Origin: a virus
Taxonomy: Duplodnaviria; Caudoviricetes
Strand: one strand, 5' to 3'
IMG/VR virus record: IMGVR_UViG_3300030613_000008
Span: 1 to 64,000 of that record
DNA length: 64,000 nt
Part shown: in pieces, positions 1 through 64,000 of the stretch
How positions within the stretch are numbered: position 1 is the stretch's first letter
How the letters are laid out: the number at the start of each line of letters is the position of its first letter
The notes under the pieces: generated by a model
Told to the model about the DNA's origin: nothing
What the model saw: the letters and a program-made list of their open reading frames with translations, nothing else
Database searches by the model: none
Translations under genes and position numbers: made by a program

Positions 1-229
1 TGCAGCGGCGCGGACACGAAGGCCTCGTTCCCGAAGCTGAGCACGGTGGGCGGCTGGCTCTATTGCCGCGGCGCGGACACGAAGGCCTCGTTCCCGAAGC
101 TGAGCACGGTGGGCGGCGGGCTCGATTGCCGCGGCGCGGACACGAAGGCCTCGTTCCCGAAGCTGAGCACGGTGGGCGGCTGGCTCTATTGCCGCGGCGC
201 GGACACGAAGGCCTCGTTCCCGAAGCTGA
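1..229 (+). repeat. 63-bp coding tandem repeat, about 3.6 copies
   Basis: Units start at 1, 64, 127 and 190. They are identical except AGC/CGC, TGG/GGG and TAT/GAT. Confidence 0.95.
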
Positions 230-723
230 CGAAGAGAGAATGTGGAGACGCCGTTGCCCGCGCCCGTGTTGGCCGTGCGTTCCGCCACAAGGGCTTCCTG
301 TTCGCCGACGGCATTTTGTCTGAGATCGTGAGCACCAGAGATCTGCGCGGTGGTGCGAAGGTCCACATCATCCGCGTTGTCGGCAAGACGAAGGTCACCT
401 ACTGCATCGAGTCCGACGGCACGTATTCGCACGGCGACACGATCAAGGAAGCGCGGGAGTCGTTGCTGTACAAGGTGGGCCAGCGCGACAAGAGCGTGTA
501 CGCGGGATGGAAGCTGGACCGCAAGATAACGGGCAAGGAGGCGGTGGAAAGCTACCGGGTGATAACGGGTGCGTGTGAGGCGGGTGTCCGCTCATTCGTG
601 ACGGCGCACCTCGGCAAGCTCAAAGCTCGGTACACCGTGAAGGAAGTGATCGACCTCACGCGAGGGCAGTACGGCAACCAGGTGTACGAGGAGTTCTTTA
701 CCATCGCGGCGAAGGAGGGGTGA
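1..723 (+). CDS. LRR-like/L-domain tandem-repeat phage protein (5' end lies outside the window)
   Basis: Frame is open from base 1. 21-aa repeats CxGADTKASFPKLSTVGGxLx, then a C-terminal domain with GACEAGVRSF. Confidence 0.7.
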   Translation, partial: CSGADTKASFPKLSTVGGWLYCRGADTKASFPKLSTVGGGLDCRGADTKASFPKLSTVGGWLYCRGADTKASFPKLTKRECGDAVARARVGRAFRHKGFLFADGILSEIVSTRDLRGGAKVHIIRVVGKTKVTYCIESDGTYSHGDTIKEARESLLYKVGQRDKSVYAGWKLDRKITGKEAVESYRVITGACEAGVRSFVTAHLGKLKARYTVKEVIDLTRGQYGNQVYEEFFTIAAKEG

Positions 724-724
724 G

Positions 725-1288
725 ATGGGACACGGAAGTGACCATTGTTCAGAGCACGATCATCCGCCACCGTGCCCGCATTGTCTGGAGGACGACGTGA
801 AATCAGCCGACGCCGAGATCTCCTCCCTCACCGCTCGCCTAGCCGCAAGCGAGGCGGCGCTGGCGGGGGAACGGGAGAGGGCGGAACAACTGGAAGCAGA
901 CCGAAACGAGTGGAAGGGAGTTGCGGATGGTCGGCTGATAGAGATCGTCGATTTGCATTCCATCAACGCCGCCGCCTTGGCCCGCGCGGAGAAGGCGGAA
1001 TATACAGCAGCGCAGGTGCCACAACTGCGGACGCGCATACAGCAACTCGCCGCCGCTCGCGAGGATGCGGTGCGAGAGTTCGCGGAGTGGCTTGCGGCGC
1101 AGCATCCCGTGTGCCAATTCGTGCGCCTAAATAGAGACGGCGTGCCGGACGACTCGTCCATCGTGGACGTCGCCAACATCTACCTCGCGGTAAAGGAGCC
1201 GACCGGTCAACTACCGTCCGCGGAAGCGGGCGGCTTGGAAGGAGTAGCGATGCCAACGCGAAACGGACAGGGGAAAGAGGGAGACTAG
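725..1288 (+). CDS. Hypothetical coiled-coil phage protein; C-terminus extended by the inserted element
   Basis: SD AGGAGG, N-terminal Cys/His cluster, heptad-like region. The last ~27 codons lie inside the omegaRNA. Confidence 0.7.
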   Translation: MGHGSDHCSEHDHPPPCPHCLEDDVKSADAEISSLTARLAASEAALAGERERAEQLEADRNEWKGVADGRLIEIVDLHSINAAALARAEKAEYTAAQVPQLRTRIQQLAAAREDAVREFAEWLAAQHPVCQFVRLNRDGVPDDSSIVDVANIYLAVKEPTGQLPSAEAGGLEGVAMPTRNGQGKEGD

Positions 1289-1455
1289 AGTGGCCAAGGT
1301 AGGGACCAGCAAGGTAACTGCCGTTCGAAGGCAACTGAGCCGACTTCCCGTGGCAGGGAGGACGACGTCGGAGGTGCTCCCCAAGCCCCCGACCTCTCTG
1401 TCGGCCAGTCTCGATGGGGTGCAAACACGGGTTAAAGGTTCCCGGCTTACAGCGA
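1186..1455 (+). ncRNA. omegaRNA (HEARO-like): 5' guide ~1186-1205, scaffold from 1206
   Basis: GTCAACTAC plus hairpin CCGTCCGC-GGAA-GCGGGCGG then CTTG; GACTAG; hairpin GTCGGAGG-TGCTCCCCAAG-CCCCCGAC; CGATGGGG able to pair with CCCCA. Lies directly upstream of the PLMP ORF. Ends are approximate. Confidence 0.8.
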
Positions 1456-2454
1456 TAAAAACCTACGTTCTGGTGGTTGGTTCAGATGGGGTGCCGTTGA
1501 TGCCAACGACGCCGAGTAGAGCGCGGAGATGGGTGAAGTATGGAGAGGCAACGCCGTTCTTCGTGCGTGGGATCTTTTGCGTGCGGTTGAACCGGGAGCC
1601 GTCGGCACAGGTCAAGCAGGAGATCGCAGTGGGTATCGATCCTGGTTCGAAGAAGGAAGGATTCACGGTGAAGTCGGAAGCCCACACGTTCCTGAACATC
1701 CAAGCCGATGCGGTGACGTGGGTGAAGGATGCCGTAGAAATCAAGCGAAACATGCGCAGGGCAAGACGATTCAGAAAAACTCCGTGCAGAGAGAATCGGA
1801 AGAACCGTGCGCGTGGTTGCCTTCCTCCATCAACGAAGGCACGCTGGCAGTGGAAGTTGAGGATCGTCGCTCAACTGGCGAAGGCATTTCCGATAACGAA
1901 TTTCGTTGTCGAAGACATCAAGGCGCTCACGAAGGGGCAGCGTCGATGGGATATAAGTTTCTCTCCACTAGAAGTGGGCAAATCGTGGTTTTACGAGGAA
2001 CTTACTCTGTTTGGCAGTGTGCATTTGAAGCAAGGATGGGAGACGGCCGAGATGCGCACAGCGGCCGGTTTGAAGAAGTCCAAGTCGAAGATGTCGAATG
2101 TGTTCGAGGCGCACTGCGTGGATAGTTGGGTGCTGGCAAATTGGTACGTTGGTGGCCACATCACGCCTGATAACACGGCGATGTTGTGTATCTCCCCAAT
2201 CCGACTTCACAGACGACAACTGCATGTGCTTCAGCCTGCGATTGGCGGAGTGCGGAAACCATACGGCAGTACACGTAGTCTTGGATTCAAGCGTGGCTCC
2301 CTGGTATCGCATCCGAAGTACGGAAAGTCTTACGTTGGAGGAACAAGAAACGGTCGTATTAGTCTGCATGAACCCAAGAGCGGCAAGCGACTGACGAGAG
2401 ATATAAAACCACAGGATTGCAGATTCGTGACCTACAACACATGGAGGCCGACCG
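1206..2454 (+). mobile_element. IS200/IS605-derived OMEGA cassette (omegaRNA + isrB), no tnpA
   Basis: Begins GTCAACTACC, is visibly more AT-rich than its flanks, and is bounded by GCCGACCG at 1198-1205 and 2447-2454. Removing it restores a clean gene junction. Confidence 0.85.
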
Positions 2455-2462
2455 ATGGGTGA
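1455..2462 (+). CDS. isrB: IsrB RNA-guided nickase (PLMP + split RuvC, no HNH); start codon uncertain
   Basis: DGVPLMPTTPSRARR (PLMP), GIDPGSK (RuvC-I), MRRARRFRK (bridge helix/RRXRR), FVVEDI (RuvC-II), AHCVDS (RuvC-III). No HNH or CxxC between RuvC-II and III. About 335 aa. Confidence 0.88.
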   Translation: MKTYVLVVGSDGVPLMPTTPSRARRWVKYGEATPFFVRGIFCVRLNREPSAQVKQEIAVGIDPGSKKEGFTVKSEAHTFLNIQADAVTWVKDAVEIKRNMRRARRFRKTPCRENRKNRARGCLPPSTKARWQWKLRIVAQLAKAFPITNFVVEDIKALTKGQRRWDISFSPLEVGKSWFYEELTLFGSVHLKQGWETAEMRTAAGLKKSKSKMSNVFEAHCVDSWVLANWYVGGHITPDNTAMLCISPIRLHRRQLHVLQPAIGGVRKPYGSTRSLGFKRGSLVSHPKYGKSYVGGTRNGRISLHEPKSGKRLTRDIKPQDCRFVTYNTWRPTDG

Positions 2463-2664
2463 TGTGCTTATCACGTGCAGCCGGTGCGGAGCGAAATTCA
2501 CCGATGGTCTATGGTGGGAGTACACCGTCCCGACCACCGGGACCGAAACACCGCGAAGACGCGGTGCACCGTTCCAATTTCGTCCCGGCCAGTGTCCGAG
2601 ATGCAAAAACATGCCCACTGGTGACGGCACAGCGTTCGATGAAAAGGAGCCCTCCCATGACTAG
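2455..2664 (+). CDS. Small Zn-ribbon protein
   Basis: CSRC...CPRC; SD GGAGG at 2443. Confidence 0.65.
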   Translation: MGDVLITCSRCGAKFTDGLWWEYTVPTTGTETPRRRGAPFQFRPGQCPRCKNMPTGDGTAFDEKEPSHD

Positions 2665-3058
2665 CACCCTACGCGCCCAAGCCGCTGCGGCGGCAAGAGA
2701 CTACGACGCCGTCCACATGAACCATTTCCCGGAGATGCCTCATTATGCTCGGGTCATGTTCGTCGAAGGCTACCTCCTCGGCCACGCTGCGGGCGTGGAG
2801 GAGGGCGCGCGGGACGTGTCGAGACAGGCGCACGACGCGATGGAGCGAGCCATCGGGAGGGCGCGGAAGGCGAAGGAGATTGCGCGCACGGCCCGACTCC
2901 GGTGTGAAATGAGTGCTGTGGTAGGATGGATCGCAGCATTGCAAGAGGAGATGTTCATCAATCCCGAGACGAGAATCCTCTCCTCCCTCGCGCCCGGCAC
3001 GGCAATTATAGAGGACACGGATGTGCCAGTGCTGATCAGGGGAGATAATCTGAAATGA
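2657..3058 (+). CDS. Hypothetical protein
   Basis: AAGGAG then ATG at 2657; overlaps both neighbours. Confidence 0.55.
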   Translation: MTSTLRAQAAAAARDYDAVHMNHFPEMPHYARVMFVEGYLLGHAAGVEEGARDVSRQAHDAMERAIGRARKAKEIARTARLRCEMSAVVGWIAALQEEMFINPETRILSSLAPGTAIIEDTDVPVLIRGDNLK

Positions 3059-3261
3059 AAATCGTGGACATAACTGCTTGGACAGTAGTCAGTGGAGTAG
3101 GTCATATTGTGGTTTCTTCCAATTCTGGTTGGATAATCACGGCATGCGGACACTGGCTCACAGGAGATGTCGAACACACACAGCCAAAGCGCATCTGCCG
3201 CTCTTGCAGATCTGCTTTGCCGAGTCTCAGCAAGGTGCAAGATAATGGAACGAAAATGTAG
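3055..3261 (+). CDS. Small Cys/His protein
   Basis: ATGA overlap; H..TACG...CRSC. Confidence 0.5.
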   Translation: MKIVDITAWTVVSGVGHIVVSSNSGWIITACGHWLTGDVEHTQPKRICRSCRSALPSLSKVQDNGTKM

Positions 3262-3317
3262 TTGCGGGGGAATTGACATCGGGGTTGGCGTCATGCACGA
3301 GCCGACTTGCGAAATGA

Positions 3318-3791
3318 ACGACACCGGACCGTTGCTGGCAGCGGTGGACGCGGTCAGACCTCGCGCCGGAATTGGTATGGAGCACCGTACACCTCGCCGC
3401 CCGCCACCGTGTCGGCTCCCTCGTGGCGGCGACGTGCGCGTTCAACGCCTATTTCCAGAAGACCGTCTATCGGTTTCGCGAACCAGACGCGACGCGCTGT
3501 TGGGACACTTCTCGCATCATGCCGGCCGCGCTGGCGCCGTTCGTTCTGCGGATCACCGAGGTGAAGGCCGAACGGCTCGGCGAGATCAGCGACGCGGACG
3601 CAATCGACGAGGGGATGATGCACTGGGCGCGAACTGACCCGAGTCCATTCCCCGAGGCGGAGTGTGTGCGCCCGTCATGGTGGTTCGGAACGTATTGGGA
3701 TCAACTCTATGGTGCGGGTTCCTGGAACGACGACGCGCAGAAGTGGGTTTGGGCGTATAAGTTCGAAATCGCAGAGAGCAGGATAGGATGA
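3318..3791 (+). pseudogene. ASCH/PUA-like phage protein, apparently lacking its N-terminus
   Basis: LRITEVKAERLGEISDADAIDEG...WDQLYGAGSW...WVWAYKF. Frame is closed by TGA at 3315 and has no good SD/start. Confidence 0.5.
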
Positions 3792-4414
3792 AACCGAAAT
3801 CCACCGACGATCTCATCAAACGGTACGAGCAACTGGTCGACGCAGCCGTTGCCGAGTCGCGCCTCGAATCACACCTGGACCGTTTCGCCGTCGCCTACGG
3901 GCTCGTGGCTGTCGCCTTCTGCCTCGTCGCGCTCGCGGTGCTGCTTGGGGGATGCAGCCCGGTGGCACGGTCGGTAACTCCGATCACGCCGATCTCCTCC
4001 TCCCACTCACAACTCACGGCCACGGAATACGACCTCGCGGAGACCGAGTTCTCCGGTGACCTCGCATCGATGCCGGCGGAGCTCCAAGCCGCGGCCGACG
4101 CGGACTGCCAGCGGCTGCTCGAACGCCGAGACGCGGCGAGCGCCGTGGTGCTCGGGCTGGTCGGGCTGACCGGAGCGGGCGGGCTCGCGACGATCATCCC
4201 AAAGGACGCCGAGGGAGCCGAGCGCAAGGGGTGGGACATCGGGTTGGGCGCGACGACGCTCGCGGCGGCGACGACGGCGACCATTCTGGGAGCGATGGTA
4301 AGAAATTGGAGTGCAGAGTACGAGCGCCGCTGCGTGAGCGAGACGCCCGCCGTGGTAGAGCACCCGGCCAGTGACGAGGTTGACCATTCTCCCGACCCCG
4401 ACGGCGGGGTGTGA
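3788..4414 (+). CDS. Membrane protein / putative lipoprotein
   Basis: Hydrophobic stretch ending LLGGC, plus two Gly/Ala-rich hydrophobic helices. Confidence 0.6.
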   Translation: MKPKSTDDLIKRYEQLVDAAVAESRLESHLDRFAVAYGLVAVAFCLVALAVLLGGCSPVARSVTPITPISSSHSQLTATEYDLAETEFSGDLASMPAELQAAADADCQRLLERRDAASAVVLGLVGLTGAGGLATIIPKDAEGAERKGWDIGLGATTLAAATTATILGAMVRNWSAEYERRCVSETPAVVEHPASDEVDHSPDPDGGV

Positions 4415-4439
4415 CCGTCCGCCCGTCCCGTGCTAGACT
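4411..4439 (+). promoter_or_regulatory. Putative extended -10 promoter (leaderless transcript)
   Basis: GTGACC-N17-TAGACT with TGC upstream of the -10; ATG 7 nt downstream at 4446. Confidence 0.45.
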
Positions 4440-4445
4440 TCCCGA

Positions 4446-4625
4446 ATGGACCGCGACGATGAACTGACCCGCCCAATCACTCTACCGCCTCGCCAGCCGC
4501 CCCGGTGCGCCAAGCCTGCCGAGTCCCCCTGCGCTTTTCGAGACGAGTCTGGCGCGTGTAATAAAGCCGTGACGACGTGCCGTCACAAGATCGACGCGAA
4601 ACAACTTGACACGTGCAACCCGTAG
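4446..4625 (+). CDS. 59-aa Cys-rich protein missed by the ORF track
   Basis: MDRDDELTRP...CAKPAESPC...CNKAVTTCRHK...CNP*. Fills the intergenic gap, with its ATG at the predicted +1. Confidence 0.45.
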   Translation: MDRDDELTRPITLPPRQPPRCAKPAESPCAFRDESGACNKAVTTCRHKIDAKQLDTCNP

Positions 4626-4634
4626 CACTATGCT
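4606..4634 (+). promoter_or_regulatory. sigma70-type promoter for the lipoprotein gene
   Basis: TTGACA-N17-TATGCT; dyad GTGACG-N6-CGTCAC at 4569-4586. Confidence 0.7.
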
Positions 4635-4652
4635 AGATATAGAGGTGCGAAA

Positions 4653-5543
4653 ATGAAGACTACAACGACGATTCTGGCGGTTCTGCTTTGGGGGTGCTCG
4701 GCGAGCCCGCAGACGGCGTTTATCCCGGACGGTGGGGATAGCGACGGGGACACGGACGCGGACTCTGGCGAGGATGCCAGCACGGACGTCGACAGCGACG
4801 GGGACGCGGGTCCGGACGCCTCAACCGACACCGACACGGACACCGACACGGACACCGACACGGACTCTGATTCGGATACGGGAACCGAGGACACCGAGAC
4901 GGAGACGACCGATACGGAAACCGAAACGGTCGATACCGAGACGGACACGGGGACGGAAGATACGGATACCGGCCCTGATACCGACACGGGAATCGACCCG
5001 CCTGATACGGATACCGAGGTCGACACCGAGACAGAGGATACCGACACGGGGAGCGACACCGACACGGGACCGGACACCGACACCGGCCCCGACGTCAACG
5101 CCTGTGGCTTCGTCGAGATGCCCGCCGGCACGGTGTGCGACCCCGACACGGGGCAGGTTTGGGAGGCCACTGTGAGCCCTTCCAGCGAGGGCAATTGGGC
5201 GTGGGGCTTCTGGTACTACTGCGAGCCGTTGACGCTCGGGGGGTTCGACGATTGGCGGATGCCGACTGAAGATGAGATGGCGGCGCTGTGGCGACTCGAC
5301 GACCCTATCATCCTGCCTGAGTTTCCGTTCGAGTGCGACTGGCCCGCGTGGGCCGGGACGGATTGTGGGCACCGCCTGTGGTCGGATTATGGGTACGCGG
5401 AGTTGGGGTATAATCCGATGTTTGCGGCTGATACGTTTAGATACTATTGCTCATACCTAGGTGCGACGGAAGTATCAGACCCTCTATGTCAACACGCTGA
5501 GACGCTTGGCGGTTCGGCATTCACCCGTTGCGTGCGCGGTTGA
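4653..5543 (+). CDS. Lipoprotein with Asp/Thr low-complexity linker and DUF1566 (Lcl C-terminal-like) domain
   Basis: Signal MKTTTTILAVLLWGC; (DT)n tract; VCDPDTGQVWE...YCEPLTLGGFDDWRMPTEDEM...RCVRG. Confidence 0.8.
   Translation: MKTTTTILAVLLWGCSASPQTAFIPDGGDSDGDTDADSGEDASTDVDSDGDAGPDASTDTDTDTDTDTDTDSDSDTGTEDTETETTDTETETVDTETDTGTEDTDTGPDTDTGIDPPDTDTEVDTETEDTDTGSDTDTGPDTDTGPDVNACGFVEMPAGTVCDPDTGQVWEATVSPSSEGNWAWGFWYYCEPLTLGGFDDWRMPTEDEMAALWRLDDPIILPEFPFECDWPAWAGTDCGHRLWSDYGYAELGYNPMFAADTFRYYCSYLGATEVSDPLCQHAETLGGSAFTRCVRG
4740..5095 (+). repeat. GACACC/GACACG hexamer low-complexity coding repeat
   Basis: Encodes the DTDTDT tract. Confidence 0.85.
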
Positions 5544-5713
5544 ACTTCCAATCTCCCACTGACCGCGACGTCTACGCCGACTCGCCTATCGAGTGTCACG
5601 ACCTTGACGGCGTGCCCGTGACTCGTGCCGAGGCGATTGCGCTTGCCCGTGCGAACCGCGCCCGGATTGATGCGTTGATGCGAGCGGAGGTTGAGCGCGA
5701 CGCCGACCGCTAG
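5540..5713 (+). CDS. Small hypothetical protein
   Basis: TTGA start/stop overlap with the upstream gene. Confidence 0.4.
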   Translation: MNFQSPTDRDVYADSPIECHDLDGVPVTRAEAIALARANRARIDALMRAEVERDADR

Positions 5714-5723
5714 CCTATCCCGT

Positions 5724-5752
5724 TTGACAATTCCAACCGCGCGCCCTACATT
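5724..5752 (+). promoter_or_regulatory. sigma70-type promoter, leaderless transcript
   Basis: TTGACA-N17-TACATT; ATG at 5759 is 7 nt downstream and has no SD. Confidence 0.7.
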
Positions 5753-5758
5753 GGGCGC

Positions 5759-6064
5759 ATGGCACGAATCAAGACGACGCGAAACCACCGTCGGATGCAA
5801 TCCGCGATACTGCGGTTGACATCCCGTCTGCCCGGCCGATGGTCGGCGATGGCGTTGACCGAAGCGCTGTGCGCCGACACGAAGTCCACCTACGGCGGGC
5901 GCAACCCCTACGGCCTGGTATCCACGACCAACTGCGCTCTGCTCCGCCTTGTCGAGATGGGCTACATGGAGCGCAAGATGGAGACGACGGACCTCGGCAG
6001 GGTGCGGTACACCTACGCTATCACGGCCAAGGGGCGCGTGGCGGAGAAGGAGTTTGCCAAGTGA
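5759..6064 (+). CDS. Winged-helix DNA-binding protein (PadR/MarR-like)
   Basis: ALLRLVEMGYMERK...RYTYAITAKGR wing motif. Confidence 0.65.
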   Translation: MARIKTTRNHRRMQSAILRLTSRLPGRWSAMALTEALCADTKSTYGGRNPYGLVSTTNCALLRLVEMGYMERKMETTDLGRVRYTYAITAKGRVAEKEFAK

Positions 6065-6315
6065 ACTCCGAATCCGAGCCGAAGCCCGCTCCGTCCTCCA
6101 AGGTCGTCATCGAGTATCTGCCGAAGCGCACGTGCAAGAAGTGCGGCGGGCGCGGGATTGACGGCTACCACACGAAGCTCGTCGCCACGGCGAACGGCAA
6201 GGAGTGGCAGCGTAAAGGCCCGGTGCGGTGCTCATGCTGCAAGCCAGTCCGCGTCGAAACGGTTGAGGTGCCTGGTGGTGAAGTGGCCGTAACGCAGACG
6301 CCCGCCGTCCCGTGA
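6061..6315 (+). CDS. Small Zn-finger protein
   Basis: GTGA overlaps on both sides; CKKCGGRG...CSCC. Confidence 0.55.
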   Translation: MNSESEPKPAPSSKVVIEYLPKRTCKKCGGRGIDGYHTKLVATANGKEWQRKGPVRCSCCKPVRVETVEVPGGEVAVTQTPAVP

Positions 6316-7910
6316 CATCCGTCGACCTCACTGTTGACCCGCAATACCGTCCACCCGTCGGGCACCTGTTCACCCCGGGGCCGTCCATCGAGCCCGCGAC
6401 GCTAGCCGAGCAAGACGACCGAATGGAGTCGATACGTTGGGCGCGAATTCACGCAGCACGCAACGACTTCGCAGCGTTCATGGAATACTGCATCGAGGAC
6501 AGCGAAATCGGTGGGCCTGTTACGATACAGTGGTTTCACGACGAATGGATTTCGGCGCTTGAGCAAAACAAACGAGTGCTGATTATCGCACCTCGCAGTC
6601 ACGGGAAAAGTAGCGTGGTCATCGCCCGCGTGATTTGGGAGCTTGGGCGCAACCCGAACTTGAGAATCAAGATCGCTTGCGAGGACCAACCGGCGGCCGT
6701 CAAGCGCCTCGGTGAAATCAAGCGGCACATCGAGAAGAACCCGCACGTACACGAGGTGTTCCCGAATCTCAAGCCGTCGACTGACAACTGGTCGAAGACG
6801 TCTATCACGGTACAGCGGACGCTCATCGACAAAGACCCGAGCGTTGAGGCACAAGGCGTGCTCGGTGGCGCGACCGGCGGGCGCGTGGACATTCTCATCG
6901 GTGACGACATCGTGGGTCGCAGGAACGCACTCACGACGCCAGCGTTGCGCGAGTCTGTGATTCAGGCGTGGGAGTCGGACTGGTTGAACCTCGGTGGTCC
7001 CGAGTCCCGCGTGTGGTGCATATGCACTCTGTGGCATCGCCTCGACCTCAACCACAAGATGATGGAGAGCGGAAACTGGCACGTCTGTTTCTACGCTATC
7101 ACGGGGTACGCTTCCATCTGGCCGGAGCGCCGTAGCGCGGCGTGGTTGAGGGACAGGCGGGCGCTCATCGGCGCGACCGAATACGCCCGTGGGTTCGCGA
7201 ACAAGCCGCAAGACGAATCCGAGTCTCCGGTCCAGCCGAGTTCGATTGAGTACGTGCGAGCCGCCGCGTTGCCGCCACGCGAAGAGTTGGAAGTCTACAT
7301 CAGCTACGACGTTGCAACCGAGGTGGCGAAAGAAAACGACTTCACGTTCGAGACGGTCATCGCGATTCACCAGAAATCGGAAACAGTTTTCGTCCTCGAT
7401 GGTGAGCAACGCAAGGTGTCGCGGAACAAGCAATCGACGTGGGTGCAAGCGTCGTATCACAAGTGGCGACCGACAAAAATTCTCATCGAGTCCATCGGCA
7501 ACGACCTCGCCGCATGGGTGTTGAACGACGCGCCGCACCTCGTTGGAATCATCGAGCGCGTGAAGAACCTCACGACGAAGGGGAACAAATTGCAGCGGTT
7601 GACGGCCGTAACGCCGTTCTTCGAACGCGGCAACGTTGTGTTTCTGGACCACCTGGACCCGGACAATGAGAAGTTCGACCCGAGTCGTGGCAACCTCATT
7701 GAGCAACTTCTCGATTTCGGGATTGCGGCTCACGATGACGGCGTCGACAGTCTCACTCAGAATTTGGACGCAGCGCGATACTACGCGCTTGACCGTTGGG
7801 CGGCGCGAGGTGCTACCCTAGTCGGGAGAGCGGGAAGCGGCGACGATTCCAGTCGGCCGGAGGACAATCGTGACGAAGAAACCGAAGACGGCGACGACGA
7901 ATACAGATAG
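6312..7910 (+). CDS. terL: Terminase large subunit
   Basis: Walker A APRSHGKS, Walker B ILIGDD, nuclease acidic motifs SYDVA...DFT...HDDGVD. Confidence 0.93.
   Translation: MTSVDLTVDPQYRPPVGHLFTPGPSIEPATLAEQDDRMESIRWARIHAARNDFAAFMEYCIEDSEIGGPVTIQWFHDEWISALEQNKRVLIIAPRSHGKSSVVIARVIWELGRNPNLRIKIACEDQPAAVKRLGEIKRHIEKNPHVHEVFPNLKPSTDNWSKTSITVQRTLIDKDPSVEAQGVLGGATGGRVDILIGDDIVGRRNALTTPALRESVIQAWESDWLNLGGPESRVWCICTLWHRLDLNHKMMESGNWHVCFYAITGYASIWPERRSAAWLRDRRALIGATEYARGFANKPQDESESPVQPSSIEYVRAAALPPREELEVYISYDVATEVAKENDFTFETVIAIHQKSETVFVLDGEQRKVSRNKQSTWVQASYHKWRPTKILIESIGNDLAAWVLNDAPHLVGIIERVKNLTTKGNKLQRLTAVTPFFERGNVVFLDHLDPDNEKFDPSRGNLIEQLLDFGIAAHDDGVDSLTQNLDAARYYALDRWAARGATLVGRAGSGDDSSRPEDNRDEETEDGDDEYR
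7789..7819 (+). promoter_or_regulatory. Putative late promoter (19-bp spacer) upstream of portal
   Basis: TTGACC-N16-TGC-TACCCT. Confidence 0.55.
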
Positions 7911-9699
7911 CGAAGCCTCGCTGCAACTGATAGCCCGCGCGAGTTCCGGCGGCGACGAAGAGGTTGCCAAACAAGCGCTACAAGCGATGGTTGACCAGAC
8001 GGAGGCGTGGACCAACTCAGGTGCGTTGACGCCTCGGTATCCGCCGGGGTCGTTGCTGTCCATCGTCGAGAAATCTTCCATCCTGCCTCAGTGCCTTGAC
8101 GCGATGGCAACGGGAATCGACGGGTGGGGACATCAATTCAAGGCTCGCATCAACCTGGGTGATGACGACGTTGAGGACCAGATACGCGCTGCAATCGTGC
8201 TAGAGCGCGAGGCGGAAGCGCGAGAGGCGGCACAGGAAAGCGGCGATGACGAGTGGGAAGCGGACTACGACGTGCCGGACGAAGAGGTTGCGGAGCGCCT
8301 CGAAATCCTGTCTCGACAGTTGCCTATCCAGAAGTTCCGCGCCGAGGCGTGGTTCGAGTCCGCGCCGACGGGTGCGCCGTTCATCGAGCTTCGCCAGCGG
8401 ATGCGGAAGGACCAGCACGGGGTAGGTCACGGCGTGTTCGAGTTCGCGCGAGACGCTACGGGCGACCCGACACAGGTCGGCTACATCGCGGCGCACACCA
8501 TCCTCCCGATGGCAAAGCAGCCGCCTCCGGTCGAGGTGGACGTTCAGGTTCCAATATCTCCGATTTCGAATCGTGATGTGTCGCGAGAGGTTCAATTCAG
8601 CATCTACGTTCAGCAAGTCGGCGCGGTGCGAAAATACTTCAAGGAGTTCGGCGACCCGCGTTGCATCTCGCAAGCGACGGGGAAGTGGTACAAGACCGAA
8701 GCCGAGATGGTGCGCGCCGAGACGGTTAAGGGCGGGAGGACAGCAGCAAAGCCCATCCCGGCAACCGAGGTGCTGTACTTCCCGCTTCACTCCGCGCTGT
8801 CCGTGTTGGGCGAGCCGCTGTGGATGGGGCAGGTTCCTAACGTGCTCGGTATCCGCGCGGCCGAAGAGGTCAACTTCACCTACTTCGATGACAAGTGCAT
8901 TCCGCCGGGCGCGTGGATTATCATCGGCGGCATTTTGAGTCAGGACGTGCGGAAGGAACTGGAGAACCACATCCGCACGAAAATCAAAGGGCGGTCCAAC
9001 TTCCACACCCCGCTCATCATTGAGCTTGTCGCACCTCCGGGGGCGCGTGGGGAGAAGGTTGAACAGCCCAAAATCGAATGGATGTCCTTCCGAGGCGACA
9101 TGAAAGAGGACGCGACCCATCTGCTCTACTGCGCTGCGGAGCGCGACAACGTGCGGAGCGCGTTCCGCCTGCCTCGCATCCTGACCGGTGACGTGCAAGA
9201 CGCCTTGGCGCGGGCGAACGCCTACGCCTCGATTGAGTTCGCGAACACGCACGTTTTCTCGACACCACGCGCCGGGTTCGACTGGACCATCAACACGAGG
9301 CTCATGCCAGCGCTCGGTGTCTACCTGTGGAAGTTCGTTAGCAACGGACCGGACACGACGGACCCGGAACAGCTCGCACGAGCCACGGACATCTTCGCCA
9401 ACCGAGGTGGGCTCACCCCGGCAGACGTGCGCAGCATCGCCGCCAAGGGCCTCAACGTGGAACTCGACCCCATAGACGCGCCTTGGATGACGCAGCCGTT
9501 GGCGTTGACGCTGGCGGGCTTGGCGGCAGAGCAATTCGGCGTCCCGGCGGACCGCGTGGGAGCGGAATTGCTTGGAGCGTTCGGACCGGACGGTACACCC
9601 GAGAAGCGAGCGCTGGCGCAAGGCATCTTGAAGGACTACTTCGCGCGGTTCGGCTACGAGTTAGCGGCCGTTCGACCTCTGGAAGTTGGAAATCAGTAG
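7870..9699 (+). CDS. Portal protein (PBSX-like)
   Basis: Follows TerL; EVLYF...GEPLWMG...NFTYFDDKCIP...VRSAFRLPRILTG. Confidence 0.88.
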   Translation: MTKKPKTATTNTDSEASLQLIARASSGGDEEVAKQALQAMVDQTEAWTNSGALTPRYPPGSLLSIVEKSSILPQCLDAMATGIDGWGHQFKARINLGDDDVEDQIRAAIVLEREAEAREAAQESGDDEWEADYDVPDEEVAERLEILSRQLPIQKFRAEAWFESAPTGAPFIELRQRMRKDQHGVGHGVFEFARDATGDPTQVGYIAAHTILPMAKQPPPVEVDVQVPISPISNRDVSREVQFSIYVQQVGAVRKYFKEFGDPRCISQATGKWYKTEAEMVRAETVKGGRTAAKPIPATEVLYFPLHSALSVLGEPLWMGQVPNVLGIRAAEEVNFTYFDDKCIPPGAWIIIGGILSQDVRKELENHIRTKIKGRSNFHTPLIIELVAPPGARGEKVEQPKIEWMSFRGDMKEDATHLLYCAAERDNVRSAFRLPRILTGDVQDALARANAYASIEFANTHVFSTPRAGFDWTINTRLMPALGVYLWKFVSNGPDTTDPEQLARATDIFANRGGLTPADVRSIAAKGLNVELDPIDAPWMTQPLALTLAGLAAEQFGVPADRVGAELLGAFGPDGTPEKRALAQGILKDYFARFGYELAAVRPLEVGNQ

Positions 9700-9702
9700 A
9701 CC

Positions 9703-10089
9703 ATGTACGACGGCCTGTACCACGTCCTACCGACTCCCGAGCGCGCGGGATACGCACGACCGGGGCCTGGGGAAATCATCCGGCATGTTGACCCCCACGG
9801 GCATCCCACGAACAACTGGCGCTTGTGCTGTCCGTTCTGCGGAAAGCGGGTTCACGTCTACGCCGCGCAGATCGGCGATTCGGCCGCGCCAACGTTCGAC
9901 CAGCCGATGCGGTGCGGTTGCACGGCGCGGTGTGGCGAGTGGTTCTACATCAACGCGGGGCGGGCTGTGACGAGCGCTCCGCCTGCGAAGATAGGCGAAG
10001 ACATCATGGAGCGCGCCATGGCGATTCCAGGCGTGCAAGGCAAACCGAGGGGCGTAACCAGTGGCACAGTCGAAGCAAAGAAACCGTGA
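9703..10089 (+). CDS. Cys-rich Zn-binding hypothetical protein
   Basis: CCPFCG...CGC..RC. Confidence 0.6.
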   Translation: MYDGLYHVLPTPERAGYARPGPGEIIRHVDPHGHPTNNWRLCCPFCGKRVHVYAAQIGDSAAPTFDQPMRCGCTARCGEWFYINAGRAVTSAPPAKIGEDIMERAMAIPGVQGKPRGVTSGTVEAKKP

Positions 10090-10219
10090 CGACCAAGACG
10101 AGGACCGACCGAACCCGTCCACGGACAAGGGCGATGAAGAACCCGAGTTCGTCGAGAAGCCGAAGAAACGTGTGAAACTCGGCACGTTCGCCGACATCTG
10201 GCCGAAGGTTAGTCGGTGA
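10061..10219 (+). CDS. 52-aa charged protein missed by the ORF track
   Basis: GAGGGG then GTG at 10061, MAQSKQRNRDDQDED...IWPKVSR*. Its stop overlaps the next start (GTGA). Confidence 0.5.
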   Translation: MAQSKQRNRDDQDEDRPNPSTDKGDEEPEFVEKPKKRVKLGTFADIWPKVSR

Positions 10220-11571
10220 TACGAACCCGTGCAAACGACGGGTACGCTACTCTGTGGCCGCTGCGCTATTACTCTCAGCGGATGGTAGCGTGTGCTGCGC
10301 TCAAGGTCAGGGCGGACACGTGGCGCGCTGCATACGGGTTCTCGATGGTCGTGCGCAGTTCCGATGGCAGGCAGAACCCGCAACGACTGAACGCGGCTAA
10401 CATCGAATCGGCGAGGCGTCACGCCATGATGGCGTTGCCTGCAAAGTCGTGCTCGTGTTGCGCGAAGTCCATGACGGCACCGGGCGCGACGGTGGACCTG
10501 TACCGCGCCTTGACCATCGGCGAGTCCGACCAAATCCTGTGGCAGCGAATCGAGACGATAGACGAGGTGGACCGGCCGGACCGGCACGATTGGTACGTCG
10601 ACACGAACGGCGTCCGCAAGGAAGCGGCGGCAGTCGACGCGCAATCGGTGGCCGTGGCGGAACTCGCGGCGGCGCTTGCCAAGGTGCGTGAGGAGTGGTC
10701 CGACGAAGAGTTCCATCGATTCACGGACCGCCTGAAATCCGCCGAGTGGGCGAGCATGACGGAGGCACAACGCGAGGGCGTGTGGGCGGCGGCTGTCGCT
10801 GCGTTCCGGCAAGCGGACGTGCGCGGCCTCATCTCCGAATGGCGCAAGACCACGACGGCGCACGCCGTGCCGTTCGCTGAACTGACCCGCGAGCGACTGA
10901 AAGAATCCATGCTGCCGCGCATCTCGGCAACGCTATCGCAGCCGGACCTTGACGCGGTGAACGCGGTGGGCGAGCAAGCCGGGTTGTTCGTGCGTGACCA
11001 ACTTGGCCTCGAATCCGAGGCATTGACGGTGCGGGGCAAGGAAATCGTGGCGCGTGGATTGCGGGACGGGCTCGGGCGCGAGGCCATCGGCATGGAACTG
11101 CGCGCCGAGATTCCCGAGATGTGGGCGAAGTACGGGGTGAACTACTCCAATGTCGTGGCGAGCAATTCCATCGAACGGGCGCGGTCGATTTCGCAGACTG
11201 CTTCATACCGTGACGCCGAAGTTACACGATACGAAATCGTTGCACTTGAAGACGAGAGGATGTGCGCGGTCTGCGGTTATCTTAATGGTCAGGTGATTAC
11301 CGTATCCAACGCGAGCAAGATACAAGAGGCGGTTGCAGAAGCGAGGAACATTGCGGAACTCAGAGAGGCAAATCCGTTTGTCGGAGTGAAGCTAGACGCA
11401 GAGACCGGGCGCAAGGTTCTTCGTACCGACCGTGGCGTTGACATCGCGCGCTTCAACGATGCGGGACGTCACGAACCGATTGTTTCAGGCGATGCGCTTG
11501 CAACCGAGGCGGGCGTTGCGCTACCACCATTTCATATGTCGTGTCGTTGCACGACTATTCCTGTAATCTGA
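10216..11571 (+). CDS. Head morphogenesis protein (Mu gpF / SPP1 gp7 family)
   Basis: DERMCAVCGYLNG and LPPFHMSCRC motifs; located after portal. Confidence 0.85.
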   Translation: MIRTRANDGYATLWPLRYYSQRMVACAALKVRADTWRAAYGFSMVVRSSDGRQNPQRLNAANIESARRHAMMALPAKSCSCCAKSMTAPGATVDLYRALTIGESDQILWQRIETIDEVDRPDRHDWYVDTNGVRKEAAAVDAQSVAVAELAAALAKVREEWSDEEFHRFTDRLKSAEWASMTEAQREGVWAAAVAAFRQADVRGLISEWRKTTTAHAVPFAELTRERLKESMLPRISATLSQPDLDAVNAVGEQAGLFVRDQLGLESEALTVRGKEIVARGLRDGLGREAIGMELRAEIPEMWAKYGVNYSNVVASNSIERARSISQTASYRDAEVTRYEIVALEDERMCAVCGYLNGQVITVSNASKIQEAVAEARNIAELREANPFVGVKLDAETGRKVLRTDRGVDIARFNDAGRHEPIVSGDALATEAGVALPPFHMSCRCTTIPVI

Positions 11572-11583
11572 AAGGGGATTGAA

Positions 11584-11916
11584 TTGGAAATCATCATTAG
11601 AAAGCCCATCGGTCTAGCCTCGCTTGCCGACCTCGCTCTTGACCCCAAGGCGTTGCAGCGTGCTACCTTGGGGGTGGTAAAGGCCGTCAAGGAGTCATTC
11701 GGCAATGCTGAATCGATGTCGAAAATTGAGGCTGAACGGCGAGTCGAGACGGCCGTCCGTTTCATTTTGCGGTGTGTCGGAGACGGCGGCATGTCAGTGA
11801 CGCGCGCCTTGACGTTTCTTCCAACGGCCTTGCCGGTAGAACTGGCGGGTCTTGAATTTCCGGTCCCGACCGGAGACGTTTTCAAAGTACCGGAACCACG
11901 GAGGACAAACCGATGA
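11584..11916 (+). CDS. Hypothetical protein
   Basis: Fills the gap; ATGA overlap with the next gene. Confidence 0.5.
   Translation: MEIIIRKPIGLASLADLALDPKALQRATLGVVKAVKESFGNAESMSKIEAERRVETAVRFILRCVGDGGMSVTRALTFLPTALPVELAGLEFPVPTGDVFKVPEPRRTNR
11639..11669 (+). promoter_or_regulatory. Putative late promoter (19-bp spacer)
   Basis: TTGACC-N16-TGC-TACCTT. Confidence 0.55.
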
Positions 11917-12638
11917 AGACCGAGAAAAAGACGATGACGCTGGCGAAGTTCACGGAGTTCGCGAAGTCCGAGACGGACGCTCTCATGGCGAAGCCGAACG
12001 CCGACCGTGCCACGGTGCTCAAGGCCAACTTCGAGAAGGCGTCGAAAGTCGAGAAGGCGGACGCGGAGTTCGAAATCGAAGTGCTCGCCGAGGAGCCGGT
12101 TCCGGTGGACCTCACGGCCATCAACGCAAAACTGGACAAGATCGACGCGGCGGTTGCGGCGTTCGCTTCTGGTGTCACCGCCAAGGCGGCGTTCGATGCG
12201 GTCGTGACGAAGCAGGGCATCGCGGTGTCGCTGGCTGTCGAGTTGCTGTCGGCGAAGTCCGTCGAGGGTGAGTACGACATCGGCGCGGCCGTTGTTGCCG
12301 CTTGTGACGCGCTCGGCAAGTCCGAGACTCCTCCCGACGCGGCCATGGTCGCGGAAGTCGGCGAGGCCGTGAAGTCGGCGTACACCGTGAAGGCCGATGC
12401 CGCGAAGGTCTCCGATGAGGCCGCGAAGAAAGCGGCCGAAGAGAAGGCCAAGGCGGACGCCGCCGCTGCGGCTGCGAAAGCCGACACGTGTGAGCAGTGC
12501 GGCGCTTCGATGGGTGGCGAGGACGTTTGCCCGGAGTGTGGTTGGAAGAAGGGGACGCCCGTCGACAAGAAAGCTGCGAAGCGTTCGACGGCGGTGGGCT
12601 CCTACAAGGACCGCTACACCGGCAAGGCAGCCGAGTAG
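11913..12638 (+). CDS. Ala/Lys-rich scaffold-like head protein with Zn ribbon
   Basis: Helical composition, CEQC...CPEC, C-terminal YKDRYTGK. Confidence 0.55.
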   Translation: MKTEKKTMTLAKFTEFAKSETDALMAKPNADRATVLKANFEKASKVEKADAEFEIEVLAEEPVPVDLTAINAKLDKIDAAVAAFASGVTAKAAFDAVVTKQGIAVSLAVELLSAKSVEGEYDIGAAVVAACDALGKSETPPDAAMVAEVGEAVKSAYTVKADAAKVSDEAAKKAAEEKAKADAAAAAAKADTCEQCGASMGGEDVCPECGWKKGTPVDKKAAKRSTAVGSYKDRYTGKAAE

Positions 12639-12641
12639 TCC

Positions 12642-13334
12642 ATGCCGCTCTCCATCTACAAAGGGCTCGACAAGGACGGCGCGGACGTTACCGTGTTGTC
12701 TGGCGACCCGTTGACGGACGCCATCTCCAAGGCGGCGGCGGACTACACGGGCTCGCCTCTCGGTGCGCCTCGTGACGGGTGCGTGCTCACGAAGGTCGCG
12801 GAGATAGACCTCGTGCCGAGCGTCAAGCGCGTTGCGTCCGAAGACGTCGTGTTCATGTCGCCGCAGGCACCGCCGAAGCCGGAGTTCAAGCCGGTTGAGA
12901 AGCGCGTGGCCATGATGAATGCGACCATGCTCGGCGTGTTGTGTAGCAGTCTCATCGTCAAGGCAGAAGAGACGGAGATGGGGCTGGCGACGGGCATCGT
13001 CATGGAGCCCGACACTGTCGACACGCAGAAGCAGAAGACGACTGCCGAGGACATCGAGAAGGCCATGATCTATTGGGCCTGCAACGGTGGCTCGGTGGAC
13101 CTCATGCACTCGTTCGAAGCCATCATGGACGAGCGGGTGGATGTCGTTGAGAACTGGATTTGCCGCGCCGAGTTCATGCTTGGCGACTACGCCGTGAAGG
13201 TGGGCACGTGGCTGTCCACGACGAAGTGGCAGACGGACGGCAAGTATTGGGCGGCCATCAAAGACGGCACGTTCAACGCCTACAGCATCGGCGGCCTTGG
13301 GCAGACGGTTCCCGCAGACGGTGAGGCAGCGTAG
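12642..13334 (+). CDS. XkdF-like prohead serine protease
   Basis: GIVMEPDTVDTQ, DIEKAM, DLMHS, VVENWI, GTWL, WAAIKDGTFNAYSIGG. Confidence 0.85.
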   Translation: MPLSIYKGLDKDGADVTVLSGDPLTDAISKAAADYTGSPLGAPRDGCVLTKVAEIDLVPSVKRVASEDVVFMSPQAPPKPEFKPVEKRVAMMNATMLGVLCSSLIVKAEETEMGLATGIVMEPDTVDTQKQKTTAEDIEKAMIYWACNGGSVDLMHSFEAIMDERVDVVENWICRAEFMLGDYAVKVGTWLSTTKWQTDGKYWAAIKDGTFNAYSIGGLGQTVPADGEAA

Positions 13335-13336
13335 CG

Positions 13337-13915
13337 ATGGCTTTCACTACCCTCATGGTGACGCCGGTCCCGGACGAATTCGAAGACCCGTTCTTCGCGA
13401 CGATGAACAACGCGGGTGGCTACTTCGAAACCATCGATGCGTGGGTTCAAGCGTTGCGCGAGGACGCGGACATCCAAATCACCGAGGACGGCGCACCGTG
13501 GACGGTGGACGTTGGGACAAGCACGGTCGCGTGGGGGAGCAACATCGTGCTGCGGTCCGGGACGAACGGCGGAACCATCACCATCAACGCGGGGTCTATC
13601 GTTTGCCCGACGCCTGGCTTGATGTACGTGACGCTTGCGGCTCGCCCGCTTTCGGCTCCGGTCGTGTTGGCGATGGCGGCGGCGTCCACGAAGACGGCGC
13701 TTGCGATAAATGAAATCGTGGTCGGCATCCGCCAAGGTGCCGTGGCGATGCTGCGAAGCCTGGTCGCGACACACGTCCCGAACATCTACACATGGGCAGG
13801 GAATCCGAACCTGAACGTCACGGCGTCCAAGGTCGGCGACCAGTGCGTTGACACGGTGAACAGTCTGACCTACGTGGCCTACGCTGCGGACAATTCGCAT
13901 TGGCAGATAGGTTGA
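13337..13915 (+). CDS. Putative virion structural protein
   Basis: Beta-rich composition; lies within the head operon. Confidence 0.55.
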   Translation: MAFTTLMVTPVPDEFEDPFFATMNNAGGYFETIDAWVQALREDADIQITEDGAPWTVDVGTSTVAWGSNIVLRSGTNGGTITINAGSIVCPTPGLMYVTLAARPLSAPVVLAMAAASTKTALAINEIVVGIRQGAVAMLRSLVATHVPNIYTWAGNPNLNVTASKVGDQCVDTVNSLTYVAYAADNSHWQIG

Positions 13916-13919
13916 AACC

Positions 13920-14840
13920 ATGGCATGCGGCGGAAAAAAGAAGCCCGAAGAGAAGGACGATGACGTCACAAGACTGACAAACGTGCGTCCGTTCTACATC
14001 TCATTGGTGGACTACGGTGCGAACCACGGAGGGCGTGACCATCACTTCGCGCTCAAGAGCACGGGTGCAATCGCGAAGCGCGTGCCGGACGCGGACGCAG
14101 AGAACGAAGACAAGCAGAAGGCGTTGTCGGAGCGCGCGACGTCCTACGGTATCGAGGCGCGAGAGGATGCCGCGCTGTCGTATCCGGCGGACTCGCCGAC
14201 GACAGAAGCGATGTACGGCGATCCCGTCAACCTCAAGTACCCCACAGGGGACGCATCGAACGCGGTGGACTTAGGTCGCATCCGCAACGCGCTTGCCCGG
14301 TTCAGGCAGGCATACGAGGAGTACACGAAAGACGCATCTCGCGCCCGCGTGTACGCTCGCATCGTGCGTGCGGCGCTCGACAACGGCGTGGAAGTCTCCT
14401 ACGACGAATCCGACCCGGTTGACGCCTTGCTCCCCGCTGACCTCAAGGCGGAGTTGCAGAAGCCGAAAGAGGAAGCCGCGAAGAACCATCTGGCGTTCCT
14501 TGCGATGCGTGCCGAAATCGCTTCGTTGTCGACGAAACTCGTAGAGAAATCCGAGCCGACTCCGATACCGCAACCCGACACGACACTTGACGAAATAGAG
14601 CGGCTACATGCTACCGTCAAATCAGCGAACGATAGCGTTGCAACTCTCAACAAAGAGAACGCGACGCTGGTCGAGACCGTGAAGAGTTTGGAGACGAAGT
14701 TGAAAACGGCCCTCGTGAAAACATCTCGCGTGCAACGTCCGGCGACGACACTTGCCGGGATGCACCCGAATGGTGAGGCCGTTGTCGACAAGGGAACCGC
14801 CGGGACGGCGTACAAGTCCCGTTACACAGGGCGGCCATAA
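13920..14840 (+). CDS. Capsid scaffolding protein
   Basis: ISLVDYGAN motif, YGDPVNLKYP...RIRNALARF domain (DUF6582-like), C-terminal coiled coil. Directly before the MCP. Confidence 0.65.
   Translation: MACGGKKKPEEKDDDVTRLTNVRPFYISLVDYGANHGGRDHHFALKSTGAIAKRVPDADAENEDKQKALSERATSYGIEAREDAALSYPADSPTTEAMYGDPVNLKYPTGDASNAVDLGRIRNALARFRQAYEEYTKDASRARVYARIVRAALDNGVEVSYDESDPVDALLPADLKAELQKPKEEAAKNHLAFLAMRAEIASLSTKLVEKSEPTPIPQPDTTLDEIERLHATVKSANDSVATLNKENATLVETVKSLETKLKTALVKTSRVQRPATTLAGMHPNGEAVVDKGTAGTAYKSRYTGRP
14587..14617 (+). promoter_or_regulatory. Putative late promoter (19-bp spacer) upstream of MCP
   Basis: TTGACG-N16-TGC-TACCGT. Confidence 0.55.
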
Positions 14841-14858
14841 CGCCGCACGGAGGAAGAG

Positions 14859-15803
14859 ATGGCACTGTCAAACCAGGAACTCATCCAGAAGGCCGATCTG
14901 GCGCACGATGCGCTGCGGACCGATGGCGGCGAGTTGGCCCCGACGAAGTTCAACACGTTCGTTGACCGCGCCGTGGCGGCGACCGAGTTGCTTCCGCTCG
15001 CGCGGACCATCACGCAGGGCAGCACGCAAGAGTACATCCCGAAGATAAAGTTCGTCGGGCGCGTGGCGCACTACCAGCCCGTCGCTGGCAACGCGCTGTC
15101 GCTGGCGCAGCGGAGCGCCCCGGTGCTGTCCGAGGTCAAGTTGGAGACGCACGAGTTCGTGGCGGAGTGCTCCCTGACCTACTCGCAGCTCGAAGACAAC
15201 GTCATGCGGAACAACCTGGAAGCCCACCTCATTGAGTACATGGGGAAGCTCATCGGGAAGGACACGCAGGACAACGTGTTGAACGGCGACACCACGTCGG
15301 CGACGTTCGACCTCACGCCGTTCGACGGCCTGCGGACGCTCGTCACGACCAACACGGTGGATGCGCTGTCTGCGGCTATCGACATCGACAAGTTCGAAGA
15401 GGCGCTGTCCACGCTGCCCGAGGAGTTCCTGGGGCAGATGAACAAGCTCAAGTTCATGATGAGTCACACCGAGATGCGGAAGTACCGCAAGGAGTTGTCC
15501 GCTCGTATCGGTGCGCTCGGCGACGCGATGCTCACGAAACTCGGCGGCGGCATGGCGCAGCTCGACGTGGACCTGCTGGCCCTCAGCGGTTGGCCGAACA
15601 CGCTCGGCATCGGTGGCAACCTGACCGACATCGTTCTCACCGACCCCGAGAACATCATCATCTCCTACTGGCGCAAGGTCATGATGGAGATGGAGCAGGA
15701 CAAGCGGGCTCGCCGCGTCCACTTCATCTGGTCCTATCGCGTCGGTTGCGCGATGGAAGAGGAAGAGGCGGCGGTCAAGATCGAGAACGTGCTGGTCGCG
15801 TAG
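14859..15803 (+). CDS. Major capsid protein (HK97 fold, XkdG/P2-like)
   Basis: GGELAP..F..FVD, LTYSQLEDN, NGDT, FDG, LTDPENII. Strong SD and strong codon bias. Confidence 0.88.
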   Translation: MALSNQELIQKADLAHDALRTDGGELAPTKFNTFVDRAVAATELLPLARTITQGSTQEYIPKIKFVGRVAHYQPVAGNALSLAQRSAPVLSEVKLETHEFVAECSLTYSQLEDNVMRNNLEAHLIEYMGKLIGKDTQDNVLNGDTTSATFDLTPFDGLRTLVTTNTVDALSAAIDIDKFEEALSTLPEEFLGQMNKLKFMMSHTEMRKYRKELSARIGALGDAMLTKLGGGMAQLDVDLLALSGWPNTLGIGGNLTDIVLTDPENIIISYWRKVMMEMEQDKRARRVHFIWSYRVGCAMEEEEAAVKIENVLVA

Positions 15804-15894
15804 TTCGGTTGGCGGATGGGTGGCCCGCCGTAGGTGCCGCCAACGTTCGAGGACGAAGTGAATCACGGCGGCGTGACCGCCGATGGAGGATGAA

Positions 15895-16518
15895 ATGGCG
15901 ATTGTCACGATGGCACAGACGAACGAAGCTGGCGACGGCTCCGGTGTTTCCCTCAAGGCGCGCACGGTTCGTTGGACCGGCGATGCGGCCTACCCGGACG
16001 GCGGGTCGGCCATCACGACCATTCTCCGCACGACCTGCGAAGACGGCGGCGTGACTCCGGTGGCCGTGGTTCCGGGCGACTGCGGCGTCTACCGTCCGAT
16101 CATCACCGAGACCCCGGCGACCCTGCTCACGCAGGTTGTCGCGTGGCCGGTGGCGGACCAGGACACGAACACCATCCTCTACAAGCTCAACGGCGCGGCC
16201 GTGGCGACGCTCACGCTGGCCGGCGCGCACACCGCGCGGGCGCATCTTGCCGCGAGCATCGATGCCATCGCGGGATTGCAGGCGTACGACGACGGCGTCC
16301 AGGTCACGGTCAAGACGGACCTCAAGGGGCCGAATGCGTCCTTCCAGGTCACGGGCGGCACGGCGAACGCGGTCTACCTGTTCAGCACCACGGCGGTCGT
16401 AGGGTCCACTGCGAAGTTGCTCAAGGTGATGACCGAAGCGAACGTCGACGTCGGGCACGATGCCCCGTCCACGAACCTGTCCGCGACGGAGTTCAACGCG
16501 ACGTTCCTCTGCGAGTAA
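15895..16518 (+). CDS. Putative head decoration protein carrying a QVTGGTAN module
   Basis: Follows the MCP; GDAAYPDGG N-terminus, TNLSATEF C-terminus. Confidence 0.65.
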   Translation: MAIVTMAQTNEAGDGSGVSLKARTVRWTGDAAYPDGGSAITTILRTTCEDGGVTPVAVVPGDCGVYRPIITETPATLLTQVVAWPVADQDTNTILYKLNGAAVATLTLAGAHTARAHLAASIDAIAGLQAYDDGVQVTVKTDLKGPNASFQVTGGTANAVYLFSTTAVVGSTAKLLKVMTEANVDVGHDAPSTNLSATEFNATFLCE

Positions 16519-16625
16519 TCGCTTGGAACCCGGGCGACGACCGCACGGACTGTCCGATCCCCTCGGTAACGTGCGGCCGTTTGCCCCTTTACTCAGGGGA
16601 TTGACCAGAAACGGAGAGTAGAGAG

Positions 16626-17342
16626 ATGTCAGAGAAAACCAAGGTCTACGCAGTTCAAATGGTAGAGTACAACCCGCAGGTGGGGAACGTCCGCAAGGGG
16701 TTCACTATCTCGGGCGTCATGTCGTTTCGCGCTGGCATGGCGGCGAAAGGTTCGACGTTCGTCCCGAGCCCCATCGTGCCCATCAAGGAACCGAACAAGC
16801 CCATCAAATTCGGCGACAAGACGGTGCCGCTGTTCGAGTTGCTGACCGGGAAGAACCCGGACCAGCCGGACAGCTACTACTTCAGCCAGCCGGGCAAGCC
16901 GAACCTCCCCGTGTTCCGCAAGCTGGTAGCCGAGGACATGACGGAACTGAAAACGGCCGTCGACAAGCAGGCGCAGGCGCGGGCGCAGGTTGGGCAGTCG
17001 GGCGTTCCGGCTCCCATCATGGGCGTGCGCGGTACGAACGAACGCATCAAGGAGCCGCAGGTCAAGACGGTTGAGCAGATTCTCGAAGAGGGTCGCAACG
17101 TGACGTCGGACGGCCCTGCGGAAGAGAAGCCCGTCGAAACCAAGGACGCCGACTTCCGCGCCATCGTCGCGGCGGTCAACGACCGTTCGATGCCGAGCCG
17201 CATGGGAGTCGTGGAACTGGAGACCATCAAGACGTCTCTGTCTGCCGATGACCTCACGTTCGTTCACGAGAACGGCGCGGCGAAGTTGCGCGATTGGGCG
17301 CGGCGCGAGATGGACACGAGGGCTACACCGAAGGCGGAGTAA
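16626..17342 (+). CDS. Hypothetical protein (head/neck region)
   Basis: SD, codon bias. Confidence 0.6.
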   Translation: MSEKTKVYAVQMVEYNPQVGNVRKGFTISGVMSFRAGMAAKGSTFVPSPIVPIKEPNKPIKFGDKTVPLFELLTGKNPDQPDSYYFSQPGKPNLPVFRKLVAEDMTELKTAVDKQAQARAQVGQSGVPAPIMGVRGTNERIKEPQVKTVEQILEEGRNVTSDGPAEEKPVETKDADFRAIVAAVNDRSMPSRMGVVELETIKTSLSADDLTFVHENGAAKLRDWARREMDTRATPKAE

Positions 17343-17370
17343 TTCGCGCGAGTAGCGCGGCGAGGGTACG

Positions 17371-18210
17371 ATGAAGAACTACAACAGCAACTTAGCCATC
17401 GCCGAACGCGCGCTTGGGTTCGTTCAGACCGTCACGGGTGTGGTCCCGGTAGCCGCTCCTACCGTCGTGACGCAGGGCACGGACTGTCGGCACCTGTCAT
17501 CGGTCATCGTGCGCTTCACGGCTTCACAGGCGTCCGCGCTCAACTGTCGTGTCGAGGTCATCCCGTGGCTGTGGGGTCAGACGAGGACCGGAGTCGGTGC
17601 CGTGGCCGCGCTCGGGTGGACGTCGCTTCCTCCGATTCTGGTCGACTGCCTTGTAGGTGGACCGCTCGGTCAGGTGTTCGAGGTCAACTGCGAATCCGGG
17701 GACCGCATCTACTTGCAGATGACGGCGACCAACGCGGCGCTCGTCTCAGGCAACGCGGAACTCTTCGCGGGTCTGTACCGTGTCGAGATTCAGCCGGTCA
17801 AGATTCAAGGCTTCGTGAATGACATCGTCGCGGCGATGGAGCAGGGCAAGACTCCCGACTTCGTCCAGGTCGCAGCGGTCGTCAACGGCGTCGACAACAC
17901 CTACGACTACTACATCTCGCGGCGGTTCGGTAACCAGTCGACGGGCTTCCAATTCGTGCTCGGTAACGGCTCGGGTGCGGTGACGGCGACCATCGCGGCG
18001 ACCATGCAGGATGACGGGACGGCCCCGGCCGGATGCGTCTATCAGGACGTGACGGTGGCGCTCACTGGCGCGACCCCGGTTGCGGCCCCCGGTGGAACCT
18101 ACTTCAACGCGAACCTGCTTGCCGTGGCGAGGTACATCCGGGTCAGGGTCGTTGCTGCAACGGGTGGCGCGAACGACGGCGACTGGAATATCCAGTACCG
18201 TAGCGCCTAG
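17371..18210 (+). CDS. Putative virion protein (beta-sandwich-like)
   Basis: Composition and position. Confidence 0.55.
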   Translation: MKNYNSNLAIAERALGFVQTVTGVVPVAAPTVVTQGTDCRHLSSVIVRFTASQASALNCRVEVIPWLWGQTRTGVGAVAALGWTSLPPILVDCLVGGPLGQVFEVNCESGDRIYLQMTATNAALVSGNAELFAGLYRVEIQPVKIQGFVNDIVAAMEQGKTPDFVQVAAVVNGVDNTYDYYISRRFGNQSTGFQFVLGNGSGAVTATIAATMQDDGTAPAGCVYQDVTVALTGATPVAAPGGTYFNANLLAVARYIRVRVVAATGGANDGDWNIQYRSA

Positions 18211-18213
18211 GTC

Positions 18214-19221
18214 ATGCCCGCCGTCCGCCTCACGTTCGACGTACCGAGCCCGGACGTGCTCTACGCGGCCGGGTGGACCCGCATCAAGGTACAGCGCAGC
18301 ATCGATGTCGGGGTGACGTGGACCGAAGTCTCGCGGTCAACCACGCGCGTTCCGTTGCGTGACGTCGTTGAACGCTACCACTACAGCGATGCGAACGGCG
18401 CGACCACGTACCTGTACCGAGCGGTCTACTACAATCCGGTGACGCTCGCCGATAACCCTATCCCGCTGTCCATCACGGACATTCAGTTGGACGGGTACGC
18501 GACGGTAGCCGAGATTCGCGCGGAGGGCGTGACCGTTGCGGACGCCTCGGATGCTCGGGTCACGGTGGCGATCGATTGGGCCACGCGGTACATCGAGCGC
18601 GCGACGAAGCGAGCGTTCGGCCCTCGGTTCGCCATTCAGCGGTTCGACGTGCCGCTGACCTCGGATACGCTGCTACTCCCCGAGCCATTGATTGCCTTGC
18701 TGTACATGGACGCGGGCGGTTTCGAGGTGGACCTCACGACGTTGGAGGTCTACAACCGACATCTTCGAGGCGGCGAGATGTGCGACCTGTCCGCGCCGCA
18801 ACTCAAGATTTCAGACGACTTGGACAGCGACATCTACTTCCGGCTGTGGTACGGCACATGCACTTTCGAGAAGGGTTCGCAAGCCGCGACCATCTACGGG
18901 ATTTGGGGATACAGCGAACCGACCCGTGGTGCCATCGGTGGCGAGACGAGCGACGGGAGTCAGGTGCCGCTCGATTACGGCGTAGTGCCTCCGCTCATCA
19001 ATTGGGCGTGCCGGGCGTTGGTGTTGCAACACCTCTTCCCGATGTACACGGCCGATGACTTGGCAGCGCGAGCGAACCAAATCACGTCGCTACGCACGCG
19101 CGACCAGTCAGTCACATACTCCGACACGTCCGCTGCGGCAAGCTCCGGGTGGGCGGGAAGCGATGCGGTACAGGAAGTGCTCGCGGGGTACGGGAAGCAC
19201 ATAGCGTTCGGGAGTCCGTAA
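18214..19221 (+). CDS. Head-tail adaptor
   Basis: YATVAEIRAEGV...ATRYIERATKRAF...GIWGY...PPLINWAC...TRDQSVTY. Confidence 0.75.
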   Translation: MPAVRLTFDVPSPDVLYAAGWTRIKVQRSIDVGVTWTEVSRSTTRVPLRDVVERYHYSDANGATTYLYRAVYYNPVTLADNPIPLSITDIQLDGYATVAEIRAEGVTVADASDARVTVAIDWATRYIERATKRAFGPRFAIQRFDVPLTSDTLLLPEPLIALLYMDAGGFEVDLTTLEVYNRHLRGGEMCDLSAPQLKISDDLDSDIYFRLWYGTCTFEKGSQAATIYGIWGYSEPTRGAIGGETSDGSQVPLDYGVVPPLINWACRALVLQHLFPMYTADDLAARANQITSLRTRDQSVTYSDTSAAASSGWAGSDAVQEVLAGYGKHIAFGSP

Positions 19222-19231
19222 TGGATAGAAC

Positions 19232-21061
19232 ATGACCGTAGCCGCATACGGGACAGACCTCCAAGAAGTAAGCTACGCCGAATCTACGACCAACTGGTCC
19301 GAGATGACTGGTCGGACAAGCGGCGGTGCGGCTACTCAGGAAGACCGGGCCTATATCCAAGGGTCGTACTGCGTGTCGCAGTCGACTGGTGCTGCCTCTG
19401 GTAGAACCGTTGGGTTGCAATTCGACTACCTCAGCAACATCAGTTGGACATCTGGATTCGTATTCTCGGCGTGGCAGTATTGGCAGGCTCCCAAAGCCAT
19501 CGGTGTTTGGGCAGATGGAGGTATGAGGTTCGGAGTCGGTTCAAGCGCCGGGAACGTGAAACTGTGGAACGCGCAGGGAAACAATGCCGGTCGAAATCCA
19601 TACGGTGGTTGGGCCAACGTCGCGATCGATCCGACGTATGCCTATGACGAATTGGTCGGTACACCCGTGGACGGAAACTACCGCATCTTCTGCTCCGCAC
19701 CTTATATGTTGTCTGCGGTCAGCAAGGGGAACCCGCACTGCGTGGACGCCATTCGCTACGGGCGTGGACTACTGAAGATTGAGTACGGCGAGACGGGAAA
19801 CTATGGGACGTTCGCTGGAATGGCGACTGCAAACGATGCTGACTTGGCACGGTGGGGCCTGTTCAGTTTGCAGATGGGAACCTATTTGTGGAAGGGCTTG
19901 ATGTCCGTAGGAACGGCCAGCAACGCCGTGACCTTCATCGATTCCAACCGGTCCATCGTGATAGACGATTGTCCTCGAACGTATCTGGCGTTCAACAGGA
20001 TTGAGATCAGGCACGCCAGTTCCATAGTGGAGTGGAGCAACATCAGTTTCAAGGCGCTCGGCACGCTTTCACCTGGTCAACTTGAAGTCGTCGACAACGC
20101 CTCTGTCTCGATGGACGGATGTTTGTTCACGGACATGGGCGTTTTTACATTTCGATTGGCCAGCGCGATAACGAACTGCATCTTCCAGGGTTGCAAGCTC
20201 GTCACTAGCGGCGGTGGACATTTTGCAGGAACCAAGATTCTCGCATCGACCGTTGCCGCTGACGCCTCTGCCCTCGGATGGAACGTAGCGACGGACCCGG
20301 ATGGCTACCTCGACGACATGACGTTCAGCAAGGGTACGAACGCGCACCACGCCATCGAGTTTGGACTTGATAGCCCAACGGCCATCACGCTGAACGGCTG
20401 GACGACCACGGGGTTTAGTGCCTCGAATGAACAGAACAATTCCACGTTCTACATCGCGAGAACGACGGGGCTCGTAACCATTAACGTCGTCGGTGGCACC
20501 GGCAATTTCTCGTACAAGAGTGCGGGAGCGGACGTGGATATCGTGTTGGATACCGTGACCACGCAGGTGACCTGTCTCGACTCCACGACTCTGACGGCCA
20601 TCGAGGGTGCGGCTGTCACGTTGATGGCCAACGGCGCGGGAGCTTTCCCGTACAACGATTCCGTGACGATTACGCGCACGGACTCGACGGCGTACGTGGC
20701 GCACGTCGGGCACGGTCTGGTTACTGGCAACAAGGTGAAGATTTCTGGCGCGAATCAGAATGAGTACAACCGAATCAAGACAATTACCGTTACCAGCGTG
20801 GACGAGTATACTTATCCGGTGAGTGGAACTCCGACAACCCCGGCCACGGGCACGATCGTTTCGACGGCCGTGTTCATCGATGAGGAAACGCCAGGATCTG
20901 GCATCGTCAGTGATTCACGGGTATTCTCCGACTCTCAGGCGGTGACTGGATACGCGGCGAAGGGGACAACCTCTCCGCTTTACCAGAGAACGCCGTTGAG
21001 TGGAACGATAGACAGTGTGGATGGACTGTCGATTACTGCTATCATGATTTCGGACGAGTGA
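19232..21061 (+). CDS. Large virion protein with beta-helix segment and inserted FCCH-like beta barrel
   Basis: DGCLFTDMG...ITNCIFQGC repeats; HVGHGLVTGNKVKISGANQNEYN. Confidence 0.6.
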   Translation: MTVAAYGTDLQEVSYAESTTNWSEMTGRTSGGAATQEDRAYIQGSYCVSQSTGAASGRTVGLQFDYLSNISWTSGFVFSAWQYWQAPKAIGVWADGGMRFGVGSSAGNVKLWNAQGNNAGRNPYGGWANVAIDPTYAYDELVGTPVDGNYRIFCSAPYMLSAVSKGNPHCVDAIRYGRGLLKIEYGETGNYGTFAGMATANDADLARWGLFSLQMGTYLWKGLMSVGTASNAVTFIDSNRSIVIDDCPRTYLAFNRIEIRHASSIVEWSNISFKALGTLSPGQLEVVDNASVSMDGCLFTDMGVFTFRLASAITNCIFQGCKLVTSGGGHFAGTKILASTVAADASALGWNVATDPDGYLDDMTFSKGTNAHHAIEFGLDSPTAITLNGWTTTGFSASNEQNNSTFYIARTTGLVTINVVGGTGNFSYKSAGADVDIVLDTVTTQVTCLDSTTLTAIEGAAVTLMANGAGAFPYNDSVTITRTDSTAYVAHVGHGLVTGNKVKISGANQNEYNRIKTITVTSVDEYTYPVSGTPTTPATGTIVSTAVFIDEETPGSGIVSDSRVFSDSQAVTGYAAKGTTSPLYQRTPLSGTIDSVDGLSITAIMISDE

Positions 21062-21079
21062 CGTCCAGAGGAGGGTGCT

Positions 21080-23488
21080 ATGAGCTACGCGCAGTATTTC
21101 GTGGTGGACTACGACAACGAGGCCAGCGGCCCGTTCGTAGCAGAGGGTGTCAACCTGACATGGGATACCGGGGCGAGCGTCGGGTTCATCGTCACGGCGG
21201 TTGACGAGGGACTGACTGGGAAACTCTATTGCGGCCTCATCTCGGGGTCGATTCCCACCGATAACGACGTGCTGACGCAGGGGTCTGTCACTGCCGACGC
21301 TTTCGGCGATGCAGCTCCTATCAACTACCCGGCGTACTTCCGGCAAGATGCGGCGGTTGCCTCCGGTGGAGCGATCACATGGACCGGGCCTGCTGTGGGA
21401 ACAACTCACAGTTTCAAATTTGATGGACAGACGGGGAACGTCACCGCTGGTGACATCCTGACATTCTCACCCGGTGGAGAGACGGCCGAAGTCATCACGG
21501 TTGAGAGCGACGTCGGGGCGACTGGTGAACTCAGCGTTCGTTTCATCAGCAACCTCGACGAGGGTCTGCCCGACGACAACGACACGTTCAGCAACGGTGC
21601 CACCGGAGACGGTGTGGTCAACGGCCTCGTCCATCAGCGGGCCTACTCGCCGCTGCACCTGCACCGGATGCTGGCAGATCTGAACGATGATGAGGACATC
21701 ACATCCGACGACGACCTGAGCCGGGTGGACCCCACGCCGTCTACGCGGTCCACCGACGAAATCGTTTCATTGCTCGGGACCGTCGCAATCGATACCACCG
21801 TCATGAAGCACCTGTACGGCGGTTCGATTTCCCAGGATGGTGGGGCCGTGCTGTTCTCGGGCATCAACGTCCAGGTCACGTCGCCCAACGCCGATACGCA
21901 ACCGGTCCTCGTCCAGAACGACGTGATCGTCACGGACTACTGGAAGAACGCTTTCATGCCCGACAGCATCAAGGGCAACGTGCGGGTCATGTTGCAGACG
22001 CGCAAGGACGGCGTGGACATCGACGGTCGGCGCGTCAAGGGCAAGCTCCTGGAGTTCGGGCACAGCTACTTCACGGGGTCTACGACGCTCGGCGAGGCCG
22101 CAACCGCGCTCGCGTTGTTCAGCACCGTGGACGGCAACAACACGACACTGGTCGGAACCGTCGCCGGGGCTCCGTACAATACCATCGTTGTCACCGAGGG
22201 CTACCAACTCCTGAACTACAACAACGGTGCCGGTGACAAGCCGTATGGGTTGAGCGTTGATTTCGGGAGCGCGAGCAGCAAGCAGTGCTATGAGCGGACG
22301 AAGTACATCCAGCGGCGCGGCACGGCAGAGACGTTGTTCGGCCGCGATGCCACCTACTTCGACGGCATCAACCTGAACTTTGCCTATGACGGCGAGAGCG
22401 GTGCCTTTGCCGAAGATGAAAAAGTCTTCTGGGGAACGGTCGTCACGTACACCGGGCAGACGGTCAATTTCACCGTCGGCGAGGTGATCGAATTCAGCGG
22501 TGGGTCGTTCGGGCGTTTGCTCTACCAGAACGATGCAGGGGCAACTGGCACGCTGGTTCTCGACTTCGGCGGCAACGCGCTTCCCGTGACGACAGAGACG
22601 ATGACAGGTCTCGACTCAGGTGGTGACGGGACCGTCGGTACCGTCGGGGCCAACACCGCAGCAGGTTCGGGTACGCTAATTGCCTTGAAGGACGATGGGG
22701 CGACTGGATACCTGTACCTCTCGCGTTTGACTGGCGTGCTTCCTGTCAACAACTCTGAGATCTACGGTGGGACGTCGAATGCGACGTGCCTGGTCAACGG
22801 CACGCCACAGAACCGCACGATCAATAACCAGTTCGTTGGCGTCTACACCGGTGCCAACTACCAGACCAACTTTGGTCTTGGCATTGACCCGTCGGACGCC
22901 ATCGTCGGCGACAAGTTCCCGGACCTCTTGGGAGGCACGCAGGAACCACCGAACAACCAGCAGGGTCAGGTTACCGGACTCAAGAAGTACGACACCGTCA
23001 TGGTGTACCCGTGGGACGGCAGTTCTCTGGACGTGAATGGAGACGCCGAGCCGGACTTCAACGAGATGGTACTGGAGGTGGCGCTCGTCGGCGGTGTGAC
23101 CACGACGGTCGATGTCGGAACCGGCAACATCCCCGAAAACACCCCGGCCGCTGGGTTCCTGCGCATACAGCGCGACTCCGACGACAACCTCGATTTGGTC
23201 GCATACAGCGCGCACAACAACGACGATGTGTTCACACTCGTGGGTACGGCTCCCCACAACGCCGACATCGGAAACTCGGTCATGCGGGCGTTGCTCGACA
23301 ATGAGATGGCAGCCGACGGCACGGCGTCGTACACAGCGGTCAAGGGCACAAGCAGTACGCAGGTCGCCATTACGGTCAAGAACGGCTACAGCGCAGTGCG
23401 GAGCGGGCCGATCAAGCCCTTCAAGTCGGCCGCCACGTTTGGAGCCACCGGATTCTCCGTTGGGGCGGTGCGGACGTCCGACGCATAG
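21080..23488 (+). CDS. Large acidic virion protein with repeated small beta barrels
   Basis: Repeats of YDxE/QTGxFxxGE...G.L...LP.DN(E/D).I.G. Confidence 0.6.
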   Translation: MSYAQYFVVDYDNEASGPFVAEGVNLTWDTGASVGFIVTAVDEGLTGKLYCGLISGSIPTDNDVLTQGSVTADAFGDAAPINYPAYFRQDAAVASGGAITWTGPAVGTTHSFKFDGQTGNVTAGDILTFSPGGETAEVITVESDVGATGELSVRFISNLDEGLPDDNDTFSNGATGDGVVNGLVHQRAYSPLHLHRMLADLNDDEDITSDDDLSRVDPTPSTRSTDEIVSLLGTVAIDTTVMKHLYGGSISQDGGAVLFSGINVQVTSPNADTQPVLVQNDVIVTDYWKNAFMPDSIKGNVRVMLQTRKDGVDIDGRRVKGKLLEFGHSYFTGSTTLGEAATALALFSTVDGNNTTLVGTVAGAPYNTIVVTEGYQLLNYNNGAGDKPYGLSVDFGSASSKQCYERTKYIQRRGTAETLFGRDATYFDGINLNFAYDGESGAFAEDEKVFWGTVVTYTGQTVNFTVGEVIEFSGGSFGRLLYQNDAGATGTLVLDFGGNALPVTTETMTGLDSGGDGTVGTVGANTAAGSGTLIALKDDGATGYLYLSRLTGVLPVNNSEIYGGTSNATCLVNGTPQNRTINNQFVGVYTGANYQTNFGLGIDPSDAIVGDKFPDLLGGTQEPPNNQQGQVTGLKKYDTVMVYPWDGSSLDVNGDAEPDFNEMVLEVALVGGVTTTVDVGTGNIPENTPAAGFLRIQRDSDDNLDLVAYSAHNNDDVFTLVGTAPHNADIGNSVMRALLDNEMAADGTASYTAVKGTSSTQVAITVKNGYSAVRSGPIKPFKSAATFGATGFSVGAVRTSDA

Positions 23489-23500
23489 CGGAGGCGGTCC

Positions 23501-24469
23501 ATGACGATCTCGGTGGACTGGGCGCAGACCAAGGTCATCTTCATTCCGAAGGCTGACATGGTCGAACTCCATCCGCCGCCGCATGAGGTTCGAGAACTCG
23601 ACCTCAACGCTTTTCGTCTCACGCTGCGCGACCTCGAAGAAGATCCAGACGGCCGACCGTGGCCGATGACCCATAGTCACAACACGGAGGAGTCTCTTGG
23701 AGGACTGCTCTTTGCCAGGCAGGTAAAGATTCTGGCGCCCTACACTGTCACGTTCGAGGATGGCCAGTACCGGGTCAACGCCGTTGGGGCGAACTCGAAC
23801 ATCGCTGACGTCCAGAACTTCAATCAGGTTTCCGTGAGCACGTTCAACTCGGCCGGACTCGTCGTCGTTTCCGGTGGCGGCAGTTCGATCACGAAGCAGG
23901 ACGTGCGGGATGCTGCGGCGCTCGCGCTATCACCGGGAATTATCCCGGAGGTGGGTTCTCAGGATGCGTGCCTGGACAGCATAGCGTCGGCCGTGATGGT
24001 GTTGAACGACGTATCGGCAGAGCAGGTACGAGAGCAAGTGGACGCTGGTCTGGTGGCCTACGACGCGACTGTTCCGGCCGATCTCGCTTCTCTCCCTGAA
24101 GAGACTGCCGACGCAGTTTGGGATCACCACGGAAGCGAAGAGACCGTGCTCGAAATACTGCATCAAATCAGCACGGACGCTGCCGCTGCGGTTGTACATG
24201 CGGAAGCCGCCGTGGACGCAGCCGAGGTTGCTGCGATTGCTGCCGGTGTCGCTGCGGAAAACGTCATCATCAACACTGAAAGGATCGAAGCTGTCGCCAC
24301 TGACGTGACGGTCATCCGCAAGATTGAAGAGGGCGATTGGGAGCAGGTCGGGAACCAACTCATCTACTACGACACGGACGGAACGACACCGATCGAGGTG
24401 TGGGACTTGTTCGACGCGGCTGGGAACCCGTCAATGATTAACGTCGTCAAGCGGGTGCGGCATGTCTAG
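23501..24469 (+). CDS. Putative structural protein
   Basis: MTISVDW...YTVTFEDGQY...GANSNIADV; C-terminal QLIYYDTDGTTP. Confidence 0.6.
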   Translation: MTISVDWAQTKVIFIPKADMVELHPPPHEVRELDLNAFRLTLRDLEEDPDGRPWPMTHSHNTEESLGGLLFARQVKILAPYTVTFEDGQYRVNAVGANSNIADVQNFNQVSVSTFNSAGLVVVSGGGSSITKQDVRDAAALALSPGIIPEVGSQDACLDSIASAVMVLNDVSAEQVREQVDAGLVAYDATVPADLASLPEETADAVWDHHGSEETVLEILHQISTDAAAAVVHAEAAVDAAEVAAIAAGVAAENVIINTERIEAVATDVTVIRKIEEGDWEQVGNQLIYYDTDGTTPIEVWDLFDAAGNPSMINVVKRVRHV

Positions 24470-24650
24470 CCTCATCACACGCGGGCTCGGAATTCCGAGC
24501 AACCTTATCACACAGGGGTTTGGGCCGTCCGGTCCCGGCCCGTCTCCGGTAGTACACGAACTACCGAAGGTGAAGAGGCGCAAGTTTAATCGTTCCATGA
24601 TTGGCGTTGTGGGGTGGCCGCGACCGCCGACACCGCGCTCTAGCGTTTGA
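24462..24650 (+). CDS. Small protein with LITxG(L/F)G duplication
   Basis: Overlapping start; SLITRGLG/NLITQGFG. Confidence 0.5.
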   Translation: MSSLITRGLGIPSNLITQGFGPSGPGPSPVVHELPKVKRRKFNRSMIGVVGWPRPPTPRSSV

Positions 24651-24698
24651 GGGTGAGACGCGACACATGGTAAAGTGATTTTGAACAACGGAGACAAC

Positions 24699-25145
24699 AT
24701 GCCCGAAGAGAAAACACCCGAAGTCGTCGAAACAAGCGTGGACAATCTGATTGACCGCGCATCGAAGCTGAAAAAGGCAGGGCTTCCCACGGCGGCGATT
24801 GTCCTTATTGCGGCGATGGGGTTCCCCGGCTTTTGGGAGTTTTTCGACCGCACTGACGAAGAGGCCAAGGTCAACGCCGAAGTGGCGTACCAGCTTTTGA
24901 AGGCGCAATCGGAAGCGCAGACGAAGCAACTAGCAGACTACCGCGCCGAGATGAACGACTTGCGCGCCGTCATCAACTCCATGCTGCTACAGCGCCCAGT
25001 CGTTGGCATCACACCGCGAAGTCTACCGGAGGTCATACCGTCGCCGCGCGCTGTCCAGTTGCCGGAGAACTTGGAGAACGCAGAGAACACGGCCATTGGC
25101 AAGGCCGCGATGGCCGGTGTCGGTCGAGACGACAACACCATGTGA
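24699..25145 (+). CDS. Single-TM coiled-coil protein
   Basis: GGAG SD; AAIVLIAAMGFPGFW hydrophobic helix. Confidence 0.55.
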   Translation: MPEEKTPEVVETSVDNLIDRASKLKKAGLPTAAIVLIAAMGFPGFWEFFDRTDEEAKVNAEVAYQLLKAQSEAQTKQLADYRAEMNDLRAVINSMLLQRPVVGITPRSLPEVIPSPRAVQLPENLENAENTAIGKAAMAGVGRDDNTM

Positions 25146-25953
25146 GATTGACTTGGGCAACCTCATCATACCGTTTCTTGCTGACATCCGGCGCGTGTGG
25201 ACGGGCGCGATGGCGGCGGCGAGCGTGGCGAGCAGCACGATCGAGACGTGGGATTTCTCGGCGGCGGCGTCTACGACCTTGACCATCGTGGTCAACGGCG
25301 GGGCGGTCCAGACGGTCACGATTTTGAGAAGCGGGTTCGCGGTGCCGACGGCTGCGACGGCCGTTGAGGTTGCGGCCCAAATCGACACGGGATTGACGGG
25401 CGGTGGGTCGTACGCCTTGACGGACGGCGCGGTGGCAATCGAGGCGGACCCTGCAACGCCCACCTCCCGCGTCCAGGTGACCGGTGGAACGGCGAACGCC
25501 ATCCTGGCCTTCCCCACGGCCCTGGAAACCCAAGCGGGCTACAACGACCTGCTAGGGGGCGTGCGTGCGGTGGCGAATACGACACAAACCGGGGTGCAAG
25601 GTCGGCGCGAGCACGCGGTAGTCACGGTTCGTTGCCAGATAGACCGCTCGCGGTGGGGTGAGCAAGACATGTCGGCGGGCGGCGTCAACGAAGTCGCCGA
25701 GTTGGTGCTCACGCTGGATATGCGGGAGCTCGAACGGCGGGGCCTCACGCGGGCAGACGGCGCACCTCGATTCAACCGAGGCGATCGGCTAGAGCGCATC
25801 CGCACGATTCGCAACGTATCCGTCGAGGCGTTCCCCGACCCGCAAGGCGTGCGAGTCGAGAAGGTCGAGCGCGCTGGCCACGGGCTGTCGTTGACGAACC
25901 CACGGCCGAACCTCGTGTACCTGCATTGCGCGCGTGACAGGGTGACACCATGA
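25117..25953 (+). CDS. Head-closure/stopper-like protein with inserted QVTGGTAN module (start uncertain)
   Basis: NLIIPFLADI...VRCQID...ELVLTL.MRELERRGL...RGDRL. Position precedes the tail completion gene. Confidence 0.6.
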   Translation: MSVETTTPCEIDLGNLIIPFLADIRRVWTGAMAAASVASSTIETWDFSAAASTTLTIVVNGGAVQTVTILRSGFAVPTAATAVEVAAQIDTGLTGGGSYALTDGAVAIEADPATPTSRVQVTGGTANAILAFPTALETQAGYNDLLGGVRAVANTTQTGVQGRREHAVVTVRCQIDRSRWGEQDMSAGGVNEVAELVLTLDMRELERRGLTRADGAPRFNRGDRLERIRTIRNVSVEAFPDPQGVRVEKVERAGHGLSLTNPRPNLVYLHCARDRVTP

Positions 25954-26564
25954 CGGCGCTCAAGATTTACGGCATGTCCGAGGCGGAACGCATGACGGCG
26001 GGCATGGCGAAGAAAATGGACAAGGCCGTCAATACGGCCATCGCGCAAGAGGCGCAACTTCTGCGGTCCATGATAGTCGAGGGGCTTCGCGACCAAGCGC
26101 CGGGAGGCAGCAAGATTCTCCCGCTGTCGCCGATGACGATTGCCATGCGGAAGTTGCCGCGCAAGGGTGCGAAAAGCGGACGTCGTGGAAGCACAAAGGC
26201 GCTCATCAACAACGGCGATTTGATTGGAAGTGTCAACGCGAAACGGCAGCAACCGGCATGGTGGACGGTCGGCGTGCATCGTGAGGCGCGCTCAACAAAT
26301 GGAGCGAGCCTTGCGAACATCGCAGCGATCCAAGAGCAAGGGACGCGAGCGTACAAGATAACGGTCACGCCGAAGATGCACCGCTTCTCGATTTTCCTCA
26401 TGATGCAAGGCGTTCTTCACGCGCCGTGGCCGGTGGGGAAGGTTCTCGTGTGCAAGATTCCGGCGCGTCCGTTCTTGGAGCCCGCCTACGTCGAATGGGG
26501 CGAAGAGGCGGAGAAGAGATTCCAGGGCCGCATTGATACGAGCCTCGGATTGAAGGCGTCATAG
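25950..26564 (+). CDS. Tail completion / virion morphogenesis protein
   Basis: PLSPMTIAMRK...KALINNGDLIGSV...IAAIQEQG...IPARPFLEPA. Confidence 0.8.
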   Translation: MTALKIYGMSEAERMTAGMAKKMDKAVNTAIAQEAQLLRSMIVEGLRDQAPGGSKILPLSPMTIAMRKLPRKGAKSGRRGSTKALINNGDLIGSVNAKRQQPAWWTVGVHREARSTNGASLANIAAIQEQGTRAYKITVTPKMHRFSIFLMMQGVLHAPWPVGKVLVCKIPARPFLEPAYVEWGEEAEKRFQGRIDTSLGLKAS

Positions 26565-27526
26565 TGACAGTCCCTACCCTCACTACTGTTTCCCCGTCCA
26601 CCGGCCCTACGATGGGGCGCAATCAGATTGCGTTGGCGGGAACCAACTTCCGCGTTGCCCCGGTGCCGCCCCCCGTCGGCTACACGAGCACGGACGAACA
26701 ACAGACCGTGGCGGTGTGGGTGAACGGGGTGCGGTGTTCCGAGGCGTTTGCTTCGAGCGCAACGACGGCCGTAGCGGAAGTCCCGGAATGGCGCGGGTCG
26801 CATAGCGCAACGACACCGTATGCCGTGGACGTCACACTCTCCAATCTCAGCGACCTAGGCGCAGTCATCGCGGGAGAGACGGTCACGAAGACCAACGGCT
26901 ACACATACGACCGCCCTTCGATGGTTGCCGTGACGCCGTTTCAGCGGGTCATTGAAGAGACGATAGCGTTGTTCCGGCGGCACGTTCTCCCGAACACGGG
27001 GTGGATAAGGTCGCGGGACTATGACGAATCGACAACGGACCACCTGGATTCAACGCAGCGCGCGACGTTGCCCATGATTCAGTTGGTTGGCCCGACACTC
27101 GCCGAGGCAAAGGATTGGGGCAACGTCACACCCACGGAAGAGACGGTAAGCTCAACCGAATGGCGGCGTCGGCAGCGCCAGAAGACGGTCCACCTCGTTT
27201 GGCAGTTGGACGGCTACACGAGCGACCGCAGCGACAACGAAGCCATCAACCTCGCAAACGCCGTGTCGGATTTCTTCACCATCGTCAAGTGGGTGCGCAT
27301 CCCGGCGGACCCGGCCGCGCCGACCGGCACGCAATGGAATCACGAGATGGAGATGACAGGCGCTCCGGCATTCGACGTGGCACCGCAAGGAGACGGGCTA
27401 CGACACTTCCGGGTTGAATTCGAGGTGCGCGGCGTTGACATGGGCGCTCAGGATTTGCCTGTCACGGAGACGGGTTGGACGGCATTCGACCCGGATGGGC
27501 CGACTGTCACGGCGGATGGATTGTAA
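26564..27526 (+). CDS. Tail terminator-like protein with N-terminal IPT/TIG domain
   Basis: PTLTTVSPSTGPTMGRNQIALAGTNF...GYTY; directly before the sheath. Confidence 0.65.
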   Translation: MTVPTLTTVSPSTGPTMGRNQIALAGTNFRVAPVPPPVGYTSTDEQQTVAVWVNGVRCSEAFASSATTAVAEVPEWRGSHSATTPYAVDVTLSNLSDLGAVIAGETVTKTNGYTYDRPSMVAVTPFQRVIEETIALFRRHVLPNTGWIRSRDYDESTTDHLDSTQRATLPMIQLVGPTLAEAKDWGNVTPTEETVSSTEWRRRQRQKTVHLVWQLDGYTSDRSDNEAINLANAVSDFFTIVKWVRIPADPAAPTGTQWNHEMEMTGAPAFDVAPQGDGLRHFRVEFEVRGVDMGAQDLPVTETGWTAFDPDGPTVTADGL

Positions 27527-27537
27527 CGGCGCGACCC

Positions 27538-27567
27538 TTCCCGATTTGCGGGTTGGCGTGCTACCGT
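27538..27567 (+). promoter_or_regulatory. Putative late promoter upstream of the sheath gene
   Basis: TTCCCG-N15-TGC-TACCGT (18-bp spacer) in an intergenic gap; GAAA hairpin before SD AGGAGG. Confidence 0.5.
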
Positions 27568-27605
27568 AAAAATGCGACGCGGAAACCGCGTAGGAGGCAG
27601 CGACA

Positions 27606-29870
27606 ATGGCTAAAACCGGACGAGCACGAATCGATACCGTTTTCAAGCAGGGCACTCGGAACGTTGAGGGTGTGCCGACTTCCATTTGCGGCGTCGTTGG
27701 CATCTACGAGCGCGGGCCGTTCACGCGGACGCCGGTCACCTCGCCTGAGGAATTCCGACGCTACTACGGCGACTCGTTTTCGAACACCTACGTCATCCCG
27801 CAGTGCATCAAGGATTTCTTCCAGCTCGGTGGCGGGAAGGGAATGCAGTTGGACGTCATGCGGACGTGCCACTACACGAACGTTGCGAGCCCGCTGACCC
27901 TCACGGCTGTCAAGGCGGCGGTCACGTTGCCGAGCGATACCATCGCGGCCACCCCGGCCGTCGTGACGAGCACGGGCGCGGAGCCGTATCTCACTATCGT
28001 CAACGGAGACGACCTGGACATCGACATCGGCGCGGGTGCTGTCACCGTGACGCTCGATGCGTCGGCGGCGTTTGTCGATTCCGCACCTGTCGGGTGGCCG
28101 ATTGCCGACCAGGACGGCAACACCATCACCGTGAAGATCGACCGGGGGCTCGTGCAGACCGTTACGTTCGTCGGGGTCACAACTACGGCCGCCGTGGTTG
28201 CTTCGCAGATGAACGCGCAACTCGTCAATTGCCATGTCGTAGAGAGTGGCGGGCAGGTCCGTATCATCTCCGACAAGCAGGGCCTTGCGAGTTTCGTCGA
28301 GGTGACGGGTGGCACGGCGAACGCGGTCATTAACTTCTCGATTGTCGAGGTTCAGGGTACGTCGGTAGCGGGCATCGATGACATTTCGGCCGTGACGAAT
28401 GTGGAACTCAAGGACGCTATCGAGGCGACCGCTGGGCTCATCGGCGCGGTTGTCGTGGCTGACCTCGGCGCGACCTTCTCCATCACGACCGTGGCGACCG
28501 GCGTTGGCGCGACCATTCAGGTGACGGGCGGCACGGCGCGAACCAAGGTGTCTCTCGACAACGTGCTGCATACCGGTTCCGCCGCTGCGGCGCTCAACAC
28601 GCTGACCGTGACTGGCAAGTACCACGGCACCTACGCTCATTCGTATCTGCCCACCGTGACGGCAGCGTCGAACGGTTCGGCGGATTACTGGAATCTGGCG
28701 TTCTACAAGTCGGGTGTCGCGCAAGAGACGTTCACGAATCTGTCGAGCGACCCGGCAAACGCGCGTTTCGTCAACACCATCGTGAACGCGGCGGGCACGG
28801 GCTCTGAACTGTTCACGGTAGCGGACCTTGGCCTTGTGGCACTCGGCTACACGGCGACGCAGGCGAGGCCGCAGCGCATCACGCACGCGGCTCCGTCCGG
28901 CGGCAACGACGGGCTCGCGGCGCTTGCGGACGCGGACTTCATCGGCGACCCGGCGGGACACACGGGGCTGTACGGCCTCGATACGCAGCCCGACCTTCGG
29001 ATGTTCACCATCCCCGGTCGCGCGAGCGCGAGCATTCACGCGGCCATCAACTCCTACGCGCTGTACCGGGACTACACGTGCTACGGGTTGCACCCGACCC
29101 CGACGCTGGTTCAGGTTGGCACGGCGGACCTCATGGTCACGTGGGCGACGTCCAACACGTTCGGCACTACGGAGTTCGCGGCGGGTCCGGCTTGGCCGCG
29201 CGTCGCCATCTCCAACCCGAACACGACCGTCTTCGGCACCGGCCCGACCATCTACGTCGACCCGGTGATGTTCAAGATGGCGAAGTTCTGCTATGTGGAC
29301 GCGAACCACCCGGACGGCACGTTCACGAGCGCGGCGGGCATCAACCAGGATTCCGGCACCATGACGAACGTCATCGGGCTGGAAGCGCCTGACACCGAGT
29401 TGACCCCCGGCCTTCGGGACCGCCTTGCGGACGTCAACGTGGACCACATCAACAAAGACGTGGGCACGCCGTATTACTTCGATGGTGGCGACAATTGCAA
29501 AACCACAGGTGACTGGCCGCGCCAGTGGCACAGCCGGTCCGCCATCCTGGTTAAAGAGACCATCAAGAAGAACTGGGCGTGGGTCAAGCACTCGAAGAAC
29601 ACCACGACCATGCGGCAGTCGGCGGGGCGGCAGGCGAATCAGTATCTTCGCACGACCCCGGCCGAAGCCTTCGAAATCAGCACCGGAGCGGAAGACCCGG
29701 CCATCCCGGCGGGCGAGCCGCTGCGCTACTGTGACACGAGCGACGCGCTGAACCCCATCGAGGTGCGGCGCGCTGGGGAGTTCCACGCGACAGTGGGACT
29801 CGGGTTCTGTGACGATGCCAAGTGGACGACCATCACCATCACTCGCACGACAGTTGCGAGCGCTAGCTAA
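27606..29870 (+). CDS. Contractile tail sheath protein
   Basis: VEGVPTSICGVVGIYERGP...VTSPEEFRRYYG; DADFIGD...TGLYGLD; CDTSDALNP...GEF...VGL. Confidence 0.9.
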   Translation: MAKTGRARIDTVFKQGTRNVEGVPTSICGVVGIYERGPFTRTPVTSPEEFRRYYGDSFSNTYVIPQCIKDFFQLGGGKGMQLDVMRTCHYTNVASPLTLTAVKAAVTLPSDTIAATPAVVTSTGAEPYLTIVNGDDLDIDIGAGAVTVTLDASAAFVDSAPVGWPIADQDGNTITVKIDRGLVQTVTFVGVTTTAAVVASQMNAQLVNCHVVESGGQVRIISDKQGLASFVEVTGGTANAVINFSIVEVQGTSVAGIDDISAVTNVELKDAIEATAGLIGAVVVADLGATFSITTVATGVGATIQVTGGTARTKVSLDNVLHTGSAAAALNTLTVTGKYHGTYAHSYLPTVTAASNGSADYWNLAFYKSGVAQETFTNLSSDPANARFVNTIVNAAGTGSELFTVADLGLVALGYTATQARPQRITHAAPSGGNDGLAALADADFIGDPAGHTGLYGLDTQPDLRMFTIPGRASASIHAAINSYALYRDYTCYGLHPTPTLVQVGTADLMVTWATSNTFGTTEFAAGPAWPRVAISNPNTTVFGTGPTIYVDPVMFKMAKFCYVDANHPDGTFTSAAGINQDSGTMTNVIGLEAPDTELTPGLRDRLADVNVDHINKDVGTPYYFDGGDNCKTTGDWPRQWHSRSAILVKETIKKNWAWVKHSKNTTTMRQSAGRQANQYLRTTPAEAFEISTGAEDPAIPAGEPLRYCDTSDALNPIEVRRAGEFHATVGLGFCDDAKWTTITITRTTVASAS

Positions 29871-29889
29871 GGGATAGGAGGGTCATAAC

Positions 29890-30345
29890 ATGGCCGACCC
29901 GAAATCGTTTTTCGATCCGTTCAACTGGCGTCTAGAAGGTGGCGGTGGTGAGGTCATCGGCTGGGCTTGGGAGGCCGGGCCGTTCAAGCTGACCACGGCG
30001 ACCACGGAAATCCCGGCGGGAGCGGGCGAGCTTCGCGACGTGCCGGGAACCACGAAGATGGCGCAGATCGTCGTGACGGCTCCGCTGTCGACGAACCTGT
30101 CGCTGTACAACCGCTTCAAGGCGCAGCACGACGCGAGCACGGGCAAGGGCGTATCCGAGCCCGACGTCTACGAGGACATCGATTTCGTCCAGATCGACCG
30201 CGACGGTGACGAGTTGGAGCGCATCCGCGTGTACGACTGCGTGGCCATCGATTACGAGATGGACAACTTCAACAAGAAGTCGAACGACAAGCGCACCGAG
30301 AAGCTGACGCTTGCCGGGAGACGGTTCGAGCGCATTCCGGCGTGA
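29890..30345 (+). CDS. Tail tube protein (T4 gp19-like)
   Basis: Follows the sheath; DIDFVQIDRDG..L.R...EKLTLA; 151 aa. Confidence 0.85.
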   Translation: MADPKSFFDPFNWRLEGGGGEVIGWAWEAGPFKLTTATTEIPAGAGELRDVPGTTKMAQIVVTAPLSTNLSLYNRFKAQHDASTGKGVSEPDVYEDIDFVQIDRDGDELERIRVYDCVAIDYEMDNFNKKSNDKRTEKLTLAGRRFERIPA

Positions 30346-30397
30346 TGACTGACCGTCCTTCTCCGAGGGGATCGAAGAGGGCAGGAGGGACAATCTG

Positions 30398-31324
30398 ATG
30401 AACCCGCAAACCTTTCCGTTCAAGGTGACTCTCGACAATGGCGACGTCGTGTTGTCGGTGACGCTCCGGCGTCCTACCATCGATGACCAGTTTGCGTTTC
30501 GCGCTGCATTCAGCGAAGGGCTCGGCAAGGCCATCACCGGCATTCTGACCGCGTGTACGGTGTCCGTGGAAGACCCCGGCCCGTGGATGGTGAAGTCTAG
30601 CGCAGAGGGCAAGGAGACAGCCTGTGGCATCGATTGGGAGCGCGTGACCTCCGGGCTCCGCATGTGGGCGATGCTCACCCTGCGAATCAAGGGCAAGGAA
30701 GGCGGGCACCTGATACCCGTCGAGTTGCTTTGCCCCATGTGCAAGCGCGGCGAAGACGAGTTCTCAGTGGACGTGGACGCGCGACCTATCGAAGAGGGCG
30801 GCGAGTTGCTGTGGTTCGAGCCCGAAGACGGCGTGGCGGTCATTGATTCCATCGTCACGGGTGCGCCGCTGTCGGCTGAAATCGGTGGCATCCCCATCAA
30901 GGTCAAGCCGCCAAGCGGAACGACGGAGTTGAAACTCCAGGCCGCGTCCGAGGCGTTGCACAAGTCGCGCGGAAAGGGCGAGGACGTCAACGAGATGTCC
31001 ATCCAGAACGACGTGGCGTTGCGCGGTCGTGCGTTGCAGCTCGCGGCCGTAAACACCGAGCCGCCGGTCCACCCGAACGACCTTGGCCGATGGGTCAAGG
31101 CGTTGCCGGAAGACCTGTACGACGAGCTTGAGGCGGCTATCGAGGCGAGCGACTGGGGTGTCGAGTTGTCGTTTGCGGCGAAGTGCCCACGCGGTCACTC
31201 GGTAGCAGGCGAAGTCCCTTTCGTCTACCTGTTTGGACGGCCGAACACGGCCATGAAGTCGCTGCGCGACCGGCAGCGGGAGAGGGCGAAGGCGAAGAAG
31301 AATCGCCCTGCGTCCCCGGCATGA
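30398..31324 (+). CDS. Tail assembly chaperone (Zn-binding)
   Basis: Between tube and tape measure; CPMC and CPRGH. Confidence 0.7.
   Translation: MNPQTFPFKVTLDNGDVVLSVTLRRPTIDDQFAFRAAFSEGLGKAITGILTACTVSVEDPGPWMVKSSAEGKETACGIDWERVTSGLRMWAMLTLRIKGKEGGHLIPVELLCPMCKRGEDEFSVDVDARPIEEGGELLWFEPEDGVAVIDSIVTGAPLSAEIGGIPIKVKPPSGTTELKLQAASEALHKSRGKGEDVNEMSIQNDVALRGRALQLAAVNTEPPVHPNDLGRWVKALPEDLYDELEAAIEASDWGVELSFAAKCPRGHSVAGEVPFVYLFGRPNTAMKSLRDRQRERAKAKKNRPASPA
31216..31222 (+). other. Candidate -1 ribosomal frameshift heptamer C CCT TTC
   Basis: X XXY YYZ in the chaperone's frame; the -1 frame is open to 31602. Confidence 0.5.
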
Positions 31325-31602
31325 TGATACCGACGACACACGGCAGCGCAGACCGCCGCGCCGTTGTCGTCGCATGTGGACCTCTGTTTCAGATTCTCGG
31401 CGAGTCGCTAGAGCGCAAGGTGCGCTTCCGGCTGTCGTATCGGTCGGGCATCTCCGGCGGAATTATGGACTACGACAAGACGGGGGAGATGCCGGTGGGG
31501 GAAGCCCTGGCCCTGTGCGAGATGACGAGCGAGCGCGAGGTTGAGGATTACCAGGCGCTCAAGAATTGCGTGCGGCTCGGCATGTGGGGGAAGGGCGACT
31601 AG
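31321..31602 (+). CDS. Second chaperone ORF (gpT-like)
   Basis: -1 frame relative to the upstream gene; ATGA overlap. Confidence 0.55.
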   Translation: MMIPTTHGSADRRAVVVACGPLFQILGESLERKVRFRLSYRSGISGGIMDYDKTGEMPVGEALALCEMTSEREVEDYQALKNCVRLGMWGKGD

Positions 31603-31604
31603 CC

Positions 31605-34133
31605 ATGCGGACCATCTTCGACATCATAGCGCGCGACAACGCCAGCGGGACGCTGAACAAAGTGGACCGCTCCATGAAGAACCTGGGAAACAGCGCGCGG
31701 ACTACCGAGAAAAGCATGGCGCGCGGTTCCGGTGCTGGCGCGGGTGGTACGTTCGGTGCTGGTTCCGGCGGTCCGTTCGCCAAGATGCTGACCGGCGGGG
31801 CCATGATGGTGGCAGGCGACAAGATGATGGACTTCTCCATCAACGTCGCCCGTAGTTCTCGGACGATGGAGGGTGCGATCGGCACGATGAAAGCCTACGG
31901 TGCGTCGACCGAAGACCTAGCGCGGGCGCAAGACGCGGCGTTTAAGTCCGGGTTCAACATGGACCGGCAGGCGGAAGCGCTCAAGTCGTTCACCACAGAG
32001 GGGTTCAACGCGGCCGATTCCGCGAAGATGCTCGGGCCTGCCATGCAAATGATGAAGTTCGGGCAGATGTCCGCTACAGAATCTTCCGGGTTCCTCGCCG
32101 ACACGCTTGACCAATTCAGCCTCTCGGCAGGGCGCGGGCAGGATGTCACAAACAAGATGGCGAAGGCCATGCAGATGTTCGGCATCCAAGGTCCGGAGAT
32201 GGTGTCCATGTTCCGTGGCGCGGCGTCTGGCGCGAACCTTGCCGGGGCTGGTTTCGAGGATGTGTTGCTCACCACGGGCATGATAAAGAAGGTGTTGCCG
32301 GATGCTGGGAAGGCGGCGATGGCGGCGAACCAAGCGTTCATGCAACTCGCCGACGAGAACGTGAGGAAGGAACTTCACGGCCAGGGTGTGGAGGTTCTCG
32401 ACTCAAACAAGAAATTCCGTTCCCTCACGGACATCCTCGCCGACCTGATAACGCAGACGGACGGCATGACGGAATCGCAGCGGGCGTCTGAACTGGCGTC
32501 CATCTTCTCGAAGCGTTCGGCCGGTGGGTTGAGCGTCATCATGAAGCAGTTGACTGAAGGTGTGACCGACGCGGAAGGCAAGATGTACAAGGGCGCGGAC
32601 GCGGCGCGCTACCTCGCTTCGCAGATGGCGGACTCCGGCGACGCGGCCAAGGTCATGTACGACGCCATGATGAACACGACCACGGGCGCAGACGAAGAGT
32701 TTGCAAACGCAAAGACGAGGATGAACGCGACGTTCGGCAGCGCCACCCAAGGCATCTACATCAAGGCCATGCGGGCGCTCGCGGGAGGTGTGAACGCCAC
32801 GGCCGATGCGATGAATTCACTCCCGCCCATCGCGCGCACCATCGTTGTCGGGCTGACCGGCGTCACGGGCGTTTTCATCAAGGCGCTTGGCGCGTGCATC
32901 CTTCTCGGCGGTGCCATGCGAATGCTCGGCATTACGTTTCGAGGGTTGCTGTTGACGGTGGGCAAGGTGCTTCTCGTGGGCGTGCCGTTGCTCGGGTTGT
33001 TTGGTGCTCTCGCCGTTGGGTTCTACGGGATGCACCGTGCGGCTGAAAAGAACATCGGAGGGACCGGTGGTTTCTTCACTGGCCTGTGGTCGAAAATCAA
33101 GCTCGGGTTCAAGGGCACGCTGGACCTCATCTCGGGCGGCGGGTTGAGCGAGGCGGTTAAAGGCGAGTTGCAGAAGACGGAGAACTCGGGCGTGGCGAAG
33201 TTTCTCGTGTGGGTGACGGGTGCCATCGGACGCGCCAAGGCGTTCTTCGGCGGCATGGTTGCGGGGTTCGACGCTGGGCTGGCGAAATTGAGCGGACCAT
33301 TCGAGAGATTCAAGACGACGCTCATGGGCATCTTCGGGTTCAGCAACACGAGCGACCCGGCAAAACAGATGGACGAATGGCGGAAATCAGGGGCAAGCCT
33401 TGGAGAAAAGTTCGCCGAGTTGTCAGCGAAGGTGCTTGATTTTGCCGGTGGCGCGTTGACGTCGTTGAAGGGGTTGTTCAACGACATTTCGCTCAAGGAC
33501 GTTGAGACGGGATTGAAAGGAATTCTGACTGTTTTCAACGCCATGGCGAAGGTTGTCCAGTGGATAGCGGATGCGTTCACGACTATCGTCGACATGAAAA
33601 ATGCGGCGTTTACGCTCGGGAAGGGTGCCGAAAACATGAGCGCCGCCGAGATGCTTGGAGTGACGCGCGGGGCTGGCGGAACGCAGGCGAGAAAAAATCT
33701 TGCTGGTCAATTCGAGAACGTCGACAGAGCCGTACAAGAAGGAAAGTACGATAAAGCATTCGGGCAGCAAGTGAAGATTGGACTCTACAAGCGGATGGCT
33801 GGTGTCGCAACAATCGGGAACATGGAAACAATCAGGAGCATCATGGATACCCTCAGTGCTCCGAGTAGAAAAATAGCATCCGCAATTGGATACACGCACG
33901 GGGTAGAAGGTCTTGGCAGAAGAGGAGACCACGGCGTTGCGCAGCGTGAGCAAAACAGAATGACAGACGCCTTGAACGGACTCGCGAAGAGCATCGACAA
34001 GGGATTTTCCATAAGCGTCGATAGCCAGACGTTTGGCAAGGCCGTGTCCAATGTCAGCAGCGAATCCGGCGACCGCAACTACGAAGAGGACTGGGGCGCT
34101 ACACCGACCGACCCGGTTTCGGTTTGGAGATAG
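31605..34133 (+). CDS. Tape measure protein (TP901-like core)
   Basis: IIARDNASG start, KFRSLTDILADL, hydrophobic helices. Confidence 0.9.
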   Translation: MRTIFDIIARDNASGTLNKVDRSMKNLGNSARTTEKSMARGSGAGAGGTFGAGSGGPFAKMLTGGAMMVAGDKMMDFSINVARSSRTMEGAIGTMKAYGASTEDLARAQDAAFKSGFNMDRQAEALKSFTTEGFNAADSAKMLGPAMQMMKFGQMSATESSGFLADTLDQFSLSAGRGQDVTNKMAKAMQMFGIQGPEMVSMFRGAASGANLAGAGFEDVLLTTGMIKKVLPDAGKAAMAANQAFMQLADENVRKELHGQGVEVLDSNKKFRSLTDILADLITQTDGMTESQRASELASIFSKRSAGGLSVIMKQLTEGVTDAEGKMYKGADAARYLASQMADSGDAAKVMYDAMMNTTTGADEEFANAKTRMNATFGSATQGIYIKAMRALAGGVNATADAMNSLPPIARTIVVGLTGVTGVFIKALGACILLGGAMRMLGITFRGLLLTVGKVLLVGVPLLGLFGALAVGFYGMHRAAEKNIGGTGGFFTGLWSKIKLGFKGTLDLISGGGLSEAVKGELQKTENSGVAKFLVWVTGAIGRAKAFFGGMVAGFDAGLAKLSGPFERFKTTLMGIFGFSNTSDPAKQMDEWRKSGASLGEKFAELSAKVLDFAGGALTSLKGLFNDISLKDVETGLKGILTVFNAMAKVVQWIADAFTTIVDMKNAAFTLGKGAENMSAAEMLGVTRGAGGTQARKNLAGQFENVDRAVQEGKYDKAFGQQVKIGLYKRMAGVATIGNMETIRSIMDTLSAPSRKIASAIGYTHGVEGLGRRGDHGVAQREQNRMTDALNGLAKSIDKGFSISVDSQTFGKAVSNVSSESGDRNYEEDWGATPTDPVSVWR

Positions 34134-34136
34134 ACC

Positions 34137-34661
34137 ATGCCGATAGCAGCCGACGACGAACGCAGCGAATTGGTCAACCTCGAAACGATGGACAGCATTT
34201 CGTTTCCGCTGACTCCCCATGTCATCTCGCCGAGTGTCAACGTGAACTACAACGACCAGGGAGGTATCGGCGCAAGCTCGGTCAATCAGGTCTATAGCAA
34301 CACGAGTGCGGAAGAAATCACGGTCGAGTTTCCGTACTACCGCGTGGGGTTGGCGAACGCGGGCGCGTTGTCCGTCGAGACGGCGACCGCCGCGATGGAC
34401 TATCACCGGGATTTCGTACGCTCACTCACGTTGCCTGGCACGCGCTCGGACGGGTTGAGTAAGGGCGCTCCCCCCTTGTGCCTTCTCACGATACCGGGGC
34501 ACCTCGTTTGGAAGTGCCGCGTGCGGTCGTTCAAGTACGACAAGCGCATCGGCCAAGACGGCAAGGCCATGGAACTGAAATTGAACATCACGTTCCGCGA
34601 GGAGTGGACCATGTCGCTGTCGAGCGAGGACATCTTGGAGAAGGGCTACAACCGTGGCTGA
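34137..34661 (+). CDS. Tube initiator / CIS tube-like baseplate protein
   Basis: LVNLET..SISF...GAPPLCLL...ITFREE; after the TMP. Confidence 0.7.
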   Translation: MPIAADDERSELVNLETMDSISFPLTPHVISPSVNVNYNDQGGIGASSVNQVYSNTSAEEITVEFPYYRVGLANAGALSVETATAAMDYHRDFVRSLTLPGTRSDGLSKGAPPLCLLTIPGHLVWKCRVRSFKYDKRIGQDGKAMELKLNITFREEWTMSLSSEDILEKGYNRG

Positions 34662-34998
34662 GAACGTCAAAACCTACAGCCGGTTTCGCAGTTGCTTCGA
34701 GACGACCGACGATGACGGCGTGCTGTTCACGGTGGATGATACGCCGTACCCCTACACGGACCTCGCGGACAACTCGACCTACGAGGTGAAGGACGGCGAC
34801 ACGTGGTGGTCCATCGCGGACGAAGTTTTCGCACCTCTCGACTACTCGTTTCAACTTTGGTGGGTCATCATGGACTTCCAGCCGGAGCCGTACCTTGACC
34901 CAACGGTCATGCCAGCGGCGGGCACGGTGCTGTACATCCCGAGCGTCAAGACAGTCACGGGCAAGATTCTCAGTCCCGAGCGCAGGCGGTATTCGTAA
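34654..34998 (+). CDS. LysM-like baseplate protein (P2 gpX / gp53-like)
   Basis: YEVKDGDTWWSIA...LWWVIMDF...GTVLYIPS. Confidence 0.8.
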   Translation: MAENVKTYSRFRSCFETTDDDGVLFTVDDTPYPYTDLADNSTYEVKDGDTWWSIADEVFAPLDYSFQLWWVIMDFQPEPYLDPTVMPAAGTVLYIPSVKTVTGKILSPERRRYS

Positions 34999-36368
34999 TG
35001 GCGACACTTGGAGGACCGGCGCTGTGGGTTGAACTCATCCAATCGGATGAGGGCGACCGCGTCATCGAAATCCCGGTGAACGCGCTGGCGTCTTTCGAGT
35101 TCACGGACACGGACGAAGGAACCGACGTCGCGAAGTTGTCGCTCCGCAACGATGACATGAGGTGGTACGACGAAGAGGCGTTCCGCGCCGGGCAGAAAAT
35201 CAATCTCACCTGGGGTTGGGAATCCGGCATGTGTACGCCTCGCCGCATGGTCGTCAAGAAACCTTCGCAGGGGTCCAACCCCATCACCATCACCATGCAC
35301 GACGAAGGCGCGCTGCTCGACATCGTTCCGAAGAAACGACACTGGTCGGGCATGACGGACGGGCAGATAGCGTCCGCAGTCGCCGACGAAAACGGGTACT
35401 CTGGAATCCTTCAAGACATCTCGATAACGACCGCCGTTCGAGAGGGAACAACGCAGGTAGGGACGGACGCGGCATTCCTCACGACGCTCGCTCGGCGCAA
35501 CGGGTTCAAATGGTGGGTGGACGGTACGGGTCTGCATTGGGGAAACCGCCCGACGGGTGCAACGCCGTCTGCGTTCTTCATCTATCGCAACGACCTGAGC
35601 GGGAACGTGTTGTCACAACCCGAGATCGAAGCGAACCTTTCGAAGGACGTTGCCAAGGTCAAGGTCGTGGCAATCGACCCGCTCACGCGCAAGGAAGTCA
35701 CGGCGACGGTCGGTGTTGACGAGGGTGACGAGACGCTTGGAGACTACGTCAACAACATCATTTCACTAGGCAACGAAGACGAGGTGAGCAACCCGGACTC
35801 ACCCGACGGTGCGCGGTCGGCTCGCGTGTCTCGCGCTATCGAATTCAACCTTGGGTCCGCAACCGAAGAGGAAGTGGCCACCGAGGCGGAGCGCATCTAC
35901 CGCGAGACGGCGATGAACCGCTACAAGATGTCCACCTCGGTGCTCGGCGACGTCGCGCTAGGTGCGAAGCAGCTTCACCACTGGACCATGCCAAGCGAGA
36001 CGATGACGGGCCTCTGGTACTGCAAGAAAGCCATCACTAGTATCGAGCCGGGCAAGTACACGATCGGCCTGCACTACGTGAAGGACGCGCTCGGCAAGTT
36101 GTTCCTGTCGAAGATTCATCCGGTGTCGCGAAAGAAGAACGAACTGGACGAAAACGGAGTGCCCATTGACACGACAGGGTTGACGAAGACACCGACTATC
36201 ACGGAGGAGAACGGCAAGGAAGTTGTGGCGTGGCACTACGTCGATGCAAACAAGAACACCGTAGGCAAGGCGCAGAAGATGAGCGCGGAAGAGTTCGGGG
36301 CGCTTCCTGCGTCCGAGCGTTTGTCGCTGTCGACTGCAAGCGCCGGAACCATATTGCCGGGCAAATGA
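34998..36368 (+). CDS. Baseplate hub (late control D-like)
   Basis: FEFTD...LSLRN...TDAAFLTTLARRNGF...GLWY. Confidence 0.8.
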   Translation: MATLGGPALWVELIQSDEGDRVIEIPVNALASFEFTDTDEGTDVAKLSLRNDDMRWYDEEAFRAGQKINLTWGWESGMCTPRRMVVKKPSQGSNPITITMHDEGALLDIVPKKRHWSGMTDGQIASAVADENGYSGILQDISITTAVREGTTQVGTDAAFLTTLARRNGFKWWVDGTGLHWGNRPTGATPSAFFIYRNDLSGNVLSQPEIEANLSKDVAKVKVVAIDPLTRKEVTATVGVDEGDETLGDYVNNIISLGNEDEVSNPDSPDGARSARVSRAIEFNLGSATEEEVATEAERIYRETAMNRYKMSTSVLGDVALGAKQLHHWTMPSETMTGLWYCKKAITSIEPGKYTIGLHYVKDALGKLFLSKIHPVSRKKNELDENGVPIDTTGLTKTPTITEENGKEVVAWHYVDANKNTVGKAQKMSAEEFGALPASERLSLSTASAGTILPGK

Positions 36369-36369
36369 C

Positions 36370-36924
36370 ATGAGCGACGCACTTCACGGAACCTACGAGG
36401 GATTCGTCATCAAGCGCGAGGAGGGCGACGCGGCGACGGATACACCGCTCGGACGTATCAAGATTCGCATCCCCGGCATGATGGAAGAGACGTCGTGGGC
36501 CTACCCGAGCGGATGGGGGAAGAACCAAAACGGGCCGGTGCCGCAACTCGGCGACATGGTAGAAGTGTTCTTCATCGCAGGGCGGCGAGACTCCCCACGG
36601 TGGCGGCCGTCGCATCCGGGACAGGGTGAGACGTTCCCCGAATTCGTTCACCCGGACGTCGCGGTGTGGGGAGACGACAACCTTCGAATCATCCGTGACC
36701 CGCGAGACGGGCAGAAGTACACGTGCATCCGCGCGATGGAGAAGGTGAACGGCGTTGACGACGTGCTAGTTGAAATCTTCATCTCGCATGAAGGGCGAGC
36801 GCTTCGAATCTACGGAGGTGCCGGAGTCAAGATGGAGAGCGAAGGGCAGTTGACAATCGAATCGAGCGGCGACGTTGACGTGCAAGGCCGGAAGGTCTTG
36901 CCGCGCAATAAGCCGCTGGCGTGA
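36370..36924 (+). CDS. Baseplate spike (gpV / gp5 OB-fold)
   Basis: LGRIKIRIPG...SWAYP...VPQLGDMVEVFFIAG. Confidence 0.8.
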   Translation: MSDALHGTYEGFVIKREEGDAATDTPLGRIKIRIPGMMEETSWAYPSGWGKNQNGPVPQLGDMVEVFFIAGRRDSPRWRPSHPGQGETFPEFVHPDVAVWGDDNLRIIRDPRDGQKYTCIRAMEKVNGVDDVLVEIFISHEGRALRIYGGAGVKMESEGQLTIESSGDVDVQGRKVLPRNKPLA

Positions 36925-36934
36925 GGGTAGCAAC

Positions 36935-37723
36935 GTGGCAGCGCCGAATGTATGGAAGCCGGTCAACGATTTGGTGTGCCCGTTCCTGACTCCGGTCGGG
37001 AGCATCGATGACATCTGCTTTCCCGGCGGCCTATGTCTGTCCGCGATTCGACCTCCAGACGATTACCCGCGCATCTCCGACCTGGTCATGGCGCAACTCG
37101 CGCAAATCGGCCCGGCGATGGCACCGCTCAAGCCGTTTTTCGACGTGCTCGACACGGCTCTGGCCATCTTCAAGTGCATCGAGGCGATACCAGATTGCAT
37201 CACGAAACTGGACCCGAGCGGACTCATCAATTGCGTGCCGGACCTCGTAGAGAAAATCAATCAGTTGCTCTCGCTGATACCGCAGTTGACGATACCGCGC
37301 CTCATCATTCAGTTGATTCGCAACCTCGCGGCGTTCCTGCGGTCGCTCGCCGATGACCTGGACTACCTAAAGCAACGACTCGCGAGGGTGGCGCAGGCTA
37401 TCAGCCGCGCGGCAGACCTCAACGACGTGACGTGGGGTGGGTTCCTGCAATGCGCCGAGCAAACGGTGGCGGACGAAATGGACGCGCTGGCGCAGGCGTT
37501 GCAGATGCTAGGCCGTATCATCCTTCTCGCGAACATCATGCTGTCGCTGATTTCCGGTGCGCCTGAGATTCCGTGTTTTGGTACAATGATGCAAGACATA
37601 GCCGTGCTAGACGATGTCATCGCGGCGATTCGCGCGCTTGCCGCGTTACTCGAAGAGTTGGCGAACAAGATACCCGACCCGGAGATGGCGATAACGTTGC
37701 TTCTCAAGGGCGAGAAGTGTTGA
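36935..37723 (+). CDS. Helical hydrophobic hypothetical baseplate-region protein
   Basis: GTG start; Cys-rich amphipathic helices. Confidence 0.6.
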   Translation: MAAPNVWKPVNDLVCPFLTPVGSIDDICFPGGLCLSAIRPPDDYPRISDLVMAQLAQIGPAMAPLKPFFDVLDTALAIFKCIEAIPDCITKLDPSGLINCVPDLVEKINQLLSLIPQLTIPRLIIQLIRNLAAFLRSLADDLDYLKQRLARVAQAISRAADLNDVTWGGFLQCAEQTVADEMDALAQALQMLGRIILLANIMLSLISGAPEIPCFGTMMQDIAVLDDVIAAIRALAALLEELANKIPDPEMAITLLLKGEKC

Positions 37724-37730
37724 GGCCGGA

Positions 37731-38117
37731 ATGAGCGATGAAGAAGGACGGTTTGGAGTTGGGTTGGCGATGCCGTTTGGCTTTGCGTCCACCGACTTGA
37801 AGCAGGCGACCGGGACGCGATTGCTTGAGATGGACCTCACCTTGGAGGTCGGCACGAAGCGCGGGGAACTCCCATGGGACATGCACCGGGGCTCGCGCTT
37901 GCACTTGCTCAAGCACACGAAAGTAGGGAAAACGGCGCGCTCCGCGCTGGCCGGACACCTCGTGCAAGAGGCGCTTGTATTTGACAAGCGGATACGAGTT
38001 GGAGCAACCGAGGCCACCGGAACAGGTGGTGAGTTGCAGGTATCGACGGCATACGCGGAGCGTCGGTACAATGGAAGCGGCGGCGAGGGGAGAATTGATT
38101 ACGAGGTGCCCGCGTGA
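37731..38117 (+). CDS. gp25/gpW-like baseplate wedge
   Basis: GLAMPF...GELPW...GSRLHLL...EAL..DKRI. Confidence 0.75.
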   Translation: MSDEEGRFGVGLAMPFGFASTDLKQATGTRLLEMDLTLEVGTKRGELPWDMHRGSRLHLLKHTKVGKTARSALAGHLVQEALVFDKRIRVGATEATGTGGELQVSTAYAERRYNGSGGEGRIDYEVPA

Positions 38118-39622
38118 CATTCGAGGCCGAAACCTACGATTACACGGGACGCGACCAGGCGGCGCTTGACGCTCGTCTTCAAAGTCTGTTTCTGTCCGTG
38201 TTCCCGACGTGGACCGAGGTGACATCGCGCAACATGGCGAACGTCATTCGCAGCGGGTCGGCTTGGACCAGTTCCGTCAACGACTACTACATGACGCGCA
38301 AGGCGCGTGGTGCCTACGTCCCGACGGCGACAGAGCGACGGGACATGATAGCGTTGGGGAAGCGGCAGAGTTACGAGATGTCCGGGGCGCAGGCCGCGAC
38401 GTGTGATTTGACCGTGGCCTTGCTCAACGGGCCGCTCGCTGGCGACGTGACGTTCGCTATCGGCGACAAGGTGCAAACCGAGGACGTCGTCAACCCTGTC
38501 ATCGGCGAAGTGCAAGCGACGGTCATCATGGCGGCGGGAGCTACCACGGCAACACTTTCGTGGCGACACTGCCAATCGAAAACGCAGACGTACACCGCGA
38601 CCATCAACGCCGGGCAAGAAGTCTACCTCTCGGACGGACCGTATCTCGAAGATTCCGTAGCGTTCTCGACTGGCCTTGGCGCGTGGACCGAAGTCGATTC
38701 ACTCGCGCTGTCCGGCCCGACCGATCGTCACTTCGAGGTGCTTGTAGACCAGAACGACCGCGCAACTGTGCGGTTTGGCGACGGCGTCAACGGCGCGGTT
38801 CCCACCGGAACGTTCACCATCAACTACAAGACGGGCGGCGGGGCGTCCGGCAACGCGGCCGTGAACACCGTCAAGAAATTCGGGAAGACCTACGCTGATA
38901 CGTTCGGCACGCAGGCGATCGTTTCTGTAACGAACGCAGCGGCGGCATCCGGAGGACTTGCGCGCGAGACGGTCAACGCAGCTCGCCAGCAAATCCCGCT
39001 GTCGAACACGGCCCCGCGAACGACGGTCACGAGGTCCGACTTTGAGGTGCACGCGCTCGAAGTGCCGTCCGTGGCTCGCGCGCTCATGCTGTCGAGTGAC
39101 GAAGACCTCACCATCCCGGAAGAGGAAGGGCGTCTGTATGTCGTTCCGGCCGGTGGCGGCACGGCGAGCCAGGCACTTCTCGACGCAGTAGAAACGATGG
39201 TCACGGTCACCTACCCGATGCTCACTAACTACAGCGTGCTCATCTCGACTGCGAACTACCTCACGGTGGACGTGCGCGCGGTCATCTGGATAGCGGCGAA
39301 CTACTCGGCGACGGCGGTCAAGACGGCCATCCTCGCGGCACTTGCGGCCTATTTCAATCCGCTGTCGACAGACGGCAGCGCGAATACGCTCATCGATTTC
39401 GGCTACAACTACCGCGACGCCAACGACTTGCCGTGTGGCGAGATTGCGCTGTCGGACATCTTCAACCTCGTGAGGGACATCCCCGGTGTGCGGAAAATCG
39501 GCACGGGGCTCGACGACTTCACGCTGAACGGCGCGCACTCGGACCCGCCGATCTCCAACTGGCAATTTCCGGCATTGGGCTCCATTGTGCTGGTCAACGG
39601 CGCGACCGGAAACGTGATTTGA
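38114..39622 (+). CDS. Baseplate J / gp6-like wedge protein
   Basis: DYTGRD, WTE, VRFGDGVNGAVP, YKTGGG..GN, RTTVTRSDFE. Confidence 0.88.
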   Translation: MTFEAETYDYTGRDQAALDARLQSLFLSVFPTWTEVTSRNMANVIRSGSAWTSSVNDYYMTRKARGAYVPTATERRDMIALGKRQSYEMSGAQAATCDLTVALLNGPLAGDVTFAIGDKVQTEDVVNPVIGEVQATVIMAAGATTATLSWRHCQSKTQTYTATINAGQEVYLSDGPYLEDSVAFSTGLGAWTEVDSLALSGPTDRHFEVLVDQNDRATVRFGDGVNGAVPTGTFTINYKTGGGASGNAAVNTVKKFGKTYADTFGTQAIVSVTNAAAASGGLARETVNAARQQIPLSNTAPRTTVTRSDFEVHALEVPSVARALMLSSDEDLTIPEEEGRLYVVPAGGGTASQALLDAVETMVTVTYPMLTNYSVLISTANYLTVDVRAVIWIAANYSATAVKTAILAALAAYFNPLSTDGSANTLIDFGYNYRDANDLPCGEIALSDIFNLVRDIPGVRKIGTGLDDFTLNGAHSDPPISNWQFPALGSIVLVNGATGNVI

Positions 39623-39623
39623 T

Positions 39624-42368
39624 ATGGCGAACGTCGTTCTCAATCCGACCTTTGCGACCGCTGACCCGCTCGGTGAACCCGGCGAGGCGCAGCATTGGGC
39701 GCGTGTCTCGCACCAACACTATCCGGGGTTCGCGAACTTCCGGCAGCCACATTCGTTCTATGCGACCTCAGAGCGGTTTCAGTTCGAGGATGCACCGGCT
39801 CGGGTCGTTGGGACGGAGCCGTTCGAATACGGACGCGCGACGGCGGGAAGCCCGACAACGCTGACCGATTCGACGAAGAGTTGGACGGTCAACGAATGGA
39901 CGGGACATACGTTCCGCATCGTCTCGGGCACGGGGTTTGGCTATGCCTATGTCACGGTGGCAACGAACGACGCTACCACGCTGACCTATGCAGCGCAGTT
40001 GTTTACTCCCGACACGACGTCGCGCTACATCATGGACAAGCCGTTCGTCCTGCCAACGGTTCCGCAGTGGACGTTCCCGGTAGCGGCTGTCTTTGTCGCG
40101 CCGACGAACGCAATCCAGTTCAACGGCGTTGACCTGCGGTCGGCAATCCTTCCGGGTTCGAGTTTCCAGGTGGTCGGCGTCGCGCCGAACACGCAACTGG
40201 ACGGGTACTGGACCGTGGTCAGCATCGCCCTTGTCGGTGCGAATTCCGTTGTCTACGTGTCGGAGGACGTGCTCGCCATGGCACCGGGGGCGGTCGCGAA
40301 CCTCCCGCCTGTGCTCGCGTGTACGGCACACGAACACGCCTTCCAGGCAAGCGTCACGGACACGACGGCGTACCCTATAGCGCCTATCGGTGCGGGGCAG
40401 ACAATCGAGGCGCGGATAGGCCGTGGTGACATACAGGTCATCGCGTTCCTCGGTGGTGAGACGACAGCGCAGAATGTCGCGGAAGTCATCGATGAACTTC
40501 TGGTCGGCGGCGGGGCTCGCGTCACGGGTGGACAGGTGCAAGTCTACTCGGATGCTCGCGGCCCGACGTCGTTCGTTCAGGTTGAACCCATCACGGCGGG
40601 GCTCACGTTCGACCTTCACGAGTCGCGCGGATACGGGCAGTGGGCTCAAATGTGGTCGCTGTATTTCGCCAACGCGGCGGACGCCACGACGGCCGAAATA
40701 GCGGACGTTCTCGGTGAGCACTGGCACCACGTGCGGGTCCGATATCCGGGCGGCGCGGCCGGTGACGCGGTGCATGTTGAGACGGAGCGTAAGGGCGCAA
40801 CGGCTACGCTGTTCATCGATGACGCGGTGGGAGGGTTTCACGACGCGGCGAATTGGGCGGTAATTGTGGACCGGGTGACCGGGATAAATGACGAATTGTG
40901 GTTTGATGTAAATGGTTCTCCGGTAACGGTTACTCTGCCCCCGGGACTAACCACTCCCGAATTCACATCCGGTGCGATTATGGCTAGATTTGCATCGGTT
41001 AGTTTCGACGCCACCTCTTCCTACAGTTCCGACCGCGTCTACGTCGACAGCCGCGTGGCGTTGGTCTGTACGGGGGGAACGGCCAACGCGGACATCGGAT
41101 TCCCCACGACGTTCACCGCTTACGGCGGCGGGACGGCGGCGCGGGTCATCGGATTCGCTGGCGCGACGGCAGTTGGTGTTGACGACGTCGGTTGGTTCTC
41201 TGATTTCAGCGACGTGACGAGCGTATTCGCGCTGTTCTCGGCGGATTCCCCGGCCGCGCTGAACGCCGACACGTTCGCGTGGTCCGAGATTTACGCGACG
41301 ATGGACGCGGTGACTAACTACTACGCGCCGTTCGCGAGTTTCTACGAGGTTGGCACGGCGACGGGTGGAAGTCCGACCACGCTGGTTGACACGAGGCGGG
41401 ATTGGGCCGTTGACGAGTTGGCGGGGCTGACCTTCCAAGTCGTTTCCGGCACGGGGTCTACGTTCGGCGCGGTCACGATTGTCTCGAACACGTCCGATAC
41501 GCTTGTGTACGTCGCTCCCGGATTTACTGCGGACGCGACGACACACTACCGAATAGACGGCGCGTGGACGGTGCTCGCGGATTCCTTCGACCAGGCGTGG
41601 TCGAACGAATGGCTCGCGACCTACAACCCGTTCACTCCGGTTGCGGGCGCGTGGAAACCGCCGGGCATGACGCCGTCGGCGCAGATTGTCGGGCGCGAGT
41701 TGACGTTCCCGCTGACCGTGCGGAGCAACGCAAACAAACTGACCATCCGCAGCGAGACGGATAATACGTGGTATACGTTGAGTGTCACGACCGGCATCTA
41801 CGCAACGATCACCGCACTTGTCACGGCGTTGAACCATCCGGCGACCGGGCTTCCTTCCACTGGCATCACCGACGACGTAATTTTCGGCCACGACGGCAAC
41901 GTGTTGACACTCGGCTGGGACGGCACGGCGAACGCGGACGGGGCGCTTCACCTGGCGAGCGGGATTGGCCTTGTGGCGGGCGCGGACGTGCGGGCCACCT
42001 TGGGGCTATGGCCTCTCGCCTCGGACACTGGCGCGTCGTCTGTGGCCGTTCCCGGTGGGTTCTACGACGGCGACCCGGTTGGAACGTGGGACGCCAACAA
42101 TCAGTACGGGGTGGACCCGTTCTCCCGGTTGGTGTTCGACACGGTGCAAGACCCGGACTTGGCGACGTGGCAGCCGCAGATAAACGGCGACCTCGCGGCG
42201 CTGTTCAACACCACGAAGCCGTCGCCTGATTCCTACGCCGAGCGGTTTGCGTTCCCGAATTGGTACGGGGCGTATGTGACGCCGGGTGGCGGTCATTTGT
42301 GGGCGGTAGCGATGTTCGATTCGCTGATTGTCCCGCAAGATGCAGAAGATTTCGAAGAGGGATGGTGA
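39624..42368 (+). CDS. Large multi-module baseplate/tail protein
   Basis: Mosaic of repeated small domains; ends AEDFEEGW. Confidence 0.65.
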   Translation: MANVVLNPTFATADPLGEPGEAQHWARVSHQHYPGFANFRQPHSFYATSERFQFEDAPARVVGTEPFEYGRATAGSPTTLTDSTKSWTVNEWTGHTFRIVSGTGFGYAYVTVATNDATTLTYAAQLFTPDTTSRYIMDKPFVLPTVPQWTFPVAAVFVAPTNAIQFNGVDLRSAILPGSSFQVVGVAPNTQLDGYWTVVSIALVGANSVVYVSEDVLAMAPGAVANLPPVLACTAHEHAFQASVTDTTAYPIAPIGAGQTIEARIGRGDIQVIAFLGGETTAQNVAEVIDELLVGGGARVTGGQVQVYSDARGPTSFVQVEPITAGLTFDLHESRGYGQWAQMWSLYFANAADATTAEIADVLGEHWHHVRVRYPGGAAGDAVHVETERKGATATLFIDDAVGGFHDAANWAVIVDRVTGINDELWFDVNGSPVTVTLPPGLTTPEFTSGAIMARFASVSFDATSSYSSDRVYVDSRVALVCTGGTANADIGFPTTFTAYGGGTAARVIGFAGATAVGVDDVGWFSDFSDVTSVFALFSADSPAALNADTFAWSEIYATMDAVTNYYAPFASFYEVGTATGGSPTTLVDTRRDWAVDELAGLTFQVVSGTGSTFGAVTIVSNTSDTLVYVAPGFTADATTHYRIDGAWTVLADSFDQAWSNEWLATYNPFTPVAGAWKPPGMTPSAQIVGRELTFPLTVRSNANKLTIRSETDNTWYTLSVTTGIYATITALVTALNHPATGLPSTGITDDVIFGHDGNVLTLGWDGTANADGALHLASGIGLVAGADVRATLGLWPLASDTGASSVAVPGGFYDGDPVGTWDANNQYGVDPFSRLVFDTVQDPDLATWQPQINGDLAALFNTTKPSPDSYAERFAFPNWYGAYVTPGGGHLWAVAMFDSLIVPQDAEDFEEGW

Positions 42369-42371
42369 TTC

Positions 42372-43079
42372 ATGGCTGATGCAGATTGGGCCGCACTGGA
42401 TAATCAACTCGGGTTTGCGGACGTCGCACAGGATACGACCGCCGGGGTCACGCCTCCCAACGGTGGCGGGACGCACGTCTACGCCTTCAACTGTCTCGAC
42501 GGGACGGTGACCGGGGCGGCCGGGAAATACTGCCTCATCGGAAACTACTCGCCGACGGTGAGCGGGGCGTGGATTGCCGGGGCTGTCAAGCGCCTGTCGA
42601 GCGCACAAAACACGGGGTTCTCCCCGTTCCTTTACGTCGCGGCCACCGGGCACGACACCGCCGACAACGGCTATCTCCTCGGTTTGGAGGACGCGGACCC
42701 ATACCGGATTGTGCTCCGCAAGGGGACAATCATCGGCGGGATTCCCGTTGCGGCCGATGGGGAATATCTGCGGCGGTCGTCGGCGCAGTACCAGATTTCC
42801 GACGATCTCTGGCATCACCTCGCGGTCGAAGCGGTTGAGCAGCCGAACGGCGAAATCTACCTGAACTGTTGGGAGTCGGACCTCGTAGCGCACGCGGTTA
42901 CGTCCCCGGTGTGGGTTGCCATCCCCGGCATGACGCAGTTCATCGATGACGCGGTGGGCATCAACTCGGGAACGTTGCCGTTGAGCGGAGGCGGGTACTG
43001 CGGCTATGCGATGGCGGTTGCCGAGGCGATTGGAACGCGAGCGGCGTTCGACCACATACAGATTCGGCGACAGGTCTGA
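42372..43079 (+). CDS. Lectin/ConA-like baseplate protein
   Basis: Beta-sandwich pattern, WHHLAV, FDHIQI. Confidence 0.55.
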   Translation: MADADWAALDNQLGFADVAQDTTAGVTPPNGGGTHVYAFNCLDGTVTGAAGKYCLIGNYSPTVSGAWIAGAVKRLSSAQNTGFSPFLYVAATGHDTADNGYLLGLEDADPYRIVLRKGTIIGGIPVAADGEYLRRSSAQYQISDDLWHHLAVEAVEQPNGEIYLNCWESDLVAHAVTSPVWVAIPGMTQFIDDAVGINSGTLPLSGGGYCGYAMAVAEAIGTRAAFDHIQIRRQV

Positions 43080-44233
43080 TGTCGAGCGCGCCGACACTTC
43101 CGGGTCCGGCTCCGGCGGCTACGTCCCTGGTCCGAGCGGACGGGACGTGGTTCGATGCGGGTGTCGGCACGTTGTGCGGGCGCATCTCGGCGGCGGGGTA
43201 CGTGCTCGGGCTGTCGTCAAGCGTGGACCGCCCGACGTTGTACCCCGGAGACTACATCGAAAACACGCAGGTTGTGGACCTAACCGGGCAAGACCTCGTG
43301 GTGATGGCGGCGGAGATGACCGGCCTCGTAGTGCCGACGGGTATCGAGATGCCGGGCTACACGACCGGCACGGACGCGCTTTTGCACTACCGCATGGACG
43401 AGGTGAGCGGCGGGGCGCGCGATGAAGTCGATTGGCAACACGACTTGCGGATGGTGGACGGCCTCGTGTCGCCATCGGTGCCGACGTACAATCTCGGATA
43501 CGGGCTCGCGCGCACGTGGGGTGCGGGTGCGGGCGCGATGGCTGGCGAGGCAAGTCCGCTCGTCATCCCGGCCGCTGGTCTGCCGTCGTACACCGTGGAT
43601 TGGTGGCAGAACTTCGCTGTCGACTCCATCGTGACGAGCAACGGAGTGAGCCCGAACGTATTTCAGTTGCGGTCCGTGACGGCGGGTGGATTGCGGATTC
43701 TGTGGGGTGGGCTCGCGGGTATGGGTGCGCATACGTGGCGGCTCTACATCGAGCACTGGAAGGGTGGGGTCTACTCGTCTCAGAACCTCATCGCCACGGC
43801 GCGAGCGGCGAATCAGGGTAACGAGTTCTTCTCGGTGGCGTTTGACGATACGACGATGGCGGCGCGGGTTTACATCAACGGCGTGTTGGTCGCGACCACC
43901 GGGGCGTTCGCCGTGCATCCTGGCCAGCCTCTTCTCGGCGCTCGTGTCCAGATTGGCGACCCGCTGTACCGAGGCGTCATCGATGACGTGAGGCTGTCGA
44001 ACACGAACCACAACCTCGCAACGCATCAAGCGGCCTACGCGACGCGGCTGAACGCGCCGTCCGTCTACGCCGTGAGTTGGTGGTTGCATATCAACGTGGA
44101 CGGCGAGCACTACGCGAGTTGCAAAATCACGGCAGACGCGAGCGGACGCCCGGCGTATCTGCAAGCCCCTTCGTTTCACCTCCCGGGCGTCCACACAATC
44201 GCAGCGCGGCTTGAACTAGGACTCGGTGCATGA
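43079..44233 (+). CDS. LamG/ConA-like domain tail protein
   Basis: LLHYRMDE...YTVDWW...VYINGVL...YRGVIDDVRLS. Confidence 0.75.
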   Translation: MSSAPTLPGPAPAATSLVRADGTWFDAGVGTLCGRISAAGYVLGLSSSVDRPTLYPGDYIENTQVVDLTGQDLVVMAAEMTGLVVPTGIEMPGYTTGTDALLHYRMDEVSGGARDEVDWQHDLRMVDGLVSPSVPTYNLGYGLARTWGAGAGAMAGEASPLVIPAAGLPSYTVDWWQNFAVDSIVTSNGVSPNVFQLRSVTAGGLRILWGGLAGMGAHTWRLYIEHWKGGVYSSQNLIATARAANQGNEFFSVAFDDTTMAARVYINGVLVATTGAFAVHPGQPLLGARVQIGDPLYRGVIDDVRLSNTNHNLATHQAAYATRLNAPSVYAVSWWLHINVDGEHYASCKITADASGRPAYLQAPSFHLPGVHTIAARLELGLGA

Positions 44234-46581
44234 CGGTTCACGCGCACATCCCGGCGGCGTTGCTCGAAAGCGTCGAGAGCGAAGACGTCACGTTCCCGAT
44301 TGTCCTCGTGATAGCGAACCCCGGCGAGGACGCGGTTGACGTCGCGACTGACACCCATCCGATGTTGCGAATCGCGCACATCTGGGCTGACCCGACCGTC
44401 GCACCGGCCCCATATTTCACCGTGGCAATCGAGGCGAATGTCGGTGGCACGGGGTGGGTAACGGCATACACGACGGCGGGTGGGTTCTTCGCTCCCTGGA
44501 ACGGAGCGGCAAGTGCGGTGTCGTACCACGCGGTGACGTCGCCGTACGTGTTCACCGAGGTGGTGTTCGAATACGCGGGCGGCATCATGCCGCACGATTC
44601 GACGGTATCGTTCCGCGTCACGGTCACGAGTCCGATTATCGGGTGGGGTCACTTCCCGTGGGGCCACATGCCGTGGGGCCATGTGACGGGGACGTCCACC
44701 TCGATGATTGTGACCTACACGTTCGGCACGGCAGACGAGGAAGCTCCGCAACTGTTGAGCGCCGTGGCGGTCGTCAACGACGTGGTGCGCCTTGTGTTCG
44801 ACGATACCATGCGGGTGTCGACACCGGACGGCAGGGCGAGCGTCACGACGGTTACGGACGAAACCGCGTGGGGCGCGTTGTCTGTACCGGGAACTCTCAT
44901 CGTCTCGGTGGACGGCGGCGCGGTGACGACCTACACGGTGGACGCGACGATGCTGTCCCTGGTCTACCCCGTGACGGCGGTAGACATTGCAAACCTTCTC
45001 CCGTCCCTGATAGACGGAATATCAGCGCACGCCAACGACGATGGCAAGGTGTCGCTCTACAGCGAGACGATCGGCGACGCGGCGACGTTGCAGGTTACGG
45101 GCGGGACGATGAACGCCGTGCTTCAATTCCCGACCGCGCTGGTCACGGGGAACGATTCGTCGGCGCTGTCGGCGAGCAACTACACCATCGCGCGGAACAA
45201 CGTGTATCCGGCCGTTGCGGTGCATCTGACTCCGCAGTCGGTGGAAGCGGTGGACACGGCGCTCACGACGTTCGACCTCGCGGTCCAGTGGCCGATGACC
45301 CCGCAAGCTCCCTACGAAATCACGGTGGCGGCGGACGTCACGGACCACGCGGGGAACGCCATCGACGCGACGGCGGACTCCGCGACGTTCGCGGGATTCC
45401 AGCCTCCCGTCCCGGCTGGGCGCGTGACGAAGTTCCCGGTGCCTCAAGCGGCCTACGACGTGGACGATACGCAGGAATTGCGGGCGTTCATCAACGCGCT
45501 GGAAGAGGTCTGGAACCTGCAACTGACCGACATTGATAACCTGTCGGACGTGTGGGACCCGGATGTCGTTGACGAGACGCGGCTTGATTTGCACCTCAAA
45601 GACCAGGGCAACCCGTTCACATGGGCGGAGTTGGACTTGACCGAGGCAGAGCGCAAGAAGCTGCTTCGCGTGTTGCCCGACCTCTGCAACTACCGAGGCA
45701 CGGACCCCGGTATCGAGGCGGCGATTCTGACCTTGCTCGGTATCGAGTGCGACGTTGCGCCTGCCATGCTGGACGTGTGGACGCTTGGCGTGTCGTTGCT
45801 CGGGGACTACTACCCGGCTCAGGTCGTAGCGGCGAACCCGGAGACGTACAACCTCGCGGCGGCTGGCATGGACTTGTGGGTCATCGTCGACAACGGGCAC
45901 GCGGTAAACGCCGTGAGCACGACGGCGCAGACGTTCACGCTCGCGGGGCGCAACGCGGCGCAGTACGTCGCAACCTATCAGTTCCGCATCTACGGGTCGG
46001 CGGGAAACGACGCGCGATACACGGTCGTGTCGTCTGTCGAGTCCGGGGACGATACGGTGGTCACGGTTGTCGAAGCGATACCGAGCGCGGTGGCAGACGG
46101 TACGGCAATCCAGACCATGCAGTTCAGCAACGTCGCTGGAGTGGATTTCGCGGTCCCGGCGGCGGCCACGGCAGACGAAGTGGCGGACGCCATCGCGGCG
46201 GACATCTACGGCGGCGCGGCCACCGGGCTGAACCCCGGCGGCGGGAACACCGTGGCGATTGCTTCGATGAATCCGAGCGGCACGATTCAAGTGGTCGGCG
46301 GAACGGCAAACGTCGCGCTGGCATTTGACGTTGCAATTCATTCGTCGACAGGCGGTTGCGTGCTCGGTCCCGGCACGGCACGCGAGCGGCACACCTTTGA
46401 CCTCGTTGTAGCCGGTGCGTTACCATCGGCACAGGAGGAGGTCTTGATGCGTCGCATCGCCAATTGGGCCAAGCCGGTCAACACACACCTCGGTCGCATT
46501 CGCACGGCGTATGTGGTCGAGGACGATGGCATCTGGCGACTCGGACGCAGCCGACTCGGCGCGGACACCGTGCTCGGGTAA
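44230..46581 (+). CDS. Baseplate wedge / tail protein I (P2 gpI-like) with Ig-like and QVTGGTAN insertions
   Basis: DPD...LDLHLKDQG...YRGTDPGIEAAI...AKPVNTH. Confidence 0.78.
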   Translation: MTVHAHIPAALLESVESEDVTFPIVLVIANPGEDAVDVATDTHPMLRIAHIWADPTVAPAPYFTVAIEANVGGTGWVTAYTTAGGFFAPWNGAASAVSYHAVTSPYVFTEVVFEYAGGIMPHDSTVSFRVTVTSPIIGWGHFPWGHMPWGHVTGTSTSMIVTYTFGTADEEAPQLLSAVAVVNDVVRLVFDDTMRVSTPDGRASVTTVTDETAWGALSVPGTLIVSVDGGAVTTYTVDATMLSLVYPVTAVDIANLLPSLIDGISAHANDDGKVSLYSETIGDAATLQVTGGTMNAVLQFPTALVTGNDSSALSASNYTIARNNVYPAVAVHLTPQSVEAVDTALTTFDLAVQWPMTPQAPYEITVAADVTDHAGNAIDATADSATFAGFQPPVPAGRVTKFPVPQAAYDVDDTQELRAFINALEEVWNLQLTDIDNLSDVWDPDVVDETRLDLHLKDQGNPFTWAELDLTEAERKKLLRVLPDLCNYRGTDPGIEAAILTLLGIECDVAPAMLDVWTLGVSLLGDYYPAQVVAANPETYNLAAAGMDLWVIVDNGHAVNAVSTTAQTFTLAGRNAAQYVATYQFRIYGSAGNDARYTVVSSVESGDDTVVTVVEAIPSAVADGTAIQTMQFSNVAGVDFAVPAAATADEVADAIAADIYGGAATGLNPGGGNTVAIASMNPSGTIQVVGGTANVALAFDVAIHSSTGGCVLGPGTARERHTFDLVVAGALPSAQEEVLMRRIANWAKPVNTHLGRIRTAYVVEDDGIWRLGRSRLGADTVLG

Positions 46582-46594
46582 GGGGAAAACAGAG

Positions 46595-49120
46595 ATGGAC
46601 CTTCTCAATTTCTACTATCTTCAGCGGGTGCTCGAATCCGAGCTTGACCTTGTAGAGACGAACACGGCGGCGGCGCTCAAGAAAGCGCGGCAAGACCTCG
46701 CCATTATTGGGATGCACGACGGCGGCGTGGTGACGCAGAACGCACCGCCCGACTTGTCCGTGCTAGTGAGCGGCCCGGCGCTCGGCACCGACCCGGACGG
46801 AGAGCGCCTGTATTGGGCGGCGGCGCAGACGGTGGATTGCAGTCAAGACCACCTCGGCGCACCGACAACGGTCGTTGCTCCCGGTAACGAGCGGTGGATT
46901 TCTGTCATCGCGGAATACGACCAGACGCTTGCGCTCCCCGTCACGGACGGGAACGGCGTCACGGTCTACACGCGCATCTACGATTCTTTCAATCTCTACG
47001 TGACGATGGCGGCAGAGCAGGCGTTCGGGGCGAACGTCAAACCGGCGCTCCCGGCAGACGGCGTGTTGCTCGCGGACATCCGGCTTGTGTTCGGCACCGT
47101 TCAGATTCTCGCGGCGGACATCAACATCGTCGCGGCCGGTATTACGAACCGTCGTCAAGACCTCGTGAGGTACGCAGGAACGTACATCCCGACGGCGGCA
47201 TACGGCAACCTCGTGGACGCCGTGATCGCCCTGTTCGGCTACGTGGACGCGCTGTCGACGGGCGTTGGTGTGGTGTTCGCGGCGACGGGGACTTGGCGCG
47301 ACGCTTCGGCTATCGCGGCTGTCACAGTAAGCGGAGCCATCAACGAAATAGTGTCCGATCTGTCGGCGTTTGCCGGTGCCGCGCGCATGGGCTCGGCGGC
47401 GCACGTCACGGTCGGAGGGTTCTGCAACCTCGGCAACGGAGCAATTCAAGATGCGCTTGAGGGCATCGCGGACAACGTGGACGGGCACATCGGAGGCGGC
47501 GCTCCGGCACATCCCGACACGGCGGTTACGTCGGCAGCGCAGGCGGGGACGCCCGAGTCATGGGCCGGTGGTAGTGTTCGCGGGTTCCTCACTGGTTTGC
47601 TCGGGCACGTCAACGACAGGACGGAGAGGGCGGTAGATGAGACGGTGAGCGGGGCTTGGAAGTTCGAGAACGGTGAAGCGTGGCCACGGGATCGGGCCAA
47701 GCAATCGGAGAACCTTGCGTTCCGCGATTCGCCCTGGTTTGAGGCGCTATTCGGAGGATCTGCTCCTCCCTGGGAGACACCGGAACAGGTGTGCGCCGAT
47801 CTCCGAGTCGCGGGGTACAATTGGGCGCAGGCTTGGCTCGGACTGAACAGCCCCTACAACAGCGCCGGATACAACTACCCGGACACGTGCCGCTTCCTCG
47901 GCTCGTCTGGCCGGAAGTACGTTGCGTTCCTTGCGGACCTCGCAGGATTTGGAACGCCGTGCAACGTTGTTATGTGGTTCGACCCGTGCGAGATCCCTGT
48001 GCTTCCCACTTTCATCGCCGATCTGGGAGCGGTCCCGAACGCTCTCCCCGTACCGGCCGGTCGCTGGGAACCGACGGCCATGTGCTCGGACGGACTGAAC
48101 GTATACATCATGTTTGTCGACCCGACACTTGGAGCTGCGAGTCCGCATCGCATTCAGGCGTTCAATCTCATCGCGGGCACGATCAAGGTTGGATGGCCGA
48201 ACGACGGCACTGTGCTCCCTGGAAGCGGACTCGGCACCACCGGAACGATGAAGCAGAGCGAGCGTTGCAAGGTCGTCCAGATGTCGGCGTACGGCGGTTC
48301 GGATGTCATCTGCACGCTGAACTCGTGGGTCCGGGGTCCGGTGGCGATTCCCGGAACGACTCCCTGCGTGTCGATGATTAACATGGGGACCGGGGCCATC
48401 GTCGCATCCGGCTGCGGCGACATGCCTATCGACGCGGTGAACAACTGCTGGCCGACCGAGGCGCTCGCGAGCGATGGAACGAATGTGTACGTCGGGAGTT
48501 GGAATGAGACAACCGGAGTCGGCCAGGTGTTCACGTGCAGGATAGTGAACCCGCAGCTCGGGAGCGCGACAGGAACGTGGCCCTACCAGCTGAACTCCGG
48601 AGGGATGCCCGCGTGGGCGTGTCCCAAGGAGTTGCTATTCGACGGTGCGCTCCTTTGGTGCTCGTTCAACGACGGGAATTCGCTCGCGGGAGCGGGACCA
48701 ATCAACTTCGGGATGACGTTCGGCGCGGTCGTGGCCTATGACTTTACGGCAGACGACTGGATTCCGCAGTTGGCAGCGGCCGACATCCTTGCTGTCGGGC
48801 ACATGGCATACGACGGGCTCAACGTATGGGTCCAGGTGATGCGCGACATGGACGGTGCTGGGAACAAAGACATCGAGTGCCTATACAAGATGCCTTGCGT
48901 ACAGGCAAATCCCAGAATCGAACTCACGGTCGGTGCCGACGAGCAGAAGCAACTCGTCGCTTACCTAATGAGCATGAGCGAGTTTGCTCAAATATCAACG
49001 ACAGACTTCGGCCGGATGTGTTTCGACGGCGACGGCGTTTGGACGATCGTGGACGGAGCCGGTGACGGCCACTCGCTTGAGGGAGTCATCAGGCGAGTCC
49101 CGCACGCTGGGTCGAGGTAG
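46595..49120 (+). CDS. Tail fibre / receptor-binding protein with propeller-like C-terminus
   Basis: MDLLNFYYLQRVLESELD N-terminus; repeated (L/M)x(S/F/Y)DGxx(V/L)(Y/W) blades. Confidence 0.7.
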   Translation: MDLLNFYYLQRVLESELDLVETNTAAALKKARQDLAIIGMHDGGVVTQNAPPDLSVLVSGPALGTDPDGERLYWAAAQTVDCSQDHLGAPTTVVAPGNERWISVIAEYDQTLALPVTDGNGVTVYTRIYDSFNLYVTMAAEQAFGANVKPALPADGVLLADIRLVFGTVQILAADINIVAAGITNRRQDLVRYAGTYIPTAAYGNLVDAVIALFGYVDALSTGVGVVFAATGTWRDASAIAAVTVSGAINEIVSDLSAFAGAARMGSAAHVTVGGFCNLGNGAIQDALEGIADNVDGHIGGGAPAHPDTAVTSAAQAGTPESWAGGSVRGFLTGLLGHVNDRTERAVDETVSGAWKFENGEAWPRDRAKQSENLAFRDSPWFEALFGGSAPPWETPEQVCADLRVAGYNWAQAWLGLNSPYNSAGYNYPDTCRFLGSSGRKYVAFLADLAGFGTPCNVVMWFDPCEIPVLPTFIADLGAVPNALPVPAGRWEPTAMCSDGLNVYIMFVDPTLGAASPHRIQAFNLIAGTIKVGWPNDGTVLPGSGLGTTGTMKQSERCKVVQMSAYGGSDVICTLNSWVRGPVAIPGTTPCVSMINMGTGAIVASGCGDMPIDAVNNCWPTEALASDGTNVYVGSWNETTGVGQVFTCRIVNPQLGSATGTWPYQLNSGGMPAWACPKELLFDGALLWCSFNDGNSLAGAGPINFGMTFGAVVAYDFTADDWIPQLAAADILAVGHMAYDGLNVWVQVMRDMDGAGNKDIECLYKMPCVQANPRIELTVGADEQKQLVAYLMSMSEFAQISTTDFGRMCFDGDGVWTIVDGAGDGHSLEGVIRRVPHAGSR

Positions 49121-49123
49121 CAG

Positions 49124-49768
49124 TTGGGCGCACAGGAGCACGCAATGGATTCTCCGTCTCTCCCTGAGCCGAGCGTTTGCGCCGGGCATCGGTATCTCGA
49201 AAGGAAAATTGACGACTTGGCGAGCGACGTTCACGATGGGTTCGAACGCCTCGGTCAGAAAATAGAGGACGTGCGAGTAGAGCAAGCCGAGACGAATTCG
49301 TCATTGAAGGGCGCGTGGCACCGCATCAACGAGCTTGAGCGGCAGGCTGGAGACGTGCCCATCAAGATAGAGAAAGCCGTTCACACGCACATGCGCGGGT
49401 GCCCAATCAACGACGTGACAGAGGTCGGCATCAAGTCGGACCGTCGCAGGGATGGCGACCGTGGGCGATCTGAATCCTGCGAACCGACACCAAAGCGCCG
49501 CTCCCTGTCTCCGCCGTCCACCCTGTTCCCGTCTCTTCCGAGGTGGGCCGTGGCGATTGGTGTTGGTGTGGTTTTGGCGTGTGTTCTTCTCGGCGTATTC
49601 CTTAGCATTTTCATGTCAACTGGCAGTGTGGACAAGGCTTCACACGCCGTGCGCGGGCTTGCCGAACAGGTGGGCTCACATGCTACGATAGAAAACGAAA
49701 CGGGCGAGAGTCCGCAGGCCGCGACGGCCGCTACAGGAGGAAGTTATGACGACCCTGACCGTAATTAA
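49124..49768 (+). CDS. Coiled-coil + TM protein (holin-like, tentative)
   Basis: AVAIGVGVVLACVLLGVFLSIFM helix. Confidence 0.5.
   Translation: MGAQEHAMDSPSLPEPSVCAGHRYLERKIDDLASDVHDGFERLGQKIEDVRVEQAETNSSLKGAWHRINELERQAGDVPIKIEKAVHTHMRGCPINDVTEVGIKSDRRRDGDRGRSESCEPTPKRRSLSPPSTLFPSLPRWAVAIGVGVVLACVLLGVFLSIFMSTGSVDKASHAVRGLAEQVGSHATIENETGESPQAATAATGGSYDDPDRN
49659..49689 (+). promoter_or_regulatory. Putative late promoter (19-bp spacer)
   Basis: TTGCCG-N16-TGC-TACGAT. Confidence 0.55.
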
Positions 49769-50252
49769 CCCGGCAAAGGAATTTCGCGGCGGCATGAACA
49801 TCGTTCCCGACGCCGACACCGGCAAGGAACTCGGCGACATCATCTACGACCTCCAGACGGCGGTCAACACGATCGGCAATGCGGTTGTTGAGAGCACGCA
49901 CGCCGGGCTGGCGCTGCGGACTCTGAACAACGAAGTGGCGGCGGCGCTCAACGGAACGGCCACCAAGAAGTTCATCCCCGAGGGAATCGATTTCATCGTG
50001 ACCGCGCTGACCGGTGTTCCAAACGGAAACGCCATCGTGACAGTGGGGACCACGGCGGGTGGCACGCAGATTCTTCCGGCGACTCCGTTGACAGGGCTGA
50101 ACGCCGTAGGCGAGACGTTCCCGATTCAGATCACCGGTATCCTCCCGAGCATCGCGGGGACTGCAACTCTGTACGTGAAAGTGACGACGGCGGACACGGG
50201 TGCGGGTTCAACATTGACGGCGACCGCTCGCATCTACGGGCGCGAGAACTGA
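49746..50252 (+). CDS. Putative decoration/structural protein
   Basis: SD AGGAGG; VTVGTTAGGTQI beta-sandwich pattern. Confidence 0.6.
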   Translation: MTTLTVINPAKEFRGGMNIVPDADTGKELGDIIYDLQTAVNTIGNAVVESTHAGLALRTLNNEVAAALNGTATKKFIPEGIDFIVTALTGVPNGNAIVTVGTTAGGTQILPATPLTGLNAVGETFPIQITGILPSIAGTATLYVKVTTADTGAGSTLTATARIYGREN

Positions 50253-50306
50253 TAGGCGAGTGACGAGGTAACAAATCGCGGTGGGCAACCGCCGACGGAG
50301 GACGAG

Positions 50307-51434
50307 ATGGCAATCAGGGTAAGTGCGACAAGGGTTATCACGGCGCTCGACACGACCAAATTGGACGGCATCGAGGCGACGGCAGACGTCACCGACGCGG
50401 CAAACGTCGCGGCGGCTGGCGCGGTCATGGACGCGGACATGGCGGGGGCGACGCTCGGGCACATGATGCGCACGGGTGCCGGGGCCTATGCCGTGATTCA
50501 GGACAACATGGCGGCGGTTGTTCCCCCGGCTGTCGGCGATGACAGCGTGGCGGGCTACGCGGTCGGCTCGCGGTGGGTGGACAACGCACTCAACAACACC
50601 TACGAGTGCGCAGATGCGGCGGTTGGCGCGGCGGTGTGGCGGCTCACGCTGAACGCGGCGGCGGCTGGTGGGGAACTCGCGGGCACGTACCCGAACCCGA
50701 CCGTGGCGGACGGCGTCATCGATGCTGCGAACGGCCTCGCGGGTGCGGTGGCTGGCATCGTCGTTGACAAGGGCACGCCGAGTTCGTGCGTCATCGCGTT
50801 CGACGTGGGTGGTGCGGCACAGCGCCCGGCGGATGGCGCGTCCTACACGTTCAGCATCGGCGGTGTGGCACTCGCGGCCATCGAGGCGCGGGACGTCGTG
50901 GTCGACCAGGACGACTTTCTGCGGTCGAGCGCAGGCGTCGAGGAGGACGACACCATCCTCATGGCGGCGGCGTTTGCGGCGTGCATCAACGCCCACACGG
51001 TCATCGGCCTGCGAATTCGCGCGGCCATCTACGGCGGCGCGGGCGACGGTCGCTGGTACGTCCAGTGCTACACGCGGCTACAGGCGGACATCACGGCGGC
51101 CTCGGCTCTCACGTGCGTGCTCGCGGGTGGGCAGCCGGGCTTCTATCAGGCTCGCGCTACGGCGGTCGCGGCGTCCAAGCGCCAGACGTTCCCGTTCCGC
51201 TACGAGGTAACTGCGCAGGACGTGCTCGCTGGTGAGATTCGGTTCGACTTCGGCGGGTCGGCGGTCGTGGCCTACGGGCTCGACATACTGACAGCCGCTG
51301 CAAACTACACGCGCATCGCATGGACCGGAGCCGTGACGCTGGCCGGTGGTCAGTTGACCGTCGACAACAGCGCCGGGACCGATTGGGCGGCGGGCAACGT
51401 CCTCACGGGCTGGATGCTCTGCACCGTCGCGTAG
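50307..51434 (+). CDS. Fibre-like structural protein
   Basis: KLDGIEATADVTDAANV, PAVGDDSVAGYAVGSRW, AGGELAGTYPNPTV fibre motifs. Confidence 0.7.
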   Translation: MAIRVSATRVITALDTTKLDGIEATADVTDAANVAAAGAVMDADMAGATLGHMMRTGAGAYAVIQDNMAAVVPPAVGDDSVAGYAVGSRWVDNALNNTYECADAAVGAAVWRLTLNAAAAGGELAGTYPNPTVADGVIDAANGLAGAVAGIVVDKGTPSSCVIAFDVGGAAQRPADGASYTFSIGGVALAAIEARDVVVDQDDFLRSSAGVEEDDTILMAAAFAACINAHTVIGLRIRAAIYGGAGDGRWYVQCYTRLQADITAASALTCVLAGGQPGFYQARATAVAASKRQTFPFRYEVTAQDVLAGEIRFDFGGSAVVAYGLDILTAAANYTRIAWTGAVTLAGGQLTVDNSAGTDWAAGNVLTGWMLCTVA

Positions 51435-51547
51435 TCCTTCGGCCCCGGCGGGGGCCTCCCTGTTAGCGTAGCGGTCCCGAGCCGCCGGTCGGGCGGATAG
51501 ACGAAGAACCGTTCGCGTCGCTCTGGCGCGTCGATTAGGAGGCTTCC

Positions 51548-54500
51548 GTGGCAGGTTACAGCACCCCGTACGCATTCGCGAACTATCTCGGTGAATGGGC
51601 AAACGACGCGGCGGCCTTGACGGAGCTTCGAGCGCGCAAGTGGGATAGCACGGCGGACGGGCTCGGAAACCCGCGCAACGGCATGACCTACTACGCCACG
51701 GGCACGCACACGTACAGGGGCTACCAGGGTGGTGCGTGGGTGGACTTTTTGACGCCCGGTGTCTTGACGCTCGACAACGCCTACAACGGAGGTCGTTTCA
51801 TCACGGCGGACGCGGGCGCGGTGGACATCTCTGTCCCGGTCGCTGTCAACGGCACGGCCCTGTCGTTGCACCAACTCATGCCCTTGGCGACGGTGGATGT
51901 GCTCACAATCGAGAACTTGGGGAACACTGGTGCGAGCATCGGGCTGATGGGGACGCGGCGGTGGATTGAGTCCGATGGCGGCAACATGCGGATTCAGCTG
52001 ACGGCCAGCGATGCGCTTGCCTACGCATTGCAGATCTTCGCGGAGAATCTTGGCGGCGGCACGGCGGGAATCGGTATCGACGCGGACGATGACATTACGA
52101 TTACGGCGACAAACGGACAACTGCTGCTCCACGGGTTCAACGGAGTCGGTGGTGCCGGTGTCGCGATTGAGGCCACGGCAGGAGGCGGGGAAATAGCGAT
52201 TGGCGCTGCTAACGTTGCCAACCAGATTTCCGTTGGAACGAACGGTGCCCGCAATATTCAGATTGGCTATTCCGGATCTCTAGCCACTACCGTCAACGCG
52301 ATGGATGTTGGACTTCTCGCCGATACGAACGATGCGCTGGCGCACGCAATAGTCATTCGTGCAACCAACGCCGGAGTCGGAACGGCAATTCTGAACATCG
52401 ACGCAGACGACGCTATCACGATCGATTCGCTGGCTGCGGGGTTCTCCATCGATGGCGTCACGGCATCCAACGTCTGCACCACGACCGGAAATCTGACACT
52501 GGATGCCACGGCAGGGAAACTCTACGTTGGGACCGGTGCGGGCGGAAGTTCTGTGGCCATTGGTAACCTCCTTCGCGCCATGACTGTCGATGCCGACACG
52601 TACACGCTCACTGCGACTGGACTCAACGGTAATTTGCAGATCCTGTTGCACGCCGACGTTGCGGTGCTTCGCGATTTGACAATCGACTGCGACAACGTGA
52701 ATGCCCTCGGTGCGCGCATTACGTTCTCCGATTCCTGGCAGAAAGACAGCGGAGGTGCTGGCGGGTACACGGTTGCGATGCCGTTTGGCACCACGGCGGC
52801 AGAGTGGACGCTGTTCAAAAACAACTTCGGGGATGGCACGTCGCTGCTCAACGCGATCAACCAGTGCGCGTCTTCGGCGGTGACGCTGGATGAGGCGTAT
52901 GCGGCTGCGGCGGCAACGGTTGCTGTTAATGACTGGGATGTTACCTGGACAACTACAGGGGCATATTCCCATATCTTCAATCTCGCTGGATGTACGGGAG
53001 TCGCCGATGGGTTCTTCATCGAGGACGGGACGGATTATTTCAGGTTCACCCATGCTGGCGCGAATACGTTGAACCTGTCCGCCGAGTTAGGGTCCGCTAT
53101 CATCGGTACGTCGCTCACGTTCGACCTCAACGCAACCGGGGCTGTCACAATCGATGCTGCCGGTGCTAGCGCCATCACGATTGGCGGTGACGCCAACACG
53201 GGCGCGATGGGTTTTGGAACGGCCGGTGCGCGGACGGTAACGGTCGGCAACATCACCACGACAACGGGAGTCATTGTCAACACGGGTACTAGCGGATTCC
53301 AGGTCAACACGACGGGCGCGGGCACGGTAGACATCAACGGTACAAATGCCGTGACCATCGATGCCGCAACGGGACTAAGTTTGGACGGCGTGGGTGCAAG
53401 CAATCTCACGGCAACATCCGGCACGTTGACTCTCAGCACGCTTGTATCTGGCACGTTGATTGTGAACTCGATTGGTCTGCTTGATATTGATGCCGCTGCC
53501 AACATCGACATGGATGTCACCGGCACGTTCGACATGCTTTCGACTGGTGTGTTTTCGATAGACGGTACAGGGGCTTCCAACGTCACGGCGTCTTCGGGAA
53601 ATCTGACCCTGAGCACTCTGGTTTCCGGCGGTCTGATTCTCAACTCGATCGGGATAGTGGACATTGATGGCACGATAGGAACCTGGAATGCGACATCGTT
53701 GACTCTTACGACCTCGCTCGGGTTCGATGTTAATGCTACTGGGGCCGTGACCTTGGACGCGGCAGGGACTAGCGCAATCACGATCGGTGGGGATGCGGAT
53801 ACCGGAGCGATGGGATTTGGCACTGCTGGTGCTCGGCAGATCACGATTGGAAATACCACTACGACAACCGGCGTTGCGATCAACACCGGGACGTCTGATT
53901 TCGCGATCAACACGAATCAGTTGTATGTGGACCAGCCGACCGGGTTCACGGGGTTTGGAACTGCGACGCCGTTGCAGCGCGCGAACATTCAATCCGGGGC
54001 GATCCGATTCGATTACGTTCCGACGCTGAGCTGCGCGGCGGCGGTGCTTGGTGCTGGGGCGGCTGGAGTCAACACGAATGGTGTGCACTCGATTAAACTT
54101 ACTGCTGTGAATGCTCTTGGCGAAACCGAGCTTTGGACCGGCAGTGGAAATTACACGGTCGTGGCAAACGAGCAGATCGCTTGTTCCAATCTGCCGGTAT
54201 CCACCGATTCGACTGTTACCGGGCGCTACATTCACATGAACAAGGCCGGGGGCGCAATATGGTACAGAGTCGCGCTGCTCAACAACGTTGATACAACCTA
54301 CAATATCAACGTTGCTGACACTGGATTGGTTGACGCTGGACCCTCTCGCAACACGACATCATGTCGAATATTTGCTGGCGCAATATCGTGCTTCACGGTT
54401 GATTCGGTTGGGAGCCTTGGGATTGGTGGGGATGGGACATTCTCGGTTGCTAGCAGTCCTGGATACACGCAGATCATGGCGGGTCCGTCAGGCGCAATTT

Positions 54501-55441
54501 TTTTCCGCGCGAACAACGGTGGTGCGTATTACGGGAGGATAAATCAATATGGTATCGGATCGCTTGGCGCGACTCCAACGTCCGGAGAGACGTTCGCCAT
54601 GCTCGGCACCTCTGCGGCCGGTGTCAAGATGCAGCGCCACACCACCGCAAACACTGCTGGCAACACGCTGTCTGTAGTCGCGGGCGGCGCGACTCTGGCG
54701 GCAACGGACAAGGCCGGTGGTCCGCTCTATCTCGTCGCTGGCACGGCTACAGGTTCGGCGGGCTCGTACACCTCCCTGTGGGCTTCGCCGATTGGCGGTG
54801 CTGGCGTAGCAGACAACGCCCCGGTTCAGATTCTCACGGCTGGTCCTCTCAGCGATGGTGCGGCTGGAACGATCGCCGTTGGCATCGGCACGATTCTCCC
54901 GACGTCGCTACTCGACCTGGAAATCCTTGGCGCGTCCAAGGCCGTTACGGATGTTCTCGAACTGACGAACCGCTACAACGCCGCCGACATGGACGGCACG
55001 GGCTCCGCGATTCTTTGGAATCAGTGGTACTATGACGCGGCAACACCGGCTGTTGCGGACGCGGGTCGCATTGCCTGTATCACTGAGAACGATTGGACAT
55101 CTGTAAACCAGGATTCTTGCTTGGCCTTCTACAACGCAGGCACCCGCGCGGTAGAAGAAAAGATGAGGTTGAATTCCAAGGGCACTTTGCAACTCATGGG
55201 AACTGCCATAAACGCAAATGCCTATGGTGCACTCCATTTATTCTATACGGGTACGGTTCCAATTGCGGCCACAGCCGACTCCATCCTGGCCTATGCCGTA
55301 GATTCCAGTGATAACACGGCCACTCTCGGCTTGTTCCTGGAGCAAGCAGTTGAGGCGATTGGCGCAGGGTTCACCCCCGATTTCAAGCTCAAGATATTGG
55401 TGGGGGGTGTTGAATACAGGATAGCGTTGGAAGCAGTGTAG
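51548..55441 (+). CDS. Long tail fibre (1297 aa)
   Basis: Gly/Thr/Ala-rich beta repeats, GFGTATP, GIGTILPTSLLD, EKMRLNSKG motifs. Confidence 0.8.
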   Translation: MAGYSTPYAFANYLGEWANDAAALTELRARKWDSTADGLGNPRNGMTYYATGTHTYRGYQGGAWVDFLTPGVLTLDNAYNGGRFITADAGAVDISVPVAVNGTALSLHQLMPLATVDVLTIENLGNTGASIGLMGTRRWIESDGGNMRIQLTASDALAYALQIFAENLGGGTAGIGIDADDDITITATNGQLLLHGFNGVGGAGVAIEATAGGGEIAIGAANVANQISVGTNGARNIQIGYSGSLATTVNAMDVGLLADTNDALAHAIVIRATNAGVGTAILNIDADDAITIDSLAAGFSIDGVTASNVCTTTGNLTLDATAGKLYVGTGAGGSSVAIGNLLRAMTVDADTYTLTATGLNGNLQILLHADVAVLRDLTIDCDNVNALGARITFSDSWQKDSGGAGGYTVAMPFGTTAAEWTLFKNNFGDGTSLLNAINQCASSAVTLDEAYAAAAATVAVNDWDVTWTTTGAYSHIFNLAGCTGVADGFFIEDGTDYFRFTHAGANTLNLSAELGSAIIGTSLTFDLNATGAVTIDAAGASAITIGGDANTGAMGFGTAGARTVTVGNITTTTGVIVNTGTSGFQVNTTGAGTVDINGTNAVTIDAATGLSLDGVGASNLTATSGTLTLSTLVSGTLIVNSIGLLDIDAAANIDMDVTGTFDMLSTGVFSIDGTGASNVTASSGNLTLSTLVSGGLILNSIGIVDIDGTIGTWNATSLTLTTSLGFDVNATGAVTLDAAGTSAITIGGDADTGAMGFGTAGARQITIGNTTTTTGVAINTGTSDFAINTNQLYVDQPTGFTGFGTATPLQRANIQSGAIRFDYVPTLSCAAAVLGAGAAGVNTNGVHSIKLTAVNALGETELWTGSGNYTVVANEQIACSNLPVSTDSTVTGRYIHMNKAGGAIWYRVALLNNVDTTYNINVADTGLVDAGPSRNTTSCRIFAGAISCFTVDSVGSLGIGGDGTFSVASSPGYTQIMAGPSGAIFFRANNGGAYYGRINQYGIGSLGATPTSGETFAMLGTSAAGVKMQRHTTANTAGNTLSVVAGGATLAATDKAGGPLYLVAGTATGSAGSYTSLWASPIGGAGVADNAPVQILTAGPLSDGAAGTIAVGIGTILPTSLLDLEILGASKAVTDVLELTNRYNAADMDGTGSAILWNQWYYDAATPAVADAGRIACITENDWTSVNQDSCLAFYNAGTRAVEEKMRLNSKGTLQLMGTAINANAYGALHLFYTGTVPIAATADSILAYAVDSSDNTATLGLFLEQAVEAIGAGFTPDFKLKILVGGVEYRIALEAV

Positions 55442-55490
55442 CAGGAGGAACCAATGACACGGCTGCAAACAACCAACCAAGGGGATAGCG

Positions 55491-56081
55491 ATGCTGACCT
55501 ACGAAAAAGCCAAGGCGTTCTCCAACTTCCTCAACGTCCAGTCCGGGGCGTACTTCACGTCTCCTGACCCGACGGAGCAGGCGGCCAACCAGAAGGCCGC
55601 TGCCGAGACGGTGGACCGCGTGAGGCGGTACACGCGCTACGCCACGGGTATCGCCCGCAACCAGACCATCGTCGACAAGGTGATGGAGGCTGCAACCAAG
55701 GCGATGAAGAACGAAAAGCTGGAGGCGTACCAGAAGGCGCACCAAGCGCTCGCCGCCGAGAAGATGGAGACCGAAGAGTTAGAGAAGCGGTCGTCCGCGT
55801 TGCGAGCCGAGCACGACGCCGACGAACTCGTGGCAGAGCAGAACCGACGGTACGCCGAACTCATGGCGTCCGAGGTGCTGGCCGATGACGGCGTGACCCC
55901 GCTCAAGCTGTACCGCATTCTGGTCACGGACCTCCCCGGCTGGAACGACAAGCCCGAGACGCCGTGTGAGGACCGGGGCGGCATCGTCTCCCCGGCGGAC
56001 ATCAAGTTTCTGTTCTCCATCGGCGTGCTGCACGACCCGAGCGACGACGAAGCCGCGAAGGCCGCCGGACCCGCGAACTAG
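55491..56081 (+). CDS. Putative fibre assembly chaperone
   Basis: Helical protein directly after the long fibre. Confidence 0.5.
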   Translation: MLTYEKAKAFSNFLNVQSGAYFTSPDPTEQAANQKAAAETVDRVRRYTRYATGIARNQTIVDKVMEAATKAMKNEKLEAYQKAHQALAAEKMETEELEKRSSALRAEHDADELVAEQNRRYAELMASEVLADDGVTPLKLYRILVTDLPGWNDKPETPCEDRGGIVSPADIKFLFSIGVLHDPSDDEAAKAAGPAN

Positions 56082-56111
56082 CAAGCCCGCGTCGATTTCC
56101 AAACAACTCGC

Positions 56112-56140
56112 TTGACATTCGCAAGGGCAAGGCGCAAGCT
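56112..56140 (+). promoter_or_regulatory. Putative promoter of the early/recombination operon
   Basis: TTGACA-N17-CAAGCT in an intergenic gap. Confidence 0.45.
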
Positions 56141-56196
56141 GTCCCTTGAGGTGGACGGTGGCGAGTGCACAACCCAATTGAGAGGAGTCGGAGTAG

Positions 56197-56466
56197 ATGC
56201 CAAGATACTACACCCCCGAATACGCCCGAGTGAAAGTCCGGGCAGCCACGCACGGCATGACATTCGCGCAACTCGCGGGGAAGTGCGGGGTGTCGCGGCA
56301 AGCCTTGGAGATGAGTCTCAAGGCAGGGCGTCCCGCGCTGGCCGGGCTGGAACGTCTCGCCGGGGCGCTGACCATGGCCCGAGATGACGTGCTCGCGCCG
56401 CTCAAGAATTCGGAACTCATCGCGGCGGCCCTCTGGTACGCCGGGTTGACGGGGGGGCAGCGTTGA
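56197..56466 (+). CDS. XRE/Cro-like HTH regulator
   Basis: GMTFAQLAGKCGVSRQAL...LERLAGAL. Confidence 0.8.
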   Translation: MPRYYTPEYARVKVRAATHGMTFAQLAGKCGVSRQALEMSLKAGRPALAGLERLAGALTMARDDVLAPLKNSELIAAALWYAGLTGGQR

Positions 56467-57278
56467 CGACCTTGGACCACCTGTCGGCGTCGTCCTACGG
56501 GCAGTTCTTCAAGTGCCCGGCACAGTGGGATTACGTACACAACCAGGGCATCAAGATACCGCCGGGCATCGCGGCACACGTCGGTAGCGGGTTGCACGGC
56601 GCGGCAGAGTTGAACTTCCGGCAGAAGATTGTCACGGGGGTGGACCTCCCGGCGTCCGACCTTGCCGACGCGGCCGTCACCAAGTACCGCGAGCGAGTCG
56701 AGAAGGACGGCGTGCTCTGTACGCGCGAGGACAGGCCCGCCCTTGGCCGTCTGCTATCCGAGGGGGTAGACAGAGCGGTGGAGTTCTCGCGCGTGCTGGC
56801 GGCCACGGTGGCCCCGTTGTACCGGCCCGCCTCGGTAGAGCAGTTCGTCAAGTACCAGGGGTCGGAGCTGCCGGTCCCGTGGGTGGGGTATATCGACCTC
56901 ACGACGGCGGACAACAAACTGGTCGACTGGAAGACGGCGGGCAAGCGGTGGCCGAAGGGGCGGGAGCACAAGGAAAATCAGGCGACGATTTATCGCAAGT
57001 TGTTCGTCGCCGACCGTGGCATCGAACCGGCCGAGACGGTGTTCGAGGTGTTCTTCGATTCGAAGGACGGGGCGAAGCGAGACGACCGGACCACGGTGCG
57101 GGACGACGCGGATTGGGTGGCGTTGCAGCACGGCGCGGGAATCATGCTGCGGATGATAGACCACGGCGACTTCCCACCGTGCCCGCCGGGGTCGTGGAAT
57201 TGCTCGCCCACGTGGTGCGGGCTCTTTTGGATTTGTCGTCATGTGTCCGAGCGGGTTCGGAGATTGCCGAACGTGTGA
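56463..57278 (+). CDS. PD-(D/E)XK (RecB-family) nuclease
   Basis: HLSASS...CP, GSGLH, SVE, GYIDL, VDWKT, QATIY, C-terminal Cys cluster. Confidence 0.88.
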   Translation: MTTLDHLSASSYGQFFKCPAQWDYVHNQGIKIPPGIAAHVGSGLHGAAELNFRQKIVTGVDLPASDLADAAVTKYRERVEKDGVLCTREDRPALGRLLSEGVDRAVEFSRVLAATVAPLYRPASVEQFVKYQGSELPVPWVGYIDLTTADNKLVDWKTAGKRWPKGREHKENQATIYRKLFVADRGIEPAETVFEVFFDSKDGAKRDDRTTVRDDADWVALQHGAGIMLRMIDHGDFPPCPPGSWNCSPTWCGLFWICRHVSERVRRLPNV

Positions 57279-57283
57279 GTGCA

Positions 57284-57571
57284 ATGCGTGAATGCGATTG
57301 GTGCGGTCGGAGATTTGAGAACGGAGACGTTCATCGTTTCAAACGAACGGGTGATGCTGTTTGCTTCGTCTGCTTTCACGGTCCAGAGTACGAATTTAGA
57401 ATGCTGATATTACCTTGGCTGGAAACTGGACAATGGAATGAATCGACGAATCCAATACGAGACGACATTGTGAACAACATCAATATTACAACGGCAATTC
57501 CTAGCGTTGCGACAGTCGGAGAAATTACCGATGTTGCCCAGGATGATTTAGAAGGAAAACTCGGCTGGTAG
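57284..57571 (+). CDS. Small Zn-finger protein in an AT-richer patch
   Basis: CDWC...CFVC. Confidence 0.5.
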   Translation: MRECDWCGRRFENGDVHRFKRTGDAVCFVCFHGPEYEFRMLILPWLETGQWNESTNPIRDDIVNNINITTAIPSVATVGEITDVAQDDLEGKLGW

Positions 57572-57593
57572 GCCGCATCGAAAGGGGATCAAA

Positions 57594-58868
57594 ATGGCAG
57601 GCAATCAGGAATGGCAGGGAACCGTCAAGGTCGTGGACCCGCAAGCGCTCGCGCCGGTCGCGCCGATTCAGGCGCTCGCACAGTCGGCGGCAGTCGACGC
57701 GGCGCGTGTGTTGTCGGAGACGCAGGCCATGGTGCTCATGGCGAGGTCCAACCCGCGCAACGAATTCGCGGTGCTCAAGAAAATCAAGGCGATGTGCTCG
57801 CGGTTGCGGCTCGCCGATAAGGCGCTCTACTCGTTCCCGCGCAGCAACAAGACCGTTACAGGCCCGAGCATCGATCTCATGGAGGCCATCGCCACGGCAT
57901 ACGGCAACCTGGACCACGGGTGGCGGATGCTCGAAGAGGATGGCGAGTCCGTGCGCGTGGAAACCTACGCCTGGGACATGGAGACAAACTCGCGAACTCG
58001 TATCGAGTTCTGGATGCGCCGCGTCCGCGACACGAAGCAGGGGGAGAAGGAACTCCATGACGAGCGCGACAAGTACGAAATCGTAGCGAACTACGCCAGC
58101 CGTCGCAAGCGCGCGTGCCTGGAGAAAATCATCCCCGTCGACATCGTTGAGCAGGCTGTCGAGTGGTGCATGAAGACCATCGAGAAGGGCGATGACGAGA
58201 TGCCGCTGGTGGACCGCATCCGGGGCATGGTGTTGCAGTTCTCGGAACTCGGTGTCAGCCAGGTCATGTTGGAGAAGCGGCTCGGGCACACGGTGGACAC
58301 GACCATCGCGAAGGAACTGCCCGAGCTTCGCGCCATCGCCAACGGGTTGAAGGGCGGACGCGGCCGGGAGGAGTTCTTTGACCTCGCGCTGGCTGGGCAG
58401 GCTCCCGCGACGAAGGCCCCGGCACCGACCTCGAAGCCCGAACCCGCGCCGGCCGAACCGTCCAAGGCTGCGGACCCGCCGGCGCGGGGCTCGACTCAGA
58501 ACGGCGCGGAACCAGTATCTACGCGGACCAATGGCGGCGCGGAACCCGCCCCGGTCCACGTCGTGACGAAGCCCGAGAAGTCCGAGCCCGCCGCCGAAGC
58601 GACACCCCGGCTGTTCGCCACGTTGCTCGGCCGGTTGCACAACACCTACAAGATGACAGACGAGCAAATCCGCGCGGCGCTCGGTGGACCCATCGAAGGC
58701 GCTCCCGTCGAGGAGTTGGAGCGAGTCATCACCGAGGCCGAACTGCGAAACAAGCGGACGCGCAAGGGCAAGGCCCCGCCGCCGCTGAATCTCGTGCCAC
58801 AGGGCGAGCCCGAGACGGGCGGACCTCCCGATATGGAGATGCCGCCGGACGACAACGAAGAGTTCTAG
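57594..58868 (+). CDS. Putative single-strand annealing/recombination protein
   Basis: Close to the nuclease gene; ARSNPRNE...LYSFPR...GPSI...YGNL...AWDMETN core, disordered acidic tail. Confidence 0.6.
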   Translation: MAGNQEWQGTVKVVDPQALAPVAPIQALAQSAAVDAARVLSETQAMVLMARSNPRNEFAVLKKIKAMCSRLRLADKALYSFPRSNKTVTGPSIDLMEAIATAYGNLDHGWRMLEEDGESVRVETYAWDMETNSRTRIEFWMRRVRDTKQGEKELHDERDKYEIVANYASRRKRACLEKIIPVDIVEQAVEWCMKTIEKGDDEMPLVDRIRGMVLQFSELGVSQVMLEKRLGHTVDTTIAKELPELRAIANGLKGGRGREEFFDLALAGQAPATKAPAPTSKPEPAPAEPSKAADPPARGSTQNGAEPVSTRTNGGAEPAPVHVVTKPEKSEPAAEATPRLFATLLGRLHNTYKMTDEQIRAALGGPIEGAPVEELERVITEAELRNKRTRKGKAPPPLNLVPQGEPETGGPPDMEMPPDDNEEF

Positions 58869-58878
58869 GAGGTGCCTC

Positions 58879-59481
58879 GTGGCGTTCATCAAAAAAAGCG
58901 GCTACTCGCAACCGCAAGCCCCGGAGAACCCCGTGCCGCCGTCGCAACGCGCGCAACTGGCGCTCGGGTTCCGACACTACGATGATAGCGACAAGGCCCC
59001 GAGCGAGTTTGAGACGACGGAGCGGGAGCACGTCGTGAAGCAGCTTCGCGCCGAGGTCCGCGCCGAAGCTCCGGCCGGTTGCCGTTGCCCCATCTGCGAC
59101 CGTGTTGTGAAGTCGTACCACCGGGCGATGAACGCGGATATGGCGCGGTTCCTCATCCTGTTGTGTCGCGAATACCTCGCCAAGCCGCCCGGCACGTTCG
59201 TGGACATCCGCACGATTTCGGTCCGGGGTGGCGACTACGCGAAGCTCACCCATTGGGGGCTGGTAGAGCAGGCGCACAACGACGACCCCGCGAAACGCTC
59301 TAGCGGCCTCTGGCGTCCGACTCCGCGCGGGCTGGCATTCGCCCAAGGGACGGCGACGGAGCCGAGCCACGTGGTGCTTCTCGACAACCAGGTGCAGGGG
59401 TTTGACGAAGACCGCGTGACCATCTGGCAAGCGCTCGGGACGCACTTCAACTTCGAGGTGCTTTGGAGGGGGGAGAAATGA
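58879..59481 (+). CDS. Hypothetical protein (Zn ribbon + wHTH-like)
   Basis: CPIC; KLTHWGLVE...GLWRPTPRG. Confidence 0.6.
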   Translation: MAFIKKSGYSQPQAPENPVPPSQRAQLALGFRHYDDSDKAPSEFETTEREHVVKQLRAEVRAEAPAGCRCPICDRVVKSYHRAMNADMARFLILLCREYLAKPPGTFVDIRTISVRGGDYAKLTHWGLVEQAHNDDPAKRSSGLWRPTPRGLAFAQGTATEPSHVVLLDNQVQGFDEDRVTIWQALGTHFNFEVLWRGEK

Positions 59482-59921
59482 AAGACGACACAACGAACTG
59501 GTACGAGGTCCGCTGTCACGACGGGATTCAGTGGCGAACGTGCGACCTCTCCGAGTGCCACCCCGGAGACCTCGTGAGGGTCAACTCAAGCGATGGTCCC
59601 GGCGAGCCGTTTATCTACGCGGAGCCCGAGCCGCTTGAGCACAACGTGGGGGCGGTGCCGACCGTTGACGAGCCACCTGCCAAACGGAGTTTTGACCCAA
59701 GGGAGGACATCGTTGCGCGCATCCAATCGTTCTCGCCGAGTCGTCACGGCCCGGCATCCTGCCCGTGGTGCGGCGAGTTGTTCGGGCCTCAGTGGGAGAT
59801 TGAGGACGTGATAGTCAAGTCGATGGATTGGGACGGAGACGAAGAGGAGCGGAATGGTAGCCCGCACGCCATCACGTGCCCGCGCTGTGGTTGGCTCGGG
59901 ACGTTCGTGCGTTTGCCTTGA
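59478..59921 (+). CDS. Hypothetical Zn-ribbon protein
   Basis: CPWC...CPRC; ATGA overlap. Confidence 0.55.
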   Translation: MKDDTTNWYEVRCHDGIQWRTCDLSECHPGDLVRVNSSDGPGEPFIYAEPEPLEHNVGAVPTVDEPPAKRSFDPREDIVARIQSFSPSRHGPASCPWCGELFGPQWEIEDVIVKSMDWDGDEEERNGSPHAITCPRCGWLGTFVRLP

Positions 59922-59946
59922 CTTCGGAGACGGCGCGTTGTAGAAA
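59918..59946 (+). promoter_or_regulatory. Putative promoter for the replication operon
   Basis: TTGACT-N17-TAGAAA. Confidence 0.5.
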
Positions 59947-59950
59947 AGAA

Positions 59951-60056
59951 GTGCAATGCAGAACAATACTGGTCAGATTCTCCGATCGAAGCATCTGCGG
60001 GTAGACCCTCCCAAGGTTCTGCATTGCACCGCAGGTGCTTCGTTCAGAGAAGCTGA
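59951..60056 (+). ncRNA. Structured leader with interleaved inverted repeats
   Basis: 59951-59964 pairs with 60016-60029 (14/14); 59973-60000 pairs with 60029-60056. Confidence 0.6.
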
Positions 60057-60076
60057 CACGTTTGGAGGGTTCGACG

Positions 60077-60244
60077 ATGGCCGAGTCACACGCTGAAATC
60101 CAGGCACAACTCGAAGCCGCGAACCTGCGCTTGATAGAGAAGCGGCGGGCGCTCGGGATACGAGACGACCGGCCGGTTCACGTCGGCGACGTCGTTGGCG
60201 ACGTGCTCGCGGACCTGCGGCGGGAATCGGAGGAGGGGAGATGA
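60077..60244 (+). CDS. Small hypothetical protein
   Basis: SD GGAGG; ATGA overlap with the initiator gene. Confidence 0.6.
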   Translation: MAESHAEIQAQLEAANLRLIEKRRALGIRDDRPVHVGDVVGDVLADLRRESEEGR

Positions 60245-61335
60245 CCTCTCAACGCGAACCGTTCACCTGTCTCTACCGGGGCATCTGGAACGATGACAAG
60301 TTTTGGCTGCGCTCGGAACTCGGGCAGCGGGTTTACCTCTACGTCCTGTCCACTCCTCTCGGTAACGGGCTTGGCTGTTTCAAGGCCGGGATGGCGGCGA
60401 TGGCCGAGGACCTTCGAATGTTGCCGTCAAGGTTCGCCGAAGGTTTCGGGGAAGGTTTCGATGAACGTTACGGGGAACCTTTGTTCGACTATGACGAAGG
60501 GGCTCGGGTGGTTTTCATCCCGAAGTATTTAGAACGCAACCCCCCGAGCAACCCGAACGGAATCCGGGCACTCGCCAAGGCGTTCGTTTCCATACCGGAC
60601 TGCAAACTGAAACTCGATTGCTATCAAACGGTTAAGGCGTTTGTTGAGAGGAAAAACCCAACAACAGAGGGAGGGGGAAAAACGTTCGCGCAAGCATTCG
60701 CCGAATCATTCGCTAAACCTTCGCCGAACCATACCGCCAACGTTGACCGAACCATGCCGTTATGGTTCGAGGACTCACCAGGAATAAATACCGTTCCCGT
60801 TCCCCCTTCCGTTCCCTTGGCCGTTCCCGATACCTATACCGGGAGTGCGTGCCGCACTCCTCACGCGCCCGCGCGCCTTGAAATTGAAGATCCAAGAGGA
60901 AACGAAAACGAGTGGGACTGGAAAGCGTTACCACCCGAACTGATAGAACAGCTTTCAATTTTGAACGGCGGGAAGAAAGACAGACACGTCGCGGCGGTTC
61001 GACTCCTCTGGTACTGGCCCGACCTTGGAGCGCAGGAAGCACAGGAACTCGCCGTCCAAACGTGCGGGCTGTACATCGACAAGGGGTTGGACATTCGAGA
61101 AGCGCTCGCGACAGCGGCCACGGACCGGCGGCGCAAGGACGGGCTACAGGGATTTGGTCGCTTCCTGTCTCGCTGGCTCGGCATCGAGTTGGACCGACAG
61201 CACAAGGCAAACCGAGCGGCAGGCGGACCCGGCATCGTCGAACCTCCGAAGAAACAAGCGGCGTGGGAAATCGAAGCGACCCGGATTCAAAAACTGTGGG
61301 ATGAAAAACATGGCAAAGAACCCGCAGCCGGTTGA
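60241..61335 (+). CDS. Replication initiator / replisome organiser
   Basis: IWNDDKF...VYLYVLS...MAEDL wHTH; directly upstream of DnaB; internal DNA repeats. Confidence 0.75.
   Translation: MTSQREPFTCLYRGIWNDDKFWLRSELGQRVYLYVLSTPLGNGLGCFKAGMAAMAEDLRMLPSRFAEGFGEGFDERYGEPLFDYDEGARVVFIPKYLERNPPSNPNGIRALAKAFVSIPDCKLKLDCYQTVKAFVERKNPTTEGGGKTFAQAFAESFAKPSPNHTANVDRTMPLWFEDSPGINTVPVPPSVPLAVPDTYTGSACRTPHAPARLEIEDPRGNENEWDWKALPPELIEQLSILNGGKKDRHVAAVRLLWYWPDLGAQEAQELAVQTCGLYIDKGLDIREALATAATDRRRKDGLQGFGRFLSRWLGIELDRQHKANRAAGGPGIVEPPKKQAAWEIEATRIQKLWDEKHGKEPAAG
60433..60730 (+). repeat. Two clusters of 12-bp iteron-like repeats (consensus ~TTCGSCGAANNN)
   Basis: Four units at 60433-60480 and four at 60685-60730. 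Confidence 0.65.
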
Positions 61336-62716
61336 TGGCGGGCGCGTCCCGCCGCACAACCTGGAAGCCGAAGCGGCCGTGCTCGGGGCGGTGCTTCTCA
61401 ACAACGCGGCCTTCCACGTGGCGGCCCCGCGTATCACGTCGGCAGACTTCTACGCCTGGAAGCACCGCTACATCTGGGATGCCATGCTCCGGCTGTCCAA
61501 GTTGGGCGAACCGATTGACGCCGTGACGGTCGGCAACGACCTGATACAAGCGGGGAACCTGGAGAAGTGCGGCGGTACCCTGGCTCTCGACGGACTGATA
61601 GAAGAGGTGGCGACCGTCGCAAACGTCGCGCACTACGCAACTATCATCGCGCGCAAGGCGGCACTCCGGCGAGTCATCTACGCGGCGCAGACCATCGTGG
61701 CGGAAGCGTTCGCGAACGGTGGTGAGGACGAAACCGTTGAGGAGTTTTTAGCGCAGTCGCGCGCTGACTTCACGGCCGCGTCCCTGTCCCTGGCTTCCAC
61801 GGGCAGCGTATGCCAGTCGGCGAGTCAAGGAATGCACGACCTATTCAACGCCTTGGAGGCGGGTAAGCCCATCGTCGAGACGTTGCCAATAGGGTTCGGC
61901 GGGGTGCGGATTCCGAGGGGCACGCCAACGGTCATCGGCGGTAGACCCTCAAACGGAAAGAGTGTTTGCGCCATGACGGCAGCTCGGAACCTAGCGACGC
62001 AAGGGCGGAGCGGCATTTACTTCTCGCTTGAGGAGACATCGCGGGTTCAGTGGGCGCGGCTTGCGTGCCAGATGTCGGGCATCGCGGCCAAACGAATCAT
62101 CGAATGCGACGTGCGAGGCAACGAATTCAAGGTGCTCTCGGACGCGGCGAGCGAGGCGGCCCGGTTCAACCTCTACCTGTGTGACCGAACGGGCGTCGAC
62201 TCCATGTTCGTCCGGCAAGAAGCGGCGGCGCACAAGGAAAGGCACGGCCTGGATTTTGTGGTCGTCGATTACATCCAACTCATCCGCGAGAAGGAGCGAT
62301 CGGGGCAGGCGCGACACGAGCGGTTCGCAGAAGCCATGCAAGGGCTTGTGGACCTCGCGCGAGAACTGGACATCGCGGTTATCGTCGTTTCGCAGATTCG
62401 GCGGAGTGAATTCAACCCCAGCAAAGAACCGCCACCGCCGAGCATCGAACAACTGAAAGAGTCGGGCGAAATCGAGCAAGCGGCGAAACTCATTCTGCTT
62501 TTGCACTACCCCTACTTCTACACAAAGAGCATCGAGGGGGCGGAGCAGAAGCCGAACGCCTTGCGGATGGACATCGCGAAGGACAGCATCGGAGAAGGCG
62601 GGGTGCGGATGCTTCACGCCGTCATGCCTCGCCTGTGGGTGGGAGACGTGGAGACCGTATTCGAGCCGGGGCAACCGGGCGAGACGTATCGAGAGAATAG
62701 GCCGGGGGAGTATTGA
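61310..62716 (+). CDS. dnaB: Replicative DNA helicase, DnaB family
   Basis: PPHNLEAEAAVLG, GGRPSNGKS, FSLEE, VVVDYIQL, VSQIRR, LKESGEIEQ. Confidence 0.92.
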   Translation: MAKNPQPVDGGRVPPHNLEAEAAVLGAVLLNNAAFHVAAPRITSADFYAWKHRYIWDAMLRLSKLGEPIDAVTVGNDLIQAGNLEKCGGTLALDGLIEEVATVANVAHYATIIARKAALRRVIYAAQTIVAEAFANGGEDETVEEFLAQSRADFTAASLSLASTGSVCQSASQGMHDLFNALEAGKPIVETLPIGFGGVRIPRGTPTVIGGRPSNGKSVCAMTAARNLATQGRSGIYFSLEETSRVQWARLACQMSGIAAKRIIECDVRGNEFKVLSDAASEAARFNLYLCDRTGVDSMFVRQEAAAHKERHGLDFVVVDYIQLIREKERSGQARHERFAEAMQGLVDLARELDIAVIVVSQIRRSEFNPSKEPPPPSIEQLKESGEIEQAAKLILLLHYPYFYTKSIEGAEQKPNALRMDIAKDSIGEGGVRMLHAVMPRLWVGDVETVFEPGQPGETYRENRPGEY

Positions 62717-62726
62717 GGTCGCGGGA

Positions 62727-62756
62727 CTGACATACCCGAGGCTCCCGTGGTAGAAT
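62727..62756 (+). promoter_or_regulatory. Putative promoter for the lysin genes
   Basis: CTGACA-N18-TAGAAT with TGn extension. Confidence 0.55.
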
Positions 62757-62775
62757 CTGGCGAAAGGTGCAACGG

Positions 62776-63567
62776 ATGACGAACACTTGTATCATGGTCG
62801 GCGGTTCCCCGGTGGACATCGGCATCCCTGTTATTCGGTGGACCGACCCCGGCGGGTTCGACGGCTACACGACCAAGGCCGTGACCGTAGAGGACCGCAA
62901 GACGGGGAAGGACCGGACCATCAAGGGACCGCGCTACAGCGCCCGCAAGGCGGGGCTGGCCTCGGTGTCGCAGTTGTTCGTGCATCACTCGGGGGGGGAC
63001 GGGAAGAACCCCTCCGGCATGTACCAGACGCTTTGGATGGACCGTGGGCTATCGGTCCAGTTCGCCATCGAGGACGACGGCCGGGTGTACCAGTTTCTTG
63101 ACGCGGTGGAATGCGCTTGGCACGCGGGGGCTCATAACGGGATTTCGGTGGGCGCGGAGTTGTGCCTGTTCCCGGACGCGGCGGCTGACCCGGACTACTA
63201 CAGCCCGGCGAATTGCAAGCGGCGGAACAACCTACCACATGCCACCCGGTACGAGACGTTACAGGGCTCGCCACGCAAGGTGTACGTCATGCCGGACGTC
63301 CAGGTTGACGCCTGCGCTCGGGTCATGGCGGGCGTGTGGGCAGCCGTGACGAAGGCGCGGGGCGAGACGACCACGGCCCCGATGTTCCCGCGCGTCGGCG
63401 GGGTGATTCCGCGAGAGGTCATCACGAACTCGAAAGAGCACGTCGGGATGATAGGGCATCTGCACGCGACAACGAAGAAGTTCGATCCTGCCGGATGCGA
63501 CATGGAAGGAATGGAGCGCCTTTGCGGCTTGTACGCAGCGGCGTTTCGCACAGCGCTAGGAGGTTAG
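62776..63567 (+). CDS. N-acetylmuramoyl-L-alanine amidase (Amidase_2 endolysin)
   Basis: FVHHSG, LSVQFAI..DG.VYQ, AWHAG..N..SVGAE, IGH...KFDP. Confidence 0.88.
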   Translation: MTNTCIMVGGSPVDIGIPVIRWTDPGGFDGYTTKAVTVEDRKTGKDRTIKGPRYSARKAGLASVSQLFVHHSGGDGKNPSGMYQTLWMDRGLSVQFAIEDDGRVYQFLDAVECAWHAGAHNGISVGAELCLFPDAAADPDYYSPANCKRRNNLPHATRYETLQGSPRKVYVMPDVQVDACARVMAGVWAAVTKARGETTTAPMFPRVGGVIPREVITNSKEHVGMIGHLHATTKKFDPAGCDMEGMERLCGLYAAAFRTALGG

Positions 63568-63569
63568 TT

Positions 63570-64000
63570 TTGCTTGACGAATACTTGAAGCAAAAGAAAC
63601 AGGCGGAGCACGAACGGCGCGTCAAGCGCGAGAAGCGCGAGATGCTGATAATGGGGGTGGTGTTGGTTGTGGCGGCCATCGTCGCGGCGTGTCTGTTCTA
63701 CGCCTCGCGAGCGGACGCGTCGGCTGAAACAGAGTTGACCCACAAGGGGAAGGCTTGGGTAGTGAAAGCAGGGCGCGCATTCGCGGCAATTACGCGGCGC
63801 GAATCTCCGAAACAGTGGTACGACTGCGGCGAGTTGACGCCGACCGATCAGTGGAATGCTCGCGGGGAGCGCATCGCAGAAGCCGCCTTGCTTGCGATGA
63901 AGCGGAACAGCCTGCACGTTGACCCCATGGGCCTTCTCGCGGTCGCCTGGAATGAGAGTCGCGGAAACGCTTGCTCCATCGGCCCTCGCACCCGAGCGCG
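63570..64000 (+). CDS. Membrane-anchored lytic transglycosylase (SLT-like), runs off the window
   Basis: GGAGG then TTG at 63570; TM MLIMGVVLVVAAIVAACLFY; VDPMGLLAVAWNESRG catalytic ES motif. Not in the ORF track. Confidence 0.7.
   Translation, partial: MLDEYLKQKKQAEHERRVKREKREMLIMGVVLVVAAIVAACLFYASRADASAETELTHKGKAWVVKAGRAFAAITRRESPKQWYDCGELTPTDQWNARGERIAEAALLAMKRNSLHVDPMGLLAVAWNESRGNACSIGPRTRA

Follow-up and report, generated by a model that had tools for sequence, protein, structure and literature searches.

An IsrB-omegaRNA cassette at a gene junction of a soil phage as a candidate RNA-guided homing element

Described systems and the phage locus

The closest described counterpart of the locus presented here is the DtIsrB-omegaRNA complex of Desulfovirgula thermocuniculi (8DMB; PMC9581776), in which a protein with PLMP, RuvC and TAM-interacting (TI) domains and no HNH domain is encoded directly 3' of a long structured omegaRNA that carries the guide at its 5' end, and an NTG-type TAM is recognised on the 3' side. 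In DtIsrB, R323 is the reader of TAM base 3 (G) and Q326 that of base 4 (A); NTGG is additionally accepted once Q326 is changed to Arg (Q326R), and NTG or NTGG is recognised by some IsrBs (PMC9581776). An IsrB from a viral metagenome, K2IsrB, was published in 2022 (Hirano et al., PMC9581776). ISC1 elements have a GTCA terminus, an N/ATGA target and Y1-transposase hairpins, and insert without target duplication (Kapitonov, Makarova, Koonin 2016, PMC4810608); one of them, ISC1-1_MA of Microcystis aeruginosa, is non-autonomous with a Cas9-like protein as its sole coding content. Both ends of such elements carry a subterminal hairpin, and a Y1 transposase mobilises their several copies. In T-even phages, the free-standing homing endonuclease genes SegB, SegF and Mob lie between conserved phage genes and have as their target the allele that lacks them. 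For OMEGA elements, a 2026 review proposed from plasmid data a 'non-restorative homing' into co-infecting phages or plasmids (PMC13565253). The idea of homing is hence not new in principle, both the N/ATGA target (2016) and OMEGA non-restorative homing having been published, and copying into co-infecting phages has been proposed in theory only.

The window analysed corresponds to positions 1 to 64,000 of an IMG/VR virus record that is 93.5 kb long, has a rated completeness of 98% and was assembled from a soil metagenome. In a variable region of this phage, a cassette consisting of an IsrB gene and its omegaRNA occupies the stop/start junction of two small genes, and it is the only IsrB copy in the record. 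The cassette shares with DtIsrB the HNH-less PLMP/RuvC/TI protein, the omegaRNA that immediately precedes the gene and starts with the guide and, by prediction, the 3' NTG-type TAM, but its protein is only about 30-35% identical to DtIsrB. With ISC1 it has in common the 5' GTCA, an N/ATGA-type site (here N/ATGG) and, as in ISC1-1_MA, a non-autonomous make-up with a single Cas9-like coding sequence; it differs in being a single copy without a right hairpin, set in a 7-8-bp repeat, in a phage without a transposase. Like the T-even genes, and as suggested for TnpB under 'non-restorative homing' (PMC13565253), it would be expected to be copied into a co-infecting genome or to exclude it; unlike them, recognition would rely on a flank-derived guide RNA instead of a protein, and the predicted lesion is a nick and not a double-strand break. 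The parts of the locus and one further phage gene are as follows.

725 to 1205, plus strand: native part of the upstream phage gene, from the list of open reading frames, with a C-terminal module common to other phages
1186 to 1205, plus strand: predicted 20-nt omegaRNA guide, directly 5' of the conserved scaffold start
1206 to 1465, plus strand: predicted omegaRNA scaffold, delimited by the conservation boundary at 1206 and by compensatory pairs
1461 to 2447, plus strand: conserved IsrB coding region (PLMP, split RuvC, bridge helix, TAM-interacting domain), from PF14239 and the 8DMB match
2448 to 2454, plus strand: 7-nt direct repeat of 1199-1205, read from the sequence
2455 to 2458, plus strand: ATGG, predicted TAM and start codon of the downstream gene, from natural empty sites and residue alignment
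2455 to 2664, plus strand: downstream gene of 69 amino acids, zinc-ribbon-like, from the list of open reading frames, with a weak Zn_ribbon_3 match under the Pfam cut-off
56463 to 57278, plus strand: phage PD-(D/E)XK exonuclease (PF12705, E 7e-14; phrog_69 exonuclease, E 2.3e-19)

The IsrB protein and its omegaRNA

The protein matches the Pfam family RRXRR (PF14239, E 2.6e-32), has no Pfam match to an HNH family, and finds DtIsrB (8DMB) at E 1.8e-34 in a single-sequence search and at E 3e-58 with a profile over residues 2-324. Its RuvC residues D60, E151, H218 and D221 (numbered from position 1461) align to the DtIsrB motifs and are invariant in 20 relatives, in line with the claim of a preliminary description of this DNA that the gene retains its RuvC motifs. 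The cassette protein is thus identified by homology as an HNH-less IsrB with intact RuvC catalytic residues, for which nickase activity is predicted. The reading frame stays open between the GTG at 1290 and its stop codon (2460-2462); an ATG is missing where the start would canonically be expected, and the GTG codons at 1473, 1419 and 1290 are candidates. Among 5298 relatives at E <=1e-50, the nearest IsrBs are 81-83% identical and carry other guides; L003 stands at 83% and L054 at about 80% amino-acid identity, and dN/dS between these two and this IsrB is 0.07-0.10. Among GenBank phages, the only match was to the IsrB gene of an uncultured 485-kb phage (68% nucleotide identity), and the phage itself had no close relative there.

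The omegaRNA is a noncoding stretch of roughly 255 nt located 5' of isrB and conserved across more than 30 related phage loci. In alignments with 27-34 of these loci the similarity sets in exactly at 1206 (GTCAAC...), the scaffold start that had been named beforehand, and the 20-24 nt before it are different in every relative, as would be expected of the guide proposed to come from the 5' flank. RNAalifold predicts 34 pairs from 27 sequences, 27 of them with compensatory double changes, and all of the pairs are kept in this cassette; the 5' hairpin at 1214-1230 is also the left transposon-end hairpin. A single-sequence fold of 1186-1470 is no better than shuffles (z 0.36), so the structure is visible only through covariation. 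The Rfam HEARO/omegaRNA models, recommended in the preliminary description as a check, gave no match, whether at the gathering threshold or with E-values as high as 10, which sets this scaffold apart from that of DtIsrB; the miss counts little because the HEARO model may not cover this IsrB clade. Despite it, conservation and covariation identify 1206 onward as an omegaRNA scaffold with a flank-derived guide, and the cassette as a whole, given PF14239, 8DMB and the covarying scaffold, as the IsrB/omegaRNA unit that had been described.

The cassette is closely fitted into the genes around it. The guide spans the final codons of the upstream gene and contains AAGGAG, the SD of the gene downstream. 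With the cassette in place, the upstream frame extends to 1288 and has gained 27 foreign residues. At the other end, 2448-2454 encodes the IsrB codons P-T, and the last two codons and stop of IsrB (D-G-stop) are taken from the first bases of the downstream gene. The GGAGG at 2443-2447 and the repeated 7-nt spacer rebuild an SD for the downstream gene with its native spacing, so that this gene stays translatable. A consensus scan upstream of the omegaRNA revealed no promoter-like site.

The right-end hairpin that defines ISC1 and IS200/IS605 elements is lacking, and the 7-8-bp direct repeat around the insert is at odds with their second defining feature, a repeat-free insertion. In 19 of 31 relatives a two-tier hairpin resembling the omegaRNA 5' hairpin directly follows the W-R codons, and 8-12 nt lie between it and an ATGA or ATGG. 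In this cassette, including by comparison with its sister L054, which has the hairpin, the structure is absent and only 7 nt separate the conserved IsrB end from ATGG. Neither Y1 (PF01797) nor serine (PF00239) transposases were found in the whole 93.5-kb record, which extends to the entire record the earlier statement that no tnpA is present. The absence of both the right-end hairpin and a phage transposase excludes peel-and-paste (ordinary IS200/IS605) movement. On the IsrB tree, the right hairpin was lost at least 3 times among phage IsrBs on well-supported branches, and most parsimoniously about 6 times. One clade in which all members are hairpin-less (L013, L026 and L027) has dN/dS of 0.12-0.15 at dS of 0.6-1.0, indicating that hairpin-less cassettes stay under selection for protein function.

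Uninterrupted junctions, the predicted TAM and the boundaries of the cassette

The 24-nt joint predicted on removal of the cassette, which the preliminary description had suggested searching for in metagenomes, occurs exactly once in IMG/VR, in the complete 205-kb phage IMGVR_UViG_3300036761_001580, and a looser pattern recovered the same junction in seven JGI metagenome contigs (L042-L045, L048, L050 and L053). In L049 and L052 the junction motif is fused to another gene. Of the remaining hits from the metagenome scan, L047 and L046/L051 were set aside as unrelated sequences, as was the one bacterial match from a scan of a genome collection, which is due to chance. In the natural empty alleles the upstream gene ends in ...KEPTDG* and the next gene begins at the ATG, just as had been foreseen from the reconstructed allele. 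The C-terminal module of the upstream gene (..AAAR.DAVREFAEWL.. then ..KEPT) also occurs in the genes that end at empty junctions in L001 and L042-L050. The empty sites agree with the guide in all 14 TAM-proximal bases and differ from it at positions 15-17, giving 17 matches out of 20, and the TAM-proximal identity bears out the flank origin of the guide. Base 4 after the protospacer makes ATGG in five contigs and ATGT in three. Guide and TAM occur together only at uninterrupted junctions of other phages, the allele of this phage having GTCA after the guide. The proposal had been that guide plus ATGG would be confined to element-free relatives; all such sites are unoccupied, the guide match is partial and three of the sites carry ATGT. 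Since the scaffold begins with GTCA and not NTG, the phage's own allele would be protected from its own RNP.

The phages with empty sites are distant mosaic relatives, sharing blocks of 26-190 nt, and around the site their homology to this phage is limited to about 25-45 nt of left flank and about 12 nt of right flank. As a conserved motif, the junction is about 35-40 nt long and is present, at differing gene boundaries, in at least eight related phage contigs with otherwise unrelated flanks; the 205-kb phage carries it twice within 170 bp, and in the genome of this phage it is found at the occupied site only. None of the junction-bearing contigs has an occupied site. A search for relatives through the upstream gene returned only matches of 35% identity with a different gene end, and one through the downstream gene returned two giant phages with mosaic paralogue arrays. 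A reciprocal case is provided by the related phages L026 and L027, in which IsrB has inserted in front of the same gene at two positions separated by 20 bp, both immediately 5' of an ATGG, so that each phage shows the uninterrupted site of the other.

The TAM can also be read from the protein. In a profile alignment, in which the chain number exceeds the residue number by 150 (an offset verified with four named residues), R310 and R313 of this IsrB align to R323 and Q326 of DtIsrB, and the Arg at the 326 position predicts ATGG or ATGR here as opposed to the NTGA of DtIsrB. Across 27 scorable loci, an R or K at this position goes with a flanking ATGG in six and ATGA in one, and Q or another residue with ATGG in two and ATGA in 18 (one-sided Fisher about 6e-4, uncorrected for relatedness). 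On the IsrB tree, the residue and base 4 switch jointly in 4 of 5 informative sister pairs. The assignment of the ATGG start codon as TAM, made earlier from the locus itself, is well supported in silico by the natural empty sites, the Arg at the Q326 position and the covariation of residue and flank across relatives.

The right boundary is less simple than the left. Similarity to L054 and L003 stops exactly after the W-R codons TGGAGG (2442-2447), and at the positions corresponding to 2448-2454 the relatives have the hairpin or other sequence. The direct repeat of 2448-2454 and 1199-1205 measures 7 nt, or 8 nt if G2447 and G1198 are counted, and because of it deletion of 1206-2454 and of 1199-2447 gives an identical joint. 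The insert had been placed at 1206-2454, and the joint derived in this way was right, but by homology the insert ends at 2447. The target N/ATGG fits the N/ATGA type of ISC1, yet the insert is flanked by this direct repeat, whose length coincides with the published distance between the IsrB nick site and the TAM (8-11 nt upstream of the TAM). A repeat between guide end and pre-TAM sequence was not seen in the other hairpin-less loci L003, L007, L013 and L026, and since it is clean only in this cassette, 'copy-in at the nick' stays speculative. It is equally possible that the repeat arose when the hairpin was removed by recombination with another junction motif nearby, with no clean microhomology fit; a clean GGAG microhomology deletion was rejected as its origin as the junction keeps one extra G.

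Proposed homing and its alternatives

An explanation which we consider about evenly balanced between right and wrong is that the cassette is a nickase module of working appearance, derived from an IS200/IS605 element of the ISC1 type that inserted at N/ATGG, kept its left end and lost its right-end hairpin, and that it homes into close relatives and damages distant competitors. The guide would be the 20 nt of phage DNA left of the scaffold, and the RNP would bind co-resident DNA in which the junction is uninterrupted (a guide match followed by ATGG) and nick it there, after which the nick may become a break as the phage replicates. Where the target genome is a close relative, repair from the occupied allele would then copy the cassette in. 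The PD-(D/E)XK exonuclease possibly aids such recombinational repair. It belongs to the nuclease and annealing genes at 56.4-58.9 kb that had been suggested as helpers; the exonuclease was confirmed but the annealing gene was not, the candidate at 57594-58868 having no Pfam family, a match to phrog_3657 of unknown function and a weak Atlas lead (0.76) to Rad52-like clusters. In distant relatives that share the short junction motif only, the break would mainly damage the competitor; because the phages found with empty sites share only short flanks, nicking there would harm the target more readily than it would copy the element. A nick is a weaker trigger of recombination than a double-strand break. 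The three distal guide mismatches, the short flanking homology, the noncanonical start codon and the absence of a promoter-like site speak against homing.

These points weigh in part for a serious rival, to which we assign a clearly lower probability, in the range of the possible but doubtful: that the cassette is a stranded relic of a single ISC1 insertion, made in trans by a host or co-resident Y1 transposase, whose right end was then lost by deletion or recombination, leaving the 7-8-bp repeat, and which is intact only because it is recent and has no function. No second occupied copy of the element was found in IMG/VR, the JGI metagenomes or a set of 5.8 billion proteins; likewise, close relatives showed no presence/absence polymorphism, and no diverged genome had the element at this site. 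A near-isogenic empty allele was not found, and the contigs of the probable source soil sample show the occupied form only. In two runs of this one soil sample no contig joins across the element, which proves nothing, the contigs of the second run breaking at about 1258-1274 and 2263-2501. This record, along with the distal guide mismatches, the unclear start and the missing promoter, is what makes a recent stranded relic a serious rival, and the lost right hairpin and the 27 residues added to the upstream gene would fit it too; agreement of TAM reader and flank would likewise result from the original transposition. However, hairpin-less IsrBs with intact genes recur in several phage lineages, the hairpin-less clade is under strong purifying selection at considerable synonymous distance, and this IsrB itself has a low dN/dS to its nearest relatives and retains every omegaRNA pair, all of which argue against a functionless remnant.

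Rather unlikely, and still less probable than a relic, is that the cassette serves as a weapon only, its RNP nicking related phages that carry the junction and so cutting their yield in mixed infections without the cassette being copied. Marker exclusion and interference competition are known from protein homing endonucleases. A target that is a conserved junction in at least eight related phage contigs, with very short homology for repair, would suit such a role, and the three empty sites with ATGT, a change of TAM base 4 which alters both overlapping genes, could represent escape. However, there is no sign that the empty-site phages share a host with this phage, repair of a single nick may leave the target unharmed, and the explanation overlaps and is compatible with homing. 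Regulation of the neighbouring genes by an RNP that binds without cutting, as nuclease-dead TnpB derivatives act as regulators of genes, is very improbable: the guide does cover an RBS region, and the downstream gene is preceded by a second, partial match that has the correct TAM (an 8-nt seed match plus ATGG at 2447-2458) and is a candidate site in the phage's own genome, but this self site matches 8 nt only and the RuvC catalytic residues are all intact, unlike in known domesticated repressors.

Returning to homing, a broader and rather unlikely proposal is that hairpin-less phage IsrB cassettes form a lineage that has abandoned movement by transposase and lives as RNA-guided homing nickases, in which case the 7-8-bp repeat might be a copy-in footprint and the ATGT sites TAM-escape alleles. 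If this were true, hairpin-less IsrBs would constitute a natural gene drive between co-infecting phages. The locus offers a fully specified test case for homing, with a guide, a TAM and the matching reader residue, natural targets, a possible escape variant and no ordinary movement. The covariation between the residue at the Q326 position and TAM base 4 may in addition provide a practical rule for predicting the TAMs of IsrBs from sequence.

The start of IsrB and its 3' flank in a relative

At its canonical start in the window (region 1290-1475), the IsrB nickase has no ATG, the sequence reading ACC TAC GTT CT.. as against ATG TTT GTT CC.. in relatives. The frame remains open for a further 171 nt upstream, into the omegaRNA, and in many members of the window's IsrB clade the length given by gene callers is ~390-413 aa; the translated protein may therefore have an N-terminal extension whose coding sequence overlaps the RNA. 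On the 3' side of IsrB in one relative (L010, ~3990-4040), a near-consensus sigma-70 promoter sequence (TTGACA, 17 nt, TATAAT) lies immediately past the stop codon, occupying the place of the end hairpin found in other IsrB loci.

A second OMEGA nuclease and other genes of the phage

Beyond the cassette, the phage carries a second OMEGA nuclease and, beside its PD-(D/E)XK exonuclease (window 56463-57278), a gene of the phrog_3657 family:

84262-84459 of the whole phage record (locus L058, ~20 kb past the window end): TnpB (PF07282, E 2.1e-26)
57594-58868 of the window, adjoining the exonuclease: 424-aa protein, phrog_3657 (unknown function)

The open frame at the TnpB locus is 536 aa long, and no transposase is encoded in the whole phage record, which carries both IsrB and TnpB. 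The 424-aa protein is possibly a single-strand annealing protein because of a weak Atlas lead (score 0.76), the only one obtained, to clusters with Rad52_Rad22 in 20% of members.

The first open frame of the window runs past the window edge and starts with four tandem copies of a ~63-nt unit (1-330), reading ..RGADTKASFPKLSTVGGWLYC... The frame at 4653-5543 has a signal-like N-terminus and a Cys/Trp-rich C-terminal domain, the latter preceded by an extended acidic stretch rich in Thr and Asp (DTDTDT.., TETETT..); this stretch has short, chance-like matches in unrelated phages.

Empty sites and the recurring junction motif

In three of the eight natural empty sites, on metagenome contigs carrying the junction motif (L048, L050 and L053), ATGT replaces the predicted TAM ATGG. 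With base 4 of the TAM changed in this way, each of the two overlapping genes encodes a different residue (DV* for DG*, MC.. for MG..), and ATGT at these sites could be a TAM-escape allele.

The motif itself (~35-40 nt) codes for ..ARFLARKEPTDG*, together with a Shine-Dalgarno sequence and ATG, and is carried by different gene boundaries in related phages and contigs (L001 3347-3540; L043; L048/L053; L049/L052). A zinc-ribbon ORF of 58 aa has the motif on both sides, in the form of a 24-bp direct repeat, and some copies are joined to other gene families. The junction motif looks like a cassette boundary or recombination hotspot in this phage group.

Follow-up and report, generated by a model that had tools for sequence, protein, structure and literature searches.

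An IsrB–omegaRNA cassette in a phage genome carries a short target duplicate in place of its motif-side hairpin end

The window analyzed here is a stretch of DNA that makes up the initial 64 kb of a virus record of 93.5 kb. It contains a cassette of ~1.25 kb, consisting of an omegaRNA and an isrB gene, which occupies positions 1206–2454 of the phage genome and separates a gene for a coiled-coil protein from a zinc-ribbon ORF (Table 1).

Table 1. The cassette, its flanking host genes and the repeated junction sequences, in window coordinates.
Feature	Position	Strand	Remarks
Upstream host gene, coiled-coil protein	725..1205	+	Cut two codons before its natural end; reads on to TAG 1286–1288 in the omegaRNA
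Guide-encoding flank	1186..1205	+	Left half of host junction J (..AAAGGAGCCGACCG), comprising SD and 7-nt spacer of the downstream gene; directly 5' of the scaffold start
Left copy of 8-bp direct repeat GCCGACCG	1198..1205	+	Abuts the omegaRNA start (1205/1206)
OmegaRNA scaffold	1206..1472	+	Starts GTCAAC; first hairpin 1214–1243; also the guide-side transposon end (IS right end)
isrB reading frame	1290..2462	+	Stop TGA 2460–2462; RuvC D/E/H/D motifs; lacks HNH
TGGAGG, last conserved isrB codons (W-R)	2442..2447	+	Homology of all relatives ends here; also the SD of ORF 2455
Right copy of GCCGACCG	2447..2454	+	Where relatives have a ~43-nt two-tier hairpin and an 8–12-nt linker
ATGG	2455..2458	+	Target-adjacent motif of the empty site; start codon of the next gene
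Downstream zinc-ribbon ORF, 69 aa (MGDV..)	2455..2664	+	isrB stop TGA 2460–2462 lies within its first codons (ATGGGTGA)
Diverged second junction J' (GAAAAGGAGCCCTCCCATGACTAG)	2641..2664	+	End of the zinc-ribbon ORF (..EKEPSHD-stop); compared with J

The isrB frame matched the RRXRR family (PF14239) with an E-value of 2.6e-32, no HNH family matched, and alignment with the IsrB protein of known structure (DtIsrB, PDB 8DMB; E 7e-34) placed its IDPG, VEDI and HCVDS motifs in register. The predicted product of ORF 1290–2462 is IsrB, for which 5391 homologues were found. The conserved protein, ~326 aa long, begins near 1467–1473 (..VLVVGSDGVPLMP), carries a PLMP motif near its N-terminus (..DGVPLMP) and leads into a C-terminus that reads W-R-P-T-D-G-stop. 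Placing this C-terminus on DtIsrB by sequence gave no usable match. The nickase of the cassette is apparently intact. Translation could start at GTG 1473 or at GTG 1290, the latter having an SD. The SD-like GGGAGA is found 5 nt ahead of GTG 1290, and the frame is open through the omegaRNA (1290–1472). The isrB frame likewise remains open for 55–80 codons upstream, through the omegaRNA, in 48 of 120 homologues, and gene callers predict products of 390–415 aa in 40% of the relatives. This upstream-open frame may reflect constraints on the RNA rather than a true N-terminal extension.

The 267 nt preceding the conserved IsrB N-terminus aligned with the same region of ~30 phage loci, and in every locus of the alignment of 30 conservation started sharply at GTCAAC, found in the window at 1206. 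The step between 1205 and 1206 is therefore the guide-side end of the element. An Rfam scan of positions 1–6000, with E-values up to 1, gave no match, HEARO included, and the omegaRNA was consequently defined by alignment. Its consensus fold, derived from 18 loci, comprised 34 pairs, 26 of them with compensatory changes.

The site occupied by the cassette was found uninterrupted in related phages. The host junction, referred to in the following as J, reads AAAGGAGCCGACCG/ATGGGTGATGTG and places the insertion site just behind the SD and spacer of the next gene, ahead of its start codon. The reconstructed junction, AAGGAGCCGACCGATGGGTGA(TGTG), was present without interruption in a 205-kb viral contig (L038), and AAGGAGCCGACCGATGGGTGA was also uninterrupted in six metagenome contigs (L041, L042, L044, L045, L046 and L047); the uninterrupted junction in six related phage contigs spans four lineages. 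The contigs are syntenic with the flanks of the window, with patches of 82–100% identity in the same order. Since the uninterrupted junctions join 1205 directly to 2455, the insert is 1206–2454. In these contigs ..(K/E)EPTDG-stop is the ending of the ORF 725 homologue or of a small ORF that follows it (the ORF 725 homologues of L038, L041 and L044 end ..(F/Y)LARKEPT(D/E)(G)-stop), and the next gene starts with MGDV, a start common to the genes after J in L038, L041, L042, L044 and L046. Pattern matches to the left junction in L050 and to the right junction in L043, L048, L049 and L051 were chance hits, with no homology around them.

Searches with the left- and right-junction patterns yielded no other occupied allele, so that one is known, nor did they find J occupied by a hairpin-bearing element, the expected intermediate. 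In the viral collection, relatives of the upstream and downstream genes were limited to the distant L002, L003 and L039, which lack J. The phages that share the locus have genomes of 205.6 kb with terminal repeats (G001) and 212 kb (G002), and the record of the window has 93.5 kb and is 98% complete according to CheckV; as the sharing phages are twice the size of the record, the shared module looks mosaic and gives no sign of close kinship. Further upstream, the gene at 1–723 begins with 63-bp tandem repeats (window positions 1–229), and its homologue in L044 is 85% identical and has more repeat units, visible as staggered BLAST hits.

The left half of J also provides the predicted guide. Six contigs with an uninterrupted J share its 14 TAM-proximal nucleotides without a difference, and all seven uninterrupted junctions match 12–14 motif-proximal guide positions, followed by ATGG. 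The predicted guide thus still matches the empty J of related phages. At the cassette's own right junction, 8 contiguous motif-proximal guide positions match before ATGG (12 with one bulge), out of about 16–20 guide positions.

The initial annotation of the window had pointed out an 8-bp repeat at the two sides of the insert, and a direct sequence search confirmed GCCGACCG beside both junctions (Table 1). The right copy begins at the third base of the AGG codon 2445–2447 and ends at the ATG of ORF 2455. Copies of the 8-mer are common in the GC-rich window (18 on both strands, against 9.6 expected), and the repeat is therefore informative through its placement only; the chance of finding that 8-mer at one fixed position is ~2e-4.

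The annotation had also proposed that isrB borrows the last codons of the host gene and supplies a replacement SD, and both proposals agree with the uninterrupted contigs, where ..KEPTDG-stop is followed by MGDV at the junction. The IsrB codons P-T derive from the 8-nt (or 7-nt) junction duplicate, and D-G-stop is host sequence read in the host frame; in either of the other two frames, isrB would extend for tens of codons. The GGAGG at 2443–2447 stands 7 nt before ATG 2455, the spacing of the host GGAG at 1195–1198, which suggests that the conserved last isrB codons, TGGAGR, can act as the ribosome-binding site of the next gene. On the other side, the upstream ORF runs 27 codons into the omegaRNA, as had been described. 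To call the insertion nearly silent was an overstatement, however, as the upstream protein ends in 27 additional residues in place of its D-G.

Duplication of J is not peculiar to isrB. L038, L041 and L044 each have a different non-IsrB ORF enclosed by perfect J repeats, of 24, 21 and 21 nt, respectively, and a single J is present in L042. It follows that duplication of J at this locus needs no IsrB, and duplication around whatever is inserted is the rule here. The bracketed ORFs are small (58–95 aa), unrelated to each other and all end ..EPTDG-stop; the cassettes lie at L038:3344–3537, L041:635–940 and, on the reverse strand of L044, at ~4860–5180 as oriented. Tandem duplication was ruled out as the origin of the L038 cassette, where the 24-nt repeat alone is shared. 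J was also considered as a ribosome-binding motif used throughout the genome, which was ruled out by its distribution: the 205-kb relative has two copies at this locus and none elsewhere. J behaves like a boundary between cassettes, and its sequence is much more strongly conserved than the neighboring genes.

In all relatives, homology at the protein level extends no further than the W-R codons, TGGAGR. Directly after these codons, about two thirds of 40 related loci have a two-tier hairpin of ~43 nt (for example, ACGCGGCTCCTCC-CCTGTCTGAAGACAGG-GGTTTCCGCCGCG), with folding energies of -12 to -19 kcal/mol; around one third of the 40 distinct loci lack it. After the hairpin come 8–12 nt and then ATGA or ATGG. 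The hairpin encodes the common IsrB tails ..TRLLPxLKxGVSAA and ..TALPLPAKAGSxRA, and such tails are carried by the closest relatives of the window's IsrB (81–83% identical). In the window, 7 nt stand in the hairpin's place. No stable fold was found at 2400–2480 (z about 0), compared with -16 kcal/mol and a z-score of -4.2 for the end of L026, and a profile of the hairpin end, run with nhmmer against the whole 93.5-kb genome, found nothing either past 2462 or anywhere else (best E 2.5). The ending RPTDG was seen in none of the best 119 of the 5391 homologues. Neither of the two observations that the initial annotation had named as refuting it was thus made. The earlier statement that the element has no separate right end thus stands as far as the absence is concerned, the hairpin being missing after isrB and present in most relatives, but the name does not: the TAM-proximal end is the IS left end in the terms of Meers et al. 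(10.1101/2023.03.14.532601).

Whether the linker behind the hairpin belongs to the element was judged from two sides. Its constant length and the enrichment of SD motifs in the left flanks favor an origin in the element, whereas the 96.5% identical L026 and L035 diverge right after GCCGCGTGA, which counts against it. The linkers of the relatives are unrelated to the 7 nt of the window.

Compared with an IS200/IS605 element, the cassette thus has the guide-side hairpin (1214–1243) and lacks the motif-side one, so that hairpins are not found at both ends; the ATGG motif is present, as is an 8-bp duplication that is most likely secondary. The Y1 transposase family (PF01797) was found neither in the 93.5-kb record nor in the records of five relatives; the enzyme could be host-encoded. 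With neither the hairpin nor TnpA, ordinary IS200/IS605 excision is not possible, and the cassette is no longer excisable by the TnpA transposase. The element had been described as immobile, which holds for TnpA only and not otherwise, as the guide still matches empty J in related phages.

Several features of the locus are habits of the family. Of the 30 related loci listed, 28 have ATGA or ATGG as the first start codon behind the element. The reported motif of DtIsrB is NTGA (PMC9581776), and that of GstIscB is TTCAT, or ATGAA in the sense of the gene (10.1101/2023.03.14.532601). By its sequence the ATGG of the window fits this family motif. The motif is not merely a start codon, since in L057 it is an internal ATG codon and in L027 it lies in an SD region. 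In L021 and L037, which represent the same insertion and are 99.8% identical, the fourth base of the motif differs (ATGA and ATGC, respectively). SD-like motifs occur 4–14 nt before the left boundary in 8–10 of 29 loci, compared with ~2 of 28 at control offsets, which indicates that many members, like the one in the window, are placed between a start codon and the SD belonging to it. In 8 of the 29 related phage loci compared, the isrB stop falls within or overlaps the start of the gene that follows, by ATGA overlap in L006, L010, L029, L030 and L036, at +4 in L007, at +5 in the window and at +20 in L020. Borrowing a host stop is therefore common and not special to this locus.

We then aligned the left flank of each locus with its own tail, using non-cognate pairs as the control. 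In L057, the 62-nt tail between the last isrB codon and ATGA matched the 61 nt on the left side of the element with 71% identity and a score of 57 against a null maximum of 36. The repeat lies at 415–476 and ~1706–1767, with a hairpin-less IsrB element in between, and what has been copied is the SD of a 40-aa Lys-rich downstream gene together with its first 13 codons. Changes in the 15 nucleotides nearest the motif are mostly at synonymous sites, and the adjoining 23 nt form a perfect core, a pattern that could be an escape from the element's own guide. A search for the empty site of L057 gave no match. In L030, a 25-nt copy (76%) of the start of the next gene was found in the left flank (p 0.006), the TGGAGA of isrB being aligned with the host SD. 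The same alignments showed no target copy in hairpin-bearing loci, and a weak similarity of 15–17 nt in L028 was not significant. A target copy in place of the end is thus not unique to the window, where the 8-nt copy is the short end of a series with L057 and L030. In the searchable literature, we found nothing on one-ended, target-duplicating phage IsrB cassettes.

We think it probable, though far from assured, that a non-autonomous IsrB–omegaRNA element of the IS200/IS605 (ISC) type arrived at J in the canonical way and later lost its hairpin end by unequal crossover. The arrival would have been ordinary, brought about either by a TnpA supplied in trans or by homing with a canonical copy as the source, because the guide-side end is exactly GTCAAC and the insert stands directly before ATGG. 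The motif-side end, that is, the ~43-nt hairpin and the linker, would then have been removed by an unequal crossover at very short homology between the SD-like TGGAGG of isrB and the SD of an intact J copy, which might have come from a second J in the same genome, such as relatives have, or from the J of a co-infecting relative. As it stands, isrB runs straight into the 7–8-nt duplicate of J and ends P-T-D-G-stop in the host frame, its last conserved codons give GGAGG 7 nt before the next ATG, and its stop overlaps the start of the gene. The present frame would be the one of three that ends isrB promptly, and the survival of this exact joint may be explained by selection that kept the start region of the downstream gene intact and isrB terminated. 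One detail speaks against a crossover within GGAG, which would give TGGAG-CCGACCG: the actual TGGAGGCCGACCG has one G more, so that the homology at the joint would be 1 nt, or a later gain of 1 nt has to be assumed. The order of events was deduced from a single allele. An origin by microhomology had been suggested before, and for trimming at very short homology this is the likeliest course; arrival by microhomology fits poorly with the canonical left terminus and the ATGG. The 8-bp repeat itself, previously taken as the mediating homology, more plausibly resulted from the event, as a partial duplication of the junction; at the joint, the homology that could have been used amounts to GGAG at most, or 1 nt.

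The extra G is accommodated by a different mechanism, in which IsrB from an occupied allele would nick an empty J on its non-target strand, at a point 8 nt ahead of the motif, and the broken end, GCCGACCGATGG.., would prime on the donor at TGGAG/G, bypassing the hairpin end. On this view the 8-bp repeat would represent the nick-to-motif stretch, the footprint of a transposase-free spread driven by IsrB. The joint of TGGAG and GCCGACCG requires no additional base, the empty J sites of related phages fit the guide, and the distance agrees with the published nick position, 8–11 nt before the motif. However, the verified target copies of 61 nt (L057) and ~25 nt (L030) fall outside 8–11, non-IsrB cassettes at J carry 21–24-nt repeats and thus show duplication without IsrB, and with repeat lengths of 0–20 possible, a match in the 8–11 range would occur by chance about one time in five. 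We consider this mechanism unlikely for the window. A broader form of it, in which phage IsrB cassettes repeatedly trade the motif-side end for duplicated sequence of their own target (8 nt in the window, ~25 in L030 and 61 in L057) as the footprint of a nick-started, transposase-free spread, seems a little less doubtful to us, but is still rather unlikely; if true, the 8-bp repeat of the window would mark the nick-to-motif distance.

It is less probable again that the element arrived as a fragment or circle already ending ..TGGAGGCCGACCG and integrated into J at the 8-bp identity in the manner of Campbell. A single crossover of a circle at the shared 8-mer would yield exactly this layout, and the 8-mer is frequent in the genome. 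Against this, eight bases are very short, no relative has a tail resembling CCGACCG, and the canonical GTCAAC terminus and the ATGG after the right repeat would become two coincidences. Chance resemblance, with the 7 nt after W-R being a decayed remnant of the element's own end that happens to look like the left flank, draws on the frequency of the 8-mer (18 copies in 64 kb) and on the fact that an unconstrained alignment of flanks and tails does not single out the window locus. We regard it as very improbable in view of the positional probability of ~2e-4, the identity of the 7 nt with the host spacer of seven uninterrupted junctions and the unrelated linkers of the relatives. That the element is complete, carries passenger genes and has its true end further downstream has nothing in its favor beyond the missing end at 2462. 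It is refuted by the uninterrupted junctions, which join 1205 directly to 2455, and by the genome-wide profile search, which found no end-like sequence in 93.5 kb, and we give it practically no weight.

Among known systems, the DtIsrB–omegaRNA complex of Desulfovirgula thermocuniculi (PDB 8DMB; Hirano et al. 2022, PMC9581776) resembles the cassette in having an RRXRR/RuvC nickase without HNH and with an N-terminal PLMP, a structured RNA of ~270 nt directly upstream, a guide taken from the 5' flank and a 3' motif of the NTGA type (ATGG in the window). The two proteins are 30–35% identical over 290 residues, and the window differs in having no Rfam HEARO match, in being phage-borne, in its missing motif-side end and in that its nickase is a predicted one. 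The non-autonomous IscB elements of the ISGst group (Meers et al. 2023, 10.1101/2023.03.14.532601) share with the cassette an omegaRNA bounded by one end, a motif (TTCAT) abutting the other, no tnpA nearby, an orientation that matches the upstream gene and a guide that matches the joint of the empty site. ISGst keeps hairpins at both ends and shows no duplication, whereas in the window 8 nt of target have taken the place of one hairpin end, which excludes the TnpA 'peel and paste' step.

The free-standing homing endonuclease genes of T-even phages, Seg and Mob (PMC13565253), are likewise nuclease genes set between conserved phage genes, tightly packed and without transposon ends, that are aimed at the allele lacking the gene in related phages. 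Here, too, related genomes carry the uninterrupted target specified by the guide. The system of the window differs in recognizing its target by RNA, in being a predicted nickase and in the very short homology arms offered by J (~14–22 nt on the left and 12–20 on the right). IStrons and IS1341-type TnpB copies that persist without TnpA (PMC13565253) also have an RNA-guided nuclease module left intact after the loss of transposition. The cassette belongs to a different nuclease family, has no intron, and couples the loss of the end to a duplication of the target.

IsrB and IscB are passengers of TnpA-driven transposons, and to our knowledge the only natural role shown for them is to restore an excised copy. 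The locus described here offers a clean natural pair, with the site occupied in the phage of the window and empty in related phages. The transposition end has been replaced by target sequence that restores the start region of the next gene, and the predicted nickase and its guide have been kept; the locus thus provides a concrete pair of target and guide for RNA-guided homing by a nickase. Taken together with L057 and L030, it suggests that such phage modules shift from a transposon to a resident or homing-type cassette, and that the damage done by insertion is repaired by partial duplication of the target.

Two further observations concern hairpin-less loci. In L055 (14–2585), an isrB without the hairpin is flanked by two methyltransferase genes; its stop overlaps the next start (TAATG), and the motif, ATGT, is an exception to ATGA/ATGG. 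The L027 and L028 elements, a pair that prompts one to ask whether copies without the hairpin remain mobile, are 87% identical and sit in the same phage backbone at two points 17–18 nt apart, each before ATGG; they share the short hairpin-less tail GTTG(C/T)TTAA.
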